Below, piece by piece: positions 1 through 52,495 of a DNA stretch of 52,495 nucleotides. The notes below the pieces were generated by a model. The model made no database searches and was not told the origin of the DNA. It saw nothing but the letters and a program-made list of their open reading frames with translations. The stretch comes from a phage. The position numbers were made by a program, and so were the translations under genes. Each line of letters opens with the position of its first letter. Within the stretch, counting starts at the first letter, position 1. Location of the stretch: assembly GCA_028879995.1 (NCBI GenBank), contig GCA_028879995.1_4895.1. One strand, 5' to 3'.

Positions 1-279
1 AAAAAAACCCGTGAGGCAACAGAAGAGCTGTTGGCCACTATGCGACGTATCCAACTGGACCCGTTGGAAGTTATGCAACGAGCTATCATCCTTGCTGAAC
101 GTGAAGACGACTATAAAGCAATGATGGATGGTGCGCTTGGTGTTATGCCGTACATGTATCCTAAGCTGAAAGAGTCCGTTGTTAAAGCTGACATCGACCA
201 GAACTTGTCTGGCAATGGCGTTAGCCTGAATATTACGATCGGTGACCAGAAAGTGGTAGACGTTACTGAGGAAGAGTAA
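1..279 (+). CDS. Probable terminase small subunit, C-terminal part (ORF open to the window edge)
   Basis: Frame 1 has no stop from nt 1; ends TAA 277-279 just before the terminase large subunit ATG; call is by position only. Confidence 0.3.
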   Translation, partial: KKTREATEELLATMRRIQLDPLEVMQRAIILAEREDDYKAMMDGALGVMPYMYPKLKESVVKADIDQNLSGNGVSLNITIGDQKVVDVTEEE

Positions 280-282
280 TAA

Positions 283-1731
283 ATGAACCTTGACTTTCAC
301 CTGCATGACAGACAAGGTGCCGCTCTACAGTCTCAGGCAACTGAGATTCTGTACGGTGGCGCTGCTGGTGGTGGTAAGTCTCACCTTATGCGTGTAATGT
401 CGATTATCATGTGCTGCATGATACCTGACTTGCAGATTTACCTTTTCCGCCGAAACTATAACGACCTTACGGCTAACCACATGGTTGGTCCCACAAGTTA
501 TCCTGCCTTGCTGGATGGTATGTGCAAAGCTGGCAAGTGCAAGATTAACTACTCGAGCAACACGATTAAATTCTGGAACGGTGCGAACATCAAACTCTGT
601 CACCTCCAGTACGAAAAAGATATTTATACCTACCAGGGTGCGGAGATTCACGTTCTGCTGATGGATGAGCTTACTCACTTCACAGAAACGATGTACCGCT
701 TCTTGCGTAACCGTGTCCGACTCGGTGCTCTCAAAGTACCTGAGAACTTTTTCCGGCCACTGCCACTCATCTTTTGTGGGTCAAACCCTGGTGGTGTTGG
801 TCATAACTGGGTTAAGCGCACTTTCGTAACTGCTGCTCCTCCGATGAAAATCGTTAAGCAGGAAAAACGCGAAGGCGGTATGGCTCGTCAGTACATTCCG
901 GCTAAGATGACTGATAACCCTACGCTGATGGAAAACGACCCTGACTACGGTGACCGTCTTGAAGGTCTTGGTGACCCGGCTCTTGTTGCTGCGATGAAAG
1001 AGGGTGACTGGGATATTGTTGCTGGTGGTGCGCTTGACGACGTATGGTCAACCAAGTGTATTCTGCCGCGTATGCGTATTCCGAAAGGCTGGACTATCGA
1101 ACGTTCTCTTGACTGGGGTTCTACTCACCCGTTCTCTGTTGGTATCTGGGCTATCGCAAATGGTGCCTCGCTTACAGACGACGAAGGCAATGAGTACTTT
1201 ATTCCGCGTGGTTCAATTATACGTATAGCTGAATGGTATGGGTGCTCTGAAAAAGAAGCTAACAGGGGTATTAAGCTATCTGCTGCCGAAGTCGCTCAAG
1301 GTGTTCTTCGCCTACAGGAAAATCTGCAGGCTGGTGGCTGGATTCAAAGTAACGTTAATCCTGGTCCGGCGGATAGTCAGATTTATGCGTGCAAGGAAAA
1401 AGACGTTGAGACTATCGCGAAGAAAATGGAAGACGAAGGCGTAACCTGGGTCAAGGCCGACAAGTCACAAGGTTCGAGAATAAATGGCTTAGAGCTATTC
1501 CGTCAGCTTCTGAAAAATGTTAAGATGGACGAAACGGAAAAGCCGGGCATTTATTTCATGGAAAACTGTCCAGCAGCCATAAACACGTTGCCGGTTCTGC
1601 CGCGTGACAAGAACAACACGGAAGATGTCGACACGAACTCTGAAGACCACGTATACGATGATTGTCGTTACATGGTGTTGCGTGGCATCAACCGTTATAC
1701 TACCAAGCTCAAAATAAATATGGGACGGTAA
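283..1731 (+). CDS. terL: Terminase large subunit
   Basis: Walker A GGAAGGGKSH, Walker B-like HVLLMDELTHF, acidic C-terminal nuclease-like region; 482 aa; directly precedes portal. Confidence 0.9.
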   Translation: MNLDFHLHDRQGAALQSQATEILYGGAAGGGKSHLMRVMSIIMCCMIPDLQIYLFRRNYNDLTANHMVGPTSYPALLDGMCKAGKCKINYSSNTIKFWNGANIKLCHLQYEKDIYTYQGAEIHVLLMDELTHFTETMYRFLRNRVRLGALKVPENFFRPLPLIFCGSNPGGVGHNWVKRTFVTAAPPMKIVKQEKREGGMARQYIPAKMTDNPTLMENDPDYGDRLEGLGDPALVAAMKEGDWDIVAGGALDDVWSTKCILPRMRIPKGWTIERSLDWGSTHPFSVGIWAIANGASLTDDEGNEYFIPRGSIIRIAEWYGCSEKEANRGIKLSAAEVAQGVLRLQENLQAGGWIQSNVNPGPADSQIYACKEKDVETIAKKMEDEGVTWVKADKSQGSRINGLELFRQLLKNVKMDETEKPGIYFMENCPAAINTLPVLPRDKNNTEDVDTNSEDHVYDDCRYMVLRGINRYTTKLKINMGR

Positions 1732-1732
1732 A

Positions 1733-3295
1733 ATGTCGATAACCCCAAGCAGCACGCCGAACGTCGGATACCAGCGTCCTGAGCTGACTAAGAACGCTGG
1801 TAAGTACCGAATGATTAAGGACTGCATCGAGGGTCAGGAAGCTGTTAAAGCACGCGGTGATTTCTACTTGCCCCGTCCTGACCCTACGAACTGCACAGAA
1901 GAAAACATGATGCGGTATAATTCGTACCTGCGTCGCGCTGTGTTCTACAACGTACTGCAGCGAACTCTTTCGGGTATGACTGGCCTGGTATTCCAGCAGC
2001 AGCCTGAGATGCTAATGCCTGACGATATGGAAGTGCTGAAAGTAAATATCGACGGTGCAGGCATTGGTGCTATTCAGCAAATGCGTAAGTGCTTCAAGTC
2101 TGTTCTGGCTTTTGGTCGAGCAGGTCTGTTGACTGACTTCCCTAAAGCACGTATCGGTGAGTTTGGCGAGTCCATTGGCTTTACCCGTAAAGAGCTGATG
2201 GACGGAGATGTACAGCCGACAGTAACGCTGTATATGCCATGGCAGATTATAAACTGGCGAGAAGAGTATCGCAACGGTAAAGTGATGCTCACTCAAGTTG
2301 TCATTTGCGAACAGATACCGGGTGTTACTGATGGCTTTCAGCAAGACTACACACCCGTGTGGCGTCACCTTTACCTGGATGAAGAAGGCAATTGCAACCA
2401 GTCTTTGTGGGTCAATAAGGGCGACAAGAACGCGCAGAACGTCTCCGGTGGTGCGTTGTATGTCACGCAAGAAAATGTTGTCTTACGCGACTCCAATGGC
2501 TTACCGTTGAAGTTTATTCCGTTCCAGTTTATTGGTTCTGAAACAAACAGCGCTGAGATTGACCCTCCGCCGATGTACGACTTAGCTGTGCTTAATATTG
2601 CACACTACCGTAACTCTGCTGACTACGAAGAGTCATGCTTCGTAACAGGTCAACCCACAGTATGGGCGTCTGGTCTTACTGAGGCATGGGTTGAAGATGT
2701 TCTGAAGGGTGAACTGCGACTCGGTTCGTTTGGTGGTATTCCGCTGCCGGCTAACGCCGCTGTAGGTATTATCCAGACCAACCCTAACACCCAGCCGTTT
2801 GAAGCGATGAAGCAAAAAGAAGCACAGATGATTGCAATCGGTGCTCGTCTGATTCGTGAGAATGGTAAGGTAGAACGACGCGAAGTTGAGATTAAGAATG
2901 AAGCTGCATCTGAAGCTTCGCTTATCGTAACTGTTGCGCAGAACGTTGAAGCTGCTTATCGTAAAGCAATCGAATGGTGTGGCCTGTTCTACGGACACCC
3001 TAAAGAAGAAATTACGATTAACCTCAGCTACAACTTCATCTATAGCCAGTTGACTTATCAAGAACGTCAGCAACTGGTTAACGAATGGATTGCCGGTGCT
3101 ATCACGTTTAGTGAGATGCGTAGCAATCTTAAACAGGCTGGCATTGCTAAGCTCACCGACGAAGAAGCCAAGAAGCTAATTGATGAAGAGCTGGCTGAAC
3201 GCGATGCGCGTGAGGTAGCAAAAGAAGCAGAAAAGAACGCTCAAGCAGCTAAGAACAGCGATGGGCAGGAAAATAATCCAGAAAAAACTGAATAA
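1733..3295 (+). CDS. Portal protein
   Basis: 520 aa ORF immediately after terL (2-nt gap), acidic C-terminus; position and size. Confidence 0.7.
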   Translation: MSITPSSTPNVGYQRPELTKNAGKYRMIKDCIEGQEAVKARGDFYLPRPDPTNCTEENMMRYNSYLRRAVFYNVLQRTLSGMTGLVFQQQPEMLMPDDMEVLKVNIDGAGIGAIQQMRKCFKSVLAFGRAGLLTDFPKARIGEFGESIGFTRKELMDGDVQPTVTLYMPWQIINWREEYRNGKVMLTQVVICEQIPGVTDGFQQDYTPVWRHLYLDEEGNCNQSLWVNKGDKNAQNVSGGALYVTQENVVLRDSNGLPLKFIPFQFIGSETNSAEIDPPPMYDLAVLNIAHYRNSADYEESCFVTGQPTVWASGLTEAWVEDVLKGELRLGSFGGIPLPANAAVGIIQTNPNTQPFEAMKQKEAQMIAIGARLIRENGKVERREVEIKNEAASEASLIVTVAQNVEAAYRKAIEWCGLFYGHPKEEITINLSYNFIYSQLTYQERQQLVNEWIAGAITFSEMRSNLKQAGIAKLTDEEAKKLIDEELAERDAREVAKEAEKNAQAAKNSDGQENNPEKTE

Positions 3296-3300
3296 AGCTA

Positions 3301-3329
3301 TTTACTTTCGGTTTACCTGGCTATATAAT
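3301..3329 (+). promoter_or_regulatory. sigma70-like promoter TTTACT-N17-TATAAT (scaffold/capsid operon)
   Basis: Exact -35 TTTACT, 17-nt spacer, -10 TATAAT right after the portal stop. Confidence 0.55.
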
Positions 3330-3337
3330 CCTTCATG

Positions 3338-3410
3338 TCAACCGCGCAACAGCCGGCCACGAGAGTCTGCAGGGCTCAGTGGATTTCGGATGGCTGGCTG
3401 CGCGGTTTGA
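3338..3410 (+). other. Long imperfect hairpin in the 5' leader of the scaffold/capsid transcript
   Basis: Arms tcaaCCGCGCAacagcc (3338-3354) and ggctggctGCGCGGtttga (3392-3410) pair over about 11 bp with bulges around a 35-nt loop. Confidence 0.35.
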
Positions 3411-3472
3411 CCAAAACCTGTTCAGAGCCCACTTGAGTGGATTGAGCCCCTCTCATATAGGATTGTAAAATT

Positions 3473-4186
3473 ATGGCACTTAAAACAGTTGTAACTGACC
3501 TTACCGAAGTTGATGAAGGCTTCCGTGGCCTGTATATCAAAGACGAAGCATCTGGTGCATTCCGTTTGGACGTTGAACCAGACGAAAAAACGCTGAAAGA
3601 ATTAGAAGACCTGCGCAAAGAAAAACAGCGTATGGAACAGCACACCAAAAAGCTTCTCGAAGAAAAGAAAAAAGAAGCTGAACGTGCTCGCCTGGCTGAA
3701 GAAGAACGCGCACGTCGTGAGCGTGATGTTGAATCTCTTGAGCGCTCTATCAAAGAGAAACATCAGGCTGAACTGGAACAGTATACTAATCGTCAGGCCC
3801 AGCTGCAAGCTCAGCTGGAAGCGCAAATGGTTGATAACCTGGCGCTGAACCTGGCTAACCAACTCTCTGACACCCCGGCACTTATTATGCCACACATCAA
3901 GGCCCGACTGCGCGCTCAGGAAATTGATGGTAAGTGGCGTACTACTGTCGTGGATGTTATGGGTAACCCGACTGCTACAACGCCAGATGAACTAGTGGAA
4001 CATATGCGCGCTGATAAGCAGTTTGCACCTCTTGTGCGTGGAACCAAGGCTGGCGGTGGCGGTGCCAACGGCGGCGGAGCTAATCCTGGTGGGAACGGCG
4101 GTGGCGAACAGCACACTTTCGGAGGCGGGGACGACCGCATAGCACGTGCTCGTGCTAAAATCCAAAACACACAATGGGGCAAATAA
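3473..4186 (+). CDS. Scaffolding protein
   Basis: 237 aa, highly charged coiled-coil-like E/K/R/Q-rich body, Gly-rich C-terminus; lies between portal and capsid gene. Confidence 0.6.
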   Translation: MALKTVVTDLTEVDEGFRGLYIKDEASGAFRLDVEPDEKTLKELEDLRKEKQRMEQHTKKLLEEKKKEAERARLAEEERARRERDVESLERSIKEKHQAELEQYTNRQAQLQAQLEAQMVDNLALNLANQLSDTPALIMPHIKARLRAQEIDGKWRTTVVDVMGNPTATTPDELVEHMRADKQFAPLVRGTKAGGGGANGGGANPGGNGGGEQHTFGGGDDRIARARAKIQNTQWGK

Positions 4187-4189
4187 TTT

Positions 4190-5167
4190 ATGTCACTGTA
4201 TATTTTTAACGAACAAGTACGTTCTACCGCCACCGAACTGGTTGACCAGGACGTACAGAAGTTTAACGAAGCTTCTGCAGGTACCCTTATTCTGGGTAAC
4301 CAGTACGTAATCGGTGATTACGTTGAGCAGGCAATGTGGCAGCTGGTTGACGGTATCGCTACCCGCCGTAATGCTTACGCTGGTACCAACAAAGTTGATG
4401 CGCAGACTCTGGGCCAGATTCTGGACCGCTCTGTTAAAATCGACGGCCGTGTTGGTCCTCTGAACATTACCGGTACTATGATGCGTCGCATCGGTGCAGG
4501 TGATACTGAACCAGCAGCTGTTGTTGCTGCACAGGCATCTGCTGCAATGTTCCAGGATTACCTGAACACCACTGCTGCATGTCTGGTAGCTGCTATCGGC
4601 GCAAACGCTGATGTTGTTCTGGACGTAACTTCAGGCTCCGGTGCTGCTGCAAACATCACCATGCAGAACCTGAACAAAGTCAACGCGAAGATGGGTGACC
4701 GTTCTCAGCAGATTCGTGCGTACATCATGCACTCTACTGCGTTCCACTCCCTCATCGACCAGGCTATCAACAACACAGAACACCTGTTCCAGATTGGTGA
4801 CCTGAACGTGTACAAAGACTTCCTGGGTCGTCGTTATGTCGTTTCCGACATCCCGGCTCTGGTTGATGGCGCCGGTGCTTCCGCTAAGTACCGCACTCTT
4901 GGTCTGACCCCGTCTGCTGCAATAGTTCAGGTCGGCGGCCTGTACGACATGGTTACCTCCGAGCAAACCGGTGGTGAAAACATCCTGCGTCAGATGCAGG
5001 GTGAATACGACTTCAACGTGTCGCTGAAAGGCTACAGCTGGGTCGGTCACAAAGCTGGTCAGTCTCCGACTGATGAAGACCTGGCTGCTCAGGCGTCCTG
5101 GTCTAAAGTTGCGACTTCCAACAAAGACACCGCTGGTGTTATGTTGCTGGCTAAGTCTGCAATCTAA
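4190..5167 (+). CDS. Major capsid protein
   Basis: 325 aa ORF directly after scaffold, followed by a strong intrinsic terminator (5190-5217). Confidence 0.7.
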   Translation: MSLYIFNEQVRSTATELVDQDVQKFNEASAGTLILGNQYVIGDYVEQAMWQLVDGIATRRNAYAGTNKVDAQTLGQILDRSVKIDGRVGPLNITGTMMRRIGAGDTEPAAVVAAQASAAMFQDYLNTTAACLVAAIGANADVVLDVTSGSGAAANITMQNLNKVNAKMGDRSQQIRAYIMHSTAFHSLIDQAINNTEHLFQIGDLNVYKDFLGRRYVVSDIPALVDGAGASAKYRTLGLTPSAAIVQVGGLYDMVTSEQTGGENILRQMQGEYDFNVSLKGYSWVGHKAGQSPTDEDLAAQASWSKVATSNKDTAGVMLLAKSAI

Positions 5168-5189
5168 CCCACAAACGGGACTAACAAAA

Positions 5190-5217
5190 GGCGAGCTGAC
5201 GAGCTCGCCTTTTTTTA
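5190..5217 (+). terminator. Intrinsic terminator after major capsid gene
   Basis: 8-bp GC-rich stem GGCGAGCT/AGCTCGCC, 4-nt loop, then T7. Confidence 0.75.
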
Positions 5218-5246
5218 TTTACACGTATAAAGTTCTGGTATATAAT
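5218..5246 (+). promoter_or_regulatory. sigma70-like promoter TTTACA-N17-TATAAT (neck/tail operon)
   Basis: Exact match to the recurring promoter pattern directly after the terminator. Confidence 0.6.
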
Positions 5247-5272
5247 CGGACTAAACTTGCTGGAGGCTTTCT

Positions 5273-5773
5273 ATGGCATACACACTTGTTGTGGAAGACG
5301 GTTCAATTGTTCCGGGTGCTAACTCGTATGTTAGCACTGCAGAAGTTGATGAGTTTATCACTAACGAAGGTATTCTCATTCAACCAGGAACTGACCCGTA
5401 CTACCAAGCTGCCAAAGCAGCTATCCGACTTGATAACCAGTTTAACTGGCTAGGTCGTAAGGTCAGCAAAACACAGAGCATGGCTTGGCCCCGTACTGGC
5501 CTCGGTGCATGTAATGTTGACATCGCGGAGTCTGTAATTCCGCGAGAAGTTAAGCTGGCACAGCTTTATATGATGGCCAGTGTATTGAGCTACGACGGTG
5601 AAGAAGGTGTGCGTAGCGACCAGGCTTTGCGCCGTAAGAAAGTTGGTAACCTGGAGATTGAATACTTCGACTCCAAATCAGGCGTTACCGGTGCAACTGA
5701 CCTTTGGACGTCAGACGTCAGGGCCATGCTCAAGCACCTTGTGGGTGCATCACTGAGAGCGCGGAGAGTATAA
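5273..5773 (+). CDS. Head-tail adaptor/connector-like protein
   Basis: 166 aa, first gene after the capsid terminator/promoter, RBS GGAGG; start of a translationally coupled neck operon. Confidence 0.35.
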   Translation: MAYTLVVEDGSIVPGANSYVSTAEVDEFITNEGILIQPGTDPYYQAAKAAIRLDNQFNWLGRKVSKTQSMAWPRTGLGACNVDIAESVIPREVKLAQLYMMASVLSYDGEEGVRSDQALRRKKVGNLEIEYFDSKSGVTGATDLWTSDVRAMLKHLVGASLRARRV

Positions 5774-6261
5774 TGATTCGTATACGCCTTGAACGTCGCG
5801 ACAAACAAAAGTTCGAGTTCACCTACCGTGCCTTTAAGTCGTTTGAAGGTCAAGGCGTATCAGTAGGTGTTCATCCAGAGCACAACAGACGTATAAATCC
5901 CAGGGACCGTATAACAAACGCCGAGCTAGCAATGGTGCATGAGTACGGTCTTAACGGCCTGCCAGAACGAAGCTTTCTTCGTAGTGCTGTTGGTGGCAGG
6001 GGTAAAGGCCGACAGGCAATAAACAAAGCTTTCCGCGATAATGTACCTGCTGTTCTCAGAGGAAGCATGACTGCGCATGAGCTTAACGACAAAATAGGTC
6101 GTATGCTTGTTGACGCTGTTCACGACAGAATGGACAGTGACGTGCCACCTCCTAACACCGAGCTGACAGAAGAACGCAAACGCGGGCCAGGTACACTTAG
6201 AGAATCTATGCAGTTGTATGATTCGATAGGGTACAAAGTTGGCAGAAACTGGAGGCTATAA
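5773..6261 (+). CDS. Neck/head-completion protein
   Basis: ATG 5773 overlaps upstream stop (TAATG); tool start 5704 is an upstream extension; 162 aa basic protein. Confidence 0.35.
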   Translation: MIRIRLERRDKQKFEFTYRAFKSFEGQGVSVGVHPEHNRRINPRDRITNAELAMVHEYGLNGLPERSFLRSAVGGRGKGRQAINKAFRDNVPAVLRGSMTAHELNDKIGRMLVDAVHDRMDSDVPPPNTELTEERKRGPGTLRESMQLYDSIGYKVGRNWRL

Positions 6262-6638
6262 TGCTCAAGATAACTTCGCTAATGAAGGATAAAACCTTTG
6301 TAGCATTAACAGATGTTCTTCTCCGAAATGATTCACGCTTACCAAACGGCGACTTCGAAGACGAATATACAGCTGCAAAGTATCTGTGTAACATTCAACC
6401 TGGTGCAGCTACTAACCAGCCTAACCTGTTGACTAAAGACGATGGCGAGCATGAGTTCCCACGTATTGCGATATACTGTGGACAAGAACTAAAGCTCGGA
6501 GACTTCGTTATATACGAAGACCAGCCATACCGTGTATTCCGTATCGACCCATGGAGTCGTCATGGCCACTACTACGTTACAGCAATTCTCCATAAAGGAC
6601 CTCAGGGAGCTCGTTCAGAAGCTTTTAACATTACCTGA
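6261..6638 (+). CDS. Hypothetical virion protein
   Basis: TAATG coupling to the upstream gene; 125 aa. Confidence 0.3.
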   Translation: MLKITSLMKDKTFVALTDVLLRNDSRLPNGDFEDEYTAAKYLCNIQPGAATNQPNLLTKDDGEHEFPRIAIYCGQELKLGDFVIYEDQPYRVFRIDPWSRHGHYYVTAILHKGPQGARSEAFNIT

Positions 6639-7089
6639 CGGTGCATGCATTATTGGTGAAGAGTCTGGTACAGTTGATGGTACGCCGTATGTTTATCTGC
6701 GTCCTGGTGATGCTTATGACTTCGGACCTCCTAGAACCAGACAAGGCTCTGACGGCTTTGAGTACGTCAGCAAGCCAATGATGACAGCTGTACGTATTAC
6801 AGCTGTCGGTAAGAATGCTGCTGAGCTAATGCGTAAGCTACACATAGCGCTGGGTAGTTCACCAGCTAAGCAGTTTAACCGTTTACGGCATTATGCAATA
6901 ACCAAAATATCGAAGATTGATAATGTCGGTGGTGCTATTGGTGCAGGCTATGCTCAGAAGTCAATGCTGACTGTTGATATTAGCTATGTGCATAAAGTTA
7001 AAATTGAGCAACCGTACATCTACAAGGTTGACATCACTTGTATGGATGACAACGGTAACAAAGCGACTGGTACAGTAGAGGAACCGTAA
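6562..7089 (+). CDS. Hypothetical virion protein (possible neck/tail terminator)
   Basis: First ATG at 6562; overlaps the previous ORF by 77 nt in another frame; start uncertain. Confidence 0.3.
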   Translation: MATTTLQQFSIKDLRELVQKLLTLPDGACIIGEESGTVDGTPYVYLRPGDAYDFGPPRTRQGSDGFEYVSKPMMTAVRITAVGKNAAELMRKLHIALGSSPAKQFNRLRHYAITKISKIDNVGGAIGAGYAQKSMLTVDISYVHKVKIEQPYIYKVDITCMDDNGNKATGTVEEP

Positions 7090-7712
7090 TGGCAACTGAA
7101 GTAGACCCGGAACTGCAAGCGCAGCTGGATAAGCTAACCACTGCTGTCCAGCTCATTCATGACTTCGGTATGTCAGGCGACCCAAACATCCCTAACCCGG
7201 AAGGCGGTGTCATACGCACGCTCGAAGGCATTAACGCTGCAATCAATGAAGCTATACCAAACTTTGAAAACGCTAACGAAGCTGCTATCCAGGCGCGTGC
7301 TGCTCGTGACGCGGCTATTGCAGCCAAAGAAGCTGCAGAAACGGCAGCTGAACAGGCCACAGTAGCTTCGACGTCAGCAATCTATGAGTACGGCAACGTT
7401 GCAAGTGCAGCTACCGTAACTATACCTGCTGCATCTAAAACAATTGTCAGCCTTACTCTTAACCAGCCAAACACCGTAATTAATATCGGTGGTGTATCTG
7501 ACCCGTCTACTGTTGCGCGTCAGATTACTATTGCTATTAAGCAAGGCACTGGTTCTAACAAGGTGACTTCTTGGGATCCAAGAATAAAATGGGCCAACAA
7601 CAGGAAGCCCGTTCTGTCATTCCTTGTGGGTTACACAGATGTTGTTACGTTGCTGACCTTTGACTCAGGCGCAACTTGGATGGGTTTCTTTAACGGTGGA
7701 TGGATTAAATAA
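7089..7712 (+). CDS. Hypothetical virion protein
   Basis: 207 aa, Ala/Glu-rich helical N-terminal half; TAATG coupling on both sides. Confidence 0.3.
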   Translation: MATEVDPELQAQLDKLTTAVQLIHDFGMSGDPNIPNPEGGVIRTLEGINAAINEAIPNFENANEAAIQARAARDAAIAAKEAAETAAEQATVASTSAIYEYGNVASAATVTIPAASKTIVSLTLNQPNTVINIGGVSDPSTVARQITIAIKQGTGSNKVTSWDPRIKWANNRKPVLSFLVGYTDVVTLLTFDSGATWMGFFNGGWIK

Positions 7713-10669
7713 TGCACACGATGTTGCTTAAAGACGGATCAGACCATCGAGCTAATGTCGAAAGCCTTATCGAAGGTCACCACCATTTTCTTGAGCGCAA
7801 TACTGGCAGAACTGACGACGCTACGCGTCAGCACTATATCTTCAATCCAGAAGGAGTAGTGTCGAACAACCGCCATTTTATTGCACACACCATGATGGAG
7901 TATCAACCTAACGGTGATGCTCCGTCTGAAAGTCAGTCGCTGCTAATACTCGGCGAAATTCACGCGTACCTTGCTACTAAGGAACAGCGGTACCTTGACA
8001 AAGCAATTGAGTACTTCAATGCTTACGTCAAGTACTATTACGAGGGGGACCCAATCCCTGATACTCCTCGTCGCTGGATCGCTAACTGGCTTTGTAATGG
8101 CAAAGAGCCTGTGCTAGCCAGCTTCCCAATCAACCCTGATTCACCAACACAAGGCGGCTATAAAAATGTGCCAGTTAAATTTGTTAACGGCAAAGCACAA
8201 ATCCCTCATGGTTCTCCTTTCTGGGGCGAGTACCTGGATGTTGCTACTTGGGCCCACAGGGGACACATGGCTTGGCCTGCTATTAATGGTGGTGTCCGTG
8301 TTATTAAAAATAAAGTTGACTGGGACGATATTTACAACAATTATCGCATCACTACCATGCCAGCTGACCCGTGGAATCAGTTAGCCTGGATTGACTGGCC
8401 GAGGTATCTGGGTGAACCAAGCTACACTGTGGACTGGTCTGCTGCTGAACCTCCTGTACATCTCATCGAGTATATTGTTGCATGGACCAATAACAAGATT
8501 GGTGTTCTACCTGGCAAAAACGATGAGCTATGGGGAGGTGAGATTCTTGAGACTGGACTGCCTGATTCTCGCAGAGGTGAGATTCAACTCCGTGACCATA
8601 CTATCAACGGTGTGTACCTGCTTAACTATGCTGTTAAGCTTCCTGTTGAACACGGTGGTTATTTGCTTAAGCGAAATGAAGTATGGCACAACAGACCGGT
8701 AAACGTTCCATTGTACGGCGAGCTTCAACGCGGTAATGCTGCTGATGCTGAGTTGTGGTTCTGTGACTGCTGCTATATGCTGTGGCGAATTACTAACGAG
8801 CAAAAGTATTACAACGCTTGGCAAGCTGTCCTGTTTACACTGGAGGAGTATATTGACATCGATAAACAAGACCAGTTCTTCCGACAAGACACTCACGCGT
8901 CGTCTCCGTTTACTGATGGTATCTCTTATGATTGGTCTTATCCTGAACTGGCACAAGCTATATATTCACGTGATGAAAATGGTTATATAGTTCTGCGTCA
9001 GAACGAAAAAGCTCAATCATCTCTGGAGCAACAGGCTGTATGGTTTAAGTGTAAGCCAACAGCTAAGATACGTACAGAGGTCGGTGGCAAAGATGATGCT
9101 GGTCAGAATATCAGTGTCAAGGTGGAAATGTACATGAACCGTGAGAAGGTTGACGTCGAGCAAAACATCTATCGTTTTGTCACACAGCTACCTGCTCTTG
9201 GTGCTTCGCCTGCTAACTACGACATTCCGTTAAGCGATTTTGTCGCAGGTACTAAGCCAGACGGTTCTGAGTATATCTTAGCTGATATTCGTTCATCCAC
9301 TGATTATGGTAATGCCACTATTGCAGTGTCTTACCGTACTGACATACTCGACAACAGACGTGGCAACACTGTTCGTATGACTATACCTGATAGTTCGTCA
9401 GGTGCCATTATAGGCTTTTGGCTACTGGAATCTTCCCAGGCACCTTTAAACTCGCTGACGTATACTTCTACAGGTCCGTTGTGCATCAAAGTAACTGACG
9501 CGCAAGGCTGGAGCTGGGTACGTGATTTACCTGCCGCATCAGGCTGGGTAACTCAGCAGATTCGCACCTGGGAGTTCAGGCTGGCGTCATACCAGGAAAA
9601 CACAGGTACACCACCAGCTAGCCCACAATTCGGCGAGATTAAGCAGTTCTCGTTTGTACTGCCTGACGGCGTTAATACGTCGACAAGTATTAGCTGGTAC
9701 TGTGTGAATGATGTTCCGCCTCGCTATAACTGGCCAATTGGTTATACGATTAAGTATCGTCTTACTTTCTCGGCTGATAACCCGTACACAGCTAAGCTTG
9801 GCGACTGTACTGTGCTGGACTATGAGAATGATAACCTTGCTTACACGCCAGGTGTTATTCCGTTCTCCAACATTTATAACCCTGATTCTAAGCAGTTCGA
9901 TGGTTGGCACGGTATACCTTACCCTGGCTATCAGTATCCGTTTGTCTTTACGCATGACGATACTGCAGCAGGTACAATCAGGCTGAACAACATGGTTAAC
10001 TTTTTGTACGATTCTCAGCAATGGTACTTTAAGAAGTTTGGTCAGCTAGGTCCTGGCGCATCTGCTTTTATCTGGAACCGTTGGGATAACTTTAAATACG
10101 GTGTACCTGATACGTTTACCATGTATCACTGGGGTAATGGTAGTGCATGGTCAGGTTACCAGCCTCGTGCTTATTTCTCCGCAGCACGTGGATGGTATGA
10201 GCTAGTAAACCGTGGTAAGCCAGTTCCGAGTAAGCTTATTGCTTATGTGGATAACTGGTCAAAATGGTTGCTTGACTTCATGGAAAGGTCAGGAGGTGTG
10301 TCGCCTTCTAACTTCCCACAAGAAGGTGTTGCTCTGCCAGTCCCTTCAGACTTCACAGGTCACATGTGCGGACTATGGCTTGCTGGTGCAGCTATGTCAG
10401 CCCTTTGTGGGTCAATGGTATCAGGACTGGATAAGCTGATGGACATGCTTGTTAATGAACTGGAAGACCATTACGACATAACTGGTATTCCGGGGCATGT
10501 AATGGATGGTGGTTGGTCACCAGCGTTACGCCTTGAAACTGGTTCAGGACCTGAAAGCAACGCCATGTACTATGGTTTTTACTCTGGCGAAATATTACGA
10601 GGGTTGGGCTTATACCTGCTGTACAAAAACAAAGGGGCTAAAGCAGATATTTATGATTTAGGCCCGTAA
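7712..10669 (+). CDS. Large virion-associated protein, possible carbohydrate-active/receptor-interacting protein
   Basis: 985 aa, Trp/Tyr/Gly-rich; in the structural operon between neck genes and Ig-like proteins; function inferred from composition and position only. Confidence 0.3.
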   Translation: MHTMLLKDGSDHRANVESLIEGHHHFLERNTGRTDDATRQHYIFNPEGVVSNNRHFIAHTMMEYQPNGDAPSESQSLLILGEIHAYLATKEQRYLDKAIEYFNAYVKYYYEGDPIPDTPRRWIANWLCNGKEPVLASFPINPDSPTQGGYKNVPVKFVNGKAQIPHGSPFWGEYLDVATWAHRGHMAWPAINGGVRVIKNKVDWDDIYNNYRITTMPADPWNQLAWIDWPRYLGEPSYTVDWSAAEPPVHLIEYIVAWTNNKIGVLPGKNDELWGGEILETGLPDSRRGEIQLRDHTINGVYLLNYAVKLPVEHGGYLLKRNEVWHNRPVNVPLYGELQRGNAADAELWFCDCCYMLWRITNEQKYYNAWQAVLFTLEEYIDIDKQDQFFRQDTHASSPFTDGISYDWSYPELAQAIYSRDENGYIVLRQNEKAQSSLEQQAVWFKCKPTAKIRTEVGGKDDAGQNISVKVEMYMNREKVDVEQNIYRFVTQLPALGASPANYDIPLSDFVAGTKPDGSEYILADIRSSTDYGNATIAVSYRTDILDNRRGNTVRMTIPDSSSGAIIGFWLLESSQAPLNSLTYTSTGPLCIKVTDAQGWSWVRDLPAASGWVTQQIRTWEFRLASYQENTGTPPASPQFGEIKQFSFVLPDGVNTSTSISWYCVNDVPPRYNWPIGYTIKYRLTFSADNPYTAKLGDCTVLDYENDNLAYTPGVIPFSNIYNPDSKQFDGWHGIPYPGYQYPFVFTHDDTAAGTIRLNNMVNFLYDSQQWYFKKFGQLGPGASAFIWNRWDNFKYGVPDTFTMYHWGNGSAWSGYQPRAYFSAARGWYELVNRGKPVPSKLIAYVDNWSKWLLDFMERSGGVSPSNFPQEGVALPVPSDFTGHMCGLWLAGAAMSALCGSMVSGLDKLMDMLVNELEDHYDITGIPGHVMDGGWSPALRLETGSGPESNAMYYGFYSGEILRGLGLYLLYKNKGAKADIYDLGP

Positions 10670-10675
10670 CCACTA

Positions 10676-10704
10676 TTTACTTAACTGAGGCGCCAGCCTA
10701 TAAT
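10676..10704 (+). promoter_or_regulatory. sigma70-like promoter TTTACT-N17-TATAAT embedded in palindrome GCGCCAGC-N9-GCTGGCGC
   Basis: -10 TATAAT lies in the loop of an 8-bp inverted repeat (10690-10714). Confidence 0.55.
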
Positions 10705-10736
10705 AAGCTGGCGCACCCAATAAGAGGATTCTCCAG

Positions 10737-11375
10737 ATGGCAAATCGTACTACAGCCAACCGTCCTGTTAAAGACGCAGACCTGCGTCAAGAGTCGGTTA
10801 CTCAGTTCCCGTTATCCAAGCCGACCAAGCTTGACGAGAACGGAAAATTCATTCCAACCCCGGTTACCGGTGTAACTGCTACACCTAAGGCTAAGTCAAT
10901 TGCTGTTGGTGAGTTTACAACTCTGTCAGCAGCAGTAGCCCCGGTAGACGCGGACGACGTTACTGTATTGTGGGAAAGCAATGCACCTGACAAAGCCACT
11001 GTTGATGGTTCAGGTCGTGTTCAGGGTATCAAAGTTGGTTCAGCAACTATTACTGCTAAATCCAAGCTTGACCCTTCCAAAACCGATACTGTAGCAATTA
11101 CGGTAACTGCTCCGCCTGTGGCCGTCACTGGTGTTACGTTAGCGCCTAAGTCGCCAAGTGTTGTAGTAGGCTCTACTGTACAGCTGACTGCAACTGTGCT
11201 GCCTGCTGGCGCTACTAACAAAGCTGTTACCTACGAATCAAACGACCAGGCTAAAGCTACCGTTAGCGCAACTGGTCTGGTGACTGGTAAAGCAGCTGGC
11301 GTCGTCACCATCACTGTCAAAACAGCTGATGGCAGCTTCACTGACACCGCGTCAGTAACTGTTACTGCTGAGTAA
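10737..11375 (+). CDS. Ig-like (Big_2-type) domain protein
   Basis: Two repeats of the bacterial Ig-like pattern (VTGVT...V.VG.T.QL.ATV.P..AT...VT..S...TV...G.VTG...G..TIT). Confidence 0.55.
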   Translation: MANRTTANRPVKDADLRQESVTQFPLSKPTKLDENGKFIPTPVTGVTATPKAKSIAVGEFTTLSAAVAPVDADDVTVLWESNAPDKATVDGSGRVQGIKVGSATITAKSKLDPSKTDTVAITVTAPPVAVTGVTLAPKSPSVVVGSTVQLTATVLPAGATNKAVTYESNDQAKATVSATGLVTGKAAGVVTITVKTADGSFTDTASVTVTAE

Positions 11376-11386
11376 GGAGCTGATTG

Positions 11387-13516
11387 ATGTCGCTTCCACT
11401 TAATGAGGTTGTCGACGTACAGTTCAGTAAGAGCAACGGGGGTAAAGGTTTTACCCCCAATGTTCCGCTGGAAGGTATAATGCTTTCCAACTACGAGTAC
11501 TCAATCGTCGCGGGTGATGACCCTGTTCAGCTAGTTGTGCGTTACATTCCAACCAACGCTACTGAGCGTGGTATGGCATGGAAATCTAGCGACCCGGACG
11601 TTATCACTGTTGATGAGCTCGGATTTGTGAAGCCACTGGCGGAAGGTGTTGCATACGTGACTGGTACGTCTGTTGACGGCGGTTATACAGTACGGGCAAA
11701 GTTTAACATTGCTCGGGCACCTATCCTTGTTGAATCTGTTACAGTGTCTCCCACAAGTGTGACACTTGAAGAGGGCAAGACTCAACGCCTGACATACACC
11801 TATTTACCTGCTAATGCAGACAAACCTGATTTCTACTGGATTTCAGACGATGAGTCTGTTGCTGTCGTTAACGACAGCGGGCTTGTCACTGCCATTGGAG
11901 ATGGCGAAACAACTGTAAACGTACAGTACGGTGTTGACAGCTCTATATTCGATAGCTGTACTGTAACTGTTATTCCGCCTGTTGTACACGTTACAGGAGT
12001 TGAGTTTCTTACTCAGTCGCCTCTTAACGTTAATATCGGAAGCACAGCTGGGACTAGTATTCGTATATCGCCAGAAGACGCCACTGACAAAACAGTGACG
12101 TATGAAAGCAGTGTACCTGATGTAGCAACTGTGGATACTGACGGAAATGTTACTGGTATTACAGCTGGTAATGCCACTGTTACTGTTAAGACGAATGACG
12201 GTGATAAGACTGACACTCTTGACATTATAGTCAGGGTGCCTGCTGTAAATGTTACCGGCGTAAGTATTGACGAAGGCGATACAGCTTCCATGGAAGTTGG
12301 GGACACTCTTCAGCTACATGCCACTGTGACTCCTGAAAATGCTACTGACCCATCTGTTGTATGGAGTGCTCCTGTATCAGAAGTTGCGTCTGTGACTGAA
12401 GCTGGTTTGGTAACTGCTAACGCTGCAGGCTTAATTGATGTTACTGTTATCACTAATGACGGGAACTTTACTGACAGAATCGAGGTTAAAGTTACAGACC
12501 CTAGCATCGCAGTTACGGATGTTGCATGGGCTCCTGACTCTCCGACTAAAGTAAGTGCCGGCCATCAGGTGCAGACTAAAATTGTTATAACACCTAACAA
12601 CGCAACCAACAAAAAAGTTAGCTACAATAGCTCAAACCCAGACGCTGTTACTGTTGACACTAACGGAGTTATATACGGTCAATCACCTGGAACTTCGACT
12701 ATTACAGTTACAACAGACGACGGTGGACTTGTTGCTTCATTTGTAGCGACTTGCACAGAGGTGGCTGTTATTACACCAGATGGTCTTGGTGGTATTCCAG
12801 TCGGTGGTACTCAGCAGTTCACTTACACTGTTAGCCCGTCTGATGCTGACCTGACTAATATTCGTTATGAGTCTGCTAACCCAGATATTGCAACTGTTGA
12901 TTCATCAGGCGTTGTAACTGGTGTTGCTAGCGGCGGATGTAACATCTGGATTTACGCAACTAGCAATGGTGCTGACATTAGCGCAGCTACTTGGGCACAA
13001 ATTTCTGAGAAGGTACAGGTATACCCTCAGTATGCCGAATGGCTTGTGGGTAACACCAAACAGCTTGATGTTGAGATTTACCCGTCGGACTCTAAGAGCG
13101 TTACCGTTACTTATGAATCGTCAAATGACGCTATCATTAGTATAGATGCAAATGGCTTGATGACTGCTAAGTCTGAAGGTTCAGCAACTATTACTGCTAA
13201 CGTTGTGATGAACGGTGTTGCTGCTTCTGGTACAACATCTCCTTACGTGTCTGAGCTTTCTGTTGCTACTGATTCGCTGCCTGCACTTACTGTTGGCAAC
13301 ACGCAGCAGCTGGTTATAACTGTTAGACCTGAATACGCTAAGACAGACCCAGGCTATAACATTCAGTATACAACTACAGACGATACTGTCGCTACTGTAA
13401 GTAATACCGGTGTTATTACTGGCGTTGGTAACGGTGGATGTCGTATTGGTGCCACAGTAACTGTGAGAAATGCTACAGCGTCGGACAGCTCTTATCAGTC
13501 CGTCGATGCAGCATAA
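11387..13516 (+). CDS. Multi-domain Ig-like (Big_2-type) virion protein
   Basis: About seven tandem Ig-like repeats; ATG 11387 has RBS AAGGAG 7 nt upstream (tool start 11384 is TTG). Confidence 0.55.
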   Translation: MSLPLNEVVDVQFSKSNGGKGFTPNVPLEGIMLSNYEYSIVAGDDPVQLVVRYIPTNATERGMAWKSSDPDVITVDELGFVKPLAEGVAYVTGTSVDGGYTVRAKFNIARAPILVESVTVSPTSVTLEEGKTQRLTYTYLPANADKPDFYWISDDESVAVVNDSGLVTAIGDGETTVNVQYGVDSSIFDSCTVTVIPPVVHVTGVEFLTQSPLNVNIGSTAGTSIRISPEDATDKTVTYESSVPDVATVDTDGNVTGITAGNATVTVKTNDGDKTDTLDIIVRVPAVNVTGVSIDEGDTASMEVGDTLQLHATVTPENATDPSVVWSAPVSEVASVTEAGLVTANAAGLIDVTVITNDGNFTDRIEVKVTDPSIAVTDVAWAPDSPTKVSAGHQVQTKIVITPNNATNKKVSYNSSNPDAVTVDTNGVIYGQSPGTSTITVTTDDGGLVASFVATCTEVAVITPDGLGGIPVGGTQQFTYTVSPSDADLTNIRYESANPDIATVDSSGVVTGVASGGCNIWIYATSNGADISAATWAQISEKVQVYPQYAEWLVGNTKQLDVEIYPSDSKSVTVTYESSNDAIISIDANGLMTAKSEGSATITANVVMNGVAASGTTSPYVSELSVATDSLPALTVGNTQQLVITVRPEYAKTDPGYNIQYTTTDDTVATVSNTGVITGVGNGGCRIGATVTVRNATASDSSYQSVDAA

Positions 13517-13541
13517 AAATTAATTAACTTTGCACTGGCCA

Positions 13542-13570
13542 TTTACTTGGTTAAACTTACTGAGTATAAT
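13542..13570 (+). promoter_or_regulatory. sigma70-like promoter TTTACT-N17-TATAAT flanked by inverted repeat GGCCATT/AATGGCC
   Basis: Promoter elements between 7-bp inverted repeats at 13537-13543 and 13568-13574. Confidence 0.55.
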
Positions 13571-13602
13571 GGCCGGAAAGTCCACCCAAGAGGTAAACAA
13601 AA

Positions 13603-14742
13603 ATGCCGTTGAATGTAAACCAGATTGTAAACGTTCAACTGAACAACACTCCAACTGGTATCAGCAAAGGTGACTTCGGTAAGCTGGCTCTTTTAACTCA
13701 GGACCCTGGCACTGCTTTTCCTGACAGCGACAACGGACACTATGTTGAAATCGGCAGCTACTCTGAAGCCGAGTCTTATTGGGGTACTGGTTCAGTTGTA
13801 CTTGGCGCGCTGAAGATTTTCTTTGCACAATCTCCGCGTCCTCGTTCAGTAGTTATCGCCTCATGGAGCAACACCTCTACTCTGGATGCGGCTATTAAAG
13901 CATTCAACGATGTGTATCCTGACTGGTATGTTCTGCGTCCGCTTCCGCCTACTGGCGAGCTGTCTGACGATGACATCAGTTTGCTGGCGTCAACTGTTGC
14001 TGCTTACGATAAAAAACGTTGCAGCTACACTACCACTAAAGCAACTCATATTGAAAACAGCGACTCCAACCCGATTAAAGTTCTGGCTGGTAAAGGCTAC
14101 AACAATATGTGGCTTCAGTACGATAAGAACAACCAACACTATGCAGACATTTCTGCTATGGCGCGTGCTCTGTCTGTTAACTTCTCAGGTAACCGCACTA
14201 CGATTACCATGAAGTTCAAACAAGAGCCTGGTATTACACCGAACAACACTTTAACGCTCACTGAAGCTAACAAGTGTAAAGCGCTGGGTATTAACTGGTA
14301 CACCTACTACAGCACCTTTGCTATGCTTGCAGAAGGTACTGTCCTCGGTACGTCCAAGCCGCCGCGCTTCTGGGATGAAGTACATGGTCTCGACTGGTTC
14401 TGTAATGCTGTCCAGACTTACGTCTTCAACTCAATCGCTACGTCACCCACGAAGGTGCCGCAGACTAACAAAGGTCACGAGCGCCTTACCGGTGCTGCAG
14501 CTGTTGCTTGTCAGCAGGCTGTCGACAACGGCTTGGTTGCACCTGGTATCTGGTACGGTGATGAGTTTGGTACACTGTCTTATGGTGACCGACTCGAGAC
14601 AGGTTTCTACATCTACATCCCTGACGTAGATGACCAGCCTCTGGATGAGCGTGAAGCTCGTCAGGCCGTTGTAATGCAAATCGCGATTAAGCTGGCTGGT
14701 GCAATCCACTCCAGTGACATCCTGATTAACTTCACTCGCTAA
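13603..14742 (+). CDS. Putative tail sheath protein (alternatively a large major tail protein)
   Basis: 379 aa first gene after promoter 13542-13570; followed by a 143-aa tube-sized protein, chaperone, tape measure and Mu/P2-like baseplate genes. Confidence 0.4.
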   Translation: MPLNVNQIVNVQLNNTPTGISKGDFGKLALLTQDPGTAFPDSDNGHYVEIGSYSEAESYWGTGSVVLGALKIFFAQSPRPRSVVIASWSNTSTLDAAIKAFNDVYPDWYVLRPLPPTGELSDDDISLLASTVAAYDKKRCSYTTTKATHIENSDSNPIKVLAGKGYNNMWLQYDKNNQHYADISAMARALSVNFSGNRTTITMKFKQEPGITPNNTLTLTEANKCKALGINWYTYYSTFAMLAEGTVLGTSKPPRFWDEVHGLDWFCNAVQTYVFNSIATSPTKVPQTNKGHERLTGAAAVACQQAVDNGLVAPGIWYGDEFGTLSYGDRLETGFYIYIPDVDDQPLDEREARQAVVMQIAIKLAGAIHSSDILINFTR

Positions 14743-14753
14743 GGAGCAGATCA

Positions 14754-15185
14754 ATGATCATCGATTCTTCTGAATGCGTGTTGAGCCTGAATGGTGTTCA
14801 GCTGTCCGACTGGGCAGACGGTGCCGATGTCATTGACGTGCAATGGGTGGACCCAGCTTCCACCTATCTTGCAGGTGCAGATGGCAATGGCATTCAGATT
14901 ATGAACCCGTCCAAAGCCATTAAGCTAACTATCAAGGTTAAGCAAAATGGTCCGGATGCCAAATGGCTTAACGACCAGTACAACCTGCAGCGTAACAACA
15001 TTCGTGGATTTGTCCCGTTTGTGCTGCAAGCCAAAGACCTGCTAAACCAGGATTTGGCATGGGGCAAAAAAGGTTACTTTACCGATGGTTCCCCGTGGAC
15101 TCGTGGTAACGGCCATAACCCGACTACCTTCGCTATTGTGTTCCACCAAGGTGGTATGCAGTTGACTGAAGGCTTTGACCAGTAA
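14754..15185 (+). CDS. Putative tail tube protein
   Basis: 143 aa, between putative sheath and tail assembly chaperone. Confidence 0.4.
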   Translation: MIIDSSECVLSLNGVQLSDWADGADVIDVQWVDPASTYLAGADGNGIQIMNPSKAIKLTIKVKQNGPDAKWLNDQYNLQRNNIRGFVPFVLQAKDLLNQDLAWGKKGYFTDGSPWTRGNGHNPTTFAIVFHQGGMQLTEGFDQ

Positions 15186-15203
15186 CAATAGAGGAAAGCA
15201 CAA

Positions 15204-15632
15204 ATGACTGAGCCCAAATCATTTGACATCGACGACGTAACGTACAACATGACACTCGCAAACGCGCTACAAGCCTGGACAGTCCTGAAAAAAGCAGGTA
15301 AGCTGTTCAAAGGCATTGGTAACGCGGACATTGTGGGTAAAGATGGCAAAGTGGACGGTAAGAAAGCAATGCTGGTCCTGTTGGACGCTGTTCTGGAGAA
15401 CGCAGGTTCTGACGAGATGACAGCTATTGAGGAACTAATCTTCCGCAATACTGTTGTTGTAGTTGATGGCAAACCGCGTAAGCTGTCTGACTGTAAAGAC
15501 CAACACTTCAACGCACATCGTAGCCACATCTTCGGTGTGCTTAAGGAGGGATTGGTATATCAGTTCGCGGATTTTTTCAAAGGGAATGGCCTGTCAGGTC
15601 TAGCGGGTCTAGCCACGCCCTTGACGAAATAA
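15204..15632 (+). CDS. Tail assembly chaperone (short form)
   Basis: 142 aa directly upstream of tape measure; contains slippery heptamer T_TTT_TTC at 15572-15578. Confidence 0.55.
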   Translation: MTEPKSFDIDDVTYNMTLANALQAWTVLKKAGKLFKGIGNADIVGKDGKVDGKKAMLVLLDAVLENAGSDEMTAIEELIFRNTVVVVDGKPRKLSDCKDQHFNAHRSHIFGVLKEGLVYQFADFFKGNGLSGLAGLATPLTK

Positions 15633-15814
15633 AACGCAAGCAACAGTCAGGGACGCAAGAAACTGACTGGTTCGTTTGGCTTCCTATTCTCAAGGGTCAT
15701 GTGACCCTTGCAGAATTAAAGTCGTCTTACAGCTTGTGTGATTTGTGTGACCTGCATATTGCTATTCTGGACTATGCTGAGTTAGAGGAAATCCATGGCG
15801 ACCATAATCGATAG
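15204..15814 (+). CDS. Tail assembly chaperone, predicted -1 frameshift fusion form
   Basis: After T_TTT_TTC (15572-15578) the -1 frame stays open for 80 codons to TAG 15812-15814, overlapping the tape measure start. Confidence 0.45.
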
Positions 15815-17477
15815 CTTTCTGGTAACGCTTGAGAGTAGAGCTGATAGTTCTGGCTTTGACCTCTTCGACCAGCTGTCCCGCCGTTTTGTGATTACCCTCG
15901 GCGATGTAATCAATCTTGCTGAGCGTGCCGCTGGTGCGCTCGGCAGGATGTTTGCGCCTGCGTTAGAGGCTGACGTACTCGCCGCCAAGATTAAAGGCTT
16001 CGGCTACGACGTCGAATCGACGTGGAAAACGCTGATGGATATGTCTTTACAAATGGGCACACCATTTCAAGAGGCACTCGACGGCTTTACTAAACTTAAA
16101 TCGTATGGCGTTGACCCGTTAAACGGTTCGCTACAAATGCTCAAAACAATCACTGCTGCAACAGGCGGTGATTTGGCACGTACCATTGTTGCGTATGGCC
16201 AGGCGTCTGCTATGGGTTCATTGCAGGGCCAGGAAAAGAACCAGTTCATTAACGCCGGTGTTGACATCTGGGGCGCATTGTCCCGCTACACTGGTAAGAA
16301 GCTTGGCGAGCTTCAGGATATGATGCGGCAGAAGCAAATCACTGCCGACATACTGACTAGCGCGCTCAAACAAGAAGCCGAACGTTTAAAACCAATTGCC
16401 CACGAAGTGTCACAGACACTCAAAGCGCAGTTAACTAACCTGGGCACAATTTGGTATGCTGCTCGTTCTAAGATTGCCCAGACCAGAATATGGGATGAGA
16501 TAACTAAAGGCGCGATAGGTATGGTTAAGTCACTCACAGCAGTGCTTAACGATACCACACTTACTGCGGCGTTTAAAAAGTTCGACGAAATTGTATTCAA
16601 TACAATTGAAAACGTAAAACGACTTATCTACGTTATCGGGGATAACTTCCCGTTAATGGTTGCAATAACATCATACGCACTGCTGTCACTTATTCCCGTG
16701 CTGGCGGCACTTATTCCCTGGCTAGCTAAGGTCGGCAACGCCTTTGTGGGTTTAGCTACCAAAATGCTTATGAATCCGCTCACGTGGTTTGCACTGGCTA
16801 TCGGCACAGTTGTTGCTGTACTCACTGACCTCGACGACGCTCTGGCAGGACGTGAGACAGTTGTTAAGTGGTCAAAAGATGTTGTAGCCGCATGGGGAAT
16901 TGTCAAGCAGTATATCGTAGTTATTGCAGACTTTATTCTGTCAATATTTGACGGTCGCTTATGGAACAAACTCGGTAACTGGTGGCAAGGTTTCCTTGTT
17001 GAAGTTAAGCAAGGCATAGAGCAAATAAAGCTGTGGTTGTCTGAAGCGCTTTACCAGCTGCCTGGTGGTAAGTTCCTGATGGCGTTGTTTGGTAAGCTCG
17101 ATTCTACACTGGGCTTTGCTGGCAACAAACTTGTGGCAGGCGCTGAAGCTACTGCTAATGCTGTATCACCTACAACTGAACGGGGCGGAAGCTTCTGGAG
17201 TAGGGCACTCAACTGGTCTATGCGTAACTTCAACCCTATTACAGGGGAGATGACAGCTGGGGGTCAGGCTATGCAGTCGGCGATAAATACTGCTAAGCAA
17301 AACCAGCAGCAGAACGCGACTGTTATCCACCAGGATAATAGCGTTAAAGTTGACGCTACTATTACCGGTGTACAGAACCCACAAGAAGTAGGCCGTGAGG
17401 TCAATGACCAGGTCAAACAGGCGCAGAAAGAGAATGCTACTGTAATGGCCAACAACAAAACGGCGGTAACACAATGA
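15795..17477 (+). CDS. Tail tape measure protein
   Basis: 560 aa, helical with hydrophobic segments, downstream of chaperone/frameshift pair. Confidence 0.65.
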   Translation: MATIIDSFLVTLESRADSSGFDLFDQLSRRFVITLGDVINLAERAAGALGRMFAPALEADVLAAKIKGFGYDVESTWKTLMDMSLQMGTPFQEALDGFTKLKSYGVDPLNGSLQMLKTITAATGGDLARTIVAYGQASAMGSLQGQEKNQFINAGVDIWGALSRYTGKKLGELQDMMRQKQITADILTSALKQEAERLKPIAHEVSQTLKAQLTNLGTIWYAARSKIAQTRIWDEITKGAIGMVKSLTAVLNDTTLTAAFKKFDEIVFNTIENVKRLIYVIGDNFPLMVAITSYALLSLIPVLAALIPWLAKVGNAFVGLATKMLMNPLTWFALAIGTVVAVLTDLDDALAGRETVVKWSKDVVAAWGIVKQYIVVIADFILSIFDGRLWNKLGNWWQGFLVEVKQGIEQIKLWLSEALYQLPGGKFLMALFGKLDSTLGFAGNKLVAGAEATANAVSPTTERGGSFWSRALNWSMRNFNPITGEMTAGGQAMQSAINTAKQNQQQNATVIHQDNSVKVDATITGVQNPQEVGREVNDQVKQAQKENATVMANNKTAVTQ

Positions 17478-18370
17478 GTGACATCTTTGCTGGAATTACT
17501 GATGCTGCCAACGACTTGTACCAAGATGCCCGTGACAGACTCATGGGCGACGGTACAACCACCTTACGCTTCCGCAACTGCGGAGGCATTAAGATGGATG
17601 CTGTCACTAACGAAGAACATCAGTCTGACCTTGACATCGCTGACAACGAACTTGAGTCCGGGGCTAAGGCTTCGGACCATGCTGCAGTACAACCAAAAGT
17701 TATTACTGTAACTGGTGTGGTAGTTGGCTATATTGACGAGTCGATTCAAGAGTCAACAGTTAACGACGTAACCGGCTTACGGTCTATGGATTTCTTGGAT
17801 GATATTCAGCTTCCACAGGTAGTGTCTACTGTCCTCGAAGGAACAAGGGACTTTGCTGTTAACAAGCTAGTCTCATTCATAGACTGGGGCGGTTTAGACG
17901 CCACCATTTCACGCTCTTTAGTTCCATGGCTTCCTGACTTTAGTATAGCTGAACAACTTAAGTCTTCGGACAACATGAGGATTGAACAGGTATACCGTAC
18001 ACTGCTGGATTTACAGAAAAACGTTATTTACTGTGACGTTGATACTGGTATCTTTAAGTATACGAATATGCTTTTGAAGTCTGTTCGTGTTGTGCAGGAG
18101 AAAGATGGTTCAGCTACGTTTACCCTTACGTTCCGTGAAGTCATTGAAGTACCGATTGTAGTTACAAACGCTGTAGCCGCTAAGTCGACAGGTCGCCCTG
18201 CTAATAACGGCACTAAGAAAAGCGGACGTGCTCAAGGTCAGGGTGATGCCACCAGTAAGAAGGACATAAACACAACTACACCGATTAGCGAGAAACGTGT
18301 AAACGATAACCGCGGTTTTGGTGTAACACTCGGTGACATGTTTGGCTTTAACTTACGAGGCATATTCTGA
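17474..18370 (+). CDS. Tail/baseplate assembly protein
   Basis: ATGA overlap with tape measure stop; 298 aa; position. Confidence 0.35.
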   Translation: MSDIFAGITDAANDLYQDARDRLMGDGTTTLRFRNCGGIKMDAVTNEEHQSDLDIADNELESGAKASDHAAVQPKVITVTGVVVGYIDESIQESTVNDVTGLRSMDFLDDIQLPQVVSTVLEGTRDFAVNKLVSFIDWGGLDATISRSLVPWLPDFSIAEQLKSSDNMRIEQVYRTLLDLQKNVIYCDVDTGIFKYTNMLLKSVRVVQEKDGSATFTLTFREVIEVPIVVTNAVAAKSTGRPANNGTKKSGRAQGQGDATSKKDINTTTPISEKRVNDNRGFGVTLGDMFGFNLRGIF

Positions 18371-18762
18371 TGATATTTACCACAACTGCTTTCCTTGACA
18401 TTATAGGTAATGATGGTTCTGGTATTTACGACTTGGAACCTACCTCCGAAGGTAAGCAATCAATATCTATTTCTATCGCTGGATATACGTATAACATTGA
18501 GTTGTACTATAACACGGTAGGTCAGCTCTGGCAGGCTACAGTGACTGACATATCAAGTAATGCTGTACTTTGTTCCAGTTATGCTTTACAATATGGGCGT
18601 ATTGCTTTTGGTAACTGGGACACGCGTATAGCGTTGCTGGTAAGTGACAAATCCTCCAGCCGCATCGGTCCTATGACTACAGATGACATGGGAGGACGTT
18701 GCAGTGTCTACATCGTCGACAAAACAGCCTACCCGTCAGTTTGGCCGCGCGTTAAAGCTTGA
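18370..18762 (+). CDS. Small tail/baseplate protein
   Basis: 130 aa; TGATG coupling. Confidence 0.3.
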   Translation: MIFTTTAFLDIIGNDGSGIYDLEPTSEGKQSISISIAGYTYNIELYYNTVGQLWQATVTDISSNAVLCSSYALQYGRIAFGNWDTRIALLVSDKSSSRIGPMTTDDMGGRCSVYIVDKTAYPSVWPRVKA

Positions 18763-19663
18763 GGTCAGCAACGGTAAAGATGAAGGCATAATCATCTCAA
18801 ATCTTCGTGTTACCTTTGACATTCAAAAGGGTAACACGAAGCATCCAAATAAAGCGACAATCACAGTGTTCAACTTGACTGAATCCAACCGTTATAAGTT
18901 GGCGTCAGGCACCTGGGATTACGTCCGTCTCTCTGTGGGTTACGGTCTTGACAACATAGTTTATCGCTTGATATTCGAAGGCGATATTACTCGCGCTAAT
19001 GACCAACGAAACGGCCTTGATATTCAGACTGTTCTCGAATGTGGCGATGCCCGTAAGTCTTACAACGATGGCTTTGTTAATACGACGCTGGCCGCTGGCT
19101 CTACGTATGACAGTGTTGTTGACGTTTGCCTGGCTAGTATGCCAAACGTTGAAGAAGGGTACGTCTGCCTTGACAGCAACAAACCAGCTTTCCTGAGAGC
19201 ACGTACTCTGTTCGGACAAACGCACAGCATACTCGACCAGGTTGCTGCTGCCAACAAGGCTACCTGGTCTATACAAGACAATAAACTCAATATCATTCCT
19301 AATGACTCTGTTACTGACTACGACGTTGTTGTGCTGTCAGAATCATCTGGTATGATTGGTGCTCCTCGCGGCACAGACAAAGGTCTTGAGGTTACTTGCA
19401 ACCTGAATCCTACTCTGGCCATTGGTGGTCTCGTACAAGTAAATTCTATGTTTACACAGTACAACGGACAGTATAAAATCGACACTATAAGATTTCGGGG
19501 TGACAATAAACCGAAAGGACCGTGGCGTGCTGACTTGACGGTTCTCGGTGGACAGTTCGCGAAGAAAGTTCGTCGACTCAAGAAGCCACGCAAACTGTCG
19601 AAGATTGAGTATGACTATGTTACTGAACCCGGTGTTGACCATACAGTAGGCGGAGGTAGCTGA
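18704..19663 (+). CDS. Baseplate hub-like tail protein
   Basis: GTG 18704 has RBS GGGAGGA 7 nt upstream; tool ATG 18683 lacks an RBS; about 320 aa. Confidence 0.4.
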   Translation: MSTSSTKQPTRQFGRALKLEVSNGKDEGIIISNLRVTFDIQKGNTKHPNKATITVFNLTESNRYKLASGTWDYVRLSVGYGLDNIVYRLIFEGDITRANDQRNGLDIQTVLECGDARKSYNDGFVNTTLAAGSTYDSVVDVCLASMPNVEEGYVCLDSNKPAFLRARTLFGQTHSILDQVAAANKATWSIQDNKLNIIPNDSVTDYDVVVLSESSGMIGAPRGTDKGLEVTCNLNPTLAIGGLVQVNSMFTQYNGQYKIDTIRFRGDNKPKGPWRADLTVLGGQFAKKVRRLKKPRKLSKIEYDYVTEPGVDHTVGGGS

Positions 19664-20310
19664 TGTCAGCTATTGATTATAATACAGCAACACTTGATGA
19701 GGCAATTGAGGCTGCACTGTTTGCTGCAATGATTGGTAAGCGCCACTGTTTACCTGGCCGCATAGTATCGTTTAACAGCAACCTACAGACTGTTGTTGTT
19801 GAACCTATGGTCAGTGCTGAAAACGAAGATGGTTCAATGAGACCGCTACCACCAGCAGCTGATGTTCCTTTGTTCCAGCTAGGCGGTGGTGATTTTGTTA
19901 TAACGCTTGAACCAAAGAAAGGCGACCCGTGCTTACTTCTTGTTGCTGACAGATGTATTGACGTATGGTATGAGCTGGCTGAAAACGCTATACCAGGTGA
20001 CTTCCGACAGAACGACCTGTCAGACTGCTTCTGTCTTGTGGGCTTCAGACCTAAGCCTCTGAAGATAACAAACTGGATGGAAGGCGTAACTATACGTAAG
20101 GTTGACGGAAGTCACTATATCAATATTAATAATGCTGGCAAGGTATCAATAAAGGCCACAGCAGTAGACTTGCTTGATACGCCAACACTTAATGCACCAA
20201 ACACAGAAGCCAAGTTTAAAGAAGTTGACATTGGCGGCGTTAAGATGTCCAAACACAGACACCAAGAAAACGGTGACGGTGGCGGTATTACTAATGGCCC
20301 GCAAAACTAG
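19663..20310 (+). CDS. Baseplate central spike protein (gpV-like)
   Basis: 215 aa, size and position match P2 gpV / Mu gp45-type spikes; Gly-rich C-terminus. Confidence 0.45.
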   Translation: MSAIDYNTATLDEAIEAALFAAMIGKRHCLPGRIVSFNSNLQTVVVEPMVSAENEDGSMRPLPPAADVPLFQLGGGDFVITLEPKKGDPCLLLVADRCIDVWYELAENAIPGDFRQNDLSDCFCLVGFRPKPLKITNWMEGVTIRKVDGSHYININNAGKVSIKATAVDLLDTPTLNAPNTEAKFKEVDIGGVKMSKHRHQENGDGGGITNGPQN

Positions 20311-20320
20311 GTAACCCACA

Positions 20321-20692
20321 ATGCGAACAAGACGACTCGATTCAAACTGGGACTGGAATTTTGGGCGTGGCCGACTTGACTACGCCGATACGTCTGAGTC
20401 CATTGAACAACGCATCGTGCAGATACTCCGCTGCTATACTATGGACTGGGTACATGACCTGGACTATGGCATTGACTGGTTCGGACTAATGGAGAAGCCT
20501 GTTCGATGGGCTGACCTTGAGGCTGCAATCAAAACAGCAATACTTGCGGAGTATGGAGTTAGTTCTATCGAGAGCTTTACCCTAAGCTTCGACCCTGACT
20601 CACGTCACGCTGTTTATTCGGTTGAGGTTAATGATATTTACCACAACACAACCTCTATTAACAGAAGTATTAATTTAACCGGAGAAAACTGA
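20321..20692 (+). CDS. Baseplate wedge protein (gpW/gp25-like)
   Basis: 123 aa, size and position between spike and J-like protein. Confidence 0.4.
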   Translation: MRTRRLDSNWDWNFGRGRLDYADTSESIEQRIVQILRCYTMDWVHDLDYGIDWFGLMEKPVRWADLEAAIKTAILAEYGVSSIESFTLSFDPDSRHAVYSVEVNDIYHNTTSINRSINLTGEN

Positions 20693-21864
20693 TGGGCTCT
20701 GTAACTAGCACAGGCTATGTTCCCGTCAAGCTCGACGACTGGATCAGCAGATTCGAAACGCTCTTCCGTCGTGTGTATGGCGCGGATATTGATTTGTCAG
20801 CTAAGTCTGCTGACGGACAAATGGTTGGTATTCTGGCGCAGATGTTTGCAGACCAGGACGAGCAAGTTGCAATTCTGTTTTCTATGCTTGACCCTAACCA
20901 GGCATCTGGTGTATACGTAGACCAGTTCCTTGCCTACGTAGCGCTTCAGCGTAAAGGCGAGATGTCAACGCTGTTGACCAGGGTTAAGATTGAAGGTGAC
21001 CGTAACACTATTATACGTACTCCTTACTATGTAACTGACAGCTCGAATAACGTGTACCAGCTTAACTCCACTGTTGCGCTGGATGATAACGGTGTAGTCG
21101 AAACAAGCTTCAGTTCTGTTAAGACTGGCCGCTTTGTCGTACTTGCAAACGATGAGCTTAAACCACAGACCATCGTTTCTGGTGTGCGTAAAGTTACCAA
21201 CATGCAAGTGTCGTCTGGCGGTGCGTCCACTGAGCTCGACTCTGAGGCAATAGACCGTGCGTATAACTCTTACGGCAAACCTGGCACGAACAGCTTAGAC
21301 GGTATTGTTGCTGAGATTCGTCAGATGACTGATGTTATCGCGTGTAACGGTTACGAGAACGAAGAAGATACTCGGGACCCGTTAACTGGCTTACCTCCTC
21401 ACAGTATGCAGATTGTTGTGGATGGTGGTTCGCCTGCTGCTATTGCTGACTGTATCTTCCGTCGTAAGACTAATGGCTGTAAGCAGATTGGCACTGTGTC
21501 TTATCAGATTACGGATAAGTCAGGTACACAGCGCACAATGAAATGGAGTCAGCCTACTTATGTTGAGGCTTATGCTTCACTTGTTGTAGCCCGTAAGGAA
21601 CTGTTTACCGACGTTTCCGAGGAACTTATTAAGAATGCTATTCTGTCCAAGGTATACAATATCGGTGAAGAGGTATCAACCTATGAACTTGGCCAGCTGA
21701 TTCAAGAAGCGAATGGCGTAAGCCCCAACTTCTACATCAAAACTTTCTTTGTGGGTAAATCAGCTAATCCGTCGACAGATACGATTCTGCGTATCACTGC
21801 TCTTGAGCGTGCAATATTCACTGCAGACCGTATCACTATTGCAGTGGTGAATGCTGATGGCTGA
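20692..21864 (+). CDS. Baseplate J-like protein
   Basis: 390 aa, ATGA coupling to upstream gene; position. Confidence 0.45.
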   Translation: MGSVTSTGYVPVKLDDWISRFETLFRRVYGADIDLSAKSADGQMVGILAQMFADQDEQVAILFSMLDPNQASGVYVDQFLAYVALQRKGEMSTLLTRVKIEGDRNTIIRTPYYVTDSSNNVYQLNSTVALDDNGVVETSFSSVKTGRFVVLANDELKPQTIVSGVRKVTNMQVSSGGASTELDSEAIDRAYNSYGKPGTNSLDGIVAEIRQMTDVIACNGYENEEDTRDPLTGLPPHSMQIVVDGGSPAAIADCIFRRKTNGCKQIGTVSYQITDKSGTQRTMKWSQPTYVEAYASLVVARKELFTDVSEELIKNAILSKVYNIGEEVSTYELGQLIQEANGVSPNFYIKTFFVGKSANPSTDTILRITALERAIFTADRITIAVVNADG

Positions 21865-22510
21865 ATATCATAAACTACTTATTCAACAGTACGCTGATAA
21901 GCCAAAAGCTGTTGCAACTATTAAGGGCTTCGATGATGCAATTCAGGGTATCTGGGACGGCGCCCAACAAGTTGTTGATAGCCTTAATATCGATAAAGCT
22001 TTCGGTAAAGGTCTTGATAATGTTGCAGCCCGCGTCGGCGCATCTCGTGTTCTCAAGAAAGGCGTAGACCGTAAGTTCTTCGGCTTTACCAACAAAGTAC
22101 CAGATGTGCTTGGCTTCGGTGGTTCGTCTGGTAATAAAGGTGGCCCGTTCTATCGCTACGGTGCATCAGTATGGGACCCGGTAATTCTTGACGACATTGA
22201 CCTGCGTACTTACATCAAGATGAAAATCTGGAAGAACATGCAAGACGGTACTATGCCGTATCTAATTGACTTCCTGATTGAATTCTTCGGAATGAATAAC
22301 TTCGTTATAACTGACAACGAAGATATGACAATGACTCTGGAGATATACAGTACTCTGACACCACTTAAGCAAGTGCTGATTCAGAACTACGATATACTTC
22401 CGCGCCCCACAGGGGTAAAGATTGAACTTAACACGAGCGTTGACGTTACGGATAGTCTGTATCGTTATGCTACTGTAAACTTACCAGCACAGGTGAATGT
22501 ATATGGCTGA
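21851..22510 (+). CDS. Baseplate/tail-fiber-attachment protein (gpI-like)
   Basis: 219 aa, overlaps J-like gene end; position. Confidence 0.4.
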   Translation: MLMAEYHKLLIQQYADKPKAVATIKGFDDAIQGIWDGAQQVVDSLNIDKAFGKGLDNVAARVGASRVLKKGVDRKFFGFTNKVPDVLGFGGSSGNKGGPFYRYGASVWDPVILDDIDLRTYIKMKIWKNMQDGTMPYLIDFLIEFFGMNNFVITDNEDMTMTLEIYSTLTPLKQVLIQNYDILPRPTGVKIELNTSVDVTDSLYRYATVNLPAQVNVYG

Positions 22511-23837
22511 TGTACAAACAAGACCCGATAACGACATCTTCGCCAGCTCCGCGGGTACTGGTGAACTGCTGCCGTTCGGTGACCTTGCTCGTGGCTGGGG
22601 TGCAACCCTTGGCTACTCTGAAGGTATTCCTCCGATGGAGTGGTTTAACTTTATCGGTAACCGTACTGACAAAGGTATCCACTACATCCTTCAGCAGGGT
22701 GTTGATGTATGGGTAGAAACTGAGACCTACCCGGTTGGTGCACTGGTTAAAGTTAACGCCGACAATATGCTGTACCGTTGTCTGGTGCAGAACATTAATA
22801 TGCCACCGTCTGCTAACCCTACGCAGTGGCGCCCTGTACTCGACCTGACTGCAGCAACTGCTGCAGCACGACAGGTTGGTAAGGCCTCTGGTAACGTAAT
22901 CCAGGTCGGTGCATTTGGTTTAGGTGGCAACGCTGAGGTAGTTACTAATGCTAACAGCATTGTAAACGACGGTATCTACCAGCTTCCAGCGTCAGGTACT
23001 GGCGGACCTACTAACGGCGTTGAGACTGAGATTCTGCATATCAACTGGGATGAGAAAAACGCTTCACAGTGGGGACGCACCAAGGGTAAGCGCGTAATAG
23101 CCATGCGCGAGAAGGTTAACAATACCTGGGGCGGATGGTCATACTCTTACGGGCCTGATAATAAACCTACTGCATCTGAGCTGGGCATTAACCAGGACTT
23201 CATCCCTATGGATGGTTCTGACTCAATCCGCGGCAACTTAGGTACTGTAGGCTGGTTACATATTGCACGTACTACTTCCGACTTGCTACGTGCTGCTAAC
23301 TCCGCCGGTGTAGGTACTGTTGAGTATTCTGGTAACATCGCAGGCGGTACTGCTGTTCAGGAGTTGCTGACTTCAGTTTCTGTAGCGGCTAACAGTAATG
23401 TTGTCACTGCTGCTCGCTGGGGATCTGTGCCTATGTCGCACATCCAGCACATCCTTGTGGCTGGCGGTGCTACACAGATTAACATGGCAGTATGTCGCCC
23501 TGGTGGTATTGCCGACCGCCGTACAGTAGCTTTGCAGGTGGATGGCCTTAACAGCCGAGTAACTACCACAAATAGCTTTATTTTATGTGAGAATGGTGTT
23601 AGAGTATATTCACCTAACAACCCGCAGCCTATCGATACTTCAGCCGGTAACGTTCGGGGTATTCGACTCGGCGCTCGTATTGCTGCTGGTGTATCCGAGT
23701 CAACGTTCTACCCTGGGCATGTAATGACTGGCTGGCGCTTCGGCAATAAGAAAGAGCTGCGTGGTGGTACATACTGGTCAGCGCCGTTACAGTATTATAT
23801 CAACGGCACTTGGATTAACGTAAGCAACGTATCGTAA
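22497..23837 (+). CDS. Tail fiber protein
   Basis: 446 aa, Gly/Thr/Asn/Val-rich; last structural gene before two chaperone-like paralogs. Confidence 0.5.
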   Translation: MYMADVQTRPDNDIFASSAGTGELLPFGDLARGWGATLGYSEGIPPMEWFNFIGNRTDKGIHYILQQGVDVWVETETYPVGALVKVNADNMLYRCLVQNINMPPSANPTQWRPVLDLTAATAAARQVGKASGNVIQVGAFGLGGNAEVVTNANSIVNDGIYQLPASGTGGPTNGVETEILHINWDEKNASQWGRTKGKRVIAMREKVNNTWGGWSYSYGPDNKPTASELGINQDFIPMDGSDSIRGNLGTVGWLHIARTTSDLLRAANSAGVGTVEYSGNIAGGTAVQELLTSVSVAANSNVVTAARWGSVPMSHIQHILVAGGATQINMAVCRPGGIADRRTVALQVDGLNSRVTTTNSFILCENGVRVYSPNNPQPIDTSAGNVRGIRLGARIAAGVSESTFYPGHVMTGWRFGNKKELRGGTYWSAPLQYYINGTWINVSNVS

Positions 23838-23846
23838 AGGTTTATT

Positions 23847-24389
23847 ATGACTAAGCATAAGGTGTTCCGTAACTTTACCATGTACCATCCTGAGGTAACA
23901 GAAGAGAACGAGAACATTGTAAATGCTGGTGCAATCTTCCTCAAGGATGAGGAAGGTCGCGACTGGTATAATCTCGCAAAAGAGTTCGCTGTCAAATACG
24001 AAGGTGCAACGTTCTTGCAGGTAGATAAGAACGGAGTTGTAATTGCTGCACATACCGACCCAACTATGTTCCATCCTGTGGGTTGCGATATGGTTGTAAC
24101 GTACGACCCGCCTTTCAACATCTTCGAGACTGTTGGCGAATGGCTGTTCGACGGTAAAGAGTTTACGCTTAACGCACCAATGATGAAGGAGATTGCTCGT
24201 GAGCGTAAAGAACAAGCTCTGTCCATCGCTTCGACCAAGGTAAGTGTTTTACGCGACACAGTTGATAGTGGCAATGCTACCGATGAAGAAAAAGAGCTAT
24301 TTGCTAAATGGCGTGATTACAGGATTGCTGTCAATCGTCTTGACATTAACCTTGGTTCCGCTATGGTTGTTCCACCTATGCCGGAGTAA
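23847..24389 (+). CDS. Putative tail fiber assembly chaperone, paralog 1
   Basis: 180 aa; clear similarity to the next ORF (N-terminal F.NFT.Y.P, W..LAKE, FPV.CD motifs). Confidence 0.4.
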   Translation: MTKHKVFRNFTMYHPEVTEENENIVNAGAIFLKDEEGRDWYNLAKEFAVKYEGATFLQVDKNGVVIAAHTDPTMFHPVGCDMVVTYDPPFNIFETVGEWLFDGKEFTLNAPMMKEIARERKEQALSIASTKVSVLRDTVDSGNATDEEKELFAKWRDYRIAVNRLDINLGSAMVVPPMPE

Positions 24390-24392
24390 ACC

Positions 24393-24896
24393 ATGCAACT
24401 GTCATTTTTCAACTTTACAGAATACAACCCACAAAGGACGGCGGAGACACTTCCGCTGATTAAGCAAGGCGTTGTATTCATCAAGGATAACAATGGTAAT
24501 GACTGGCGCAAGCTGGCTAAAGAGCTGGCTAAGAATAAAGAGCTGGTTCATTATATTGTTGTGGACAAGTACAATGCTGTTGCCGCGTATGCTAACGATC
24601 CTACACTACTGTTTCCTGTTAATTGCGATTTGCATATTGTTGAGTCTGTCCCTGCTGCTAAGTTTGCGGATTGCTATTACGAATGGTCGTACGTTAATGG
24701 CAAGTTTGTTAAGCACTCTGAACTGCAGAAGGTGATTGCAGAAGAACGCCTGCAGGAAGAACAGGCTTGGGTTGAAGGACAACTCGACACTGAAGAAGAT
24801 GAGGAACGTATTATCGCTCTCCATAAATTCCGTGCCGATTTGTTGCTGCTTGTTATGTCAGATGCGCCGCATATCGACTGGCCTGTACGACCGTAA
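24393..24896 (+). CDS. Putative tail fiber assembly chaperone, paralog 2
   Basis: 167 aa; paralog of 23847-24389; followed by terminator 24904-24944. Confidence 0.4.
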   Translation: MQLSFFNFTEYNPQRTAETLPLIKQGVVFIKDNNGNDWRKLAKELAKNKELVHYIVVDKYNAVAAYANDPTLLFPVNCDLHIVESVPAAKFADCYYEWSYVNGKFVKHSELQKVIAEERLQEEQAWVEGQLDTEEDEERIIALHKFRADLLLLVMSDAPHIDWPVRP

Positions 24897-24903
24897 CTAA
24901 TTG

Positions 24904-24944
24904 CTACCAGCAAGCTTGTGCAGTTGCTGGTAGTGTTTCTTTTA
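24904..24944 (+). terminator. Intrinsic terminator after tail-fiber chaperone genes
   Basis: 10-bp stem CTACCAGCAA/TTGCTGGTAG, 10-nt loop, then T-rich tgtttctttt. Confidence 0.7.
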
Positions 24945-24964
24945 CGCTTGAGTCGTGCTATAAT
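24936..24964 (+). promoter_or_regulatory. Promoter-like site for the lysis cassette (good -10 TATAAT, weak -35)
   Basis: TATAAT at 24959-24964; -35 region TTTCTT; overlaps the terminator tail. Confidence 0.35.
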
Positions 24965-24998
24965 CCACTCTGGGTATACAATAAACCGGAGATATGGG

Positions 24999-25259
24999 AT
25001 GTTTGACTACAACGACAAGTCTTCCCTTATTGGCCAGTTTGTGGCTTGGGTAACAATAACAGTAAGTACTTTATCACTAAGTGATTGGGGTACTCTTATC
25101 GGTATACTAAGTTCCTTGGTGATGCTGATTGTTGTTACGTATAACCAAACACGGCGAACCAAAATTATGTCGGATTATTACAATCGTAAGAAGCCGATAG
25201 AGGATGAAGTCGCATCGAAAGAAGAGGTGTTGCGTGAGTCTGAAATCAGCAGCGACTAA
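24999..25259 (+). CDS. Holin (two TM segments, pinholin-like)
   Basis: In-frame ATG 24999 with RBS GGAG; 87 aa with two hydrophobic segments and a charged C-terminus; directly upstream of the endolysin. Confidence 0.5.
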   Translation: MFDYNDKSSLIGQFVAWVTITVSTLSLSDWGTLIGILSSLVMLIVVTYNQTRRTKIMSDYYNRKKPIEDEVASKEEVLRESEISSD

Positions 25260-25779
25260 AGGAGGTTGTAGCGTGCTCGCTATCATCGGGCTTGTATTGT
25301 CGATGACAAGTACGCATGTACGTACTAATAAAGAAGGTCTTGAAATAATCGGTAATGCAGAAGGTTGTATGCGCAACCCGTATGTATGCCCTACTGGTTA
25401 TTTAACAGTTGGCATTGGTAGCCGCATCTACAGCGATGAGCCCGCTGTACGGCGCGAAGGCCTGACAGACCAGGAGATTGCTGACCGCTGGGTCAAGAAT
25501 ATTCAAGAGGCCGAAAAATGTGTTAATGACTGGTTCCACGGTAAAGATATGAACACGAACCAGTTCAGCGCCATGACCTCTATGGTATTTAACCATGGTT
25601 GCACTAGACTCCGTAAGAACAAGGATGGTTCACCTACCAAAATATATACTGCTGCTCGTAAACAAAACTGGACTGAAATGTGTAACCGCATAACTGACTG
25701 GGATATGGGTGGTAAGTACAGGGGCTTGACAATACGTAAGCAAAAGGAAAAAGCGCTATGTCTAAAACCGGTGCAATAA
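25204..25779 (+). CDS. SAR endolysin, P1 Lyz-like lysozyme
   Basis: N-terminal Gly/Ala/Ser-rich hydrophobic segment with Cys, then VRTNKEGLEIIGNAEGC...PYVCPTGY as in P1 Lyz; possible starts ATG 25204, GTG 25234, GTG 25273. Confidence 0.8.
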   Translation: MKSHRKKRCCVSLKSAATKGGCSVLAIIGLVLSMTSTHVRTNKEGLEIIGNAEGCMRNPYVCPTGYLTVGIGSRIYSDEPAVRREGLTDQEIADRWVKNIQEAEKCVNDWFHGKDMNTNQFSAMTSMVFNHGCTRLRKNKDGSPTKIYTAARKQNWTEMCNRITDWDMGGKYRGLTIRKQKEKALCLKPVQ

Positions 25780-26087
25780 TTGCAGTTATTCTCGGCCTCG
25801 CCATTGTGTTCCTGTCTTTGTGGGTACGTGAGCTGAAAGGTGATATTATCGACCGCGACGGTATAATCAAACAGCTTAACAAGACTAATGGCGAGTTGTC
25901 TGCTGCTAATCAAACGCTGATTAATTCTGTAAAGGATGAACGTGAGGCCTCAGCCAAACGCGCCAGTAAGATAGCTGAACTTGAACAACAACTGCGTGAT
26001 AAGAAGGGTAAATATGACGAAGCGACAAAATATGATTCGTGCGCTAATACCGTTGCTCCTTCTGCCGTTATTGAACTCATGCGCTGA
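25758..26087 (+). CDS. i-spanin (Rz-like)
   Basis: 109 aa, N-terminal TM segment then coiled-coil; contains the start of the o-spanin in another frame. Confidence 0.6.
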   Translation: MSKTGAIIAVILGLAIVFLSLWVRELKGDIIDRDGIIKQLNKTNGELSAANQTLINSVKDEREASAKRASKIAELEQQLRDKKGKYDEATKYDSCANTVAPSAVIELMR

Positions 26088-26289
26088 TAAGCCTGAAGTT
26101 GTTTATGTTGACAGGGTAGTCAAGGTTTATCCGCCTGGTGCGTACCTGGTTAAATGCCATAAGCCTGAATTAACAGGTAACACCTGGAAGGCAATAGGTC
26201 AGTTAGCTATTGAACGTGGAACAGCTCTTGATGATTGTGCAGACAAGATGGACAGCATAATTAACTGGAGTAACAAAGGGGCCGAGTGA
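26014..26289 (+). CDS. o-spanin (Rz1-like lipoprotein)
   Basis: ATG 26014 with RBS AAGAAGGG; signal peptide ending in lipobox-like LLNSC; overlaps the Rz 3' end. Confidence 0.55.
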   Translation: MTKRQNMIRALIPLLLLPLLNSCADKPEVVYVDRVVKVYPPGAYLVKCHKPELTGNTWKAIGQLAIERGTALDDCADKMDSIINWSNKGAE

Positions 26290-26305
26290 TGGCCCCTTTA
26301 TTTAT
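26277..26305. terminator. Bidirectional intrinsic terminator between lysis cassette and minus-strand replication block
   Basis: Stem GGGGCC/GGCCCC with 7-nt loop, T-rich on both strands; sits between convergent Rz1 and TraR-like genes. Confidence 0.65.
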
Positions 26306-26529
26306 TAGCGTTTTCCTTTCAGCTCGTTATACTGCGCACATGCAGCACACAGCACTGTACCGGGTAAAAGCTGACGTCGTTTTTCTTCAATGTCTTCCCC
26401 ACACTGGTAGCACGTCAGCGGGCTTACTCCGGTGTATCTTACTCGGTTCGATAGTGCTGCGTCCCGGGCAACTTGTTCAGCTTCAGAAGCCATATCAGTA
26501 ATGTCCGATGTGCGCATAGTCTCAATCAT
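26305..26529 (-). CDS. TraR/DksA-family C4 zinc-finger protein
   Basis: 74 aa with CYQCGEDIEEKRRQLLPGTVLCAACAQ, matching the TraR C-x2-C...PG.TLC..C fold signature. Confidence 0.7.
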   Translation of the reverse strand: MIETMRTSDITDMASEAEQVARDAALSNRVRYTGVSPLTCYQCGEDIEEKRRQLLPGTVLCAACAQYNELKGKR

Positions 26530-26804
26530 TATTTTCCCTCTTCTTCACAATACAGGGTTTCTAATTCATCGCATAGCTGTTGCGTCCAGTAATCATCCTC
26601 GCCACGTATCTGGAAGCACAGCACAGGAATATCCTGTCGTAAAATATCGCTCTTGTAAATCTTTTTGGCAACAGCTTCTGGTTCTTCCTGGAATATCTTC
26701 ATAAACCAGTCCAGGCCTGACGTACAGCCTGAGGCGTCTAGTATCTCCTTCGCCCTTAATTTAAGCGTTTCATCTACCTCATACTCTAAACCTATATTAG
26801 ACAT
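26529..26804 (-). CDS. Hypothetical protein
   Basis: 91 aa acidic ORF, TAATG coupling to TraR-like gene. Confidence 0.4.
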   Translation of the reverse strand: MSNIGLEYEVDETLKLRAKEILDASGCTSGLDWFMKIFQEEPEAVAKKIYKSDILRQDIPVLCFQIRGEDDYWTQQLCDELETLYCEEEGK

Positions 26805-26819
26805 ATTATAGACCTTTAA

Positions 26820-28787
26820 TTAGTGTGCCTCTGCCCAGTTACTTTCTATCTTAGCATCAGTAAGAACAGGAACACGAAGCGGTAACACAGTTTCCATGAC
26901 CCGTACGAAATCATAGAATCCATCTTCTGCTTGCTTACCAGACGGTAGAGAGAAGTTAAGCTCATCGTGTACTGTCAGGCGAGGTACGCCAATCACGTCA
27001 AAGTAACCGTCTTCATACCCTTTCAGCATTGCAGACTTCATCTGGTCCGCTGACGACCCTTGCAGCACCCGGTTGATTGCTTTGTGGGTGTCTGCCAGTT
27101 TAATGTTCGGACCGTACTCCTGACGTGCTTCTTCAAATGGCAAAGGCATCTTACCAAATCCACCACGCTTTGGAACCCATTTGTTGAACCATGTCTTCCG
27201 GCCCATAAAGGTTTCTACGTACCCCTGGCTATAACATAAATCTTCATAATGCTTCATGGTAGCACCAATGAAAGGTGCACCCTGATGATACGCCTTCAGA
27301 ACAGGTTCAGCTTCTTCAGGCGTCATTGCTAACTTACGGGCAAGAGCATTAAGCATCATGCCATACAACAAACCAAAGTTAATGGTCTTAGCCGGTTTAC
27401 GCTCTATAATGTGACCTGAGGCTTCCTTGATAATATCGACCATAACATTGTGGTAATCTGCTTCCGGGTTAGCCGCGAAAATTGCTCGTAACTCATCAGC
27501 GCCCGGGCCGACTGCAAAATGCGCCATGAATCGATATTCAATTTGGGCGTAGTCTGCTGATCCCCATCTGTGTCCGACATCCGGTACGAAACAAGCACGA
27601 AGGAGTGGTCCCAGTATTTTGTGTCGAGACGGTATATTCTGCAGATTAGGGTCAGATGAGCTAAACCGACCACTAACGGTTCCACCGTCATCACCGCGCA
27701 TTTGATGGAATTGACCGTGAAGGAAGCCATTTGTATTCATCCCCAATATATAGCCACGAATAAACGTGGACTGGATTTTCTCATAAGACTTAATCTCAGA
27801 CACCAGTTCCGCAAACGGATGGTGCAAGCCTGCTAAGAAGTCTGCCGTAAACGACGGATTGCCCGCCGCTGTTCTGAAGTACTCCAGACCTAAATGGTCA
27901 AATGCAAGAGCTAAGTCCGGACCGGAGTTAACGTTAATGTTAAAGCCAATCTGGTCTTTAATCTGCTGGTGCATTTTCCTTATTTCAGCGCTAAGCGTAT
28001 CATCCGCCTCTTTGGCTTTGTCAAGGTCAACACGCACACCTGCAAAACGCATCTTAAGCATTAATGGAATGAGCTTGCACTCCATATAGAATACGTCTGT
28101 TAAACACCAGCGACTTAACAAAGGCCACTGGGCTTTGATAATGTGTATTGGTAAGTCGGCGTCAGATTCAGCATAGTAACCCACAAGACGAGGAGGCGTT
28201 TTGTAGATGTACTTTCTGGCTTCACCTGTTGGCTTACAGCCATAAGCGTCTGAAATCCATTGGTACATCTCGGCTGAGTCTTTACCTTCGCCTACATACT
28301 TTCGTCCAAGTCCTTCAAGTGCAACACGCGCGCCTGGGTCAAGTAATGCTTCCGCGAATTGTACATCCATGCACAATCCTTTAACTTCCACGCCTTCTGC
28401 TGCAAGCCAGCCCAAGTCATATGTGATGTTAGCACCGACTTTAACTTGGTTAGGTCGCGAGAGTTCGAGCCGAAGCCAACCAAGTACTTCCTCAGCTGGA
28501 AGGTTATCCTCTTCGCCGAGCTCGTGTCTGATTGGGTAGTAAGCTTTGAAGCCGTTGTCCGTAGCGATACTAACTCCAACGATATGACCCTCCCTCCTGG
28601 CCCAACCACTACCATTTGTATCCATCCCTGGGTCGTATGTTTCACAGTCAAGACCGATAATCTTCGCAGTAGACAAATCCGGGTAATGCGCGCGCGGCCG
28701 CCATCCAGTATCCCTGACGTATGGTATAGGACGGTTGATAGGTTTAACATTCTTTGCACCTTCGAAGCTATCGAATAAAAAGCTCAT
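26820..28787 (-). CDS. DNA polymerase, family A, with 3'-5' exonuclease domain
   Basis: Exo motif LDCETYD; pol motif A DYAQIEYR, motif B KTINFGLLYGM, motif C VHDELNF; ATG 28787 (tool start 28790 is TTG). Confidence 0.9.
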   Translation of the reverse strand: MSFLFDSFEGAKNVKPINRPIPYVRDTGWRPRAHYPDLSTAKIIGLDCETYDPGMDTNGSGWARREGHIVGVSIATDNGFKAYYPIRHELGEEDNLPAEEVLGWLRLELSRPNQVKVGANITYDLGWLAAEGVEVKGLCMDVQFAEALLDPGARVALEGLGRKYVGEGKDSAEMYQWISDAYGCKPTGEARKYIYKTPPRLVGYYAESDADLPIHIIKAQWPLLSRWCLTDVFYMECKLIPLMLKMRFAGVRVDLDKAKEADDTLSAEIRKMHQQIKDQIGFNINVNSGPDLALAFDHLGLEYFRTAAGNPSFTADFLAGLHHPFAELVSEIKSYEKIQSTFIRGYILGMNTNGFLHGQFHQMRGDDGGTVSGRFSSSDPNLQNIPSRHKILGPLLRACFVPDVGHRWGSADYAQIEYRFMAHFAVGPGADELRAIFAANPEADYHNVMVDIIKEASGHIIERKPAKTINFGLLYGMMLNALARKLAMTPEEAEPVLKAYHQGAPFIGATMKHYEDLCYSQGYVETFMGRKTWFNKWVPKRGGFGKMPLPFEEARQEYGPNIKLADTHKAINRVLQGSSADQMKSAMLKGYEDGYFDVIGVPRLTVHDELNFSLPSGKQAEDGFYDFVRVMETVLPLRVPVLTDAKIESNWAEAH

Positions 28788-29782
28788 CAATCCCCTCTCA
28801 CATACGCAATTACAACTGTACGAGTTGAGTTTTCCATTTTGAGCGCCTGACTACCCAGGCCTATTCTTTCCATGCCTTTAGCCAGTTTACTCATCTGACT
28901 AATAACACAGTTGAACGGTTTACTAAACTTAGTCGACTGGAACTTAATGTCGACGGACATCTTTGGAATAATCTTATCTGGTAAGTCTGCCTTTGCAGTT
29001 GACTCGCCTGTTATCTCCAGAATAGCCTGACCTTCGTCGTACCCAGTAAGCTGGTCCATGACTTCCAGGAACTCAGGAGTGATGGCCTGCATATCCATTT
29101 CCATATTGAAGAACTTCGATACGTCTGGCCATTTGGCTGCTAGTACCGGAGCATCCATCTGTACACCATCCGCAAAGCCGAAGAACATCTGGCCGCGGGC
29201 GTAACCTACACTTGTGGGTTCCATCTTCAGCTTAACCAGAGCCTCAAGCATTGGTTTGGCTATGGCACATTCAAATTCAAAATCTACGTTCAGCTTCTCG
29301 CGTATCATATACTTACCGTTAGTTGCGTAAGCATAACCATCGCGCAGAAGTAAAGATGTTGCCCATACCTGCGGTGCTTCGTTAGGTACCCATTTGGCTA
29401 AGGCAGTTAATACCGGGAGTAATTCGCCATGCGCTGAATACCAGTTGTTAACTGTAGCAAGTGGTGGTATTGGTTCATTAAGCGCTTGCATTCTTGTTTT
29501 AAGTACGCCTGCTGTGACTGTGAGGTTTCCAGCGGCTGTAATGTTAAAAGTAATCTGTTCAGTTCTTGCCGCATTAACGGCCTTACGAAATGATTCAGCA
29601 TCCACTTGCAGGTCTGGAAATCCTTTACATGGCGCTCGTAGTAATACGTTCTTGTAGTATGAATGGATTGTTTCGTTTGCAATCCATATTTTGCCCATAA
29701 GACCGCTATCAGTATACTTGATGGGACGAGCTTGTTGAACGGCAGTCTGTATTTGTTTGGTGTCATAGTTAAACTTGCTCAT
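28787..29782 (-). CDS. Hypothetical replication protein, possibly a sliding-clamp-like protein
   Basis: 331 aa immediately upstream of and coupled to the polymerase; weak by-eye resemblance to beta-clamp repeats. Confidence 0.3.
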   Translation of the reverse strand: MSKFNYDTKQIQTAVQQARPIKYTDSGLMGKIWIANETIHSYYKNVLLRAPCKGFPDLQVDAESFRKAVNAARTEQITFNITAAGNLTVTAGVLKTRMQALNEPIPPLATVNNWYSAHGELLPVLTALAKWVPNEAPQVWATSLLLRDGYAYATNGKYMIREKLNVDFEFECAIAKPMLEALVKLKMEPTSVGYARGQMFFGFADGVQMDAPVLAAKWPDVSKFFNMEMDMQAITPEFLEVMDQLTGYDEGQAILEITGESTAKADLPDKIIPKMSVDIKFQSTKFSKPFNCVISQMSKLAKGMERIGLGSQALKMENSTRTVVIAYVRGD

Positions 29783-29790
29783 AGTATAAC

Positions 29791-29804
29791 GGGGCCGAAG
29801 CCCC
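29791..29804 (-). other. GC hairpin GGGGCCGAAGCCCC (copy 1)
   Basis: Perfect 5-bp GC stem with CGAA loop between the ThyA-family gene stop and clamp-like gene start; identical 14-mer at 36236-36249. Confidence 0.5.
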
Positions 29805-29812
29805 GCTCCATC

Positions 29813-30697
29813 TTATACGGCCATTTGGAGTTTGATGTTTGGCATTGGTTTGTACTTCTCAACCATTGGCGTAACATCGGCAGGAGTGAAGTCAAACACT
29901 GACACGTCGTAAATTGCGTTAATGTCAGGACGACGTTCAAAGTTAGTGTCCAGTGTAGTATCAGAATTGCTTACGATACGTTGCAGGAAAATCTTTGCCG
30001 CATCGATATGATTCTGATAGATATGATAATCACCCAGCGTAACAGTCATGTCGCCAACACCAGTACCCAGCTCAGCAGCAATGGTAATCTGCAGCATTTG
30101 ATGCAACAGAATATCGTGAGGCAGACCAAGAATAACATCCGCGCTACGCATGTGGAACATCAGCTCTAATTCATTACGGTTGTTAATGAACAGCTGAAAA
30201 CCATGGTAACAAGGCGGAAGGGCCATGGCGTCCATCTCTTGTGGGTTCCACGCCGTAATGTACGCCCGGCGGTCAGTAGGCTTAACCTTCAGCGTTTCAA
30301 TAACGTCTTTAAGCTGGTTAGTAAGAACACCATTCTTATAGAAAGGCTTAATCCATTGTACGCCGTACACAGGACCTAAGTCACGATTGTCTGGCGTACC
30401 CCAACGTTTGTTTGCGTCCTGCAGGTTACCTTCCCACCAGTTGCAGCCAAAGCCTTTTAGCGTGTCGACGTTTGAAATGCCGTTGATAAAGCAGTAAAGC
30501 TCAGCAGCAACAGCTTTGATGTTAACAGGTTTAAACACCGGCACCATCAGTTTGTTATCGTTGAAAGCCAGCTTAAACGCTGTACCAAAACAACGGCGTG
30601 TACCAACACCTGTACGGTCTACAACATCCTCGCCTTTACGCAGGATAAAAGAAATGATGTCGCTGTAAAGAGAATCGACAGTGCTGTATGTTTTCAT
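29813..30697 (-). CDS. Thymidylate synthase-family pyrimidine C5 transferase, predicted dCMP-specific (hydroxymethylase or methylase)
   Basis: ThyA motifs DRTGVGT, DLGPVYGVQW, DRRAYITAWNP, MALPPCY, RSADVILGLPHDILL, GDYHIYQNH; the Asn of E. coli ThyA PFNIAS is Asp here (LPHDIL). Confidence 0.7.
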   Translation of the reverse strand: MKTYSTVDSLYSDIISFILRKGEDVVDRTGVGTRRCFGTAFKLAFNDNKLMVPVFKPVNIKAVAAELYCFINGISNVDTLKGFGCNWWEGNLQDANKRWGTPDNRDLGPVYGVQWIKPFYKNGVLTNQLKDVIETLKVKPTDRRAYITAWNPQEMDAMALPPCYHGFQLFINNRNELELMFHMRSADVILGLPHDILLHQMLQITIAAELGTGVGDMTVTLGDYHIYQNHIDAAKIFLQRIVSNSDTTLDTNFERRPDINAIYDVSVFDFTPADVTPMVEKYKPMPNIKLQMAV

Positions 30698-31290
30698 TAA
30701 AACAGTTCCTTTTGAGCCGGGTTAACGTGTGCGTCGATGATGGCCTGGATGTCAGGTGCTTTCCATCCTTCAGGTTTAACAATGTCCTGGCCAGACTTAT
30801 GCTTACTGTTGCTTGCATCAGGCTTAGCACGTTCTTTCGCCATGTTAGCAGCTTGTACCGCATCCCATGCAGCGTCAAGTGGCCAGTTGTTGTTTGCGCA
30901 CCAGGTAATCAGGTGGATAATTAACTGGGCCAGACGGTCGCAATGAGTGTCTTCAGTATCCTTAACGTATACAATAAGGCCATCAGCATCGAAACGGTCC
31001 ATAAATCCGCATGGCGTAGTTAACAGAATCGGATACTCAAATTCGTTGGTGAACCATGCAGTCTGGTCATACAGGTATAACGTACCTGCAGCAATGTAAA
31101 TTAAATCTACAATACCGTCTAAGAAGCCAGCTTTGTCGCCGTCTTTCTTAGCTTGTTTAATTTCTTCCATCTCCTCAATAAGACGGTCGTAACGAAGCTT
31201 GAACTCAGGTTTACCGCCTTGACTAACAGGCTTGAGGTCAAACTTCTCATGAAAAGCGGTAACGCCTGCAGCAATTTTACTGAATCGCAT
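30697..31290 (-). CDS. MazG-like all-alpha NTP pyrophosphohydrolase (candidate dCTPase/dUTPase)
   Basis: 197 aa, N-terminal EExxE-type helical motifs (HEKF...RLIEEMEEI...DLIYIA); TAATG-coupled to the ThyA-family gene; RBS AAGGAG. Confidence 0.45.
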   Translation of the reverse strand: MRFSKIAAGVTAFHEKFDLKPVSQGGKPEFKLRYDRLIEEMEEIKQAKKDGDKAGFLDGIVDLIYIAAGTLYLYDQTAWFTNEFEYPILLTTPCGFMDRFDADGLIVYVKDTEDTHCDRLAQLIIHLITWCANNNWPLDAAWDAVQAANMAKERAKPDASNSKHKSGQDIVKPEGWKAPDIQAIIDAHVNPAQKELF

Positions 31291-31675
31291 TTCGTAACTC
31301 CTTACAAACAGTTTCGATAAACTTACGTTTAATTTCTGTAGACCAGATAATATGACGAGCCTGTTCTAAAGTGTCCCAACGTTCTTTACCCACAGGAAAG
31401 GGAACAATGAAAAGGCCGGTACGGGATATGCGCTTGATAAACGGGAATTTACAGCGCATGGTTGTTTCAAACTTGATAAAGTTTGTTTGCACATCGCGTG
31501 TAAACTTGACCTTATCAAATTCATGTTCAAGAGTTTGAGCAATGTTGCATACTTCCTGGAAAGAAGATGCAGGCAAGTAATCTTCGCGGCCGACGGTGTT
31601 CACGTAGTCGATTTGGCCCTCTAGCCGAAGTATCCAAATCCTGTAATAAGCTTCAGCAACACGTTGTAGGTTCAT
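31277..31675 (-). CDS. Hypothetical protein
   Basis: 132 aa; first gene after minus promoter 31702-31730. Confidence 0.4.
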   Translation of the reverse strand: MNLQRVAEAYYRIWILRLEGQIDYVNTVGREDYLPASSFQEVCNIAQTLEHEFDKVKFTRDVQTNFIKFETTMRCKFPFIKRISRTGLFIVPFPVGKERWDTLEQARHIIWSTEIKRKFIETVCKELRNAIQ

Positions 31676-31701
31676 TGTATCTCTCCTCTAAAAGATAACT
31701 T

Positions 31702-31730
31702 ATTATACCACATCACTCTCTAGTGGTAAA
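31702..31730 (-). promoter_or_regulatory. sigma70-like promoter (minus) TTTACC-N17-TATAAT
   Basis: Plus-strand attata at 31702-31707 and ggtaaa at 31725-31730; spacer contains CCAC...GTGG inverted repeat. Confidence 0.55.
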
Positions 31731-31749
31731 GCACTTTTTACGCTTCTGG

Positions 31750-31783
31750 TAAAAATAAAAAGGACCAGCGTTAACTGGTCCTT
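31750..31783 (-). terminator. Intrinsic terminator (minus strand) ending the transcript from the 32870 promoter
   Basis: 8-bp stem AGGACCAG/CTGGTCCT followed on the minus strand by TTTTATTTTT. Confidence 0.65.
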
Positions 31784-32353
31784 TTGGCAGGGTGGCGTAA
31801 GGAGATACAAGGCATCGTAACTATGCAACCAGGCAGCGCATATGAGATTGGCCAAAAGACTTACCATTTTAATCCCCGCGACGAGACGAAAAAGGAGGTG
31901 TCATCGAGTAGCCAATCACATATGCGTTACTTGCTGTGTGCTCTCACCGCGGAAAGCATAGAGCGTTGCACTTATCACACCGATGGAGTGGCAAAAGCAC
32001 ACAGCAAGTACAACCTTAGTTGTGGTGTCTTAGCACCTGAGTTATTGTGGATAACCTGCACCCGACGGGTGTCAAAAAGATACGCCAAAACACCACAACT
32101 AAAATTATGACCGCCGTCTACACCAGGCGCCTGGGGTCAAGGTAGCGAGCCAATACCCTTTTCAGCGTCGGAGGAATCGAACCTCACACATCACGGCTTT
32201 TACCAAATCTCGGTCAGCGAGCAGAATTGAACTGCATTCACTGGACACCCTCACTGTTTCAACACACCAGGCTTAATTGATTGTTGATAAGAAGAGAGAT
32301 GTAAGGATGTCCATTGAATGCACCTCCGTAGAGGTGCGTTCAGATCAGCGCTA

Positions 32354-32821
32354 TTATTCAGCAACTTCTTCGTTGTCGCCTTCGATCGCGCCAGCCAGTT
32401 TAGCAGCTTCAGCTTTAGCAGCTTCTGCTTTCTGGCGAGCTTTTTCAGCTTTCTCTTCAGCTTTGCGGATCTGCTCAGCAGCTTTCGCTTCGGCTTTTTC
32501 AGCTTTGATGCGAGCACGCTCTTCAGCTTTACGCTGTTTTTCAGCGGCTTTAGCAGCATCGCGTTCTGCTTTAGCGGTATCAACACGCTTAGCCAGAACT
32601 TTACCAGTGGCTTTACGCCAGTAGGTCAGCTGGGAAGAAACAGTACCACGGGACATTTCGGTAGTGGCAACAACTTCGTCCATAACGTCAGAGCTGGACT
32701 TGCCTTCTTCATGGGCTTTATCAGCCAGGTCCCATACGTAACGTGCGCCAGTACCAGCTGCCGGATACAGTACGCCGTTAACTTCTTCTTTACCAGTTAC
32801 AAAAGTCAGTTTCTCGCTCAT
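32354..32821 (-). CDS. Lys/Ala/Glu-repeat protein, possible histone-like DNA-binding protein
   Basis: ATG 32821 with RBS GAGGA; C-terminal 80 aa are AKAAEK/KAEE repeats; promoter 32870-32898 upstream. Confidence 0.4.
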   Translation of the reverse strand: MSEKLTFVTGKEEVNGVLYPAAGTGARYVWDLADKAHEEGKSSSDVMDEVVATTEMSRGTVSSQLTYWRKATGKVLAKRVDTAKAERDAAKAAEKQRKAEERARIKAEKAEAKAAEQIRKAEEKAEKARQKAEAAKAEAAKLAGAIEGDNEEVAE

Positions 32822-32869
32822 AATTTTTTCCTCGTCTACAGGGCTTAATGTTTGTTCGTTACGTGAGTT

Positions 32870-32898
32870 AATATACGTCATTTAAAAGAGTGTGTAAA
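32870..32898 (-). promoter_or_regulatory. sigma70-like promoter (minus) TTTACA-N17-TATATT
   Basis: Upstream of the Lys/Ala/Glu-repeat protein gene. Confidence 0.45.
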
Positions 32899-32927
32899 CA
32901 CCTTTTTTAAACTTTTTTCATTAGTGT

Positions 32928-33155
32928 CTAGAAAGGCACATCATAGTCAAAAAGTTTACATCCGGAAGACAGAACTGCCGGCGGTGGTGTTTTGCCTCCG
33001 GATAATAGACAACCTCCTGCCTGAAAGCTACGGCAGTTTGCACAGCTCATATCCTGCAGGTATATAATAAGCTGTCGGCGAACATGCCGTGGTAAAGCTT
33101 TAGCCTGGGTTGCTACCCGTTCAAATAGTTCTCTGTCATCGAGCGCCATAGCCAT
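32928..33155 (-). CDS. Small Cys-containing protein
   Basis: 75 aa with CANC...GGC...GC; overlaps the helicase stop. Confidence 0.3.
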   Translation of the reverse strand: MAMALDDRELFERVATQAKALPRHVRRQLIIYLQDMSCANCRSFQAGGCLLSGGKTPPPAVLSSGCKLFDYDVPF

Positions 33156-34806
33156 TTCCCCAGTCGTAGTTCATGATTTGTGGGTAGGGTCGTTTAATCC
33201 ATACCTTGATGCGCTTAGGAATAGCTAGCTCACCCTTACGGCGAATAAACTCATCGCATGTTTCAGGCGGTTCTGTTCCTGCAGCATTACGCCACCAGGC
33301 GTCTGCCATTTGCTTAGCATTACCATGGGCCTCTATATTTACCCATGTTGTATACACTTCCAGGTTTGAGTAGTACACAACCTTTATACTGTCAGGTCGT
33401 CCCTGCTTCTGGAATAAAGAATAGTTTACCAGCGTAACATCTTTATCCACAACACGAAGCTGACCGTTAGTCATTACCTCTTCTTCTGATGAAGTGAAGG
33501 CAATAGCAGGTCCGTTAACTGTAAACTCAAACTCATGCCCGCACATCGGATATACTCCATTCTCGTCTGGCGTACTTCCTTTAGCCGGATGCTTACACGT
33601 ACGAGCAGCATAGCCGCTTACCTGGTGGCAGATAGGACACTCTTTACCGCCAGGTGTTTTCTCTGACCGTTTCTTTTTCTTCTTACCAAGACGTGGCGGA
33701 ACAGCCGGGTCGTCAATAGGTCCAAGGTCAATGGTGTTAGACGTAAAGTCCATAACAAGACAGTCATGCTTGCCAGGCGCTGTACGTAATCCTCGACCGA
33801 GTATCTGCACCCACAAAGCAACAGACTTGGACGGGCGCAAGATGCCGAGCATATCAATCTCAGGATAGTCAAATCCTGTCGTCAATACGTTTACGTTTAC
33901 ACAGACCCGTGCTCGTCCGCTTGTAAACTCTTCCAGTGCGGCTTCACGTTCTTTCTTTGTAAGACCGCCATGCACAACTACAGTCTGCCAACCTCGCAGA
34001 TTAAACTCGTCTGCTATGTTGTGGGCGTGCTCAACACTTGTGGCAAATACAAGAACGTGGTTCCTGTCTTTACCGTAGTGCATCATCTCACGAATAGCCG
34101 CGACTGTTATACTATGTTGGTTGGCTACCTTCTCAAGCTCTGACGGGATGTAGTCACCCATCCTTTCACCAACATTACTGGTGTCAATCTTGGTTAACAC
34201 TTTCTTGTTGACCAGGCGTGACAGGAAGCCTTCATTTACCAACCTGGTGAATGCGTCAGGTGTTGTAAGGTCATAGCAGATGTCGGTAAATATACCACAG
34301 TCCAGCAAGTGGCCACCTGCAAGGCGATATGGAGTTGCTGTGAGTCCTGTTACCTTTACCTTAGGATTAAGCTCTTTGAAGTGAGCAATAACCTTACGGT
34401 ATGTTGTTTCAGACTTCTCAGGAACAAGATGGGCTTCGTCAATGAATATAAGATTAAACTTACCTGCTTCTTCCAGGTTCTTAATAATTGACTGTACCGA
34501 TGCTACAACGATACGGCCTGAAAAGTCTTTATGTCCTGCACCTGAAGAGTATATTGATACTGGTGCTTGTGGCCAGTGACGAACAATCGCTTTGGCGTCT
34601 TGTTCAACCAGCTCCTTGACGTGAGTCAGTATAAGAATACGCTGACGTGGATAGCTGGTAAGAATATCCTTCATCAGCATACCAAGCACAGGTGATTTGC
34701 CTGAACCTGTTGGCATGACAATAAGTGGGTTACCACTATAAGAATTGAAGTACGACCACCAAGCTGTGACCGCTTCTTGTTGATACCAGCGAGCTTCAAA
34801 AGCCAT
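33136..34806 (-). CDS. SF2 DEAD/DEAH-box helicase with C-terminal Cys-rich domain
   Basis: Walker A MPTGSGKS, DEAH (FIDEAHL), LTATPYR, TTGFDYPE, QILGRGLR; C-terminal CPICH...C...C cluster. Confidence 0.8.
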   Translation of the reverse strand: MAFEARWYQQEAVTAWWSYFNSYSGNPLIVMPTGSGKSPVLGMLMKDILTSYPRQRILILTHVKELVEQDAKAIVRHWPQAPVSIYSSGAGHKDFSGRIVVASVQSIIKNLEEAGKFNLIFIDEAHLVPEKSETTYRKVIAHFKELNPKVKVTGLTATPYRLAGGHLLDCGIFTDICYDLTTPDAFTRLVNEGFLSRLVNKKVLTKIDTSNVGERMGDYIPSELEKVANQHSITVAAIREMMHYGKDRNHVLVFATSVEHAHNIADEFNLRGWQTVVVHGGLTKKEREAALEEFTSGRARVCVNVNVLTTGFDYPEIDMLGILRPSKSVALWVQILGRGLRTAPGKHDCLVMDFTSNTIDLGPIDDPAVPPRLGKKKKKRSEKTPGGKECPICHQVSGYAARTCKHPAKGSTPDENGVYPMCGHEFEFTVNGPAIAFTSSEEEVMTNGQLRVVDKDVTLVNYSLFQKQGRPDSIKVVYYSNLEVYTTWVNIEAHGNAKQMADAWWRNAAGTEPPETCDEFIRRKGELAIPKRIKVWIKRPYPQIMNYDWGNGYGAR

Positions 34807-34832
34807 TTAACGTCTCCTCATTAACTACATAT

Positions 34833-34861
34833 ATTATACCACTTCCTTGTGGTGATGTATA
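34833..34861 (-). promoter_or_regulatory. sigma70-like promoter (minus), -10 TATAAT with upstream TGG, -35 TATACA
   Basis: Immediately upstream of the helicase ATG; spacer holds CCAC...GTGG inverted repeat. Confidence 0.45.
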
Positions 34862-34864
34862 CTT

Positions 34865-35743
34865 TTATTTTAAGGAAAGTTTAACGGGCTTCTCATCCTG
34901 TGGGAAGACATCAGCAGGGCGATACTCATCGCAAGCCGCTAATTGCTCTTCGATTGTTTCGAGCTCTTTCTGGTGCTTGTTGCAGTACCACACTTTGCCC
35001 TGAAGCGGTTTACTGTAATGGCAGGTTCTGCAGTTCCTGTCTGGCATTGCTCCTTTGTGGCACAGGTGATGGTATTCGCACATCCCTGGCTTGCACTCCC
35101 ACCAGATAGGTGATTCAGAAATCTTCGGCATATCCAAACCAGATTCCGCATATACAACAGCCTCCGCTTTACTCAGCTGTATGTCGCTTTCCAGTAAGTC
35201 AATCTCGACCACCTCAAAATACATCTCATCAGTGTTCTTGTTGATTGCAATATACACAGCTTGATTCAGCTTAAGCTTCCGCATGTATACCTGCATCTGG
35301 GCGTAGTGTACCGGCTTACTTGCTTTAACAGACTTGAGCTTGACTAACTCTTTAAACGACTTATCGCCATGCGTCTTGAATTCAGCAAGTGCCCATACGC
35401 CTTTGTATTTGATCACACAGTCACAAGACCCAGAGAATATGCCATTGAATTCATGTATGCGCCATTGCTTACCAGTCTTAGGATTGACGTCCAGCACTTC
35501 GTCACATACGGAACGAAGCCACTTTACAATTCTGCTTTCTTCAAGGTTACCGCGTTCAAACAGACGAAGTTGCTTAGCCGTAAACTTCTCCTTGAACGAC
35601 CAGTGCAGTACATGCCAAAGATAGCGATAGCAGTTGTGCCCTATCTGCGATGCTCCAAGATGCCCGCGTCGTTCTTCTCTTTCGTGGGCTTCGACTATCT
35701 TGATGTCAATACGTTTCTGCAGGTCGTCAAACGGACTGGACAT
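34865..35743 (-). CDS. PD-(D/E)xK nuclease, Cas4/RecB-like with Cys cluster
   Basis: ATG 35743 with RBS GAGGAG; D...EFK core, QxxxY motif (HYAQMQVY), N-terminal Cys plus C-terminal C...C...C cluster. Confidence 0.6.
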   Translation of the reverse strand: MSSPFDDLQKRIDIKIVEAHEREERRGHLGASQIGHNCYRYLWHVLHWSFKEKFTAKQLRLFERGNLEESRIVKWLRSVCDEVLDVNPKTGKQWRIHEFNGIFSGSCDCVIKYKGVWALAEFKTHGDKSFKELVKLKSVKASKPVHYAQMQVYMRKLKLNQAVYIAINKNTDEMYFEVVEIDLLESDIQLSKAEAVVYAESGLDMPKISESPIWWECKPGMCEYHHLCHKGAMPDRNCRTCHYSKPLQGKVWYCNKHQKELETIEEQLAACDEYRPADVFPQDEKPVKLSLK

Positions 35744-36212
35744 TGTTAAACTCCTCAACACTGAATTCATCGTACACAATATTATGTGCCCACAAATGAG
35801 CGACGGCATTTGCCATGCTATCTTTCCATTTGGATTGTGAAGCTGTATGTGCCAATGCAACTACACGTACCAGGTTAAGGTTGGCTATCAGCATGTCAGC
35901 GCAATGTTCGCACGGCGGGTAGGTTATGTAGATGGTAACCGGGCCTAAAGAAGGAGTGTCTAACTCGCTCCTTATATTAGCTAAGGTGTTTATCTCGCTA
36001 TGAATAGTTAGAGCGTTCTTGAGGCTATTAGGCACTATTCTTATAGAGTCTAACTGCGTAGGCAGACCGTTATATCCAGTGGAAATAATACGCTTGTTCT
36101 GGTCCACAAGAACGCTACCGACTTGACGTTTCGGGTCCTTCGACCAGCTTGCAACTTCACAAGCTATACGCATAAACCGCCTGTCCCACTTGTCCATCTT
36201 CTTCTTTTGCAT
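35727..36212 (-). CDS. dCMP deaminase
   Basis: Zinc-binding HSE...PCEHC motifs and a dCMP-deaminase-like N-terminus (WDRRFMRIA.EVA.WS). Confidence 0.8.
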   Translation of the reverse strand: MQKKKMDKWDRRFMRIACEVASWSKDPKRQVGSVLVDQNKRIISTGYNGLPTQLDSIRIVPNSLKNALTIHSEINTLANIRSELDTPSLGPVTIYITYPPCEHCADMLIANLNLVRVVALAHTASQSKWKDSMANAVAHLWAHNIVYDEFSVEEFNNVQSV

Positions 36213-36235
36213 GGTAGTCTCCGTATACGAAAATA

Positions 36236-36249
36236 GGGGCCGAAGCCCC
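36236..36249 (-). other. GC hairpin GGGGCCGAAGCCCC (copy 2)
   Basis: Identical 14-mer to 29791-29804; between SSB-like gene stop and dCMP deaminase start. Confidence 0.5.
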
Positions 36250-36273
36250 TATTGAATATCTACTCGGCAGGGA

Positions 36274-36819
36274 TTATTCTTCCCAAGGAGCTGCTGCACC
36301 GTCGTCAGCACCAGGTGCCGTTGCAGTAGCACTCGCCTTCGTTGAAGTACCCGCACCTACACCTACTTTCTTCGTCGTCGATGCAGTTGCTTGAGAATGA
36401 CCGCCTACTGCAGTAGTTGCTTCAGTTGACGCTTTGTATTCGCGAATATCGTTTTGTGGGTCGTACTCACCGGTCTTGTCGATACGAACACCAACTTTAC
36501 CAGCTACAATACGGTTTTCTAGTAAGTCGGTAGAAGTCAGTTCAACAATACCCAGCGCACGACACAGCGCAGACAGTTTGCGATGACCGATTTCAACAGC
36601 TTGTGCATTAGGGTTGGAGTAGGTAATCATGTCAAATACAACACGGTTAGCGAACTCACCTTCTTGCACTTTCAGACGCAGGGACAGGTAAGAACCAGTG
36701 CCTGCTTTAGTCGGCTTCAGCTCAACCTCTTCAATCATGAAGTTGTACCAGCCTTTCTGGATAGGGTCAAAAGACTGTTGCGGTTCGACGGTAGAGCTGT
36801 TGAAGTTTAATTCAGCCAT
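36274..36819 (-). CDS. Putative single-stranded DNA-binding protein
   Basis: Structured N-terminal domain, then a low-complexity Gly/Ala/Thr/Ser linker and acidic tip DDGAAAPWEE (SSB-like architecture). Confidence 0.4.
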   Translation of the reverse strand: MAELNFNSSTVEPQQSFDPIQKGWYNFMIEEVELKPTKAGTGSYLSLRLKVQEGEFANRVVFDMITYSNPNAQAVEIGHRKLSALCRALGIVELTSTDLLENRIVAGKVGVRIDKTGEYDPQNDIREYKASTEATTAVGGHSQATASTTKKVGVGAGTSTKASATATAPGADDGAAAPWEE

Positions 36820-36891
36820 TGTTTGGTATCCTGTTTAAGTTTAATTTAATTTCGTTTAACGCTTTACCGGCAGCGTTCGGCCGTGATGCTT

Positions 36892-36921
36892 ATTATACGC
36901 CACTTTTTATCATGGCGTAAA
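36892..36921 (-). promoter_or_regulatory. sigma70-like promoter (minus) TTTACG-N18-TATAAT
   Basis: Upstream of the SSB-like gene; spacer holds CGCCA...TGGCG inverted repeat. Confidence 0.5.
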
Positions 36922-36926
36922 CACTT

Positions 36927-37811
36927 TTATTCGCCGGTTCCTTTCTCAGCTTGAGCGGCTTTCTTCGCCATCCAGGCTTGGTGCTTCTCTTTCGATTCGT
37001 CTGAACCGATTTTAGTAAGCTGCACGTTCGGGTCTTCGTCCTGCATCTGTTCTGCAGCTCGACCTGTCAGAAGCAGGTAACTGTCTGACTCCGGATGGTA
37101 GTACCACAGCTGGTAAGGATGATAGCCTTGTAGCTTATCATAAATCCAACCAAGATCTGCAGGTTCACGTGCGTCCAGCTCACGACCTGGTGCGTTACGG
37201 CACTTAGCTTCCCATTGGTAGTCAGGCTGGGTCTGGATGTAGCGCTCGCTGTTACCGTTGGCGTCAGGCGCAGTCATACGTAAAGCAAGCACCGCATCCA
37301 TCAGGTACGGCAACTGCTTAGGTAGCTGTTGGCCAGGCATAAGAGGTGAGTACAGCATTGCACCAGTAACCTCGTCCTTGTTCTTCTCAAGCTTGCACAA
37401 GTATGCAACGCTGAAAGGCAAGTCACGGAACTGACGCATGATGTACATCATCTTGTCGTTGGTGTTACCATACGCCTGTCGTTTGTCATTAACCTGTGAC
37501 TTCTCGTAGTCCAGACAAACTTCAGCCACATCTGACAGCGAATCAAAAATCAGATGCTCATACTTCTGCGCATCCTTACTTTCGGTAAGCCATTTGTACA
37601 AAGCCAGAATGTCGTTGAACGTATTGATTGGTGTAGAGTCGATGTCAGCGTCTGCAATCGACATCAAACCACCTTCAGCGTTAATAACCAGAACCTTGTC
37701 GTGAGGCAAGGTCTTAGCCAGGGTGGTTTTACCAACACCTGACGCGCCGTAAATAGCGACCTTAGGTCGCTTATTTTCTACGGCTTGTTTAGTAGATACA
37801 ATCTGAACCAT
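36927..37811 (-). CDS. P-loop ATPase, RecA-like (Sak4-type recombination/annealing protein candidate)
   Basis: Walker A IYGASGVGKTT near the N-terminus followed by a hydrophobic strand (VLVINAEGG); 294 aa. Confidence 0.45.
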   Translation of the reverse strand: MVQIVSTKQAVENKRPKVAIYGASGVGKTTLAKTLPHDKVLVINAEGGLMSIADADIDSTPINTFNDILALYKWLTESKDAQKYEHLIFDSLSDVAEVCLDYEKSQVNDKRQAYGNTNDKMMYIMRQFRDLPFSVAYLCKLEKNKDEVTGAMLYSPLMPGQQLPKQLPYLMDAVLALRMTAPDANGNSERYIQTQPDYQWEAKCRNAPGRELDAREPADLGWIYDKLQGYHPYQLWYYHPESDSYLLLTGRAAEQMQDEDPNVQLTKIGSDESKEKHQAWMAKKAAQAEKGTGE

Positions 37812-38041
37812 TAATGATAGTCCTCGTAAAGTGATTCTTCATCGCAGTACATACGATAAAGAGCTTCTTCGGCTTCTTCCAGGGTGTCAAACTCCTCGCC
37901 ACAGACGGAGTATTTTGTGGGTTCATCGAATGACTCGACGATGTGCCAGTCATGATGAATACCGTATGTCCACAAGTCGCAGTCGTCTTTTACAACAAGC
38001 TTACGTGTGGAACGAAATTGTGCTAGAGTATTGATGCTCAT
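37811..38041 (-). CDS. Hypothetical protein
   Basis: ATG 38041 with RBS GAGGAGAGAG; 76 aa; promoter 38069-38098 upstream. Confidence 0.35.
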   Translation of the reverse strand: MSINTLAQFRSTRKLVVKDDCDLWTYGIHHDWHIVESFDEPTKYSVCGEEFDTLEEAEEALYRMYCDEESLYEDYH

Positions 38042-38068
38042 ATTCTCTCTCCTCATGTGTATAGAGGT

Positions 38069-38098
38069 ATTATACACCACTTACATGGGGTAAGTACA
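38069..38098 (-). promoter_or_regulatory. sigma70-like promoter (minus) TGTACT-N18-TATAAT
   Basis: TGTACT-type -35 variant. Confidence 0.4.
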
Positions 38099-38101
38099 CT
38101 A

Positions 38102-38548
38102 CTATTTTACACTAACAGCTTGACACGATAGCCGTGACAAACCGAGGTTGGCTATGACGCCATCGAGCAATACTCCTGCATGTTCTTCGTTGTATGCTTC
38201 TACCCACAAGGGGATGGTGACGCCCTTCAGATGGTCGCTGTACACGTTGAACCTATATACCTGTTTGTGTGCTTTGTCAACACGTACAACAGTAAGGTTG
38301 CCATCCTCGTAAGGAGGAAGCTCAACGCCTTTCTTACTCCAGAAGTTACGGAACTCAGCACTATTAACAATGCCATGTACAACACGTTCTGTAAGCTCTG
38401 TTTTGAGGTCAGCACGTGCCTTTGTACTGATAAAGAAACGACAAGAGAAGAAAGCATTGACGTTTAGCACATCAACCGCGTACACAACGTTATGCTCTTC
38501 AGCAGTTGGTGCTTTATAAACAATATATTTAGTTTTGAACAGGTCCAT
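38102..38548 (-). CDS. Hypothetical protein
   Basis: ATG 38548 with RBS GGAGAG (tool start 38584 is GTG); 148 aa. Confidence 0.4.
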   Translation of the reverse strand: MDLFKTKYIVYKAPTAEEHNVVYAVDVLNVNAFFSCRFFISTKARADLKTELTERVVHGIVNSAEFRNFWSKKGVELPPYEDGNLTVVRVDKAHKQVYRFNVYSDHLKGVTIPLWVEAYNEEHAGVLLDGVIANLGLSRLSCQAVSVK

Positions 38549-38596
38549 AGTACTCTCCAGGGAGGAAGACTGGCGGGCTTGCACCCGCCTAAGTTA

Positions 38597-39502
38597 TTAC
38601 AGCAGTTCTGCTTTCAGTGCAGCGATACCATCCAGCAATGCTTTGATGTCCGGGTTAGATGCCGCCAGGTCTGCAACAACTGACTGACGACGACGTTCCA
38701 GCTCTTTCTCAACTTCCAGGTCGAGGCGTGCTGACGCTTCACGCAGTAAGTCTTCAACCTGCTGACGGCGCTGATACTTGTTAAAGTCAGGTACATCAAC
38801 CAGCCATTTGAGAGTTGCAGTGTTGTAGCCAGAAGTATTGGCTGCACTTACAGACACAACATCAACAAGCTTGGTACCGTTAAGCTCCGGATAGTTAACA
38901 TTGCGAACGTCAACAACCGCTTTGTCACCTACACTTACTTTGCCGATGTACTTGTAAGTGTACACACGACCATTCGGTTCAAACTTAACACCAACAAACT
39001 TCAGTTTGTCGTCTGCAATAACTTCTTCCTCAACTTTGAAGTTGATTGCAGTATTCTTGACAGGTGCAGCCGCTTTGAGCTTAGCGACCATGTACTGTTC
39101 GGAATGAGACGGACGGCACAGACGGAAGACGTCTTCATTGTAGGTCAGCCAGTTACCGGTCTCATCCACGCATGCAATCTGATTAGTGCCATCCAGCGAA
39201 CGAACGCCCGGACGATTCTTCTCAACACGATACAGCTTACCTTCTTTCAGGTTAGCGTAAGAACGGCGGGCGATACCCCAGTTGTGTTTTTCAGATTCAT
39301 ACTTAGCGAAACGGTCAACACTGAAGTTCTGCTTCAGACCACGGTCGTCGATTACCCATAAGTTATCGTAAGCCCCGCCGAAAGAACCCAGGTTGGCATA
39401 CACTTTGCCCTGCGTCAACAGGGAAGTGTTTCCCTCGTCGACACAGATAACAAAACCCAGAGCTTCGTGTGCTTTACCGCTGCGGTCAAATACTGTAGTC
39501 AT
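38597..39502 (-). CDS. Hypothetical protein
   Basis: 301 aa; first gene after minus promoter 39585-39613. Confidence 0.45.
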   Translation of the reverse strand: MTTVFDRSGKAHEALGFVICVDEGNTSLLTQGKVYANLGSFGGAYDNLWVIDDRGLKQNFSVDRFAKYESEKHNWGIARRSYANLKEGKLYRVEKNRPGVRSLDGTNQIACVDETGNWLTYNEDVFRLCRPSHSEQYMVAKLKAAAPVKNTAINFKVEEEVIADDKLKFVGVKFEPNGRVYTYKYIGKVSVGDKAVVDVRNVNYPELNGTKLVDVVSVSAANTSGYNTATLKWLVDVPDFNKYQRRQQVEDLLREASARLDLEVEKELERRRQSVVADLAASNPDIKALLDGIAALKAELL

Positions 39503-39584
39503 TTCTTGTTTCCTTGTATACCAGTTTAATTGTATGCCAGAGTTATTCCCTGCGCATGTGCTTTATTGCTTAACCGTTAAAGAC

Positions 39585-39613
39585 ATTATAGCACTAGTGA
39601 GTGGTGAAGTACA
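39585..39613 (-). promoter_or_regulatory. sigma70-like promoter (minus) TGTACT-N17-TATAAT
   Basis: Upstream of gene 38597-39502; spacer contains perfect palindrome CACTAGTG. Confidence 0.45.
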
Positions 39614-39616
39614 CAT

Positions 39617-39907
39617 TTATTTTAAGGCAGAAGTGCAAATAGCATCACACAAACAATAATGAGCACGGTCGTAGTCTTCAAACAAGAACACTTCGCCATT
39701 GGCGACAACTTCATTACTGTTGACCTGCAGGCTAATACCTGAATGCAGAAGCACATCCATAGCCTGGTCCTTGTTCTTGTACGGGTCCCAAATAAGCTGG
39801 AAGCCTGACCCACAAAGGAGACATCCCTTGAGCTCCGGAAGAGTTGACTCCTTCACAGTCACATTACAAATCTTAGCCAGTTTAGCACGAGAATCTAGAG
39901 TACTCAT
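39617..39907 (-). CDS. Hypothetical protein
   Basis: 96 aa, ATGA coupling with upstream gene. Confidence 0.35.
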   Translation of the reverse strand: MSTLDSRAKLAKICNVTVKESTLPELKGCLLCGSGFQLIWDPYKNKDQAMDVLLHSGISLQVNSNEVVANGEVFLFEDYDRAHYCLCDAICTSALK

Positions 39908-40194
39908 TTACGTTTACCTTTACGTTTGTGTAGCGGAGTATATGTTTTCTTCGGTACGCCGAACATGGCCGCATATGTACCGACTTCTTTCTTTGTTGGC
40001 TTATCCACAATCTCGTCAATCACGATTAAGTCATGGTTGATATTGCGAAAGACTTCAGCTGCTCTTTTCTCAACAGGAGTAAAGTCAATAACCAGCTCTT
40101 TGCCTATCAGGCTTTCTTTGAACTTGTCAAATAGCCATTTGTCACGCGGACCAGGATTGCCAATAAACATAACACGCACCTGCTTATTGTCCAT
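39904..40194 (-). CDS. Hypothetical protein
   Basis: 96 aa, basic C-terminus (KRKGKRK). Confidence 0.4.
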   Translation of the reverse strand: MDNKQVRVMFIGNPGPRDKWLFDKFKESLIGKELVIDFTPVEKRAAEVFRNINHDLIVIDEIVDKPTKKEVGTYAAMFGVPKKTYTPLHKRKGKRK

Positions 40195-40262
40195 GGATGA
40201 TATACCCCGTTATTTGTGTTGCCAGGTATAAACCGTATACCACACACCCAACTAGTATGGCA

Positions 40263-40601
40263 TCAAGAATCAGATGAGCCATCTTCACGCTTGACCTCCG
40301 GAAGAAATGAGTTATCAGCCTTGATCAGTAAGTTACGGCTGTTAACCACTTCCAGGCTGATACCATCATTTTTGTGGGTTACACGAATAAATGCAACACC
40401 ATCAGCCTGTGCCTGCTCAATAGCTTTATTCAGCACAACATTATCCTGTACCATATGACGTACACGAGGAAGGATATTGCAAAGAGGTTCCATCTCATCC
40501 ATTCCTGCAGTACGCATGACTGACTTGAGAATGCCAAGATGATGTTTATAACGGTCTTCAAGATTATACTTCTTGCTGTTATGCTTTAGTTCTGATGCCA
40601 T
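40263..40601 (-). CDS. Hypothetical protein
   Basis: ATG 40601 with RBS GGAGA (tool start 40613 is TTG); 112 aa. Confidence 0.4.
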   Translation of the reverse strand: MASELKHNSKKYNLEDRYKHHLGILKSVMRTAGMDEMEPLCNILPRVRHMVQDNVVLNKAIEQAQADGVAFIRVTHKNDGISLEVVNSRNLLIKADNSFLPEVKREDGSSDS

Positions 40602-40620
40602 GTAAGTCTCCAAAAGTTAA

Positions 40621-40639
40621 GGGGCTTGAGCTAAGCCCC
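40621..40639 (-). other. GC hairpin GGGGCTT-gagct-AAGCCCC
   Basis: 7-bp stem between two minus-strand genes. Confidence 0.45.
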
Positions 40640-40645
40640 GTTTAA

Positions 40646-41095
40646 TTACTCGGCTTCTTCCGTAGCTGCCGGGGTGAATGTTACAGTCGGAATACCAGGT
40701 GAGGTCTTCACAACAGGGTCGACGATAGCCAGTTGTTCTGGTGTCAGGTTACGGTATGCAGTAACTGACATTTCATATTTGGTTTTAAACAGCTTGGCAA
40801 CAACAGTCTTCGGTAACTTCTTCATTACGTCAGGCACAAGCTTCTGGTCTAGCGAGCGGTTAACCTTCTGCTCAACCTTGAGTTTACCAGGTACGCCATG
40901 CATGCTGAACTCAACCGTTTGTGTACCTTCTTTACCACGATTGATAATCATGTCGCGTTCAAGACGTGCTTTAATGGTCCGGCGTAACGTCTCCTGGTCA
41001 GCTTTCGCTTGTGCCATCCAGCGGTTCAGATTCGCCAGCTTGTCGTACAGCTGTTCCGTGTCCATCGATTCCAGTTCTTGTGGGTTCAATGCCAT
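40646..41095 (-). CDS. Hypothetical protein
   Basis: ATG 41095 with RBS GAGGAA; 149 aa; GC hairpin 40621-40639 downstream. Confidence 0.4.
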   Translation of the reverse strand: MALNPQELESMDTEQLYDKLANLNRWMAQAKADQETLRRTIKARLERDMIINRGKEGTQTVEFSMHGVPGKLKVEQKVNRSLDQKLVPDVMKKLPKTVVAKLFKTKYEMSVTAYRNLTPEQLAIVDPVVKTSPGIPTVTFTPAATEEAE

Positions 41096-41366
41096 CAGTT
41101 GTTTCCTCAGGTTGCATGTGCATAGTTGCACCAATTAGTAGACAATAATTATTGAACATTGTACGTAGTGCCTGGCCCGCAACAATATCCGTTACGTCTA
41201 TTATACCACTTTTAGTGGTGACGCGTAAAGCTTTTTCTTTCTTTGTTTTCTCCACAAATGCAATGCTGATGATTTCTTCCGCATGAATTACGTGGATGGT
41301 ACCTGCAAACTCACCAGCCTTAGCTGGTGCCTGGTACACTAACGACATAGACGGTTGGTTACTCAC
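40998..41366 (-). CDS. Hypothetical protein (overlaps next gene by about 98 nt; contains a promoter-like site)
   Basis: GTG 41366 with RBS AGGAGT; 122 aa; C-terminal part overlaps 40646-41095 out of frame. Confidence 0.3.
   Translation of the reverse strand: MSNQPSMSLVYQAPAKAGEFAGTIHVIHAEEIISIAFVEKTKKEKALRVTTKSGIIDVTDIVAGQALRTMFNNYCLLIGATMHMQPEETTDGIEPTRTGIDGHGTAVRQAGESEPLDGTSES
41200..41229 (-). promoter_or_regulatory. sigma70-like promoter (minus) TTTACG-N18-TATAAT located inside ORF 40998-41366
   Basis: Internal promoter-like site. Confidence 0.4.
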
Positions 41367-41376
41367 TTAATTACTC

Positions 41377-41814
41377 CTATTTATATAAGTCCATCCAGTT
41401 ACGATACTCGTCATAAAACCTGTCAAACTCGTTTTTGGTGAGTGCAATAGCAACACCATTTACCAGATGCATGGTTCTTGTTTTGATGTTGACATACATG
41501 ACGTTGCTGTACGGGAACAAGCTACCGTCATTGTCAGTGAAGTAAGTCGGTGTAATATGAAGCGCATCGCGCAATGCAACCAGCGCTTCAACAGCTTCTG
41601 CATGACCTTCGCGGCGGAACGTCATGCAAGGCGGTGCACCGTCTTCGTCCTGGGTACCGCGCAAAGTAAGGTACACAGTTTCAGCAACATCATTGTGTAC
41701 GACTACGCTGATGTCAACGATGTCACTGGTACGGAAAGTAACAAAGTGCTGTACAATTACCTGTTCGTCGGTATTAGGACTGACGCCCTGAAAGGTCTTG
41801 AGTGTGTGAAACAT
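41377..41814 (-). CDS. Hypothetical protein
   Basis: ATG 41814 with RBS AAGGAG; 145 aa; first minus gene at the divergent promoter region. Confidence 0.4.
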   Translation of the reverse strand: MFHTLKTFQGVSPNTDEQVIVQHFVTFRTSDIVDISVVVHNDVAETVYLTLRGTQDEDGAPPCMTFRREGHAEAVEALVALRDALHITPTYFTDNDGSLFPYSNVMYVNIKTRTMHLVNGVAIALTKNEFDRFYDEYRNWMDLYK

Positions 41815-41845
41815 TGGTTGTATCTCCTTAACAGAATGTAAGTCT

Positions 41846-41874
41846 ATTATGTATATAAAGGAGGGGAAAGTAAA
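41846..41874 (-). promoter_or_regulatory. sigma70-like promoter (minus) TTTACT-N17-CATAAT, leftward arm of divergent pair
   Basis: Upstream of gene 41377-41814; overlaps direct repeat AAGTCTATT. Confidence 0.45.
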
Positions 41875-41907
41875 TAGATATAAATGTATAAAATACATAA
41901 AAGTCTA

Positions 41908-41937
41908 TTTACTCTGGTTTAATAACGTGTATATAAT
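41908..41937 (+). promoter_or_regulatory. sigma70-like promoter TTTACT-N18-TATAAT, rightward arm of divergent pair
   Basis: Upstream of 41968 gene and primase; -35 overlaps second copy of AAGTCTATT. Confidence 0.5.
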
Positions 41938-41967
41938 GAGAGCCTCACAAACAAGAGGAGAGACTCA

Positions 41968-42300
41968 ATGATAAAGCCAAAACTGTTGCGGCACATTCGC
42001 AACGGTATTAAGCTACTAGCTGAAGGTAATGAATACGCCTGCAAGCAACGCGGTATTACAAAAGTCGGCCTGTTCAATAAAGAGCTACCAACTCGATACT
42101 TTACCAAATCACCCTTAACACTCGTACCTGCAGCGGAGTACTATAAAGACCCCGAAGCAGCTCGGGCTAAAATCAAGGAAGGTCTTGACCGACTTGTAGA
42201 GGAAGGCTATTTGACAGTACGTCAACACACTGAATCATCTTATTACTACAAGCCAACTTCTAAGGTAACCAGCAATGACAATGACGAGTCAGCCGAGTGA
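41968..42300 (+). CDS. Hypothetical small protein, possible DNA-binding/replication accessory protein
   Basis: 110 aa; RBS AGAGGAG; first plus gene after the divergent promoter; overlaps primase start. Confidence 0.4.
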   Translation: MIKPKLLRHIRNGIKLLAEGNEYACKQRGITKVGLFNKELPTRYFTKSPLTLVPAAEYYKDPEAARAKIKEGLDRLVEEGYLTVRQHTESSYYYKPTSKVTSNDNDESAE

Positions 42301-44809
42301 TATTCTCGGTCTGAAATACTTTAAGCCAGAAGGGATTCCCCAAGTCTTCAAAGATATGAAGCGCTGGGCTATCTTTGAGCTGACGTACGAAGACGAGACC
42401 CTCGAAGTTCAATCCAAACCTAAGAAACCTGCAAGAGCGCCATCAGGCCGTTCCTTCAGCACAACTGTGCCTGAAGAGTGGATGACTTTCGACGACGCCC
42501 TGACACGTTGTATCCGCAATCGTGAAATGAAGATTAAAGCTGTACAGGGTAACATCACCTTTGTGCCGGCTTTGATTGTTCCTCGCCAGTGGTACTTTGT
42601 TGACCTGGACAACCATGAAGATAATCCAGACATTGAAGCTACCCACAAAGCGATAATTGAGGGGACTCGTGGCGCTTATGCCGAGACGTCAATCTCTGGC
42701 AAAGGTCAACACATCGCAATCCCTTTACCATGGACTGCAGCAACATCTAAAGAGAAAGACGACCAGCTGGACATCAAAATCCAGAAGGCTGAGATGTTCC
42801 TGGTAATGACAGGCAATGTATTGAGTGAGTTCAATGCTAATCCTGTTTCAGCCCGTGAATGGCATGCAGCAATTGAGAAGTTCTTTCTTGAATCAAGCGC
42901 ACCTGACATTGATGTTGAGTTTGAGCAAGACGAAGACTGTGGCGAAGAGTACGACAAAGAGCTGTACGAACAGTTAGCCGACAATACTCGCTGGGCGCTT
43001 GAACATTATCTTAGCGACTATGCACCTGACGGTGTTGGTGTTAGTAACGACGGTTCCGAACGTTTAAGCCGCATACTCAAAGACTTGCTTCGTGTAACCC
43101 GTAACTACGAAGTTACACAACGCATCTTCATGGCCAGCAAAGCTGCAGCATATGAAGGTCGCAGACCAAGCCGACACAACTTGTCTGTTGACAAGTACCA
43201 TCAGTGGTTCAGCCGTGTAGGTAAGACTGTGCTGAAAGAGATGCAACGTGACGGCTTATTCGTTAAGACCAAGTTTGCTCTTGACATCAACAAAGAGTTA
43301 GCCAAGAATTCAGGTGTCTCCCTGGCTGAGAACGTTGAGTTCAAGGTCAACGACGATATTCTACCTTCTGATGTATTCGTCAGGACGGCACCGTCCGGGT
43401 TTAAACGGCTTATTGCTGAGATACAGGATAACATATCTCCTGCTAACAGGGTTAACGACTATGCCATCGGCACAGCTCTTAACATCCTGAGCAACTGCGC
43501 CGGTCGCAAGTATGTTTGTCCAGTAGGCGGTCATGCTAACTTCCTGGTAACCAACATCATTCTTGTGGGTGGTTCATCTATCGGTAAATCGCTGTATACC
43601 GAGTTGTTCCCACAAATCCAGGCAAGCGTACCAGACACATCGCCTATCAGCCTTAACCGTATCCCAAGGGAACAGACTTTTGCAACCAGGACGTTTGCTG
43701 AACTGATGTCCAACCCGTCATACCATTCAGTCCAGTTGTTCTATCCTGAATTTGGTCTGGCTTTAGGTTCAGGCTTACGCATGAATCCTAACAACCCGGA
43801 CAACTTTCAGAAAGCTCTGATGGACGCTTCAACCAAGCGTAAGGTTGGCGGTATTCTGACAGGTATCAAACGTGCTAATGCTGATAATGATGTCAAGACA
43901 GTAAGCGAACCATGTTACTCTATCCTGGGCGACTCCACTCAAGAGCTTATCCTTGACAACACCCGTAAGCAAGACTTCTCAAGTGGCTTTTTGCCCCGCT
44001 TCCTGTTCATCCCGAACTACGAACGAGCGGAGTTTGCAAAACCTGAGAAGGTAGGACGTCGCCAGCAGATTCGCCGTACTCAATTCTCCAAAGAACTGAT
44101 TGAGAAGCTGGAAGCAATCGCTTATGTGAATGCTATCCCGCCTAACGGTAAACTAAGGCACGACCCGATTCCTATTTACGACGAGTCGGACGATGATGAC
44201 TTCCTGTACGAGTACCAGTGCAATATTAATGACATGCGCCAGTATTACAGGGACAACGAAGTAGCATCTGCCTTTGTGGGCCGAATGGGTGAGTATGTTT
44301 TCAATATAGCAGCACTGATCGGGTTACTCGACAACTGGGATGCTCCTGTAATGACCAGGGACAACATCGAATGGGCTTACAAATACGTTCTTCGTTGTAT
44401 AACCGCCTGGGTCAATAACACAAGCAGAATAGTCGCACCTCCGACTACTAACGCCGAAGTAGTGGACGGCTTCCTCAAAGTCTACAGGGATATTTTGGCC
44501 CTTTACGCCAAAAGCGGATGGAACGGTATTGTTAAGCATTATCCTGAAGGTGTTGTGAGAAGTATCCGAGAAGAACACCTCCAGATGAATGGTTTAAGCA
44601 TATATGCTATTCGTCAATCTTTAAGCTGGTTTAAATCAAATTATGGTTTTAATATCACAGCTAATAATAAAGTCATTGACGGAATGCTACAGGACATGAT
44701 TGACCAGGACTATTTAGCGGTTCAAATATATAAGCCCACAAGAGGCCGAACTGCTAACATTTACTGCCTGACAGAGCGAGGATATGACACTGCTAAGAAA
44801 CTAAAATAA
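42275..44809 (+). CDS. Primase-polymerase / SF3-type helicase fusion protein
   Basis: N-terminal prim-pol-like motifs (FVDLDNHE, ETSISGKGQHI), later P-loop VGGSSIGKS; 844 aa. Confidence 0.6.
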   Translation: MTMTSQPSDILGLKYFKPEGIPQVFKDMKRWAIFELTYEDETLEVQSKPKKPARAPSGRSFSTTVPEEWMTFDDALTRCIRNREMKIKAVQGNITFVPALIVPRQWYFVDLDNHEDNPDIEATHKAIIEGTRGAYAETSISGKGQHIAIPLPWTAATSKEKDDQLDIKIQKAEMFLVMTGNVLSEFNANPVSAREWHAAIEKFFLESSAPDIDVEFEQDEDCGEEYDKELYEQLADNTRWALEHYLSDYAPDGVGVSNDGSERLSRILKDLLRVTRNYEVTQRIFMASKAAAYEGRRPSRHNLSVDKYHQWFSRVGKTVLKEMQRDGLFVKTKFALDINKELAKNSGVSLAENVEFKVNDDILPSDVFVRTAPSGFKRLIAEIQDNISPANRVNDYAIGTALNILSNCAGRKYVCPVGGHANFLVTNIILVGGSSIGKSLYTELFPQIQASVPDTSPISLNRIPREQTFATRTFAELMSNPSYHSVQLFYPEFGLALGSGLRMNPNNPDNFQKALMDASTKRKVGGILTGIKRANADNDVKTVSEPCYSILGDSTQELILDNTRKQDFSSGFLPRFLFIPNYERAEFAKPEKVGRRQQIRRTQFSKELIEKLEAIAYVNAIPPNGKLRHDPIPIYDESDDDDFLYEYQCNINDMRQYYRDNEVASAFVGRMGEYVFNIAALIGLLDNWDAPVMTRDNIEWAYKYVLRCITAWVNNTSRIVAPPTTNAEVVDGFLKVYRDILALYAKSGWNGIVKHYPEGVVRSIREEHLQMNGLSIYAIRQSLSWFKSNYGFNITANNKVIDGMLQDMIDQDYLAVQIYKPTRGRTANIYCLTERGYDTAKKLK

Positions 44810-44820
44810 GTAAGTAAATC

Positions 44821-44861
44821 AAGGGCTTGGGTAATTGTAAAAATCCTAAGCCCTTATTTTT
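44821..44861 (+). terminator. Intrinsic terminator after primase-helicase gene
   Basis: Stem AAGGGCTT...AAGCCCTT followed by ATTTTTT. Confidence 0.65.
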
Positions 44862-45209
44862 TAAGCTTATTTTACAAACTGATTAATATTTAAACTATAA
44901 TTAAATATATGGGCTATAAGAGTATGATTTTATTACTCTTTTACTAACCATAATATATGGGCTCCTTATAAAAGATTAAGGGGGTAAAAAAGGGGGTACA
45001 AGTACCGGATAAAAGGGGGGATATATTTATTTATTATTATTATTATTATTATATATTATTAATTATATTAGAAGTAATAAAAACAGCTACTTAGAGGCGT
45101 CTATATGTATGATCCGGTTTATCTCTTTATTAATATCAGAACCGGATGAAAAAAATTTACGCCGGCGAAAAATAATAAAAAACCGGACTGATAAATAAAT
45201 CTGTAGACG
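44862..45209. repeat. AT-rich repeat-dense noncoding region (candidate replication origin)
   Basis: Two ATATATGGGCT copies, purine-rich AAGGGGGTA repeats (44977-45021), (TTA)n microsatellite near 45027-45051, inverted repeat ATCCGGTT/AACCGGAT (45112-45148); no ORF. Confidence 0.45.
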
Positions 45210-45238
45210 TTTACACTATAAAAAAGATGTGTTACAAT
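45210..45238 (+). promoter_or_regulatory. sigma70-like promoter TTTACA-N17-TACAAT
   Basis: Upstream of the Hjc-like resolvase gene. Confidence 0.5.
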
Positions 45239-45292
45239 ATTTATCAATGTTGCTGATTACCAAAACTTTGAATTGTATACGAGGCTGAATAA

Positions 45293-45724
45293 ATGGTTAA
45301 TATAAGACAGAAAGGACAGAACTTTGAGCGCAAAATGGCTAAGAAGTTCAATAGCTCGTTCGGATTAACTGTTGAGCGCAATCTTCAACAGTCTATTAAT
45401 GGCGGGGATGACTTGCTGGGTGTACCGTTTTTCAGTGTTGAACTGAAGAAGCACAACACCAAGTCTATCGGAACATGGTGGAGACAGTGTGCGGCGTCGG
45501 CAAAGGCTCAGAACAAGATGCCAGTGCTTATATACGAACTACCAAGAAAACAGCCTACCGTGGTGATGAATAAGGCTGATGTGATTGACTGTTTTCCAAG
45601 TGGCACGACTTTTAACGAGGCATCGAACCGCCTCTTTGTGGGTTTAGTAGAATTAACATGGGAACAATTTTGCCGGGTCTACAACTATTACGTTGCGCCC
45701 GGCACTCAATATCACGTCAATTAA
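45293..45724 (+). CDS. Hjc-like Holliday junction resolvase (PD-(D/E)xK)
   Basis: N-terminal KGQNFERKMAKKF then GGDDLLG...FSVELKK, matching archaeal Hjc-type motif order; RBS GAGG; promoter 45210-45238. Confidence 0.5.
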   Translation: MVNIRQKGQNFERKMAKKFNSSFGLTVERNLQQSINGGDDLLGVPFFSVELKKHNTKSIGTWWRQCAASAKAQNKMPVLIYELPRKQPTVVMNKADVIDCFPSGTTFNEASNRLFVGLVELTWEQFCRVYNYYVAPGTQYHVN

Positions 45725-45906
45725 TCTTGTTTCAGCTCGTCACAAATGACACGCTGATTTTTGGCAGGTATAATACCAAGATTTAGTAAGGTGTATGGAC
45801 TATCGGCGACGCATTGTTCAACGGTAGTCCATTCAGGTTTGGATTCAACAATTTCGTAATTACAGTCGTGAGCTGCAATACATGTTGACAGTATTAAGCC
45901 AATCAC
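45721..45906 (-). CDS. Hypothetical small protein
   Basis: 61 aa; GTG start overlapping upstream stop (GTGA); convergent with resolvase gene. Confidence 0.3.
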   Translation of the reverse strand: MIGLILSTCIAAHDCNYEIVESKPEWTTVEQCVADSPYTLLNLGIIPAKNQRVICDELKQD

Positions 45907-46082
45907 AAGTAATCTCCATCAACCAGAAACTCAAACAATTGGTTGTAAACGTTGCAACCTTTAGCGAAAGAGCTTTCAGCAGGTTTACCGTCGCGGACAA
46001 TCATCATATACTCACCGCCATGGATGTCCACCCAGTATTGCATGCCACCTTTGACCGGATTACGTTGCAGAAATTTAAACAT
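45903..46082 (-). CDS. Hypothetical small protein (59 aa, below the ORF-track cutoff)
   Basis: ATG 46082 with RBS AGGAGT, TAATG coupling; read by eye as MFKFLQRNPVKGG...FLVDGDYL. Confidence 0.3.
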   Translation of the reverse strand: MFKFLQRNPVKGGMQYWVDIHGGEYMMIVRDGKPAESSFAKGCNVYNQLFEFLVDGDYL

Positions 46083-46327
46083 TATTTACTCCTGATTCCA
46101 AGTTTATTCAATAACCAAATTGTCATGTCAACCCATGTTAACGGTACAGTTTTCGGGGGTTGATAATCCCAGCAGCTTGCAGTTCTTTGTATTTCTGCTT
46201 GGCGCCGCTCCGCTTCGCGTAATACCGCATCGTCAGAAGTGCCGGCAGAAAAAAGATCGGTAACACCAGATAAATCGCGTTGATTAACACGTCGAGCAAT
46301 GTCATATAAATCATCCTTAGAAAACAT
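46082..46327 (-). CDS. Hypothetical small protein
   Basis: 81 aa; ATG 46327. Confidence 0.35.
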   Translation of the reverse strand: MFSKDDLYDIARRVNQRDLSGVTDLFSAGTSDDAVLREAERRQAEIQRTASCWDYQPPKTVPLTWVDMTIWLLNKLGIRSK

Positions 46328-46503
46328 AAGCCAATACCATAAAAATTATCAGAAAGATCCCAACCAGCTTCCTCATAGCCCGACCTTCAGCATATGCAGG
46401 ATTCACAACAGAATACTCAACAACATGTTTACAGCGGACCATAAGGCCTCCACTTGTGGGTTAATTCAATCATGAGGACTTTTGGCAAATCCTCATTGTT
46501 GAA

Positions 46504-46704
46504 TCACTCCATCATTACCTGAACTATTATTATACACTCTTTATTGAAGCGGGTAAACACCTTTCCTCCATTTGTGCGTTTAGCCCCAGATTTTAGAGCT
46601 GACTGGCACCAGACATGCCACTCCTCAACTGTCAAGAATTTTTGTTCAGCTTTGGGTGGCAATCCATTGGCAAGGTCTACCGTAGTAAATTTGACTAGTG
46701 GCAT
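46504..46704 (-). CDS. Hypothetical small protein
   Basis: 66 aa; ATG 46704 overlapping upstream stop; contains a promoter-like site 46529-46557. Confidence 0.3.
   Translation of the reverse strand: MPLVKFTTVDLANGLPPKAEQKFLTVEEWHVWCQSALKSGAKRTNGGKVFTRFNKECIIIVQVMME
46529..46557 (-). promoter_or_regulatory. sigma70-like promoter (minus) TTTACC-N17-TATAAT inside small ORF 46504-46704
   Basis: Internal promoter-like site. Confidence 0.4.
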
Positions 46705-47093
46705 CACTTGACCTCAAATTTTGACTCGTCATATTCCGGATCAGTCACGTCCCGGGTAGCACAATTTTTGATTGCCTCCCAGTAACGTTGGGCATCATCA
46801 CCATCGACATAAACTGTCCAGTGGCCGTAACCACCTTCAAATCTGTCCCAGGCTTGTTCCCAGACTTTGCCATCTTCCAGCTTGTACCAAGTTGGACGAC
46901 TGTCAAACTCGCGGATTGGATGGTACCCCATCAAAGGATTCATCAGGTCAATAATGTCTTCCCGACTAATCTCCTGGTTCTCCCACAACACCGTCATGAA
47001 TTGCTCAAACTTGAAGGCGTTTGGCAGAACTTTGATGACTTCACCATCACGATATACGGTATAGGTGCCATCTTCGCATTTTGCACTGTACAT
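46704..47093 (-). CDS. Hypothetical acidic Trp-rich protein
   Basis: ATG 47093 preceded by conserved leader and hairpin cassette; 129 aa. Confidence 0.4.
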   Translation of the reverse strand: MYSAKCEDGTYTVYRDGEVIKVLPNAFKFEQFMTVLWENQEISREDIIDLMNPLMGYHPIREFDSRPTWYKLEDGKVWEQAWDRFEGGYGHWTVYVDGDDAQRYWEAIKNCATRDVTDPEYDESKFEVK

Positions 47094-47162
47094 GTTTCTC
47101 TCTCTTGTTGTGAATAATTTCAATCATGAACTATCACAATTTTGGATAGTTCATTGTTGAAA
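47094..47162 (-). promoter_or_regulatory. Conserved leader plus upstream hairpin cassette, copy A
   Basis: Perfect 8-bp hairpin GAACTATC/GATAGTTC (47128-47152) abutting a leader whose 16-nt core is identical at 47109-47124 and 47773-47788. Confidence 0.5.
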
Positions 47163-47336
47163 CTATGCTAACTTTGTTGCGATCTGAATTGTCAGCCTGA
47201 AATCTTCCATCAAGTTATCAAACTCTTTGGAACCACCAACAGCATCAGATATTTGATCTTTCACAATTTGGGCATTTGATTCCAGTAATTCAATCAGGTG
47301 CGCCAATTCGTCTTCAGTCAATTTCAGATCTTTCAT
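47163..47336 (-). CDS. Small acidic helical protein, paralog family member 3 (MKDLKLT...)
   Basis: ATG 47336 (ATGA overlap with upstream stop); 57 aa; N-terminus MKDLKLTEDE shared with two other small ORFs. Confidence 0.4.
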   Translation of the reverse strand: MKDLKLTEDELAHLIELLESNAQIVKDQISDAVGGSKEFDNLMEDFRLTIQIATKLA

Positions 47337-47591
47337 AATGCATCCACCCAAGCCATAACTTTTGCCAGTCTTACAACGTCTTCATGGTCTCGCTCGCCAT
47401 CAGAAAATTCGCTGGCGATGATACCCATAATTGACGCCAGATTCATGTTGATGATGTATGAGTGTTCCCGCACTTCATCAATTCCTGAATCTATCACCAA
47501 TTCCGCAAATTCCTGCGAACCTTCATCCCATTCAGCCCAATACTGCTCAGCATAAAAGTCCAGTTCTTTTTTTCATCTCAATATCAGTCAT
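47333..47591 (-). pseudogene. Small acidic protein gene interrupted at an A7 homopolymer (frameshift)
   Basis: ATG 47591 with RBS GAGGAG gives MTDIEMKK then stop; with A6 instead of A7 (plus 47567-47573) the frame stays open to TGA 47333-47335. Confidence 0.35.
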
Positions 47592-47596
47592 TTTGA

Positions 47597-47755
47597 TTAC
47601 TCCTCAGAACCTGAAAATTTGTCGTCAATGGCTTCAACAATATAATCAAGAGTTGAAGTGTGAGAACTATCAGAAAAAGTGCCCATCTTCTCTAACTCAA
47701 TCATCATATCCCGCAAGGCCATCGCCTGGTCTTTGGTCAGTTTGATTTTAAGCAT
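47597..47755 (-). CDS. Small acidic helical protein, paralog family member 2 (MLKIKLT...)
   Basis: ATG 47755 preceded by conserved leader/hairpin cassette; 52 aa. Confidence 0.4.
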   Translation of the reverse strand: MLKIKLTKDQAMALRDMMIELEKMGTFSDSSHTSTLDYIVEAIDDKFSGSEE

Positions 47756-47819
47756 GTTTCTCTCCTGTTGATTGTGAATAATTTCAATTGATGGCACTAC
47801 TTGAGTGCCATCTCAAAAA
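47756..47819 (-). promoter_or_regulatory. Conserved leader plus upstream hairpin cassette, copy B
   Basis: Perfect 9-bp hairpin GATGGCACT/AGTGCCATC (47790-47812) abutting the same conserved leader. Confidence 0.5.
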
Positions 47820-48386
47820 TTACTCAGTTTCTTGTTCTTCAATTTCAGGTTTTTCTTCAGTCTTAGGTTTTTCGCCTGTTACTGATTTGCCCTCAGTCAC
47901 TTTACCAGATTTTACATCATTACGGTAATAGGACATATAGGATTGGACAACACGTTTTGCCCTAATATCATCCGCTTCCATCCCACAGGCTTTCATGGCA
48001 TCAGCCAGCGCCAATTTGGAATCTTCTTTGTCCATCAAATTGTAATCCTTGAATACTGCATAGCAGGTATCTTTGGTTGACGGACCGGATGAAGTTTTGC
48101 GGGTGCCACCTGCAGATGCACGTGATGCCGCAACTTTGACCTCTTCAACTTCCAGTTGGTTAAGCTCATCAAACAAGGCTTTCACCAGCACTTCTTTTGA
48201 GTCTTTGACACTTACAGAACTTTCATCATTAAGGGACTTGATCATCTTAATGATTTGGTTATTGGCAAAGTACTGCAGGCTATCCATCTGCACTACAATA
48301 GTCCCAAGACTTTCAGTAGTCAGACCAGATTTTACAGACTCGACAGAAAAGGCGGAAGTCAGGTAAACGTAGTTAGTAGCAGTCAT
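47820..48386 (-). CDS. Hypothetical protein
   Basis: 188 aa, Lys/Glu-rich C-terminal tail; ATG 48386. Confidence 0.45.
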   Translation of the reverse strand: MTATNYVYLTSAFSVESVKSGLTTESLGTIVVQMDSLQYFANNQIIKMIKSLNDESSVSVKDSKEVLVKALFDELNQLEVEEVKVAASRASAGGTRKTSSGPSTKDTCYAVFKDYNLMDKEDSKLALADAMKACGMEADDIRAKRVVQSYMSYYRNDVKSGKVTEGKSVTGEKPKTEEKPEIEEQETE

Positions 48387-48481
48387 TTTGATGTATCCTC
48401 GTCAATAGAATTTTGGTAAGCGCCAATCCCTGGCAAGTAAGTCCAAACATGACAACTTTTGTCAAGCTGTCATGATTGAAA

Positions 48482-48661
48482 TCACTTCAATTTGTTAAGT
48501 ATTTTGGTCAATAGCTCAACTCTTTCTTCCTGGTCAGTAGGGTCAAAGTTTTCAATTGACTCCTTCCAGTCCTCCAGCAGTTCCTTTTCATTAAATATTG
48601 AAATGTCAAGAAATTCAACCAATAACTCAACTTCTTTTTTAGTCAATTTCAAATCTTTCAT
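48482..48661 (-). CDS. Small acidic helical protein, paralog family member 1 (MKDLKLT..., 59 aa, below the ORF-track cutoff)
   Basis: ATG 48661 with RBS AGAGGG; read by eye as MKDLKLTKKEVELLVEFLDISIFNEKELLEDWKESIENFDPTDQEERVELLTKILNKLK. Confidence 0.4.
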   Translation of the reverse strand: MKDLKLTKKEVELLVEFLDISIFNEKELLEDWKESIENFDPTDQEERVELLTKILNKLK

Positions 48662-48675
48662 CTTGTATGACCCTC

Positions 48676-48825
48676 TTACCCTTGATATTTGACTACTTGC
48701 GACTGGATGAAATCAACACAATCTTCCACGTCCATTGATTCAAAATCTGGAACTGGTCCATTATTAATGTTGACACACCATAGCCCTTCATTACAATCAT
48801 ACCAAAGCGTATAGTTGTCTTTCAT
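48676..48825 (-). CDS. Hypothetical small protein (MKDNYTLWYDCNEG...)
   Basis: ATG 48825 with RBS AGGAGT; 49 aa with four Cys; first gene of the leftward small-gene cluster. Confidence 0.3.
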   Translation of the reverse strand: MKDNYTLWYDCNEGLWCVNINNGPVPDFESMDVEDCVDFIQSQVVKYQG

Positions 48826-49042
48826 AATAGTTACTCCTGCTATTAGTTTCCAGGCGTGGCTACTGCTTCCAATAGCCACTAGTTGAAACTATTACCAGCG
48901 TTACTATCAACAAGAAACATGTTACCAAATTGTTAAAGAGCGGTCTGGTACTATTCGACCAGGTAAAGTTGATGTTTGCGCATCTTGACGACACGCGCCA
49001 GACAAGACGCTTGACACATTCATCATTCGTCTTGATGTAATA

Positions 49043-49071
49043 ATTATAGGCCAGTCAATCAATGTTGTACA
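49043..49071 (-). promoter_or_regulatory. sigma70-like promoter (minus) TGTACA-N17-TATAAT for the leftward small-gene cluster
   Basis: Plus-strand attata 49043-49048 and tgtaca 49066-49071. Confidence 0.45.
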
Positions 49072-49182
49072 TAAAAGAATTGCAAGTTTATGCAAGTTTT
49101 TAGAAATGATAATCACTTGCGATTGAGAGTGGTTCTCGTATGCAATTGATATAGTTTCGCATGTAATTACTCACTTCAAAAT

Positions 49183-49240
49183 GGTCGGCAGGGGTTATAA
49201 TCACATAGGGGTGCCACTTAAAGGAGCCGGCGAAATTATT
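49183..49240. repeat. Approx. 58-nt GC-rich repeat unit R1
   Basis: Shares with R2 the pattern GGT.CGGC.GGGG-TAAT-C.CA-GGGGTGC.AC.T-AGGAGCC.GC.AAATT.TTTAT. Confidence 0.5.
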
Positions 49241-49358
49241 TATAAAAATATAATTTCAATCTGAATTATAGACGCTTTGTGTTATAACGGCCGAAGTAGT
49301 TCATACGGTAATTGTATCAATCGCAATAGTTACCAAAGTAATCATTTCAATTGAAATA

Positions 49359-49416
49359 GGTGCGGCGGGGGGTAATTTCGCAGGGGTGCTACCTGCCAGG
49401 AGCCAGCAAAATTTTT
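49359..49416. repeat. Approx. 58-nt GC-rich repeat unit R2
   Basis: Second copy about 176 bp downstream of R1, same orientation. Confidence 0.5.
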
Positions 49417-49566
49417 TATTTTTTGGTATTTTCTCCTTATCAGGACCAATCATCATCAGAGTAATACGGCAGGAGCTAACCTTTTGCTTAACACAATAAT
49501 AAGTGAAGCCCCTCTAAAAATTTTTTATATTTTTCGGAAATTGTGTAGACACTCACTAAAAAGTGG

Positions 49567-49595
49567 TGTACTTTCTCTCCTCCACGCGCTATCAT
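49567..49595 (+). promoter_or_regulatory. sigma70-like promoter TGTACT-N17-TATCAT for the rightward DHFR/kinase operon
   Basis: About 40 nt upstream of the first plus-strand gene. Confidence 0.4.
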
Positions 49596-49645
49596 TAATG
49601 TGAATCATCAAACGGCCTCACGGTCTCCTACTTGTGGGTAACATT

Positions 49646-50122
49646 ATGAAAATTGTTCAATTAGAGCCATATCCGCCTCAATTGGCTATCGTTTGTAGCG
49701 AAAAAGAGCACGAAGAGCTCCAAAAACTGATGGATTTGCCTGATTTTGGCAACTGGAATGACCGGGAAACGCGTAATGCATCTACTTTTACGTTCACTCG
49801 CGTTAACTATCCGTACCTGTTAATTGTCGTCGAACTGTATCACCCGGACGACCTGAAGTACAACACCATTTCCCACGAAGGCATTCACGTAATGTCATCG
49901 CTGATGAACTATGTAGGGCTTAAATACGACCCAGAAAACGATGAATGGTACGCATATCAGCATGATTTCATCGTAAATGCCATTTGTAAGGCCCATGACG
50001 AGTATATAGAGCGTCAAAAAACGCCAAAAACTAAGCCAAAAATCGAAACAGGTAACCATCCTGCAATACTGCCACAAGACGTAATGAACTCGCTTTTGAC
50101 TGACACTACTGGGGACTTTTAG
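49646..50122 (+). CDS. Hypothetical protein with HExxH motif (possible small zinc metallopeptidase-like protein)
   Basis: ATG 49646 (tool start GTG 49634); single HEGIH motif; first gene after plus promoter 49567-49595. Confidence 0.3.
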   Translation: MKIVQLEPYPPQLAIVCSEKEHEELQKLMDLPDFGNWNDRETRNASTFTFTRVNYPYLLIVVELYHPDDLKYNTISHEGIHVMSSLMNYVGLKYDPENDEWYAYQHDFIVNAICKAHDEYIERQKTPKTKPKIETGNHPAILPQDVMNSLLTDTTGDF

Positions 50123-50797
50123 GTGATTAATATAATCTTCGCAATGGGCCAAAATGGGGAATTCGGGTTATCTCCGGAGTTTATGAAGCATCAGGTTGAC
50201 TCGTGTAAGACCATGGATGAGGTTCGTGCGCTTCCTAAATCGGGTCTCCCTTGGAAATGTCCGTCAGATATGCTCTTTTTCAGGACTATGACTAATTCAA
50301 TTGCGTCAGAACCAGGCTATAATGCGTATCAGCAACTACGTGGACAGTTCCCAAATGACCAGTTGCGAAACATGATAGCAGATGTAACTGTAAAAATGGT
50401 CGGGCATAGTGTATTGTTAGCCGGTCGTAATACGTATATGACTATGAGTCTGCCTATGTCAGCCCACAGAATACTGCTGCCTGTATCTCGTCAGATTATG
50501 GCTTCAGAAGGCTACAATAATTTGGGTGAGATGGCAGCAGACCTTGAATCCAGAGGTACTGACGTCTGGATTGTAGGCGGTGCCGAGTTGATACTTTCGG
50601 CCCTTGAAGAGCATGCAAAAGACTTACTCCGTATCGACAACATGTTTATCAGTACAATCAAGCAATCAGGTCCAAGTGATATTTTAATGGATTGTAGCAA
50701 ATTAATGATGTACATTGATAGCGACTTCACTTATAATGATGAATATGTTGATAACAAACAAGTTCTGATACAACGGTACAGGAGTTTACACAAATGA
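50123..50797 (+). CDS. Dihydrofolate reductase-like protein
   Basis: GTG 50123; DHFR-like N-terminus MINIIFAMGQNGEFG, LPWKCPSDMLFFRTMT (compare E. coli MPWNLPADLAWFKRNT), IVGGAELILSAL; contains a long insertion. Confidence 0.55.
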   Translation: MINIIFAMGQNGEFGLSPEFMKHQVDSCKTMDEVRALPKSGLPWKCPSDMLFFRTMTNSIASEPGYNAYQQLRGQFPNDQLRNMIADVTVKMVGHSVLLAGRNTYMTMSLPMSAHRILLPVSRQIMASEGYNNLGEMAADLESRGTDVWIVGGAELILSALEEHAKDLLRIDNMFISTIKQSGPSDILMDCSKLMMYIDSDFTYNDEYVDNKQVLIQRYRSLHK

Positions 50798-51300
50798 ACA
50801 TCATAATCGAGGGGCCCGACAATGCTGGTAAAAGTACACTTATTGAGTTCCTTAAATCTCATACTGGCCGCAGTGTTATTCATAATACTGTTGATAAAGA
50901 CCCCGAATCGGTCATGGCTAAACAGGCCAAAGAAAACGCGTTGGAGGGCGATTGCATTTATGACCGTAGCGCTGTTATATCTGAGTATATCTATTGCCTG
51001 GTTCTTCAACGTACGCCTGTCATCAATATTAATGTATCACATGTAGCAGATATGTGTGACAACGCCATCGTTATCTTTTGTATGCCGCCTGTTGAAAAGG
51101 TACTGGCAACTACAAAAGACGAGATGCCTGGCGTTGTGGAAAATCTTGAGGCGTTATACAATCAGTATGACAACCTCATTGACGAGCTGGTTATGATGAG
51201 TAAGCAGTTCTTCATTTACGACTGGACTGTTGAAGAAGATGGTCCTGAAGCAGCTCTCGAATACATCAACGAACGTATTAATAAGGAGTGGAACAAATGA
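50794..51300 (+). CDS. Deoxynucleoside monophosphate kinase (thymidylate-kinase-like P-loop kinase)
   Basis: N-terminal P-loop IIIEGPDNAGKSTL; 168 aa; ATGA coupling to the DHFR-like gene. Confidence 0.55.
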   Translation: MNIIIEGPDNAGKSTLIEFLKSHTGRSVIHNTVDKDPESVMAKQAKENALEGDCIYDRSAVISEYIYCLVLQRTPVININVSHVADMCDNAIVIFCMPPVEKVLATTKDEMPGVVENLEALYNQYDNLIDELVMMSKQFFIYDWTVEEDGPEAALEYINERINKEWNK

Positions 51301-52016
51301 GCCCAGTATACAATACCTCAGTCACGCTGTCCGCAACCGTAAGCGGCGTCAACAAGACAGTTACTGTGGGTTCAACTAACCCAAACCTGACAGGCGAAGA
51401 CCTGCTGCGCCTGGCCAAACGTGCACTTGAAGATAACGAAGTAACTGGTACTGAAGGCGTTAACATTGAAATTAACGTCGAAGGATGTCCGCACAGCATC
51501 AGTATTGCTACCTCTTCATTGCCTGAAGACGAGACTCGTGAACAGCTGGAAATTAAAAAGTTCAACGATGAGCTGGAATATCGCACAGGTGAGATGTTCA
51601 GCAGTGCACTAAACTGGTACTTGTGCAAGGCTTCAAACTACGCTGGCGCTCCTATGTCAGACCGTATGTTAGCTGATATGTCAGCACGTGAAATTGCTAA
51701 AGGCTGGGCGCATGTACAGATGCTGCAAGAGCATATCTGCAAGCTGGAAAGCTGCAATAAAGACGCGTCTGAGCTTATTACTGCCTATAAGCGACAGATT
51801 AACGACCTGCAGCAACTGATGGGTAAACGCGCTGAAGAATATGAGGCTGAGATTCGCAGTCTTAATGGTACAGCTGTTGCTAACAACCGTGCTTTCAGCG
51901 AAGAGCGTAAAGCGCTTATCGCCCAGCGTGACGCTGAAAAACGTCGTGCAGACGACCTGGCAGACCGTCTTAACTTTATCCGTAAGCACATGGATGCTAT
52001 GGAAGGGGTAATCTGA
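51297..52016 (+). CDS. Hypothetical protein
   Basis: ATG 51297 with RBS AAGGAG (tool start 51288 is GTG); 239 aa, coiled-coil-like C-terminal half. Confidence 0.4.
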   Translation: MSPVYNTSVTLSATVSGVNKTVTVGSTNPNLTGEDLLRLAKRALEDNEVTGTEGVNIEINVEGCPHSISIATSSLPEDETREQLEIKKFNDELEYRTGEMFSSALNWYLCKASNYAGAPMSDRMLADMSAREIAKGWAHVQMLQEHICKLESCNKDASELITAYKRQINDLQQLMGKRAEEYEAEIRSLNGTAVANNRAFSEERKALIAQRDAEKRRADDLADRLNFIRKHMDAMEGVI

Positions 52017-52306
52017 TGGACCTGTTCGATATGGTCGAACATCCTGAAGTAAACGGCTTGGCGGAAGCTAAGCCTTTTAACTGGGATGAATTCGTAGCAG
52101 GCAAACCTGCTGTAACCCACAACGGGCAGATTGCATATTACGGAGGCCATAGCGAACATCCGATGTGCACTCACCTGTACAACGCTATCACAACCATATC
52201 CGACGAAAACGTTATTAAGTACGGAAAAGAGGTAATGCCTTTTCTTGTAGATGAACGCGGTTACTTCGAAGGTAAATGGTTCCCGTTTCTGGTAGAAATG
52301 GCCTAA
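52016..52306 (+). CDS. Hypothetical protein
   Basis: 96 aa; ATG overlaps upstream stop. Confidence 0.35.
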   Translation: MDLFDMVEHPEVNGLAEAKPFNWDEFVAGKPAVTHNGQIAYYGGHSEHPMCTHLYNAITTISDENVIKYGKEVMPFLVDERGYFEGKWFPFLVEMA

Positions 52307-52422
52307 AAACCGGATAAATATAAAGGCGTCTAAGCTAGTTCTTCATCTGTATAAGCTACTTATTCGCCTTTCTACTGTAGACTTTCTCATCATCTCTCTA
52401 GACACTTCATTTTTATATTCTG

Positions 52423-52451
52423 TTTACTTACTTCGCGTAACTCGTTATAAT
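52423..52451 (+). promoter_or_regulatory. sigma70-like promoter TTTACT-N17-TATAAT
   Basis: Exact consensus upstream of the gene starting at 52484. Confidence 0.55.
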
Positions 52452-52483
52452 CCCGACTATCCGGATTAACGAGGACGATACCA

Positions 52484-52495
52484 ATGGCAAAACCG
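52484..52495 (+). CDS. Start of a gene truncated by the window edge
   Basis: ATG 52484 with RBS GAGGA, downstream of promoter 52423-52451. Confidence 0.3.

Follow-up and report, generated by a model that had tools for sequence, protein, structure and literature searches.

A thymidylate synthase homolog of Salmonella phage BP63 probably serves an XP12-type pathway that replaces cytosine with 5-methylcytosine

Does the gene annotated as a thymidylate synthase (TS) in Salmonella phage BP63 (Rosemountvirus) make dTMP, or does its product modify cytosine nucleotides before they enter phage DNA? The gene lies in a window of 52,495 nucleotides, the whole stretch of DNA analysed here, from a genome with about 46% G+C, and its product, gp55, is labelled as a plain thymidylate synthase in GenBank. 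It is present in 62 GenBank records, and "thymidylate synthase" is the label in all annotated records examined. In a study of the sister phage S144, modified DNA was noticed, the responsible gene was not found, and the gene set was read as a dTTP pathway (PMC7432712). A link between Rosemountvirus and a 5-methylcytosine (5mC) pathway was not made in the literature that we searched. The initial annotation of the window had proposed that the ThyA homolog and an adjacent MazG-like enzyme belong to a T4-like enzyme set producing a C5-modified cytosine.

Both open reading frames were found on the minus strand at the coordinates initially assigned to them. The product of the first, gp55 (29813..30697, 294 aa), is a ThyA-family enzyme (PF00303, E=1e-62), with residues 11-294 aligned to positions 3-266 of the 266-position profile in a profile search, a match to phrog_160 at 2e-80, and matches to TS structures in the PDB that reach 6.5e-41. 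The motifs DRTGVGT, DLGPVYGVQW, DRRAYITAWNP, PPC, RSADV, LPHDIL and GDYHIYQNH are all present in its translation, and the nucleophile is C163 in BP63 numbering. Residues Cys146, R21, R126′, R127′, R166, E58, Y94, S167, H207 and Y209 are kept in BP63 and throughout the clade of related enzymes with Asp at position 177, and W80/W83 are likewise retained in gp55.

In canonical TS, Asn177 reads O4/N3 of uracil, and His147 and Gln165 form a water network to O4 of dUMP. None of the three is found in gp55. Three independent alignments agree in placing D195 of gp55 in the column of E. coli Asn177, which bears out the substitution on which the initial annotation was built. No gap separates the RS(x)D motif from this Asp in the HMMER alignment with PDB 6auj or in the MAFFT alignment with E. 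coli ThyA, for which the reference sequence used matches PDB 1aob exactly. The same columns pair M183 with Q165, Y164 with H147, H199 with Y181, L160 with L143, and D187 with D169. His also replaces F176 in BP63, a change that may affect folate binding and that we count against the 5mC reading.

The substitutions at 147, 165 and 177 recur across the BP63-type clade. Asp177 was found in 29 of its 31 clusters and in 0 of 89 ordinary ThyA matches, all of which carry Asn; Y147 and M165 occur in all 31 clusters, versus His and Gln in 89/89 ordinary matches, so that the 29 clusters combine D177, Y147 and M165. Column 165 is also hydrophobic in XP12 (Leu) and in T4 gp42 (Met). Judged from these alignments, the Asn-to-Asp change in the clade is beyond chance. 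Positions 147 and 177 are the ones that best separate TS homologs of modified-cytosine contigs from other TS (PMC8670742). According to work cited in PMC13326640 and PMC8670742, N177D turns TS toward dCMP, and engineered N177D TS is described as yielding 5mdCMP in work cited in the latter. The additional fixed changes H147Y, Q165M, Y181H and F176H probably tune gp55 for cytosine.

Which group is transferred to C5 is a separate question. The TS C-terminus takes part in hydride transfer, and this TS-type tail is complete in gp55, where ...PMPNIKLQMAV pairs over its whole length with E. coli ...PHPGIKAPVAI; gp42 has a truncated C-terminus and stops about 30 alignment columns before the BP63 enzyme. 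A published residue code assigns the hydroxymethyl product to enzymes with D/E at position 143 and the 5-hydroxy product to D169N (PMC13326640). The acidic 143 of gp42-type hydroxymethylases (Asp in gp42) is Leu in BP63, and gp55 lacks both D169N and L143E, the diagnostics of 5-hydroxy-dCMP synthases; retention of D169 in particular argues against a 5hodCMP synthase. Thus, gp55 displays the 5mdCMP-synthase signature of D177, no acid at 143, D169 and a C-terminal closing segment. L143, D169 and the complete tail, together with a phage dihydrofolate reductase (DHFR), therefore predict 5-methyl-dCMP rather than 5-hydroxymethyl- or 5-hydroxy-dCMP. The rule for position 143 is a correlation and not a law, because the XP12 enzyme has Asn, and no bulky hydrophobic residue, in the aligned column. 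On its sequence, gp55 would be essentially a natural N177D-like TS with the hydride-transfer apparatus kept, and its chemistry is probably not T4-like.

The phage XP12 provides the closest functional precedent, as its TS homolog yields 5mdC by experiment and its DNA is fully 5mC (bioRxiv 10.1101/2024.12.05.627091). Placing gp55 directly within the clade of the XP12 enzyme was considered and rejected on identity. The value is 27% to the XP12 enzyme, versus 34% to canonical E. coli ThyA, and BP63-type enzymes form a clade of their own, so that they represent a separate D177 lineage; gp55 shares about 37% identity with T4-like td and with cellular ThyA, and 22% with gp42. We propose that gp55 works like the XP12 enzyme from outside its sequence clade, the most likely outcome being 5-methyl-dCMP and dihydrofolate as products and 5mC in place of cytosine in virion DNA.

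The second open reading frame, gp56 (30697..31290, minus strand, 197 aa), is TAATG-coupled to gp55 as had been proposed, the stop/start junction reading ...CTG TTT TAATG AAA ACA... It encodes a PRA-PH/MazG-like all-alpha NTP pyrophosphohydrolase (PF01503, 1.9e-07; phrog_671, 9.7e-25), and its profile, acidic metal-binding residues and helical bundle place it in the superfamily that comprises MazG, HisE PRA-PH and the dimeric dUTPases, to which last group its confident model shows likeness. No sequence similarity to T4 gp56 was detected by BLASTP (E=8.5), and the Pfam families differ (PF08761, dUTPase_2, for T4 gp56 and PF01503 for BP63 gp56). We accordingly rejected homology between the two proteins, which are linked by structure at the superfamily level only. 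The two clade members with Asn177 offer a natural control, since their partner pyrophosphohydrolase has decayed and lost its catalytic residues. That this enzyme is kept intact where the TS has D177 and lost where it has N177 suggests that a competing nucleotide is actively removed. Because the two genes are coupled, the catalytic residues are gone where the TS carries Asn177, and a related cassette shows a kinase fusion (see below), we infer that BP63 gp56 acts as a pyrophosphatase on dCTP (possibly also dUTP), clearing dCTP and providing dCMP.

The remaining genes expected of such a pathway are spread over the window. The dCMP deaminase initially reported at 35727..36212 (minus strand) was recovered as gp63, a dCMP/dCTP-type zinc deaminase (PF00383, 3.3e-21) that shares 33% identity with its XP12 counterpart (E=7e-23) and has 7FH4, the PBCV-1 dCMP/dCTP deaminase, as its best PDB relative. 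It may produce dTMP/dTTP from 5-methyl-dC nucleotides, or dUMP from dCMP. Genes for D177 TS homologs have as neighbours genes for 5mC-selective deaminases, which turn 5mdCTP into dTTP, and mSCD-B5 is a precedent for such an enzyme (bioRxiv 10.1101/2024.12.05.627091). On the plus strand, a DHFR-like protein, gp15 (50123..50797; PF00186, 9.1e-07, 29.2 bits against a cut-off of 25; phrog_316, 1.8e-26), is followed by a thymidylate-kinase-like dNMP kinase, gp16 (50794..51300; phrog_761, 1.8e-26), for which a PDB sequence search returned a P-loop match only. Both had been noted before, the range 50123-51300 covering the two genes and not the kinase alone. The DHFR would recycle dihydrofolate from reductive methylation and gp16 would act as a 5-methyl-dCMP (and dTMP) kinase; gp15 could also merely support the host ThyA, which we count against the 5mC reading.

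The family A DNA polymerase, gp53, was likewise confirmed from its open reading frame and annotation (26820..28790, minus strand); it apparently shares a transcription unit with the ThyA homolog and presumably uses 5-methyl-dCTP. On the minus strand, a consensus scan gave a terminator-like hairpin at 31785-31758, as a consensus match only, and a promoter-like site, TTTACC-17-TATAAT with TG, at 31730-31702, also a consensus match and also annotated as a promoter in RefSeq. This site, which follows the hairpin, is the probable start of a unit running through gp57, the MazG-like gene, the ThyA-like gene and the polymerase genes. In modified contigs, DNA_pol_A is found together with cassettes of this kind (bioRxiv 10.1101/2024.12.05.627091).

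The same genes recur elsewhere. In XP12, the PRA-PH, TS (D177), deaminase and DHFR genes form one block, and the three companion genes of this type are all found in BP63, both DHFRs matching PF00186. By BLAST, the BP63 PRA-PH and deaminase are homologous to the genes on either side of the XP12 dCMP methyltransferase gene; TS, PRA-PH and deaminase are the only homologs that BLAST detects between the two phages, the terminase and two weak matches in the head region excepted. In relatives with 53-56% identity, the module is syntenic, including the polymerase. A search with the PRA-PH subfamily further recovered, independently, three cassettes like those described by MetaGPA: in three of four unrelated contigs, a D177 TS lies nearby and is immediately followed by a deaminase gene, and a homolog of the BP63 kinase is encoded beside PRA-PH, to which it is fused in one of them (P0214). 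The TS homologs of the three cassettes are 18-20% identical to that of BP63 and 16-23% to the other ThyA-family proteins compared. TS (N177D), PRA-PH and dCMP-deaminase genes also co-localise in modified-cytosine contigs, and five of seven tested TS homologs produced 5mdCMP (bioRxiv 10.1101/2024.12.05.627091).

Evidence from DNA itself comes from S144, whose enzyme signature is identical to that of BP63. S144 DNA resisted XhoI, EheI, Bsp120I, Cfr42I, NotI, MauBI and SspDI and was cut by SspI and PacI only (PMC7432712). These digests show that sites containing G/C are blocked, and they fit 5mC, 5hmC, another cytosine adduct and a guanine modification alike; the pattern agrees with that of the 5mC phages XP12 and AXL1. 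Among enzymes that do cleave XP12 DNA are KpnI, AhdI, BstNI and MboII. Since none of the tested G/C-containing sites was cut, substitution would be near-complete, and 5mC in place of cytosine in BP63-type DNA would explain the resistance of S144. Papers on swi3, SPLA phages, vB_SenM-1, ZCSE2, PA13076, S1 and LPSEYT contained no further restriction data. DNA containing 5mC is restricted in E. coli K-12 by McrBC, McrA and Mrr. As the host named for phage CF2, a related record flagged UNVERIFIED, is E. coli K-12 MG1655, growth there would require some countermeasure from a phage with 5mC; none was identified, and we count this against the 5mC reading.

We then considered whether the base could be elaborated further. 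A Pfam scan of the open reading frames revealed no glucosyltransferase, in line with the initial annotation, and hence no counterpart of the glucosyl- or other transferase that accompanies gp42-type systems. Among the frames scanned there was also no TET/JBP, glycosyl-, carbamoyl- or aminoacyl-transferase, DNA kinase, C5-MTase or DpdA/Que domain, and we rejected a guanine (7-deazaguanine) or DNA-methyltransferase route on the lack of DpdA/Que, C5-MTase and TET domains. The two large frames without an assigned function, 38597-39502 and 51288-52016, contain no Pfam domain, and 52016-52306 gave no Pfam match. The frame at 51288-52016, suggested earlier as a candidate glucosyltransferase, does not qualify: its AF2 model consists of a small domain and a single long helix (about 115 residues) and shows neither a glycosyltransferase nor an epimerase fold, the best Foldseek E-value being 0.2. 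Its homologs are confined to the phage group of BP63, and the GenBank label "UDP-glucose 4-epimerase" given to the homolog in phage SE4 found no support from AF2/Foldseek. With no transferase fold in 51288-52016 and no Pfam match in 52016-52306, the product is therefore most likely 5mC without a sugar.

Taken together, the comparisons make it quite probable that BP63 encodes an XP12-type pre-replicative pathway in which 5mC replaces cytosine. The PRA-PH/MazG-like enzyme would convert dCTP to dCMP, keeping dC out of DNA and feeding the next enzyme, gp55, whose Asp195 at the Asn177 position would allow it to turn dCMP and methylene-tetrahydrofolate into 5-methyl-dCMP and dihydrofolate. The phage DHFR would restore tetrahydrofolate, the thymidylate-kinase-like enzyme and host NDP kinase would raise 5-methyl-dCMP to 5-methyl-dCTP, and the family A polymerase would place it in DNA, while the deaminase would turn some of the methylated nucleotides into dTMP/dTTP. 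What the genes are, the residue signature of gp55, their homology to XP12 genes, the recurring cassette and the published restriction resistance of a sister phage with that signature are observations, from which we infer all substrates and products as well as the composition of BP63 virion DNA. The initial proposal of a pathway leading to a C5-modified cytosine is thus strengthened by the signature, the conserved cassette and the S144 phenotype, while its T4 framing is not: gp55 has a C-terminal tail and no acidic residue at 143, and the helper genes are homologous to those of XP12.

Other explanations deserve to be weighed against this pathway. An independently evolved lineage of cytosine-directed ThyA homologs with another product or fate, be it a new C5 adduct, post-replicative elaboration through other open reading frames or a dual dUMP/dCMP methylase providing T as well as 5mC from a single active site, is unlikely; in such alternatives the Asn177 enzymes, whose partner pyrophosphohydrolase has decayed, would mark a recent departure from DNA modification. 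A T4-like dCMP hydroxymethylase, making 5-hydroxymethyl-dCMP that is perhaps decorated (e.g., glucosylated) after replication, would account for the Asp shared with gp42 in column 177, for a pyrophosphohydrolase, kinase and deaminase formally analogous to T4 gp56, gp1 and cd, and for an S144 pattern also compatible with 5hmC. It is nevertheless rather improbable given Leu at 143, where gp42, MilA and RB69-type enzymes have Asp/Glu, a complete tail that gp42 lacks, and 22% identity to gp42 versus 34% to E. coli ThyA. A hydroxymethylase also makes tetrahydrofolate, so that the DHFR would be unneeded; the frames scanned gave no sign of a glycosyltransferase, of TET or of another transferase, and the helper genes are homologous to those of XP12 and not of T4. 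Still less is expected of a bypass that serves dTTP synthesis, chiefly as a way to thymidine independent of the host, with little or partial substitution (dCMP to 5-methyl-dCMP, 5-methyl-dCTP and then dTTP). No second TS or ThyX was found in BP63, the deaminase is related to that of XP12 and to the PBCV-1 dCMP/dCTP enzyme, and 5mC-selective deaminases adjoin D177 TS homologs (bioRxiv 10.1101/2024.12.05.627091), but the pyrophosphohydrolase is intact alongside D177, no G/C site was cut in S144 DNA, and the same genes in XP12 go with complete replacement.

The two remaining explanations are both very improbable. Deaminase, TS, DHFR and thymidylate kinase together constitute the textbook dTTP pathway, which favours the ordinary TS of the GenBank label, making dTMP from dUMP that the dCMP deaminase provides, in a phage with unmodified DNA and a housekeeping or dUTP-cleaning MazG-like enzyme. 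Overall similarity is indeed highest to genuine TS, the catalytic residues are canonical except at 147, 165, 177 and 181, and two clade members carry Asn177. Against this stand the distribution of D177 (29/31 clade clusters vs 0/89), the use of dCMP conferred by N177D, S144 DNA refractory to seven enzymes with G/C sites, helpers homologous to those of XP12, and the fact that the Asn177 variants are exactly those with a decayed pyrophosphohydrolase. A different base, either a hypermodified cytosine made through other open reading frames or a modified guanine, with gp55 as a first step or unrelated, could draw on about half of BP63 genes being without an assigned function, on S144 data that fit several bases, and on the unexpected chemistry recently found in ThyA homologs, such as flavin-dependent 5-hydroxylation. 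The frames scanned gave no Pfam match to TET/JBP, transferase, C5-MTase or DpdA/Que, however, and 51288-52016 and 38597-39502 have no enzyme-like fold and no Pfam domain, respectively.

In the 5mC reading, BP63 is an overlooked member of the known XP12-type pathway, with no new principle beyond XP12. The enzymes of XP12 and of PaMx74/AXL1-type Bradleyvirinae share with gp55 D177, a hydrophobic 165, His181, D169 and the C-terminal segment; PRA-PH lies directly upstream, a dCMP-type deaminase and a DHFR are present, and the S144 phenotype matches XP12 and AXL1. XP12 differs in having Asn instead of Leu at 143, one block instead of two operons, and no BLAST-detectable counterpart of the phrog_761 kinase, and it is a siphovirus of Xanthomonas, whereas BP63 is a myovirus of Enterobacteriaceae. 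The likeness to T4 is one of logic, with dCTP destroyed, dCMP modified by a ThyA homolog with Asp177 and the product re-phosphorylated by a phage kinase, and of structure, T4 gp56 and the BP63 pyrophosphatase belonging to the same all-alpha NTP-PPase/dimeric-dUTPase superfamily. T4 gp42, in contrast, has Asp143 and no tail, and forms a hydroxymethyl group and tetrahydrofolate, and no glucosyltransferase was found in the BP63 frames scanned. Engineered E. coli N177D and L. casei N229D TS combine a canonical scaffold with the switch and are reported to give 5-methyl-dCMP (Liu & Santi 1992; Hardy & Nalivaika 1992, as cited in PMC8670742 and PMC13326640). The 5-hydroxy-dCMP synthases RB69 gp48 and DLP3 gp80 are also N177D enzymes acting on dCMP before replication together with a phage dNMP kinase, but they carry D169N and L143E, bind flavin and are followed by arabinosyl/glycosyl transferases, whereas BP63 has D169, L143 and no such transferase (PMC13326640). 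MetaGPA cassettes contain the same Pfam families as BP63 (PMC8670742; bioRxiv 10.1101/2024.12.05.627091), on anonymous metaviromic contigs instead of in a cultured phage genus.

Few phages for the biocontrol of Salmonella and E. coli are isolated and applied as often as those of Rosemountvirus and Loughboroughvirus. Should their DNA be fully 5mC, this would explain their restriction resistance and part of their polyvalent host range, and it would predict sensitivity to Type IV (McrBC/Mrr-like) and BisI/MspJI-type defences. Cloning, engineering, bisulfite treatment and nanopore sequencing of these phages would also be affected. Finally, fully 5mC DNA could then be obtained from enterobacterial phages that are easy to grow, along with a ThyA-like dCMP methylase for which a natural Asn177 comparison enzyme is available.

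The ThyA homolog gp55 (29813-30697, minus strand, 294 aa) and the MazG-like protein gp56 (30697-31290, minus strand, 197 aa) were found by ORF calling and direct reading of the sequence exactly where the initial annotation had placed them, their ORFs joined by a TAATG overlap. The full length of gp55 matched Pfam Thymidylat_synt (1e-62), and gp56 matched the PRA-PH family (PF01503, 1.9e-07) and the PHROG "nucleotide pyrophosphohydrolase". Over these 1478 bp, the sequence matches Salmonella phage BP63 (KM366099/NC_031250; Rosemountvirus) with 100% identity, and dozens of phages of Salmonella and Escherichia share 95-98% identity with it. The ThyA homolog was labelled "thymidylate synthase" in all annotated GenBank records examined, and the labels of the MazG-like gene varied between "hypothetical", "Cof hydrolase", and "nucleotide pyrophosphohydrolase". 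The companion genes were likewise confirmed, namely, a dCMP deaminase (35727-36212), a DHFR (50123-50797), a thymidylate-kinase-like dNMP kinase (50794-51300), and a family A polymerase (26820-28790).

Other features of the window were also recorded. The end of the deaminase gene overlaps with a gene for a Cas4-domain PD-(D/E)XK exonuclease (34865-35860); nucleases of the Cas4 type are also present in AXL1, a restriction-resistant relative of XP12, whose authors speculated on a link to DNA modification. Region 32251-32881 contains long open frames in several frames on both strands, and the product of ORF 32354-32881, which had no Pfam match, is low-complexity and Lys/Ala/Glu-rich in its C-terminal half. 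The window corresponds to the BP63 record after a rotation of 7406 bp. A very A/T-rich stretch of 57 bp (45032-45088; TTATTATTATT...) falls where the two ends of the linear GenBank record would meet and is missing from that record; it may be genome-end sequence trimmed upon deposition.

HMMER aligned RSADVILGLPHDILLHQML of BP63 gap-free to RSADVFLGVPFNIASYALL in the PDB, and MAFFT alignment against E. coli ThyA (verified as identical to PDB 1aob) gave the same register. Since both registers agree without gaps, D195 of BP63 occupies the Asn177 column (E. coli numbering is used hereafter), and the proposed Asp at the Asn177-equivalent position thus withstood the alignment check. A search of 5.8 billion proteins revealed a discrete BP63-type clade of 31 clusters (50-99% identity to BP63), mostly on contigs of phage-genome size (44-54 kb), after which identity dropped sharply to <=37% with ordinary ThyA as the next matches. 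When both groups were aligned together, each of the 89 ordinary ThyA carried H147, Q165, N177, and Y181, while Y147, M165, and H181 were found in 31 of 31 clade clusters, accompanied by D177 in 29. Residues R21, E58, W80, Y94, R126, L143, C146, R166, S167, D169, H207, Y209, and the C-terminal residue remained canonical in all clade members, and W83 and R127 were changed only in the two Asn177 members. Residue 165 is also hydrophobic in both cytosine-specific references (Leu in XP12, Met in the dCMP hydroxymethylase T4 gp42), and His181 is common to the clade and XP12. Positions 147 and 177 were the best discriminators between TS homologs of modified-cytosine and unmodified contigs in MetaGPA (PMC8670742).

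The two exceptions, P0013 (within L014:33-1462) and P0020 (within L015:1-931), are 81% identical to each other, come from metagenomic contigs, and carry Asn at position 177 (GLPHNIVFHQ) with Y147, M165, and H181 kept. The ORF abutting P0013 upstream encodes a remote MazG-like homolog (3e-07) in which nearly all residues invariant in the subfamily are replaced, every catalytic acid among them (E39N, E40S, E43A, D58K, D62H, N149D, K172N, G175Q, W176L). The same degenerate motif can be read in the 52 nt upstream of P0020, where it stops before KPEGW. An intact pyrophosphohydrolase thus always accompanies a TS with Asp177, and a decayed one a TS with Asn177 (the Asn sample being two short contigs of one lineage), as functional coupling of the two enzymes predicts. 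From these residue patterns, the sub-lineage looks like one that gave up cytosine modification, and its enzymes offer a ready-made natural control.

Gene order was kept in relatives with a TS 53-56% identical to that of BP63: deaminase, exonuclease, helicase, MazG-like abutting ThyA-like, polymerase accessory subunit, and PolA. We also followed four unrelated PRA-PH subfamily members to their contigs. A very divergent ThyA homolog lay within ~3 kb of the PRA-PH gene in three of them, each time with a dCMP deaminase downstream, immediately or one short ORF away. These three homologs share only 16-23% identity with the others compared, and all have D177 and Ile or Leu at 165. Homologs of the BP63 kinase adjoin the PRA-PH genes of these cassettes, and in one contig both domains are joined in a single 323-aa protein (P0214, L010:5001-5972; phrog_761 over residues 1-135, phrog_671 over 167-313) whose gene adjoins the D177 ThyA homolog and deaminase. 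Such cassettes match the published co-localisation of TS(N177D), PRA-PH, deaminase, and PolA in modified-cytosine contigs, where five of seven tested TS homologs produced 5mdCMP and one deaminase converted 5mdCTP to dTTP (bioRxiv 10.1101/2024.12.05.627091). Another unrelated cassette (L011:3664-10474) comprises an asparagine-synthase-like gene, PRA-PH, a C5 DNA methyltransferase, an N6/N4 methyltransferase, a D177 ThyA homolog, a deaminase, and a separate ThyX, and may represent a more elaborate cytosine modification system.

The initial annotation had framed the pathway after T4. According to a residue code published in 2026, N177D selects dCMP as substrate, position 143 is bulky and hydrophobic with a methyl product and Asp/Glu with hydroxymethyl (T4 gp42, MilA), and D169N marks flavin-dependent 5-hydroxy-dCMP synthases (RB69 gp48, DLP3 gp80) (PMC13326640). 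The MALPPC and RSADV motifs of BP63 place L143 and D169 at these positions. Moreover, its C-terminus (...PMPNIKLQMAV) pairs end to end with that of E. coli ThyA (...PHPGIKAPVAI), whereas T4 gp42 lacks this segment entirely. In TS, this C-terminal tail shuts the active site so that hydride transfer can proceed. A phage DHFR is required solely where DHF is formed, and an engineered N177D TS yields 5-methyl-dCMP, according to work cited in PMC8670742. Because of L143, D169, the full tail, the N177D precedent, and the phage DHFR, we infer that gp55 would reductively methylate dCMP to 5-methyl-dCMP rather than hydroxymethylate it. The position 143 rule is a correlation, since XP12 has Asn at the aligned column. 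The BP63 ORFs scanned contained no detectable gene for a glycosyltransferase, TET/JBP, or C5-MTase and none of the deazaguanine type. The ORF at 51288-52016, previously suggested as a glucosyltransferase, was discarded: its model, a small beta/alpha domain with a single ~115-residue helix, had no fold match. As this model lacks a Rossmann fold, the GenBank label 'UDP-glucose 4-epimerase' of its homolog in phage SE4 is also unsupported.

The helper genes point to XP12, in which all cytosine is replaced by 5mC and whose expressed TS homolog yielded 5mdC (bioRxiv 10.1101/2024.12.05.627091). A single XP12 block holds four genes: a "HAD hydrolase", the D177 TS homolog, a dCMP deaminase, and a DHFR. 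The "hydrolase (HAD superfamily)" (QNN97215, L003:46207-46980), directly upstream of the dCMP methyltransferase, matches PF01503 (6.6e-15), which rules out its label and makes it a PRA-PH/MazG-type protein; Rosemountvirus records that use the label 'Cof hydrolase' seem to repeat this error. It is homologous to the BP63 MazG-like protein (BLASTP 3e-11 and 3e-07), sharing the motifs EExxE...VDLIY and DAVQAANMAK...VKPEGW, and the XP12 and Bosa proteins are among just 37 relatives of the latter in a large protein database. The deaminases are 33% identical (7e-23). When all BP63 ORFs were compared with XP12 by tblastn, TS, PRA-PH, and deaminase were the sole homologs detectable at BLAST level, aside from the terminase and two weak matches in the head region. 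The BP63 TS is 27% identical to that of XP12 but 34% identical to E. coli ThyA; the pathway would thus work as in XP12, with an enzyme of separate lineage. An XP12 gene adjoining the PRA-PH gene (L003:46973-47455) matches the HhH-GPD base-excision glycosylase superfamily (PF00730, 5e-07), and no counterpart was seen in BP63.

In the sister phage S144 (Loughboroughvirus), the ThyA homolog shares 74% identity with that of BP63, its residue signature is identical, and the neighbour genes are the same ones. S144 DNA from three hosts was uncut by XhoI, EheI, Bsp120I, Cfr42I, NotI, MauBI, and SspDI and cut by SspI and PacI alone; its authors proposed that cytosine may be modified, found no responsible gene, and regarded its ThyA homolog as a conventional TS (PMC7432712). 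Published digests of XP12 and AXL1 show the same A/T-only pattern: XP12 DNA resists ~90% of enzymes, including ApaI, and of 31 enzymes tried on AXL1 DNA, XhoI, NotI, MauBI, and ApaI among them, only 5 cut. The S144 digests, which read site blockage rather than base identity, fit 5mC. Two records look like labelling problems: CF2 (KY608966.1) shares 96% identity with BP63 here but is placed in Tequatrovirus, carries an UNVERIFIED flag, and gives E. coli K-12 MG1655 as its host, and PP583539.1, a 'Listeria phage' by name, shares 97% identity with these Salmonella phages. E. coli K-12 carries Type IV systems restricting 5mC DNA, and no countermeasure was found; the K-12 host of CF2, if real, would matter for a 5mC phage.

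Taken together, the residue signature, the cassette, and the S144 phenotype bear out the core of the initial annotation, a cytosine-directed ThyA homolog in a dC-replacement pathway. The T4-type part gives way: given L143, D169, the full tail, and the XP12-homologous helpers, an XP12-type 5-methylcytosine pathway is the mechanism best supported by these comparisons. Our literature search found no paper tying the BP63 phage group to 5mC or a dCMP methylase. The predicted BP63 pathway belongs to a known kind of system and was previously unrecognised in this practically important phage group.

Follow-up and report, generated by a model that had tools for sequence, protein, structure and literature searches.

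Comparative analysis of the window, by which we mean the whole 52,495-nt stretch of DNA studied here, indicates that positions 31786–32353, read on the minus strand, are a selected, highly structured non-coding RNA locus, and that this locus occupies the tRNA-gene slot of related phages. Identity and synteny identify the window as Salmonella phage BP63 (Rosemountvirus). The structured region runs from the gp59 stop codon (32354–32356) to a conserved intrinsic terminator. We regard it as reasonably probable that the region is a selected structured RNA in the tRNA slot, that it carries a tRNA-like module belonging to a wider family, and that it is a 3′ extension of gp59 processed to a stable tRNA mimic. 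We infer that its function would be that of a processed, stable tRNA-mimic RNA.

In the 5′-to-3′ direction of the minus strand, the RNA region contains P1, a long P2, a tRNA-like module of ~135 nt, hairpins A, B and C of ~20 bp each, a tail and the terminator. The features of the locus, all on the minus strand, are as follows.

32870–32898, minus: sigma-70-type promoter-like site, TTTACA-17-TATATT (promoter scan; KM366099 annotates a promoter too)
32354–32821, minus: gp59 (BP63_59), Lys/Ala/Glu-repeat protein gene directly before the RNA region (annotation)
32320–32337, minus: P1, 7-bp hairpin with a UACG or UUCG tetraloop, beginning 16 nt past the gp59 stop
32236–32319, minus: P2, long hairpin with a basal helix AUUCA/UGAAU and a 13-bp upper helix (folds)
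32107–32241, minus: tRNA-like module, ~135 nt; its 5′ core matches covariance model R1 at 32197–32242
32221–32235, minus: T-arm-like hairpin 1, GCAG-UUCAAUU-CUGC, after a semi-conserved GAAUG
32212–32220, minus: invariant linker UCGCU (32216–32220), then the helix H 5′ strand GACC (32212–32215)
32197–32211, minus: GAG-A-UU-UGGUAAAAG, an invariant GAG and then a D-loop-like GG motif without a local stem (alignment)
32171–32185, minus: T-arm-like hairpin 2, GAGG-UUCGAUU-CCUC, containing GGTTCGATTCC
32128–32167, minus: hairpin c, lineage-specific, with a conserved apical loop CUCGCUA
32108–32118, minus: 3′ box GACGGCGGUCA, whose GGUC (32109–32112) is the helix H 3′ strand
32013–32105, minus: hairpin A, ~22-bp stem with a three-way apical junction
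31925–32012, minus: hairpin B, ~20-bp stem on CUGUGUG/CACACAG
31838–31925, minus: hairpin C, 23-nt imperfect inverted repeat with CACCUCCUU (31892–31900) in its loop
31786–31837, minus: pyrimidine-rich 3′ tail with a conserved CUCCUUG motif (alignments)
31751–31785, minus: intrinsic terminator, 12-bp stem then T run TTTTTATTTTT, kept in all clades
31702–31730, minus: promoter of the next transcription unit (gp57 onward), at the end of the RNA locus (scan, alignment)

Borders and coding potential of the locus

The annotated gene neighbours are a helicase, gp60, gp59, gp57, a MazG-like pyrophosphatase, thymidylate synthase and polymerase subunits, and a gap of ~600 nt is retained at the same place in Rosemountvirus, Loughboroughvirus and the KE25/fHy-Eco03 clade. 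The gp59 protein belongs to PHROG 28664, a PHROG of unknown function, has no match in a Pfam domain search, and keeps 82–85% amino-acid identity in all clades. A promoter scan finds a promoter-like site at exactly 32870–32898, where a preliminary description of this DNA had placed a promoter, and no other minus-strand promoter-like site between there and the terminator; this site is presumably the transcript start for gp59 and the entire structured region. The strong terminator described at 31750–31783 exists, with its borders corrected to 31751–31785, and combines a GC-rich hairpin with a U run, as expected of an intrinsic terminator. A read-through transcript from 32870–32898 to the terminator, as proposed in the preliminary description, would fit both scans. 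A candidate promoter within hairpin A (TTGACA ... TATCCA) was rejected; its spacing, counted by hand from alignments, is 16 versus 19 between clades, and the promoter scan is silent there.

The gene-less stretch described at 31790–32353 is real: it contains no conserved ORF, neither a tRNA nor a tmRNA is called in it, and Rfam has no match. This largest non-coding stretch of these phages was previously left blank or filled with spurious ORFs. The sole CDS annotated here in BP63 is BP63_58 (31703–31867), the frame of which crosses the terminator and the next promoter, and other GenBank records place mutually incompatible sets of tiny ORFs in the region. KE24, vB_SenM-1 and S144, for example, are annotated with three to five ORFs of 29–66 codons. 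To read the region as several micro-ORFs on the strength of such records, including the BP63 record with its BP63_58, is hardly credible: no ORF is common to different records, the BP63_58 ATG is lost in five relatives, inter-clade indels have lengths that are not multiples of three, and substitutions keep base pairing rather than a reading frame.

Selection, strand and the scaffold hairpins

The region is conserved above the synonymous sites of its flanking genes. Specifically, BP63 and ZCSE2 share 82.5% identity over 432 nt of the region, with ~60-nt blocks at 100%, whereas the four-fold sites of the flanking genes are 54–68% identical; for BP63 versus KE25, four-fold identity is 24–68%, and the gp57 protein is 45% identical. 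The minus-strand RNA of the region folds at −237 kcal/mol, as compared with −175 ± 5.8 in shuffles (z = −10.7). The plus strand gives z = −6.6 and is 35 kcal/mol less stable than the minus strand.

The long hairpins are maintained by compensatory changes. The hairpin GCACCTC/GAGGTGC of the preliminary description, our P1, is present at exactly 32320–32337; that description overlooked the main features, namely four more long inverted repeats and a second T-arm-like hairpin (32221–32235). P1 has counterparts at the same place in phage SOI901 (GCCCCUC/GAGGGGC) and metagenome contig L141 (GUCCCU/AGGGGC). The upper helix of P2 is paired in 97.7% of cells, has four pairs with changes on both sides and retains a U·G wobble in 10 of 10 sequences; none of 500 shuffles reaches its score, a statistic that, like the other shuffle statistics given below, is inflated by the phylogenetic relatedness of the compared sequences. 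The P2 apical loop has a conserved GCCUGGUGYGUUG (32260–32272). Among the 29 pairs of hairpin A, 11 are variable yet paired, and six of them show double compensatory changes; in the KE25 clade this hairpin is at a different position. Hairpin B is also found 3′ of the tRNAs in SOI901 and L141, and hairpin C is restricted to Rosemountvirus, being absent in the ZCSE2 clade.

The conservation above synonymous sites, the compensatory changes and the invariant U·G wobbles together indicate that the region most likely acts as RNA. With the strand specificity of the G·U wobbles and a core that belongs to a wider RNA family, they lend good support to the non-coding RNA that the preliminary description had offered as one option.

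An alternative that acts at the DNA level, in which inverted repeats or cruciforms serve as a replication origin or DnaA site and transcription is incidental or activating, appears unlikely. The locus does lie between helicase and polymerase/nucleotide-metabolism genes, it contains five long inverted repeats, other members of the module family lie in replication or recombination modules, and the apical arm of hairpin A (GUUAU-CCACA-AUAAC) holds a perfect DnaA box, TTATCCACA (32046–32054), invariant in three clades. However, wobble pairing in hairpin A is confined to one strand, with 30 G·U cells versus two A·C cells, and the invariant U·G pairs and the 35 kcal/mol advantage of the minus strand point the same way. 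In addition, the DnaA box is the single exact one in the region and forms no cluster, SOI901 and L141 have none in the region read by eye, and neither iterons nor an AT-rich unwinding element came to notice in passing. Cumulative GC skew turns at ~26 kb, not at 32 kb, and many family members lie inside tRNA arrays.

The same hairpins could act purely in cis, as a 3′ UTR that just stabilises gp59 mRNA or regulates it through RNase III, with no trans-acting RNA. P1 and P2 begin just 16 nt past the gp59 stop, and the P1/P2/hairpin B/terminator scaffold flanks real tRNAs in SOI901 and L141, where it would protect the mRNA after tRNA excision. Stems of at least 20 bp are RNase III-type substrates, and the region contains such stems. 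A cis role of this kind leaves the invariant unpaired nucleotides unexplained, as it does the presence of the module without gp59 in ~30 unrelated contigs, and we consider it improbable as the full account. It is probably true for P1 and P2, and there it is compatible with the processed tRNA mimic that we favour.

The tRNA-like module and its relatives in other phages

The module is the sole copy in the window of a sequence recognized by covariance model R1 (67.5 bits, E = 4e-16). It consists of GAAUG, T-arm-like hairpin 1, UCGCU, the helix H 5′ strand, GAG with the D-loop-like UGGUAAR, T-arm-like hairpin 2, a variable hairpin and the helix H 3′ strand, in this order. Two hairpins, at 32221–32235 (with a 4-bp stem) and 32171–32185, have a 7-nt loop of the T-Ψ-C-R-A type and a closure equivalent to G53–C61, the invariant closing pair of the tRNA T arm. 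In T-arm-like hairpin 1, all cells are paired in 21 sequences, three of the four pairs change on both sides (13 cells), none of 500 shuffles matches this, and the loop-closing G–C pair is present in 21 of 21 sequences. T-arm-like hairpin 2 is present in 25 of 31 family members, 3–20 nt 3′ of the GG motif; its loop reads U-U-N-R-A, and 22 different stems occur. The stem is CUGGG/CCCAG in the ZCSE2 clade and GCCUG/CAGGC in the KE25 clade. The preliminary description had rightly drawn attention to a T-arm-like minus-strand sequence, GGTTCGATTCC, which we locate at 32173–32183, inside hairpin GAGG-TTCGATT-CCTC.

Helix H joins the two ends of the module. Its strands occur as GACC/GGUC, AACU/AGUU, AACC/GGUU, CAUC/GAUG, UACC/GGUA, UGCC/GGCA and GGCC/GGCU. 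All four pairs are 100% paired with changes on both sides, and none of 500 shuffles matches; the 3′ strands in variant members were chosen by eye, and we estimate p ~0.014 from the counts of an unbiased window test. Hairpin c changes from CGCUG/CAG(G)CG in BP63 to CGCCA/UGGCG in ZCSE2, two double changes, and its loop CUCGCUA is carried by other stems in KE25 and L172. Its 3′ strand is part of the 12-bp palindrome CCAGGCGCCTGG, which is present at 32123–32134, one base from the 32124–32135 reported before. A C at the sixth base of T-loop 1 associates with an inserted G before UGG (8/2/2/16, Fisher p = 5e-4, uncorrected for phylogeny), a C–G covariation that may reflect a contact of T-loop 1 with the GG loop.

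Two further pairings were considered and rejected. A YrlA-like T-AS-D topology, with UCG-CUGAC-CGA as a mini acceptor-like hairpin, fails as the four bases after UCGCU covary with the distant 3′ box. A closing helix between GCGCU of the 5′ leader and GGCGC of the palindrome, proposed by RNAalifold, is not kept in the KE25 clade. The module alone is no more stable than shuffles (z ~0 to +1), so a module-only stability test is uninformative; many tRNAs likewise fold no better than shuffled sequence.

The module recurs in ~30 unrelated phage contigs, giving ~31 members, on sequences that range from 5-kb fragments to a 412-kb contig; L150 and L153 are examples of compact members, of 105 nt. It usually lies a few bases past a tRNA gene: it is found 1–11 nt downstream of a tRNA gene in tRNA arrays, or else in early replication/recombination modules. 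Members in arrays directly follow a tRNA on the same strand (L053, L150, L153, L155, L156 and L159–L165), the tRNA being tRNA-Gln, tRNA-Ser or tRNA-Phe, and in Rhizobium phage RHph_N38 the order is tRNA-Pro, tRNA-Gln, module. Model R1 scores 52–68 bits on training members, 40–60 bits on eight non-training members, and at most 17 bits on chance loci and T4. Since the members were found by exact-match patterns, the apparent invariance of UCGCU and GAG is partly a search effect. A scan with the bare 14-mer gave mostly chance matches, and 19 of 135 pooled core matches had a flanking T-loop and GGNAAA. By our reading of ORF translations, the neighbours of the members are diverse (RecT, a YqaJ-like exonuclease, replication proteins, terminase, or only tRNAs), with no shared protein partner.

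A search for relatives with the flanking protein returned just the four isolates from IMG/VR and one new contig from a metagenome scan. When 5,426 E. coli genomes were searched by BLAST with the region, the sole matches were two phage genomes mislabelled as plasmids, and no host homologue was seen. A literature search found no description of the element, although it could be present, unnamed, among the 10,006 candidate viral structured RNAs catalogued in PMC10690425. The module family is absent from Rfam and apparently undescribed.

The tRNA slot and the proposed function

In SOI901 and L141, tRNA-Pro(UGG) and tRNA-Gln(UUG) lie between the same P2 and hairpin B, and the same tools call both genes. 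In our set, ARAGORN calls no gene in the window, ZCSE2, SE4, KE25, fHy-Eco03, SE1_KM, renfri, SE13 or rivia. The tRNA model RF00005 has no match in the region and its relatives even at E ≤ 10, and neither ARAGORN, which calls tmRNA too, nor RF00023 finds a tmRNA in the window. Rfam searches of the whole window at gathering thresholds, and of the region and its relatives at E ≤ 10, give only noise, namely miRNA-like matches on the long hairpins and terminator look-alikes. The ARAGORN and Infernal/Rfam scans proposed in the preliminary description thus both return nothing; this cannot count as a refutation of an RNA, since those libraries lack the family.

The slot raises the possibility that the region is a neutral remnant, a decaying, functionless tRNA-Pro/tRNA-Gln mini-cluster. 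Intact tRNA-Pro and tRNA-Gln in the slot of SOI901 and L141 suggest this, as do the empty ARAGORN results for BP63, ZCSE2 and KE25 and the resemblance of T-arm 1 and the next bases to the T arm and 3′ end of tRNA-Pro. Phage rivia, a viable natural isolate and the sister phage of renfri, furthermore tolerates a 145-nt deletion (32057–32201) in which most of the module and one half of hairpin A are lost; barring an assembly error in the rivia record, the phage can thus do without the element in culture. Against decay stand conservation well above the synonymous rate, helices maintained by compensatory changes, the gap length retained in three clades, and the same module beside intact tRNAs in unrelated phages. 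We consider this account largely refuted and very improbable. Comparison with relatives therefore gave a divided answer to the preliminary description: two relatives do carry intact tRNAs in the slot, which it had taken as the mark of a pseudogene, but the BP63 sequence is under purifying selection. Its "decayed gene or tRNA" option finds no support in that form, because the sequence is selected and the module adjoins intact tRNAs in unrelated phages, from which we conclude that the module is an element in its own right and no tRNA in decay.

The module shares with tRNA and tmRNA the T-arm hairpins with a U-U-N-R-A T-loop and a closing G–C pair. In tmRNA, a stem-less D-loop analogue follows the 5′ strand of the terminal helix, and the UGGUA after the helix H 5′ strand resembles this arrangement. 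Unlike these RNAs, the module has two T arms, no anticodon arm, CCA or tag ORF, and a terminal helix of 4–5 bp versus the 7-bp acceptor stem. Consistent with this, tRNA finders detect no cloverleaf with an anticodon arm in the module, a 7-bp acceptor stem with NCCA is absent, and no CCA follows the 3′ strand of helix H.

The YrlA RNA offers another comparison. This tRNA mimic has a canonical T arm, a GG-containing D element and ends that pair, but lacks an anticodon loop, and it occurs in phages, near tRNAs (PMC4201824; bioRxiv 10.1101/312249). Salmonella encodes Rsr and YrlA (PMC4201824; bioRxiv 10.1101/312249). The region might accordingly be a YrlA-type Y RNA, in which a tRNA-like effector and a Ro60/Rsr-binding stem would hijack the host Rsr–PNPase RNA decay, and L151 carries an exact match, GUCGAAUG, to the Ro-binding motif GNCGAAN0-1G just 5′ of T-arm 1. 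This match occurs in one of ~31 members; L053 and L155 have AACGAAU, and BP63 has GUGAAUG. In addition, YrlA has the order T arm, closed acceptor stem-loop, D stem-loop, whereas in the module the covarying helix after T-arm 1 is long-range, encloses the D-like loop and the second T arm, and comes with no D stem. The YrlA model RF02553 has no match at E ≤ 10 on the module of any tested member (BP63, ZCSE2, KE25, L153, L154, L155 and L156). A YrlA gene would be expected within ~4 kb of a Ro60/Rsr (TROVE) gene on the same strand. A domain scan of ten large ORFs and the four flanking proteins, a set that left out three annotated ORFs of at least 330 aa (two polymerase subunits and the helicase), showed no TROVE domain, and the genes annotated nearby encode a helicase, polymerase subunits and thymidylate synthase. 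A relationship to YrlA is therefore quite unlikely.

The closest analogues of the module are RNA C and RNA D of phage T4 (the species 1 and 2 stable RNAs, rnaC/rnaD), whose biological roles are unknown (PMC3014915). Like rnaC and rnaD, which start 1–6 nt past a tRNA or each other, the family lies in phage tRNA clusters on the same strand. The T4 rnaC ends in the T-arm-like CCGGG-UUCGAAU-CCCGG, and rnaD begins with AAUG and has a hairpin loop GUCGCUA. However, R1 gives at most 12.3 bits on T4 68–76 kb, BLAST finds no match in T4, and rnaD ends in CCA, which the BP63 module lacks. The BP63 copy also differs from T4 in having no tRNA neighbours and in being embedded in a 570-nt multi-hairpin RNA. 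In MALAT1 mascRNA, the MHV68 TMERs (tRNA-miRNA) and the E. coli RtT RNA downstream of tyrT, a tRNA-like element and a hairpin RNA share one transcript, an arrangement in which tRNA-processing enzymes can define the ends. Unlike the module, these systems are eukaryotic, herpesviral or host-chromosomal, and they have no sequence relationship to it. Rfam, which presumably includes an RtT family, gave no match.

In the explanation that we favour, the region would be transcribed as a 3′ extension of the gp59 mRNA and cut by host enzymes that process tRNA or double-stranded RNA, such as RNase P, RNase E or Z, and RNase III. P1 and P2 would stay on the gp59 mRNA as a protective 3′ end, and the module would be freed as a stable small RNA. 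The module has T-loops and a GG loop, but it cannot decode, as it lacks both an anticodon arm and a CCA end. Most likely, it would present a tRNA-elbow-like surface and bind, titrate or recruit a factor that recognises tRNA shape, and may thus be a functional cousin of T4 RNA C/RNA D.

More speculatively, and in our estimate rather doubtfully, the module could be the founding example of a widespread, unnamed class of tRNA-array RNAs that are counterparts of T4 RNA C/D and act as decoy, inhibitor or recruiter for a tRNA-shape factor. Candidate targets of such a mimic would be a tRNA-cleaving anti-phage nuclease, RNase P, a T-loop-modifying enzyme or the elbow-binding sites of the ribosome. On this scenario, Rosemount- and Loughboroughviruses would have lost the tRNAs, kept the mimic and elaborated it with RNase III-type hairpins; if so, the mimic and not the tRNAs would be the slot's selected cargo.

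The host phages are Salmonella/E. coli biocontrol candidates reported with "no tRNA genes" (PMC7432712, PMC9343928). With the module family, the old question why additional stable RNAs, T4 RNA C/D among them, are found in phage tRNA clusters gains a concrete, testable case. The family also bears on the debate over the purpose of phage tRNA arrays, codon usage or counter-defence; codon usage cannot explain why, at this locus, a tRNA-like RNA has outlasted the real tRNAs. In practical terms, the analysis yields a covariance model and coordinates for annotation, and in rivia a natural deletion mutant.

Sequence context and absence of coding content

The stretch, the minus-strand segment 31786–32353 between gp59 and a terminator, lies within 701 bases that match Salmonella phage BP63 (type species of Rosemountvirus) at 100% identity and about 45 further Salmonella and Escherichia phages at 94–99%. 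It belongs to the early and replication arm of BP63, on the minus strand, in the gene order helicase, gp60, gp59 (Lys/Ala/Glu-repeat protein), stretch, terminator, promoter, gp57, MazG-like pyrophosphatase, thymidylate synthase and polymerase subunits.

Features of the stretch in BP63
32320–32337, minus: hairpin P1
32236–32319, minus: hairpin P2
32107–32241, minus: tRNA-like module
32221–32235, minus: T-arm 1
32216–32220, minus: UCGCU
32212–32215, minus: H5′, 5′ strand of the long-range helix H
32197–32211, minus: GAG plus the D-loop-like GG loop
32171–32185, minus: T-arm 2
32128–32167, minus: hairpin c (loop CUCGCUA)
32109–32112, minus: H3′, 3′ strand of helix H
32013–32105, minus: hairpin A
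31925–32012, minus: hairpin B
31838–31925, minus: hairpin C
31786–31837, minus: tail
31751–31785, minus: terminator

All elements listed in a preliminary description are found in the sequence: the hairpin (32320–32337), the T-arm-like GGTTCGATTCC (32173–32183, minus strand), the upstream promoter-like site (32870–32898), the terminator (31751–31785) and the palindrome, which lies at 32123–32134, one base off the position reported. A promoter scan found no minus-strand promoter-like sites inside the stretch.

The same description saw no convincing gene here, which is borne out by unconserved ORFs and non-triplet indels. Specifically, the sole CDS annotated in the stretch in BP63, BP63_58 (31703–31867, minus), lacks its ATG in five close relatives (renfri, SE13, vB_SenM-1, AV127 and rivia), and its frame crosses the terminator and the next promoter; the annotation is probably spurious. 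Other GenBank records carry mutually incompatible sets of micro-ORFs, and the clades differ by many 1- and 2-nt indels, indicating that the stretch is non-coding.

A selected RNA structure read from the minus strand

The minus-strand RNA of the stretch folds at −237 kcal/mol, compared with −175 ± 5.8 kcal/mol for dinucleotide shuffles (z = −10.7); the plus strand reaches −201.8 kcal/mol (z = −6.6), and the counterpart stretches of ZCSE2 and KE25 give z = −6.6 and −7.1 against shuffles. Seven inverted repeats are present, four with 15–23-nt arms, where one hairpin and one palindrome had been noticed before. A 590–680-nt non-coding gap occupies the same position in three clades, namely Rosemountvirus, Loughboroughvirus (ZCSE2, SE4, S144) and KE25/fHy-Eco03/SE1_KM. 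BP63 and ZCSE2 share 82.5% identity in the first 432 nt, including about 60 consecutive nt without a difference, whereas the four-fold degenerate sites of the three flanking genes are just 54–68% identical. Likewise, the non-coding blocks of BP63 and KE25 align at about 80–100%, whereas gp57 shows 45% protein identity and 24% identity at four-fold sites. The stretch is thus better conserved than the four-fold sites of its flanking genes, indicating purifying selection.

The paired regions covary. In the P2 upper helix (ten sequences, five clades), 97.7% of cells are paired, four pairs are changed on both sides, and none of 500 shuffles reaches the observed covariation, although the relatedness of the sequences inflates significance in this and the other shuffle tests. 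One U·G wobble is present in 10 of 10 sequences and a second in 8 of 10; since these would be A·C mismatches on the opposite strand, they point to pairing at the RNA level, on the minus strand. Hairpin A comprises 29 pairs, 11 variable yet paired and six with double compensatory changes, and its cells include 30 G·U versus two A·C. The cumulative GC skew has its turning point near 26 kb, at the switch of transcription direction, and none at 32 kb. Judged from these patterns, the stretch is predicted to act as RNA rather than DNA, from the minus strand, and is very probably a functional structured RNA.

A DnaA-type origin was considered and rejected, given the single exact DnaA box in the stretch, the GC skew and the strand-asymmetric pairing. 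The consensus DnaA box TTATCCACA occurs in four exact copies in the window, at 10246–10254(−), 32046–32054(−), 33443–33451(+) and 40001–40009(+), versus about 0.4 expected by chance (our own estimate); with one mismatch, there are 24 sites versus 13.7 expected, a count that 1 of 100 shuffles reached. The box at 32046 is located at the tip of hairpin A and does not vary across three clades.

Several parts differ in placement between clades. In BP63 and ZCSE2, hairpin A with its DnaA-box arm follows the module on the 3′ side (window 32013–32105); in the KE25/fHy-Eco03/SE1_KM clade (L007/L008/L009, ~1626–1724), P2 precedes it and T-arm 1 follows it. It is best read as a movable cassette. The GAAUG 5′ of T-arm 1 is the 3′ strand of the P2 basal helix in BP63 and of the relocated hairpin A in KE25, and by inspection can pair with the 3′ tail in compact family members, so that T-arm 1 is always preceded by a helix. 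The P2 apical motif GCCUGGUGYGUUG (32260–32272, minus) is conserved in three clades; in Erwinia phage SOI901 it sits in the loop of a hairpin 3′ of the tRNAs (L140, ~2262–2275), indicating that the loop motif moves between hairpins. The hairpin C loop contains CACCUCCUU (31892–31900, minus), which corresponds to nine bases of the 16S rRNA 3′ end (anti-Shine-Dalgarno region) and is conserved within Rosemountvirus only; a shorter motif, CUCCUUG, is kept in the 3′ tail across all clades.

The tRNA-like family and its genomic slot

The best-conserved block, T-arm-like hairpin 1 together with UCGCUGACCGAGA, was used as scan query and matched Rosemount and Loughborough isolates and unrelated metagenomic viral contigs; BLAST added two Rhizobium N4-like phages, and a looser pattern eight more contigs. 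Members, collected by exact-match patterns that bias the apparent invariance of motifs, share the order RAAUG, T-arm 1 (4–5-bp stem, loop UUCRANU), UCGCU, four-base H5′, GAG-N-UU-(N)-UGG(U/A)AAR, usually a second T arm 3–20 nt on, variable hairpins, a 3′ box ending in the complement of H5′, and an A/U-rich tail. T-arm 1 is 100% paired in 21 sequences, with three of four pairs changing on both sides (0/500 shuffles match). Helix H, for which the 3′ boxes of variant members were chosen by context, has all four pairs always paired and all four changing on both sides (GACC/GGUC, AACU/AGUU, AACC/GGUU, CAUC/GAUG, UACC/GGUA, UGCC/GGCA, GGCC/GGCU; 0/500 shuffles match); a naive window test recovers the Watson-Crick complement for six of seven variants versus a chance of about 0.38 each (p ~0.014, our own binomial estimate). 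Of 31 members, 25 have T-arm 2, on 22 different stems and with a conserved T-loop. In T-loop 1, C at position six tends to occur with an extra G ahead of UGG (8/2/2/16; Fisher p = 5e-4, with no correction for phylogeny), a covariation that hints at a contact like that forming the tRNA elbow.

A covariance model (R1) built on the 46-nt core, with rough E-values, scores training members at 52–68 bits and eight held-out members at 40–60 bits. All other sequences scored, among them about 100 chance loci and the T4 tRNA region, stay at 17 bits or less; the window contains exactly one copy, at 32197–32242. The core is, with good confidence, a member of a real, unannotated tRNA-like family. An otherwise unrelated contig, L172 (IMGVR_UViG_3300045988_135134), carries within its module (~1700–1720) GUGCUUCGCUACCAUGGAC, the hairpin-c loop block of the KE25 clade, which shows that hairpin c also occurs outside the Salmonella phages.

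In at least 14 contigs the module begins 1–11 nt 3′ of a tRNA gene on the same strand: tRNA-Gln (L053, L153, L155, RHph_N38), tRNA-Ser(UGA) (L159–L165), tRNA-Phe (L150) or tRNA-Met (L170), often with a further tRNA directly 3′. The remaining members lie within early recombination or replication modules, and no common protein neighbour was found among members outside tRNA arrays.

Searches with gp57 brought up SOI901 and L141, a metagenome contig of 53.9 kb, as distant relatives (about 41% identity). Both carry gp59, P1, P2, a hairpin B equivalent, the CUCCUUG tail and the same terminator, with P1 and P2 covarying with the BP63 versions, and both hold intact tRNA-Pro(UGG) and tRNA-Gln(UUG) between P2 and hairpin B. 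RHph_N38 has the same two tRNAs, followed by the module. The earlier suggestion of a decayed gene or tRNA is not borne out in its original form: relatives do have intact tRNAs in this slot, which the preliminary description named as the sign of a pseudogene remnant, but BP63 is not simply a decayed copy, since its core belongs to the wider family. The most economical history would be an ancestral array of tRNA-Pro, tRNA-Gln and module, of which SOI901 and L141 kept the tRNAs and BP63, ZCSE2 and KE25 the module. Recombination between lineages may also account for the pattern, because gp59 (32354–32821, minus) is uniformly 82–85% identical across clades, unlike adjoining gp57 (43–45%), a contrast that suggests mosaic exchange or strong constraint. 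gp59 has no Pfam match and falls in PHROG 28664 (unknown function); its homologue is labelled virion-associated in the fHy-Eco03 record. The terminator and next promoter (AAAAAGTGCTTTACC...TATAAT; window 31702–31750) are conserved near base-for-base in all relatives, including SOI901 and L141, despite a flanking protein only about 40% identical.

Proposed working and known systems

Located in a tRNA slot and delimited by a terminator, the stretch forms an RNA structure that is under selection and uses tRNA-type building blocks. Its transcription would start at the gp59 promoter, and the enzymes that process tRNA arrays and double-stranded RNA would then cut the transcript, leaving P1 and P2 on the mRNA as a 3′ cap, a role that would be needed in SOI901 after tRNA excision, while the module would persist as a stable small RNA. 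The module has T-loops and the GG loop and lacks an anticodon arm, a 7-bp acceptor stem and CCA, and thus cannot be a decoder. Its most likely activity would be to mimic the tRNA elbow or T-arm surface towards a tRNA-recognising factor, a mechanism we put forward tentatively. Phage rivia (MT074438), a viable isolate, has a natural 145-nt deletion (window 32057–32201) between GGT direct repeats, which takes out the GG loop, T-arm 2, hairpin c, H3′ and the 5′ half of hairpin A; if the record is correct, the element is accessory, not essential, which fits a host-interaction or counter-defence role.

The module belongs with tRNA-like or tRNA-array-associated phage RNAs; it is neither a tRNA nor a tmRNA. 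The closest match in concept is T4 RNA C/RNA D, which lie 1 nt after tRNA-Arg and 6 nt apart in the T4 tRNA cluster, contain tRNA-like pieces and have unknown biological roles (PMC3014915). No homology was detectable by BLAST or by the R1 covariance model on the T4 tRNA region. T4 rnaD (L174, 3054–3172, minus) starts with AAUG directly 3′ of the tRNA-Arg CCA and has a hairpin, ACCGG-GUCGCUA-CCGGU, followed by AAG, recalling the AAUG, UCGCU and GGUAAG of the family and the hairpin c loop CUCGCUA; the resemblance may be coincidental, as the covariance model gives no score. The closest match in structure is the YrlA Y RNA, a permuted tRNA mimic (PMC4201824; bioRxiv 10.1101/312249). The topology differs in that helix H is long-range, and the Rfam YrlA model gives no match, so this identity was rejected. 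No Ro60 gene was found among four flanking proteins and ten large ORFs, and the Ro-binding motif occurs in one family member only.

Rfam 15 has no family matching the module, and no description of its motif was found in the literature, though an unnamed entry may exist in a catalogue of predicted viral structured RNAs (PMC10690425). The S144 study and a Rosemountvirus genome announcement describe phages without tRNA genes and do not discuss the stretch (PMC7432712, PMC9343928). Four database records appear, from their sequences, to be mislabelled Rosemountvirus genomes or contigs: 'Listeria phage' PP583539 (99% identical to these Salmonella phages across a ~700-nt query), the E. coli 'plasmids' NZ_JBVNBN010000003.1 and NZ_CP067310.1 (52.8 and 53.5 kb; 573-nt query covered at 98.6% and 94.4% identity), and the 'Bacillota MAG' contig JAEWER010000021.1 (~99% match to a 681-nt region).

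Follow-up and report, generated by a model that had tools for sequence, protein, structure and literature searches.

A putative KfrA-like DNA-binding protein, predicted to be abundant, in the replication module of Salmonella phage BP63

In KfrA proteins, an HTH head is joined to a long helical tail rich in alanine, and these proteins bind DNA, oligomerise and form filaments on DNA (PMC7821693, PMC7783346). The BJD50_gp59 gene of Salmonella phage BP63 (Rosemountvirus), annotated "hypothetical protein," encodes a protein that resembles the KfrAs of the broad-host-range plasmids RK2 and R751 (IncP-1) and RA3 (IncU) in its small HTH head and long uninterrupted alanine-rich helix, and, like them, it is a mobile-element gene beside replication or maintenance genes. 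The two differ in size, with 300 to 345 aa in KfrA and 155 aa (half or less) in gp59, and in the tail, which in KfrA is a dimeric coiled coil of ~250 residues, whereas that of gp59 has ~65 residues and almost no Leu/Ile heptad core. The tip of RA3 KfrA is positively charged and that of gp59 is acidic, and gp59 carries an extra N-terminal beta-hairpin. In the gp59 family, the charged helix may lie on either side of the head, whereas the HTH comes first in 97% of KfrAs. Finally, gp59 lacks the KfrA-type neighbors KfrB, KfrC, KorB, and IncC and falls below the threshold of the Pfam KfrA_N profile. Our literature searches returned nothing on KfrA-like phage proteins or on a described function in Queuovirinae.

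Among phage proteins, phi29 p6 and SPO1 TF1 are small "histone-like" proteins, made in great abundance, that bind to the genome of the phage and help both its replication and the switching of transcription. The C-terminal tail of p6 is acidic, and TF1 has a preference for DNA with hydroxymethyluracil. The gp59 gene shares with them an early or replication-gene setting, predicted high expression, and an acidic end of its product. There is, however, no sequence or fold relationship (TF1 is of the HU type and p6 has its own fold), and DNA binding by gp59 is predicted. The tails of eukaryotic histone H1 and of chlamydial Hc1 and Hc2 are, like that of gp59, of low complexity and rich in Lys and Ala, but they are strongly basic, contain proline, are poor in acidic residues, and lack order in the free state, whereas the gp59 tail is net neutral, Glu-rich, proline-free, and predicted to be a rigid helix. 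Similar in composition, and also predicted to form a long exposed helix, are charged single alpha-helix (SAH) domains, TolA domain II, ATP synthase subunit b, and the N-terminal region of Escherichia coli IF2, although this likeness is compositional and not homologous, and the gp59 tail has more Ala (36%) and a weak apolar stripe in comparison with typical E/K/R SAH domains. The head domain itself recurs, in two copies, in MuF/SPP1 gp7-like minor head proteins; these are virion proteins of 660 to 1360 aa with MuF and ADP-ribosyltransferase domains, whereas gp59 stands alone and belongs to the replication module.

The gp59 gene, its signals and its neighborhood

The window, which is the whole stretch of 52,495 nucleotides that was analyzed, contains the features listed in Table 1. 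An earlier note on this DNA had proposed an open reading frame at the gp59 position with its own promoter in the replication block, and we found both: the gene is real, and upstream of it lies a sigma-70-like promoter that matches the consensus at 10 of 12 positions in a consensus scan and is identical to a site annotated as a promoter in NC_031250. Many records give a 175-aa version of gp59 that starts at 32881. Because the ATG of that version lies inside the promoter, between the -35 and -10 hexamers, we take 32821, the start used in the earlier note, to be correct. Around the promoter, a search for operator-like repeats or palindromes gave none that was convincing, only short A/T-rich inverted repeats.

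Table 1. Features at and around gp59 (positions in the window)
Feature	Position	Strand	Details
gp59 coding sequence	32354..32821	-	155 aa plus stop codon, starts MSEKLTF; matches phrog_28664 (E 6e-99)
Promoter, sigma-70-like	32870..32898	-	-35 TTTACA (32893-32898), 17-nt spacer, -10 TATATT (32870-32875)
Shine-Dalgarno sequence GAGGAA	32828..32833	-	6 nt 5' of the ATG, read from the sequence
Head, residues 1-78	32588..32821	-	winged-helix-like HTH
Ala/Lys/Glu/Arg-rich helix, residues 79-143	32393..32587	-	from composition, charge, and structure model
Acidic C-terminal tip, residues 144-155	32357..32392	-	GAIEGDNEEVAE; net charge -5, low pLDDT
GC-rich hairpin GCACCUC-UACG-GAGGUGC	32320..32337	-	UACG tetraloop; 16 nt past the gp59 stop
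Structured stretch	31786..32353	-	untranslated, ~570 nt; same transcription unit as gp59, outside the protein
First intrinsic-terminator-like hairpin 3' of gp59	31758..31785	-	12-bp stem, then U-run; conserved in relatives

The gene belongs to the replication block and is located on the strand opposite to the structural genes. Its position is conserved in all of the loci compared (20 of 20), where it lies directly downstream of, and on the same strand as, the genes for a Cas4-like exonuclease and an SF2 helicase; the neighbors across these loci also include the MazG, ThyA, and PolA genes. The BP63 helicase is gp61 and the exonuclease gp62. In relatives, the gene also has its own terminator, and its transcription unit is therefore monocistronic there.

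Codon adaptation of gp59 is the highest among 70 ORFs, with a CAI of 0.77 (0.74 for the head alone), as calculated with weights after the Sharp-Li E. coli table and with the value of the tail inflated by the codon choice for K, E, and A. For comparison, the CAI is 0.69 for the major head protein and 0.54 for SSB, and the median is 0.31. In phage 9g and at three other loci, the homolog likewise comes out on top of its local gene set. Because its codon adaptation exceeds that of every other gene in the genome, we suggest that gp59 is abundant, and it is probably very highly expressed.

The earlier note had also remarked that coating of the DNA would be of particular interest if that DNA is modified. 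Some outside support for modification exists: DNA of the sister-genus phage S144 resists restriction at all tested GC-containing sites (PMC7432712), and distant gp59 homologs adjoin 7-deazaguanine synthesis genes. Nothing ties gp59 itself to modification, however.

The head and the tail of gp59

In the structure model, the head of gp59 is a winged-helix/HTH fold, a three-helix bundle with beta-strands (a beta-hairpin at residues 11-20 and helices at 25-39, 43-53, and 58-72) that can be superposed on known wHTH domains. Conserved positions of the head are G16, P20, R27, W30, D31, D34, Q64, W68, R69, K70, and G73. An HHalign comparison of 35 diverse head domains with six KfrA N-termini aligned 48 columns that cover all three helices (88.4% probability, E 2.8e-6). 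The score of 33.3 was not reached by any of 200 column-shuffled controls (9.5 +/- 1.9, maximum 14.5), and a broader run gave 53% probability (E 1.4e-4). These profile comparisons, in which the KfrA side is represented by six sequences, are suggestive of a remote homology between the gp59 head and the KfrA HTH domain. Pfam KfrA_N (PF11740) matched neither gp59 nor its head, even at E values of up to 1 to 10, and gave weak matches in one or two distant family members (E 0.014 to 8.6e-5).

Foldseek with the gp59 model found no PDB match with E < 0.1 and, in BFVD, only uncharacterized members of the same family; PDB sequence and profile searches retrieved no relatives; and no useful hit rose above threshold when gp59 and its relatives were scanned with Pfam, NCBIfam, and PADLOC. 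The profile PF18780 (HNH_repeat, a homing-endonuclease-associated repeat) matched two of 144 family representatives, one of which (P0061) barely passes with 27.1 bits against a cutoff of 26, and gp59 itself has no Pfam match to it. Grouped at 50% identity, sequences of the head-domain family fall into at least 1,900 clusters, for which there is no Pfam or NCBIfam entry, solved structure, or functional PHROG label. Charged helical flanks (at least 50% K+A+E) occur in 118 of 180 family representatives, with a median net charge of 0, and the head domain is also seen as tandem arrays.

The long Lys/Ala/Glu tail that the earlier note had described is real and has the strongest such bias in the window: the best 64-residue stretch of gp59 is 86% K/A/E/R, more than in any other ORF (24% background, binomial P ~5e-24). 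Its description as an 80-residue run of repeats held less well, since the region is a biased helix of ~65 residues to which an acidic tip of 12 residues is attached. A true tandem repeat was rejected, because the bias is one of composition and the internal duplication is weak (TRF reports a 15-nt unit in 2.2 copies, and degenerate 39-nt units are 62 to 72% identical). Across the gp59 relatives, composition of the tail is conserved while its sequence is not (38% identity, versus 66% in the head).

The predicted structure models the tail as one unbroken alpha-helix (residues 82-149). In its core (residues 80-143), 33 of 64 residues are charged (52%) and 23 are Ala (36%). Residues of opposite charge are paired 13 times at i+3 and 9 times at i+4, and there is a weak stripe of Ala. 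Since the tail has just three large hydrophobic residues, a stable coiled coil is doubtful; a dimer through the tail is possible in view of a weak apolar periodicity of 3.5 to 3.6 residues, which was matched by 31 of 2,000 shuffles.

The charge of the tail does not fit a comparison with the basic tails of H1-like histones, which had been the ground for the proposal in the earlier note that gp59 could coat or compact DNA. Residues 79-155 include 25 A, 16 E, 13 K, and 7 R and no proline, and 20 K+R stand against 19 D+E, so that the tail is net neutral (pI 8.2, with 6.7 for the whole protein). Among 26 close relatives, the net charge of the tail lies between -9 and +3, and every one is acidic over its 12 terminal residues (net -1 to -8). 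No Pfam or NCBIfam match of gp59 to HU, IHF, H-NS, Hc1, HC2, or linker histone was obtained. Matches to ATP-synt_B (E 0.014, below the Pfam cutoff), CAF1A_acidic, RR_TM4-6, and adenylate kinase PRK13808 were dismissed as composition artifacts. The abundance of Lys and Ala and a weak, composition-driven HC2 match of one distant family member (E 3e-4) are what remains in favor of a basic, nucleoid-type tail that compacts or coats DNA electrostatically, and we consider that explanation largely refuted by composition and most improbable. Net charge is worth checking before a Lys/Ala/Glu-rich tail is labeled histone-like.

Candidate roles of gp59

Although the reasoning from the tail fails, the idea of DNA binding may partly hold through the wHTH head, with the likeness to KfrA, the promoter, and the codon adaptation in its favor. 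Given the neutral tail and the HTH-like head, any DNA binding would come from the head and not from the tail. We propose, with a probability of roughly 0.45, that gp59, as part of the phage replication module, is KfrA-like and abundant and binds DNA in an architectural or regulatory capacity. The head would bind double-stranded DNA via helix 3 (GTVSSQLTYWRK), and the long helix would be, as in KfrA, either a rigid spacer or a stalk for dimerization or oligomerization, making no DNA contact itself. The protein would accumulate to high levels and act on replicating phage DNA, and its acidic tip may touch a replisome partner or fold back onto the head.

The HTH-like head and its remote similarity to KfrA would also suit a low-copy, sequence-specific transcription factor, which could be an autoregulator or an activator of middle or late genes and whose operator would lie close to its own promoter or to others. 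KfrA proteins, which bind at their own promoter, autoregulate their transcription (PMC7821693); the phage, which encodes no RNA polymerase, has to redirect that of the host (S144 paper); and several phage records call gp59 homologs "transcriptional activator." Those labels, however, have been transferred without support (no function is assigned to the matching PHROG families, and there is no NCBIfam match above the cutoff), the promoter is not surrounded by a repeated or palindromic operator, and the top codon adaptation, the strong Shine-Dalgarno sequence, and the monocistronic unit point instead to a stoichiometric, abundant protein, so we regard such a factor as rather unlikely. We are similarly doubtful that gp59 is a protein-binding adaptor, with the head docked on RNA polymerase, sigma, DnaB, SF2 helicase, or polymerase and the helix and tip acting as a spacer and a second contact. 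With a pI of 5.75 and a net charge of -1, the head is slightly on the acidic side, which is unusual for a nonspecific DNA binder, and winged helices, which can bind protein or RNA, appear in its hit lists: SelB and, as binders of proteins or peptides, the RRE domain of TbiB1, the N-terminal activation domain of T4 MotA, cullin WHB, and RPA32C. The gene keeps its place beside the helicase gene without exception, the acidic C-terminal tip is conserved, and SSB-type proteins bind their partners through acidic C-terminal tips. Against an adaptor stand the identity of the closest sequence-level relative, which is a DNA-binding head (KfrA_N), and helix 3, whose polar and basic residues (S, S, Q, T, Y, R, K) are of the kind that make up a recognition helix. 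The tandem arrays and the fusion into DNA-associated minor head proteins also suit a nucleic-acid module better.

Virion proteomics, which the earlier note had named as a check, gives a divided answer in published data. The 90%-identical ortholog of gp59 in phage fHy-Eco03, gp60, was detected by LC-MS/MS and is among the 48 of 81 proteins called virion-associated in purified particles (PMC8145870). Detection of this ortholog indicates that gp59 is expressed. The list is too inclusive to establish a place in the virion, as it contains helicase, exonuclease, SSB, thymidylate synthase, polymerase, and primase, which makes carry-over into the particles likely; in the stricter virion proteome of S144 (32 proteins), the gp59 ortholog is absent. 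A place inside the virion or in its structure, with packaging alongside the DNA, would also agree with the occurrence of the head domain in MuF-type minor head proteins, which travel with packaged DNA, and with codon adaptation no lower than that of the major head protein. The location of the gene in the replication block, opposite to the structural genes, argues against it, and we consider this role improbable. Even less probable is that gp59 binds RNA and acts on structured or tRNA-like elements of its own transcript: gp59 is cotranscribed with the structured stretch downstream (Table 1), and one relative (L029) has a real tRNA-Met in the equivalent slot, but most relatives (L002, L004, and 9g-like phages) keep the protein and have only a terminator downstream. 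The structured RNA is therefore not a conserved partner of gp59.

If gp59 is an abundant DNA binder, as we favor, it would be a conserved and wholly uncharacterized part of a replication module common to many phage lineages, including the 7-deazaguanine-modified Queuovirinae as well as Rosemountvirus and Loughboroughvirus, phages of which are used for the biocontrol of Salmonella and E. coli, and the head-plus-stalk design of KfrA would be extended from plasmid maintenance to phage replication. Because the clusters of its family are without annotation, one experiment on gp59, which is small and easy to express, would annotate thousands of genes. A bolder version, which we hold to be unlikely, is that gp59 and its relatives form a large unrecognized family of abundant phage "chromatin" proteins, in which a KfrA-derived head and stalk polymerize on replicating, possibly modified, DNA, organize or protect it, and recruit the adjacent helicase and exonuclease. 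Such proteins would be functional counterparts of phi29 p6 and SPO1 TF1 in the widespread lineages that carry the Sak4, SSB, Cas4-exonuclease, SF2-helicase, and PolA module, the 7-deazaguanine Queuovirinae among them.

Structured RNA downstream of gp59

The untranslated stretch between gp59 and the terminator-like hairpin has the appearance of a conserved and highly structured RNA with tRNA-like hairpins. It contains long inverted repeats, with compensatory changes and conserved G-U pairs. ARAGORN and Rfam identified no tRNA or known RNA family in this region of BP63 and seven relatives. As a replication origin, the region was rejected, since the GC skew does not switch here and turns near 26 kb. 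In the GC-rich hairpin that follows the gp59 stop codon, the stem does not vary across eight related phages, and the loop reads either UACG or UUCG. The minimum free energy of the sense strand of the whole stretch is -237 kcal/mol (z = -8.8), versus -201 kcal/mol (z = -6.0) for the opposite strand. Because folding is 36 kcal/mol more favorable for the sense strand than for its complement, we favor the interpretation that the stretch acts as RNA.

Gene start and tail of gp59

The window matches Salmonella phage BP63 (Rosemountvirus, NC_031250/KM366099) at 100% identity, and the gene under study is annotated there as BJD50_gp59, a "hypothetical protein" of 155 amino acids (gp59). The gene belongs to the leftward block for replication and nucleotide metabolism in BP63, where it is preceded by genes for a Sak4-like annealing protein, SSB, a dCMP deaminase, a Cas4-domain exonuclease, a DEAD/DEAH (SF2) helicase and gp60, and followed by those for gp58, gp57, a MazG-like pyrophosphohydrolase, thymidylate synthase, a polymerase accessory subunit and DNA polymerase A. 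A sigma-70-like promoter and a strong Shine-Dalgarno sequence precede its ATG, which bears out the gene coordinates of the earlier note. A start 20 codons upstream is used in many database records, the cluster representative among them. That upstream ATG sits inside gp59's own promoter, flanked by the -35 and -10 hexamers, and more distant homologs begin at the position of MSEK. The 155-residue start is therefore correct, and the 175-residue form has very likely been mis-annotated.

In residues 79-155, Ala occurs 25 times, Glu 16, Lys 13 and Arg 7, and Pro is absent. The top 64-residue window of gp59 is 86% K/A/E/R, the most extreme bias among all ORFs in the window (background 24%, binomial P ~5e-24), with the head scaffolding protein as the runner-up (66%). 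The Lys/Ala/Glu bias of the earlier note therefore stands, but its 80-residue run of repeats does not: the biased helix covers about 65 residues (79-143) and gives way to a 12-residue acidic tip (GAIEGDNEEVAE). Repeats at the DNA level comprise one 15-nt unit in 2.2 copies and degenerate 39-nt units of 62-72% identity, and the tail is a compositional bias with some internal duplication rather than a clean repeat array. Its charges are nearly balanced (K+R = 20, D+E = 19), with a pI of 8.2 for the tail and 6.7 for the whole protein. Across 26 close family members, tail K/A/E/R content ranges from 58 to 86% and net charge from -9 to +3; all 26 end in 12 residues of net acidic charge (-1 to -8). 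AlphaFold predicts a single continuous helix at residues 82-149 (pLDDT ~90). Apolar residues, mostly Ala, recur with a weak periodicity of 3.5-3.6 residues that was matched by 31 of 2000 shuffles, and only three large hydrophobic residues are present. The tail sequence fits either a charged single alpha-helix or a marginal dimer of the alanine-zipper type.

Coordinates of features in the window and in related phage loci (L-numbers)
Feature	Coordinates	Strand	Remark
gp59 gene	32354-32821	minus	155 aa
Sigma-70-like promoter	32898..32870	minus	TTTACA-17-TATATT; precedes the 32821 ATG
Shine-Dalgarno sequence	5' of the 32821 ATG	minus	GAGGAA
Upstream extension	32822-32881	minus	175-aa version; ATG at 32881
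Structured RNA region	31786-32353	minus	gp59 stop to first terminator-like hairpin
T-arm-like hairpin	32221-32235	minus	GCAG-UUCAAUU-CUGC; T-loop UUCAAUU
T-arm-like hairpin	32171-32185	minus	GAGG-UUCGAUU-CCUC; T-loop UUCGAUU
First terminator-like hairpin	31785..31758
Annotated gp58	31703-31867	minus	54 aa
Next promoter	31702-31730
BP63 gp68 (phrog_33391)	38597-39502	minus	301 aa
L029, tRNA-Met(CAT) and T-arm-like element	7614-7689 and ~7040-7085		slot between gp59 homolog and MazG
L005, gp59-like and 7-deazaguanine genes	6870-10416
L006, gp59-like and 7-deazaguanine genes	6572-9186
L007, gp59-like and 7-deazaguanine genes	5348-10204

The head-domain family and its probable relation to KfrA

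The head (residues 1-78) is the conserved part of the protein, with a mean pairwise identity of 66% compared with 38% for the tail, and G16, P20, R27, W30, D31, D34, Q64, W68, R69, K70 and G73 are invariant or nearly so. Relatives of gp59 fall into 42 clusters in a word-indexed search, and a head-profile search of 1.84 billion representatives retrieved 1,913 proteins at E <=1e-3 (611 at E <=1e-10). With a distant family member as the query, tblastn matched 135 phage genomes, including Enterobacteria phage 9g and other Queuovirinae, Pseudomonas PaMx25-like and Iggy-like phages, Pantoea Vid5 and many Vibrio phages. Scans of gp59 and its relatives found no coverage of the head by Pfam or NCBIfam, and all PHROGs that hold the domain (28664, 18634, 11298, 7864, 21588, 22313 and 17772) are of "unknown function". 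No solved structure was detectable by sequence-profile search, and the relatives in BFVD are uncharacterised proteins only. A few GenBank records label homologs "transcriptional activator (FtrA domain)", for which we found no basis.

In some family members the domain is present in tandem, as two or three copies, and it is found twice within large metagenomic MuF/SPP1-gp7-like minor head ("DNA pilot") proteins (P0050, P0099, P0151, P0061 and P0064), in some of which ADP-ribosyltransferase toxin domains accompany it. One copy in P0061 lies barely above the Pfam HNH_repeat (PF18780) threshold, a hint that PF18780, KfrA_N and the gp59 head may form one HTH superfamily. A domain flank of at least 50% K+A+E, with a median net charge of 0, is present in 118 of 180 representatives and may lie on either side of the head (N-terminal in the 274-residue gene 9 of phage 9g). 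The association with a charged helix is family-wide.

Given the weak Pfam hints in the gp59 family (KfrA_N, MarR_2 and HTH_5), we compared the head directly with KfrA. A profile of 35 diverse head domains was aligned to the N-termini of six real KfrA or KfrA-like plasmid genes, including IncP-1 pB1 kfrA and Xanthomonas KfrA. HHalign gave a probability of 88.4% (E 2.8e-6) over 48 columns spanning helices 1-3, in which VW(D/E)xAD corresponds to (I/V)FxxAD and TQYxxWRK to (S/T)TIxxxLxxW(R/K); with a noisier alignment of 202 sequences the probability had been 53% (E 1.4e-4). The real KfrA alignment scored 33.3, against 9.5 +/- 1.9 (maximum 14.5) for 200 column-shuffled controls and 12.7 for the reversed KfrA alignment. 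In KfrA, a globular HTH head at the N-terminus is followed by a long, unusually alanine-rich tail that forms an alpha-helical coiled coil; the protein binds DNA, regulates itself, oligomerises and forms filaments on operator DNA (PMC7821693, PMC7783346). gp59 has the same head-plus-tail design in miniature. However, gp59 has no Pfam-level match, its tail measures ~65 residues rather than ~250, its tip is acidic where that of KfrA is basic, and its gene belongs to a phage replication module and not to a plasmid partition operon. We therefore do not place gp59 in the KfrA family, although it probably works like KfrA and is probably a distant relative.

Genomic setting, predicted abundance and mechanism

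In 20 of 20 loci, which include 45-kb, 52-kb and 66-kb relatives, 9g-like phages and one variant with three tandem domains, the gp59 gene shares its strand with the Cas4-like exonuclease and SF2 helicase genes and lies downstream of them, as a rule no more than a few hundred bases away. Nucleotide-metabolism genes follow on its 3' side (MazG and ThyA in the BP63 group; QueD, FolE, QueC and QueE in 7-deazaguanine phages), with the PolA gene farther downstream. The homologs in two loci (L002 and L004) have their own promoter and terminator and are therefore monocistronic.

Calculated with Sharp-Li E. coli weights, a table whose values here call for some caution, the CAI of gp59 is 0.77 (0.74 for the head alone), the highest among the 70 ORFs with 100 or more amino acids (median 0.31); the major head protein reaches 0.69, SSB 0.54 and the tail sheath 0.48. 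The homolog in E. coli phage 9g (CAI 0.60) ranks first among its neighbours (maximum 0.35), as do the homologs in three of five other loci. Together with the strong Shine-Dalgarno sequence, these values argue for a very abundant, stoichiometric DNA-associated factor more than for a low-copy regulator. BP63 gp68, with a CAI of 0.54, the third or fourth highest and near that of SSB, is another candidate abundant early protein.

The fold, family, genomic context and codon bias of gp59 best support a head-plus-stalk protein that, we infer, binds DNA. Its KfrA-like HTH head would contact DNA, the neutral Ala/Lys/Glu helix would serve dimerisation, oligomerisation or spacing, and the acidic tip might contact a partner or the head, with the protein presumably made in large amounts within the replication module. 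A specific transcription factor is an unlikely alternative, as the top CAI and strong Shine-Dalgarno sequence point to more protein than a low-copy regulator would call for, and a protein-binding adaptor is likewise doubtful.

A virion-internal role is quite improbable. The 90%-identical ortholog in phage fHy-Eco03 (gp60, 158 aa), for which HHpred gave no significant match in that study, turned up in LC-MS/MS of purified particles and carries the annotation "putative structural protein", a label that this experiment gave to 48 of 81 proteins, among them helicase, exonuclease, SSB, ThyA, polymerase and primase (PMC8145870); the detection shows expression and not virion membership. The ortholog is not listed in the stricter virion proteome of the sister-genus phage S144. 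RNA binding, for which the structured RNA downstream of gp59 would be a partner, is very improbable: most phages with a gp59-like protein do not have this RNA, so it is probably not an obligatory partner. Least credible is the basic-tail, histone-like mechanism that the earlier note had proposed. Histone tails of the H1 and Hc1/Hc2 types act through strong basicity, whereas the gp59 tail is balanced in charge and its end is acidic in all 26 relatives; Pfam and NCBIfam scans of gp59 gave no match to histone-like, HU, H-NS or Hc families.

As general background, and no evidence on gp59 itself, S144 DNA resists every tested restriction enzyme with G/C in its site (PMC7432712), which suggests DNA modification in the S144/BP63 group. 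A gp59-like gene lies directly upstream of 7-deazaguanine DNA-modification genes in three distant loci (L005, L006 and L007). The genes beside distant homologs encode QueD/PTPS, FolE, QueC, QueE and, in phage 9g, a tRNA-ribosyltransferase-like DpdA; MazG, ThyA and dCMP deaminase occupy this slot in the BP63 group.

A putative structured RNA region downstream of gp59

The ~570 nt that follow the gp59 stop hold no credible ORF. The sense strand folds with an MFE of -237 kcal/mol, compared with -178 +/- 7 for shuffles (z = -8.8), and the antisense strand reaches only -201 kcal/mol (z = -6.0). The region forms four or five long hairpins, contains several inverted repeats of 15-23 nt, and opens, just after the stop, with an invariant GC-rich hairpin with a UACG/UUCG tetraloop. 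A 13-bp stem is kept in eight of eight related phages, with two fully compensatory positions, invariant U-G pairs and a freely variable interior. Over the first ~365 nt, five genomes share 116 consensus pairs, six of them with compensatory changes; such changes and conserved G-U pairs extend across Rosemountvirus, Loughboroughvirus and fHy-Eco03. The region is a candidate for a hitherto undescribed structured phage RNA, or 3' UTR element, that would be co-transcribed with gp59. Most GenBank records leave the region unannotated.

Two hairpins recall the T-arm of a tRNA and have 7-nt T-loops. No tRNA (ARAGORN) or Rfam family was found in this region of BP63 and seven relatives. In the more distant relative L029, a bona fide tRNA-Met(CAT) occupies the corresponding slot, together with another T-arm-like element that ends in ACCA. 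The BP63 RNA may be tRNA-derived or tRNA-mimicking.

Annotated gp58 lies within the structured region, overlapping the terminator hairpin and the next promoter. Given that related genomes annotate different tiny ORFs here, or none, gp58 is probably not a gene. When 31676-32353 is aligned with three related loci (L017, L018 and L008), module order differs between phages: the T-arm-like module follows the second long hairpin in KE25, KM and fHy-Eco03 and precedes it in BP63 and ZCSE2, which suggests that the RNA elements are modularly rearranged.

Follow-up and report, generated by a model that had tools for sequence, protein, structure and literature searches.

In Escherichia phage vB_EcoM_fHy-Eco03 (fHy-Eco03), Klebsiella phage AEV23 and Salmonella phage vB_SalM_Sz (Sz), a genome terminus lies in the gap 3' of the primase-helicase gene at GCC|GGC (the bar marks the cut), the right end reads GCY|RRC followed by a T-run, and the direct terminal repeat (DTR) holds a resolvase-like gene and small early genes. 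The fHy-Eco03 DTR measures 3,699 bp by PhageTerm and restriction digests (PMC8145870) and begins at GCC|GGC in the homologous gap. The two ends of the Sz record share an exact repeat of 4,263 bp, and for AEV23 the published PhageTerm DTR length is 3,915 bp. Phages T7/T3 and T5/SPO1 likewise have fixed ends and a terminal repeat, with early promoters located just inside the left end, and a staggered-nick/extension model of DTRs is summarised in the PhageTerm paper (PMC5557969).

Replication origins next to an initiator gene provide a second point of comparison. In P4 (alpha, with ori/crr) and lambda (O, with ori), short direct repeats and an AT-rich tract lie beside the initiator gene. P4 alpha binds the ori iterons through its winged helix, and the pRN1 origin lies within 166 bp downstream of orf904, after a putative terminator, where it includes a 100-nt stem-loop whose integrity is required (PMC4234260).

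The DNA analysed here (the window, 52,495 nt) is that of Salmonella phage BP63 (Rosemountvirus), with the 58 nt that are absent from the GenBank record at a microsatellite, where the assembly had broken, filled in. Its gene order matches that of fHy-Eco03, AEV23 and Sz. An initial annotation had proposed a replication origin of the iteron type in the gap 3' of the primase-helicase gene. We favour, at a probability of about 0.5, the view that this gap is a multi-part junction and not a single element, with the following features.

42275–44809, plus strand: gene for an 844-aa PrimPol-helicase (AEP primase-polymerase, helix bundle, AAA+/DUF3987 helicase, predicted C-terminal winged helix at about residues 773–842)
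44821–44862, plus strand: intrinsic terminator 3' of the primase-helicase gene (stem of 11 bp, loop of 13 nt, T-run)
44866–44977, no strand: variable AT-rich spacer, replaced between lineages, holding both AATATATGGGCT copies (44904 and 44952)
44978–45020, plus strand: three G-boxes (AAGGGGGTAAAA, AAGGGGGTACAA, AAAAGGGGGGAT), spaced 12 and 23 nt from start to start; ACCGGAT lies between the second and the third
45021–45072, no strand: AT-only low-complexity tract including (TTA)7, the least stable duplex in the genome
45073–45095, plus strand: conserved block AGTAATAAAAACAGCTACTTAG, directly 3' of the AT tract
45096–45163, no strand: imperfect 68-nt palindrome (GGCGT..ATCCGGTT..AACCGGAT..ACGCC) ending at the predicted cut
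45149–45169, plus strand: putative left-end cleavage motif AAAAAAATTTACGCC|GGCGAA, cut 45163|45164 (CGCC|GGCG)
45164–49404, no strand: predicted DTR, 4,241 bp, both boundaries mapped by homology
45165–45238, plus strand: A-rich UP-like tracts and predicted sigma-70 promoter TTTACA-17-TGtTACAAT (-35 at 45210–45215, -10 at 45233–45238)
45293–45724, plus strand: PDDEXK_15 / 'RusA-like resolvase' gene, first of the DTR (Pfam PF24608, E 5e-18; PHROG 244)

The primase-helicase gene and its terminator

The upstream gene had been called a primase-helicase, and the protein bears this out. It matched PHROG 3022 ('DNA primase', E 1e-187), and it carries the AEP PrimPol motifs D110xD112 and SxSGxGxH146 as well as a Walker A motif at G437K438; D110, D112, S139, H146, G437 and K438 were invariant in an alignment of 71 sequences. 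Homologues were sampled with a full HMMER scan, as a word-indexed protein search gave only 7 close relatives; a related-locus search with the primase C-terminus gave only 4 close loci. Foldseek matched the AF2 model (mean pLDDT 82.9) to the NrS-1 primase-polymerase (6a9w, E 4e-8) and to MCM subunits (E ~1e-5). The C-terminus is modelled as an E-H-H-H-E-E-H arrangement, the predicted winged helix, with pLDDT of 86–95. The three-part architecture is that of pRN1 ORF904 (prim/pol, SF3 helicase and C-terminal winged helix), although the helicase here matches DUF3987/MCM-like AAA+ folds.

Downstream of the gene is a Rho-independent terminator, with a hairpin (stem 44821–44831/44845–44855), a U-run (T-run at 44857–44862) and an RNA fold of -26.3 kcal/mol (z = -5.3). 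Relatives keep the stem through compensatory changes on both arms (GGGCTT/AAGCCC versus GGACTT/AAGTCC). The primase-helicase transcript would stop here, at 44821–44862. The order of replicase gene, terminator and candidate cis element (44978–45095) is the same as in pRN1.

Repeats, palindrome and conservation of the gap

The terminator, repeats, G-runs, (TTA)n and inverted repeat of the initial annotation were all present where it had placed them, and the extreme AT-richness it described was evident as 18% GC in 100-nt windows at 44856 and 45021. Its origin reading survived in part: the AT tract, the G-box module and the identity of the gene speak for it, while two of the four repeat arguments on which it drew, the ATATATGGGCT pair and the CCGG inverted repeat, were neither significant nor conserved. 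The two copies of the 12-nt direct repeat ATATATGGGCT did not exceed chance (P = 0.095), and the first copy falls within 44870–44950, a segment for which the lineages yarpen, birk, SE13 and S144 carry different sequence (similarity breaks off at query position 143). We therefore do not regard this pair, which is not conserved, as iterons.

The inverted repeat pairs ATCCGGTT (45112–45119) with AACCGGAT (45140–45147). Its CCGG half-sites are conserved as sequence and not as a hairpin: no compensatory change was found in 11 genomes, and paired cells made up 73.5% as against 73.8% in shuffles. The single-stranded DNA fold of the palindrome was also no better than that of shuffles (z = -1.0), and a hairpin or cruciform at this site was rejected. 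For T7, a hairpin intermediate was reportedly proposed by Chung, Nardone and Hinkle in 1990. Because the palindrome at the cut shows no covariation, an intermediate of the T7 type is unsupported here.

Other element types gave little. Across 44866–45163 a structured RNA was not indicated on either strand (fold z = -0.8 and -0.9), Rfam at a permissive E-value returned only noise with no match near a gathering score, and ARAGORN found no tRNA. The region holds no DnaA boxes and no IHF sites above chance, the one chance-level match to the IHF consensus lying inside the terminator stem. GC skew was rejected as an origin marker; it tracks coding-strand switches, reaches its cumulative minimum away from the gap, close to 49 kb, and is thus uninformative on the origin. 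Two small minus-strand ORFs inside the gap (45119–45247 and 45244–45381) are unlikely to be genes, as judged from conservation that is motif-like and not codon-like.

Taken alone, the unsupported 12-nt and inverted repeats and the free exchange of 44870–44950 between lineages would suit an ordinary spacer, in which only the terminator and the promoter function, the AT tract and repeats reflect drift, and record ends are assembly artefacts. The BP63 record does break at the microsatellite, and the swi3, IntR and SD350 records copy its start. This explanation is very unlikely, since the gap can be aligned at 70–71% to Loughboroughvirus and fHy-Eco03 over 90–96% of its length, the conserved block and the order of the module are still found at 24–28% primase identity, and the DTR determinations or deposits for fHy-Eco03, Sz and AEV23 agree to the nucleotide.

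The predicted left genome end and early promoter

The homology points very strongly to 45163|45164 as the left physical end of the packaged chromosome and the start of a 4,241-bp DTR that would extend to 49404. In fHy-Eco03, AEV23 and Sz the DTR starts at the base homologous to 45163|45164 and ends at that homologous to 49404|49405. The predicted length differs from their 3,699, 3,915 and 4,263 bp, and the virion DNA is predicted at about 56,736 bp. As in these relatives, the repeat would hold the PDDEXK/RusA-like gene together with a cluster of small low-GC early genes. For AEV23, the interval between the cuts that we infer (left to right) equals the published DTR length, and the junction between foreign DNA and phage sequence falls exactly on the cut.

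Few database records preserve these positions. The SB2 record ends 1 nt from the left site and the LPSEYT record 7 nt beyond the right site, and only SB2, AEV23, PEA2-3 and LPSEYT end near the sites. The public BP63 record shows no terminal repeat. We rejected the record ends of BP63, swi3, IntR and SD350 as termini; they fall at the microsatellite and reflect breaks made by assembly or convention, the latter three following the BP63 start.

Restriction mapping of S144 placed a physical end in the gap corresponding to 49100–49640, and a heat/cool restriction test in the same phage excluded cohesive ends (PMC7432712). For the Rosemountvirus vB_SenM-1, PhageTerm 'COS' ends were reported elsewhere (PMC7503781), in conflict with the DTR reading. 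A cohesive-end (cos) site was nonetheless rejected, as relatives carry kilobase-long exact repeats and the S144 test was negative. The same evidence bears on the possibility that the initial annotation was right by itself, i.e. that the gap is a classical iteron origin that takes no part in forming genome ends, and that the ends are elsewhere, for example cohesive near the DNA polymerase gene. The 'COS' call for vB_SenM-1 and the iteron-plus-AT-tract anatomy agree with this, but the fHy-Eco03, AEV23 and Sz termini at the homologous base, the exclusion of cohesive ends in S144 and the inverted recurrence of the cut motif at the right site make it extremely improbable.

Immediately inside the predicted end, the promoter matches 10 of 12 consensus positions and has the TG extension of an extended -10 element. 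All relatives, SOI901 among them, retain the sequence GTAGACGTTTACAC...TG.TACAAT, and a promoter is annotated at the equivalent place in the BP63 and S144 records. The A-rich tracts and extended -10 promoter probably drive the first gene of the repeat, giving early transcription from the entering end; with the promoter just inside the end, transcription could begin once that end enters the cell. The likely virion DNA end and early promoter, which together make up the right third of the interval, are the best-supported features of the gap and had been overlooked by the initial annotation.

Inverted symmetry of the two boundary motifs

Two features on the right-hand side of the predicted repeat resemble the left boundary (L).

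49190–49275, plus strand: R' module with G-boxes, GGAGCC|GGCGAAA and TAGACG, the last 37 nt after GCCGGC, a spacing as at L
49399–49425, minus-strand reading: putative right-end cleavage motif AAAAAATAAAAAATTTTGCT|GGCTCC, cut 49404|49405

The right-end site (R) corresponds by homology to the final base of the DTR in fHy-Eco03, Sz and AEV23 and has their GCY|RRC and T-run, and two G-boxes, GGGGGGTAAT and AGGGGTGC, lie 15–40 nt inside its motif. Both cuts share A-run-TTT-(1–2 nt)-GCY|GGC in opposite orientation, and in 8 phages, drawn from 4 lineages, the right site can be aligned with the left one when read as its reverse complement. A position weight matrix (PWM) test was devised after the resemblance of the two sites had been noticed. 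With matrices from distant phages, the left site ranked first or second in the genome; a matrix built only from the L sites of distant phages ranked the right site 2nd of 104,940 positions and in exact register, and cross-prediction between the ends gave ranks of 2–15 of about 105,000 positions. In the searched passages of the papers on fHy-Eco03, AEV23 and Sz we found no description of the cut motif or of its inverted symmetry.

Within the genome, local alignment between the left region and the gap on the right was not significant (score 25–27 versus 22.8 ± 2.3 in shuffles), and paralogy of the two was rejected. The similarity of R' to L was likewise not significant by local alignment alone; R' has no A-run on its outer side and has not been reported as a terminus.

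The symmetry of the motif is thus observed, and a mechanism of nicking can be proposed from it. A single strand-specific nicking activity would act on one strand at each boundary: on the top strand at the left, after ...TTTACGCC, and on the bottom strand at the right, after ...TTTTGCT. Staggered nicks followed by extension would then yield terminal repeats, as described for phages of the T7 and T5 types. Inverted copies of one asymmetric motif at both boundaries fit the staggered-nick/extension model. The T7 pac elements themselves have no sequence similarity to the sites here, and the predicted repeat of 4.2 kb differs from repeats of 160 bp or 10 kb.

A candidate replication module upstream of the left end

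The G-box / AT tract / AAAACAGCTACTTAG module spans 44978–45095, upstream of the predicted left end. The G-boxes contain AAGGGGGTA at 44978 and 44990 and AAAAGGGGGG at 45011–45020 and form the densest G-run cluster of the genome: of the 9 G5+/C5+ runs genome-wide, three, all of the G5+ type, fall here (P = 0.014, dinucleotide shuffles) and one more lies at the other DTR boundary. They are conserved in Rosemountvirus and Loughboroughvirus and partly in fHy-Eco03, and are candidate protein-binding repeats. The AT tract is a candidate unwinding element. Its (TTA)7 at 45031–45051 is the sole trinucleotide microsatellite in the genome (TRF; 13 copies of TTA), and in the 60-nt window 45021–45080, with a nearest-neighbour dG of -51.2, duplex stability is 6.5 sd below the genome mean (-82.0, sd 4.7), the instability looked for in the AT-rich unwinding element of an iteron origin. 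An AT-rich microsatellite is present at the equivalent place in every relative with differing repeat units; one relative (brunost) has about 5 extra units, so that the length variation suggested by the initial annotation does occur. The conserved block 3' of the tract, of 15–20 nt, was found in all 15 aligned genomes and in SOI901, which also keeps the AT tract and the cut site.

We then considered loci carrying distant homologues of the primase-helicase gene (24–38% identity). A similar module, with G-boxes, AT microsatellite and AAAACAnC(T/C)ACTT in that order, followed the gene in 5 of 10 such loci and was absent in the other 5. G-boxes precede an AT tract in loci L027, L029, L031 and L032, and AAAACAAC(T/C)ACTT is at the equivalent position in L028 (28% identity) and L032 (24%).

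An origin here is plausible because the gene encodes a primase-helicase, because the G-box/AT part recurs in half of the distant loci and because pRN1 sets a precedent. We tentatively propose that 44978–45095 is the replication origin, or one origin. The PrimPol-helicase would bind this module via its predicted C-terminal winged helix, open the duplex and prime. The known origins are matched only in part. Unlike pRN1, with its stem-loop, the gap has no significant fold (z = -0.8 to -1.0) and shows repeats and an AT tract instead, and in this arrangement beside the initiator gene it resembles P4 and lambda. Compared with the iterons of those origins, there are only three candidate G-boxes of uneven spacing (12 and 23 nt), found in most relatives and without clear counterparts at the left site of SOI901. 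A second repeat cluster about 4 kb away, formed by the G-boxes at R and R', recalls ori and crr of P4; the P4 primase is of the Toprim type, and the P4 iterons are unrelated in sequence to the G-boxes.

Since G-boxes also adjoin R and R', they may serve end formation rather than initiation. In one such scheme, 44978–45163 would be a packaging signal: the small terminase would bind the G-boxes, a bendable AT tract would aid assembly, the cut would be made at 45163|45164, and the same boxes would direct 49404|49405. The genome indeed has few GGGGGTA-type boxes, and they are placed to the left of both DTR cuts as well as of R'. At the left boundary the stretch is just outside the mature end, where a recognition site unpackaged with that end could sit, and locus L027 has a G-box 15–20 nt ahead of the cut-like sequence CCCGCC|CGCAAAA. 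The G-boxes, however, are separated from the cut by about 150–185 nt at the left and about 35 nt at the right, and SOI901 retains the cut motif without left-side G-boxes. Furthermore, the module is found 3' of the primase-helicase gene in distant phages with other neighbour genes (L028), a persistence that fits a replication module better than packaging. We consider a packaging signal rather unlikely.

A further proposal joins the candidate origin to the terminus, such that initiation and DTR regeneration would be one reaction using one asymmetric motif in two orientations. The PrimPol-helicase would load at the G-box/AT element about 100 nt outside the left boundary, strand-displacement synthesis, starting from a nick at A7TTTACGCC|GGCG, would proceed rightward across the 4.2-kb repeat, and the inverted nick motif at 49404|49405 would act conversely. 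We hold such mechanistic coupling to be quite improbable.

Significance

BP63 is the exemplar species of its genus (Rosemountvirus BP63), and the genus is used in Salmonella and E. coli biocontrol. Its record, like those of most of the relatives retrieved, was deposited without the terminal repeat of about 4 kb and with an arbitrary start point. Ends at 45164 and 49404 would give the true chromosome of about 56.7 kb and the genes that are present twice. The cut motif shared in inverted orientation by both boundaries offers a concrete, mutable hypothesis for how long terminal repeats may be made, a process that is poorly understood outside T7. The module that accompanies this widespread family of phage PrimPol-helicases would in turn narrow a candidate origin to a defined stretch of 120 bp, to be served by a single initiator protein.

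The interval downstream of the primase-helicase gene

By sequence comparison the genome was assigned to Rosemountvirus. The studied region shares 97% identity with Escherichia phage JEP7 and 99.5-99.7% with Salmonella phage BP63, and the right-hand gap (49100-49620) matches BP63 at 100%. Over that gap PP583539, 'Listeria phage 220426122051', with Listeria monocytogenes as stated host, is about 96% identical to the Salmonella/E. coli phage group, and by sequence its host label looks doubtful. The main features are as follows.

42275-44809: 844-aa primase-helicase gene, upstream border of the interval
44810-45292: interval under study
44978-45095: module of G-boxes (GGGGGTA-type G-rich runs), AT tract and conserved block
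45163|45164 and 49404|49405: left and right cuts
45293-45724: 143-aa PDDEXK_15 ('RusA-like') gene, downstream border of the interval

Every motif listed by the initial annotation, which had proposed a replication origin here, was found in its place. The claim of AT richness also held, as both 100-nt windows with the lowest GC content in the genome (18%) fall in the interval. Genome-wide, duplex stability is lowest in the 60-nt window at 45021 (dG -51.2 versus a mean of -82.0, sd 4.7), and the (TTA)n tract is the sole trinucleotide microsatellite. Three of the nine G5+ runs in all 52.5 kb lie in the interval (P = 0.014). Two of the listed repeats did not stand out: the 12-nt direct repeat AATATATGGGCT (P = 0.095) has its first copy within a stretch replaced in other lineages, and the CCGG inverted repeat showed no folding advantage (z = -1.0) and 0 compensatory changes in 11 genomes. 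Apart from the G-boxes, GGGGGTA occurs in the genome only as an inverted pair, GGGGGTA..TACCCCC, in the structural operon (11438-11458), probably a terminator hairpin.

Physical ends of the genome

Four lines of evidence from relatives place the ends at 45164 and 49404. First, fHy-Eco03 was reported to carry 3,699-bp direct terminal repeats (DTRs), determined by PhageTerm and checked with restriction digestion (PMC8145870); its right DTR copy begins about 360 nt past the primase stop at ttattGCC|GGCgcaaaaag (the bar marks the cut), and the window counterpart at 45161-45166 reads tttacGCC|GGCgaaaaat. Second, the 57,020-bp record of the close Rosemountvirus vB_SalM_Sz holds an exact 4,263-bp repeat that runs from the G homologous to 45164 to the base homologous to 49404. 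Third, the AEV23 DTR was given as 3,915 bp from PhageTerm (PMC12918118), and exactly 3,915 bp separate the two inferred sites in its record. Fourth, only 1 nt separates the end of the SB2 record from the left site, the LPSEYT record runs to 7 nt past the right site, and restriction mapping of S144 was described as locating a physical end in the gap matching 49100-49640, with cohesive ends ruled out (PMC7432712). A conflicting report describes PhageTerm COS ends near the polymerase gene in vB_SenM-1 (PMC7503781). From these comparisons we conclude that the virion DNA is predicted to start at 45164 and end at 49404, which gives a repeat of 4,241 bp and a total length of about 56.7 kb.

In the AEV23 record (OR810919, 53,895-55,637) an IS5-family transposase and a methyltransferase are joined to phage DNA precisely at the left cut, apparently a chimera assembled at a physical end. 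The BP63 record (GenBank/RefSeq KM366099) ends in ...GGGGGTATATATTTATT, begins with ACTTAGAGG and is without 58 nt across the (TTA)n tract, window 45032-45089 (52,437 versus 52,495 bp). The start of this linear record is an assembly break in the tract, and swi3, IntR and SD350 copy the same start point. Nine of ten restriction enzymes reportedly failed to cut fHy-Eco03 DNA, and its authors suspect an unknown DNA modification (PMC8145870); if present in this phage too, it would affect restriction mapping of the ends.

An inverted motif at the two cuts

The left site and the reverse-complemented right site both consist of an A-run, a T-rich spacer and GCY|GGC.

Left cut, window: GAAAAAAATTTACGCC|GGCG
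Right cut, window, reverse complement: AAAAAATAAAAAATTTTGCT|GGCT

The same inverted pair occurs in Sz, JEP7, S144, ZCSE2, SE4, fHy-Eco03 and Erwinia phage SOI901. Scored over 104,940 positions of the window, a weight matrix built from the left sites of five distant phages only ranked the right site 2nd, in exact register; reciprocal ranks were 2-15, varying with matrix width. Because the test was devised after the resemblance was noticed, these ranks serve as a guide and not as formal P values. Staggered nicks followed by extension are described as a textbook route to terminal repeats (PMC5557969), and by analogy the arrangement fits it: an asymmetric site in inverted orientation would automatically put the two putative nicks on opposite strands.

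Two further modules resembling cut sites lie near the right site. R', at 49223, has GGAGCC|GGCGAAA and a 37-nt spacing from GCCGGC to TAGACG, as at the left site; it is without the outside A-run and is not among the reported ends. R'' (49505-49560), upstream of a Ku-like gene at 49634, has a right-cut-like GCCCC|TCTAAAAATTTTTTATATTTTT...TGTAGACAC and ranks third with the combined matrix (minus strand, 49512). Local alignment of the left, right and R' modules within the genome gave no significant similarity.

Sequences inside the terminal repeat

Inside the left end, A-rich tracts from 45165 precede a predicted promoter, TTTACA-17-TGtTACAAT, whose core GTAGACGTTTACAC...TG.TACAAT is kept in all relatives, SOI901 included; the BP63 and S144 records annotate a promoter at the same place. 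Several relatives have extra genes in the stretch from the left cut to the resolvase-like gene (about 45200 in the window; 2700-3360 and 2971-3168 in relatives' loci L002 and L009): an Ant-like gene in birk and the SPLA phages, an HNH gene in LPSEYT, and in fHy-Eco03 an ORF of 65 aa. The birk insertion, which carries its own promoter-like sequence, begins at the counterpart of about 45200.

Towards the right end, a 60-nt block at 49100-49160, TTAGAAATGATAATCACTTGCGATTGAGAGTGGTTCTC...GATATAGTT, is nearly invariant in Rosemountvirus, Loughboroughvirus, fHy-Eco03 and SOI901; it is more conserved than its flanking genes and may be a promoter or operator between divergent early clusters. A diverged 63-nt direct repeat (47281-47343 and 48606-48668, 73% identity) and several shorter repeats sit at the 5' ends of small minus-strand genes in the terminal repeat, pointing to early genes that are paralogous or share a start region.

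The primase-helicase protein

The label 'primase-helicase' proved right: PHROGs gives DNA primase (E 1e-187), and the AEP motifs D110xD112 and S139..H146 and Walker A G437 and K438 are invariant in a 71-sequence family alignment. In the AlphaFold model (mean pLDDT 82.9), which matches NrS-1 primase-polymerase (E 4e-8) as well as MCM helicase subunits (E about 1e-5), residues 773-842 are confidently predicted to form a winged helix with the order E-H-H-H-E-E-H. A full HMMER scan brought up 585 relatives, and distant members match the NrS-1 polymerase helix-bundle domain and DUF3987. As modelled, the protein is built like a self-contained initiator.

A DUF7173 gene adjoins the PrimPol-helicase gene in five of ten distant loci (L028, L030, L032, L033 and L034), often followed by an AAA_24 gene; from this synteny DUF7173 may be a conserved replication-module partner.

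A candidate origin outside the left end

In 15 genomes the order of elements between a variable spacer and the left cut is fixed: G-boxes come first, then ACCGGAT, then an AT-only microsatellite and finally the block AGTAA..AAAACAGCTACTTAG. In SOI901 the G-boxes are missing, and the AT tract and block remain. That this module has no specific function is improbable.

Contigs with ten primase-helicase homologues at 24-38% identity served as a distant sample. In five, the 50-nt window with the least GC in the locus (6-14%) is found 200-400 nt past the stop codon, preceded by a G-rich or GC-rich patch.

L027: GGGG(G)T boxes, four copies
L028: GC-rich, no clear G-boxes
L029: GAGGGAGCCGAAAAAGGGGGTATAG
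L031: AGGGTAA, six copies, plus inverted copies
L032: GAGGGGGGTAGGGGGGTCAGAGGGGGGTCA

In L028 and L032, AAAACAAC(T/C)ACTT immediately follows the AT tract, with block, place and orientation as in the window. Because downstream gene order differs in L028, its element accompanies the primase gene, not the resolvase-like gene. The remaining five loci have a gene directly after the primase, and no such element occurred in the flanks fetched.

We tentatively read the module as a candidate replication origin, with a probability of about 0.45. Its repeats adjoin the easiest-melting DNA in the genome, and it appears linked to an initiator-like gene over deep divergence. Plasmid pRN1 offers a precedent: its origin lies within the 166 bp downstream of a gene combining prim/pol, helicase and winged-helix domains, after the terminator, and its authors noted like arrangements in linear phages (PMC4234260); the window likewise has a gene for PrimPol, helicase and predicted winged-helix domains, then a terminator, then the candidate origin. 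A role in packaging only seems less probable to us. In its favour are the position of the module, immediately beyond the mature left end, and the GGGGGTA-type boxes that also occur at 15-40 nt inside the right cut and upstream of R' in 9/9 genomes aligned there. Origin and packaging functions are not mutually exclusive.

For two relatives, terminal repeats have been published before, and the terminus placement corrects the BP63 record. The inverted cut motif and the module after the PrimPol-helicase family, of which we found no description in the portions of the literature searched, are modest, testable additions.
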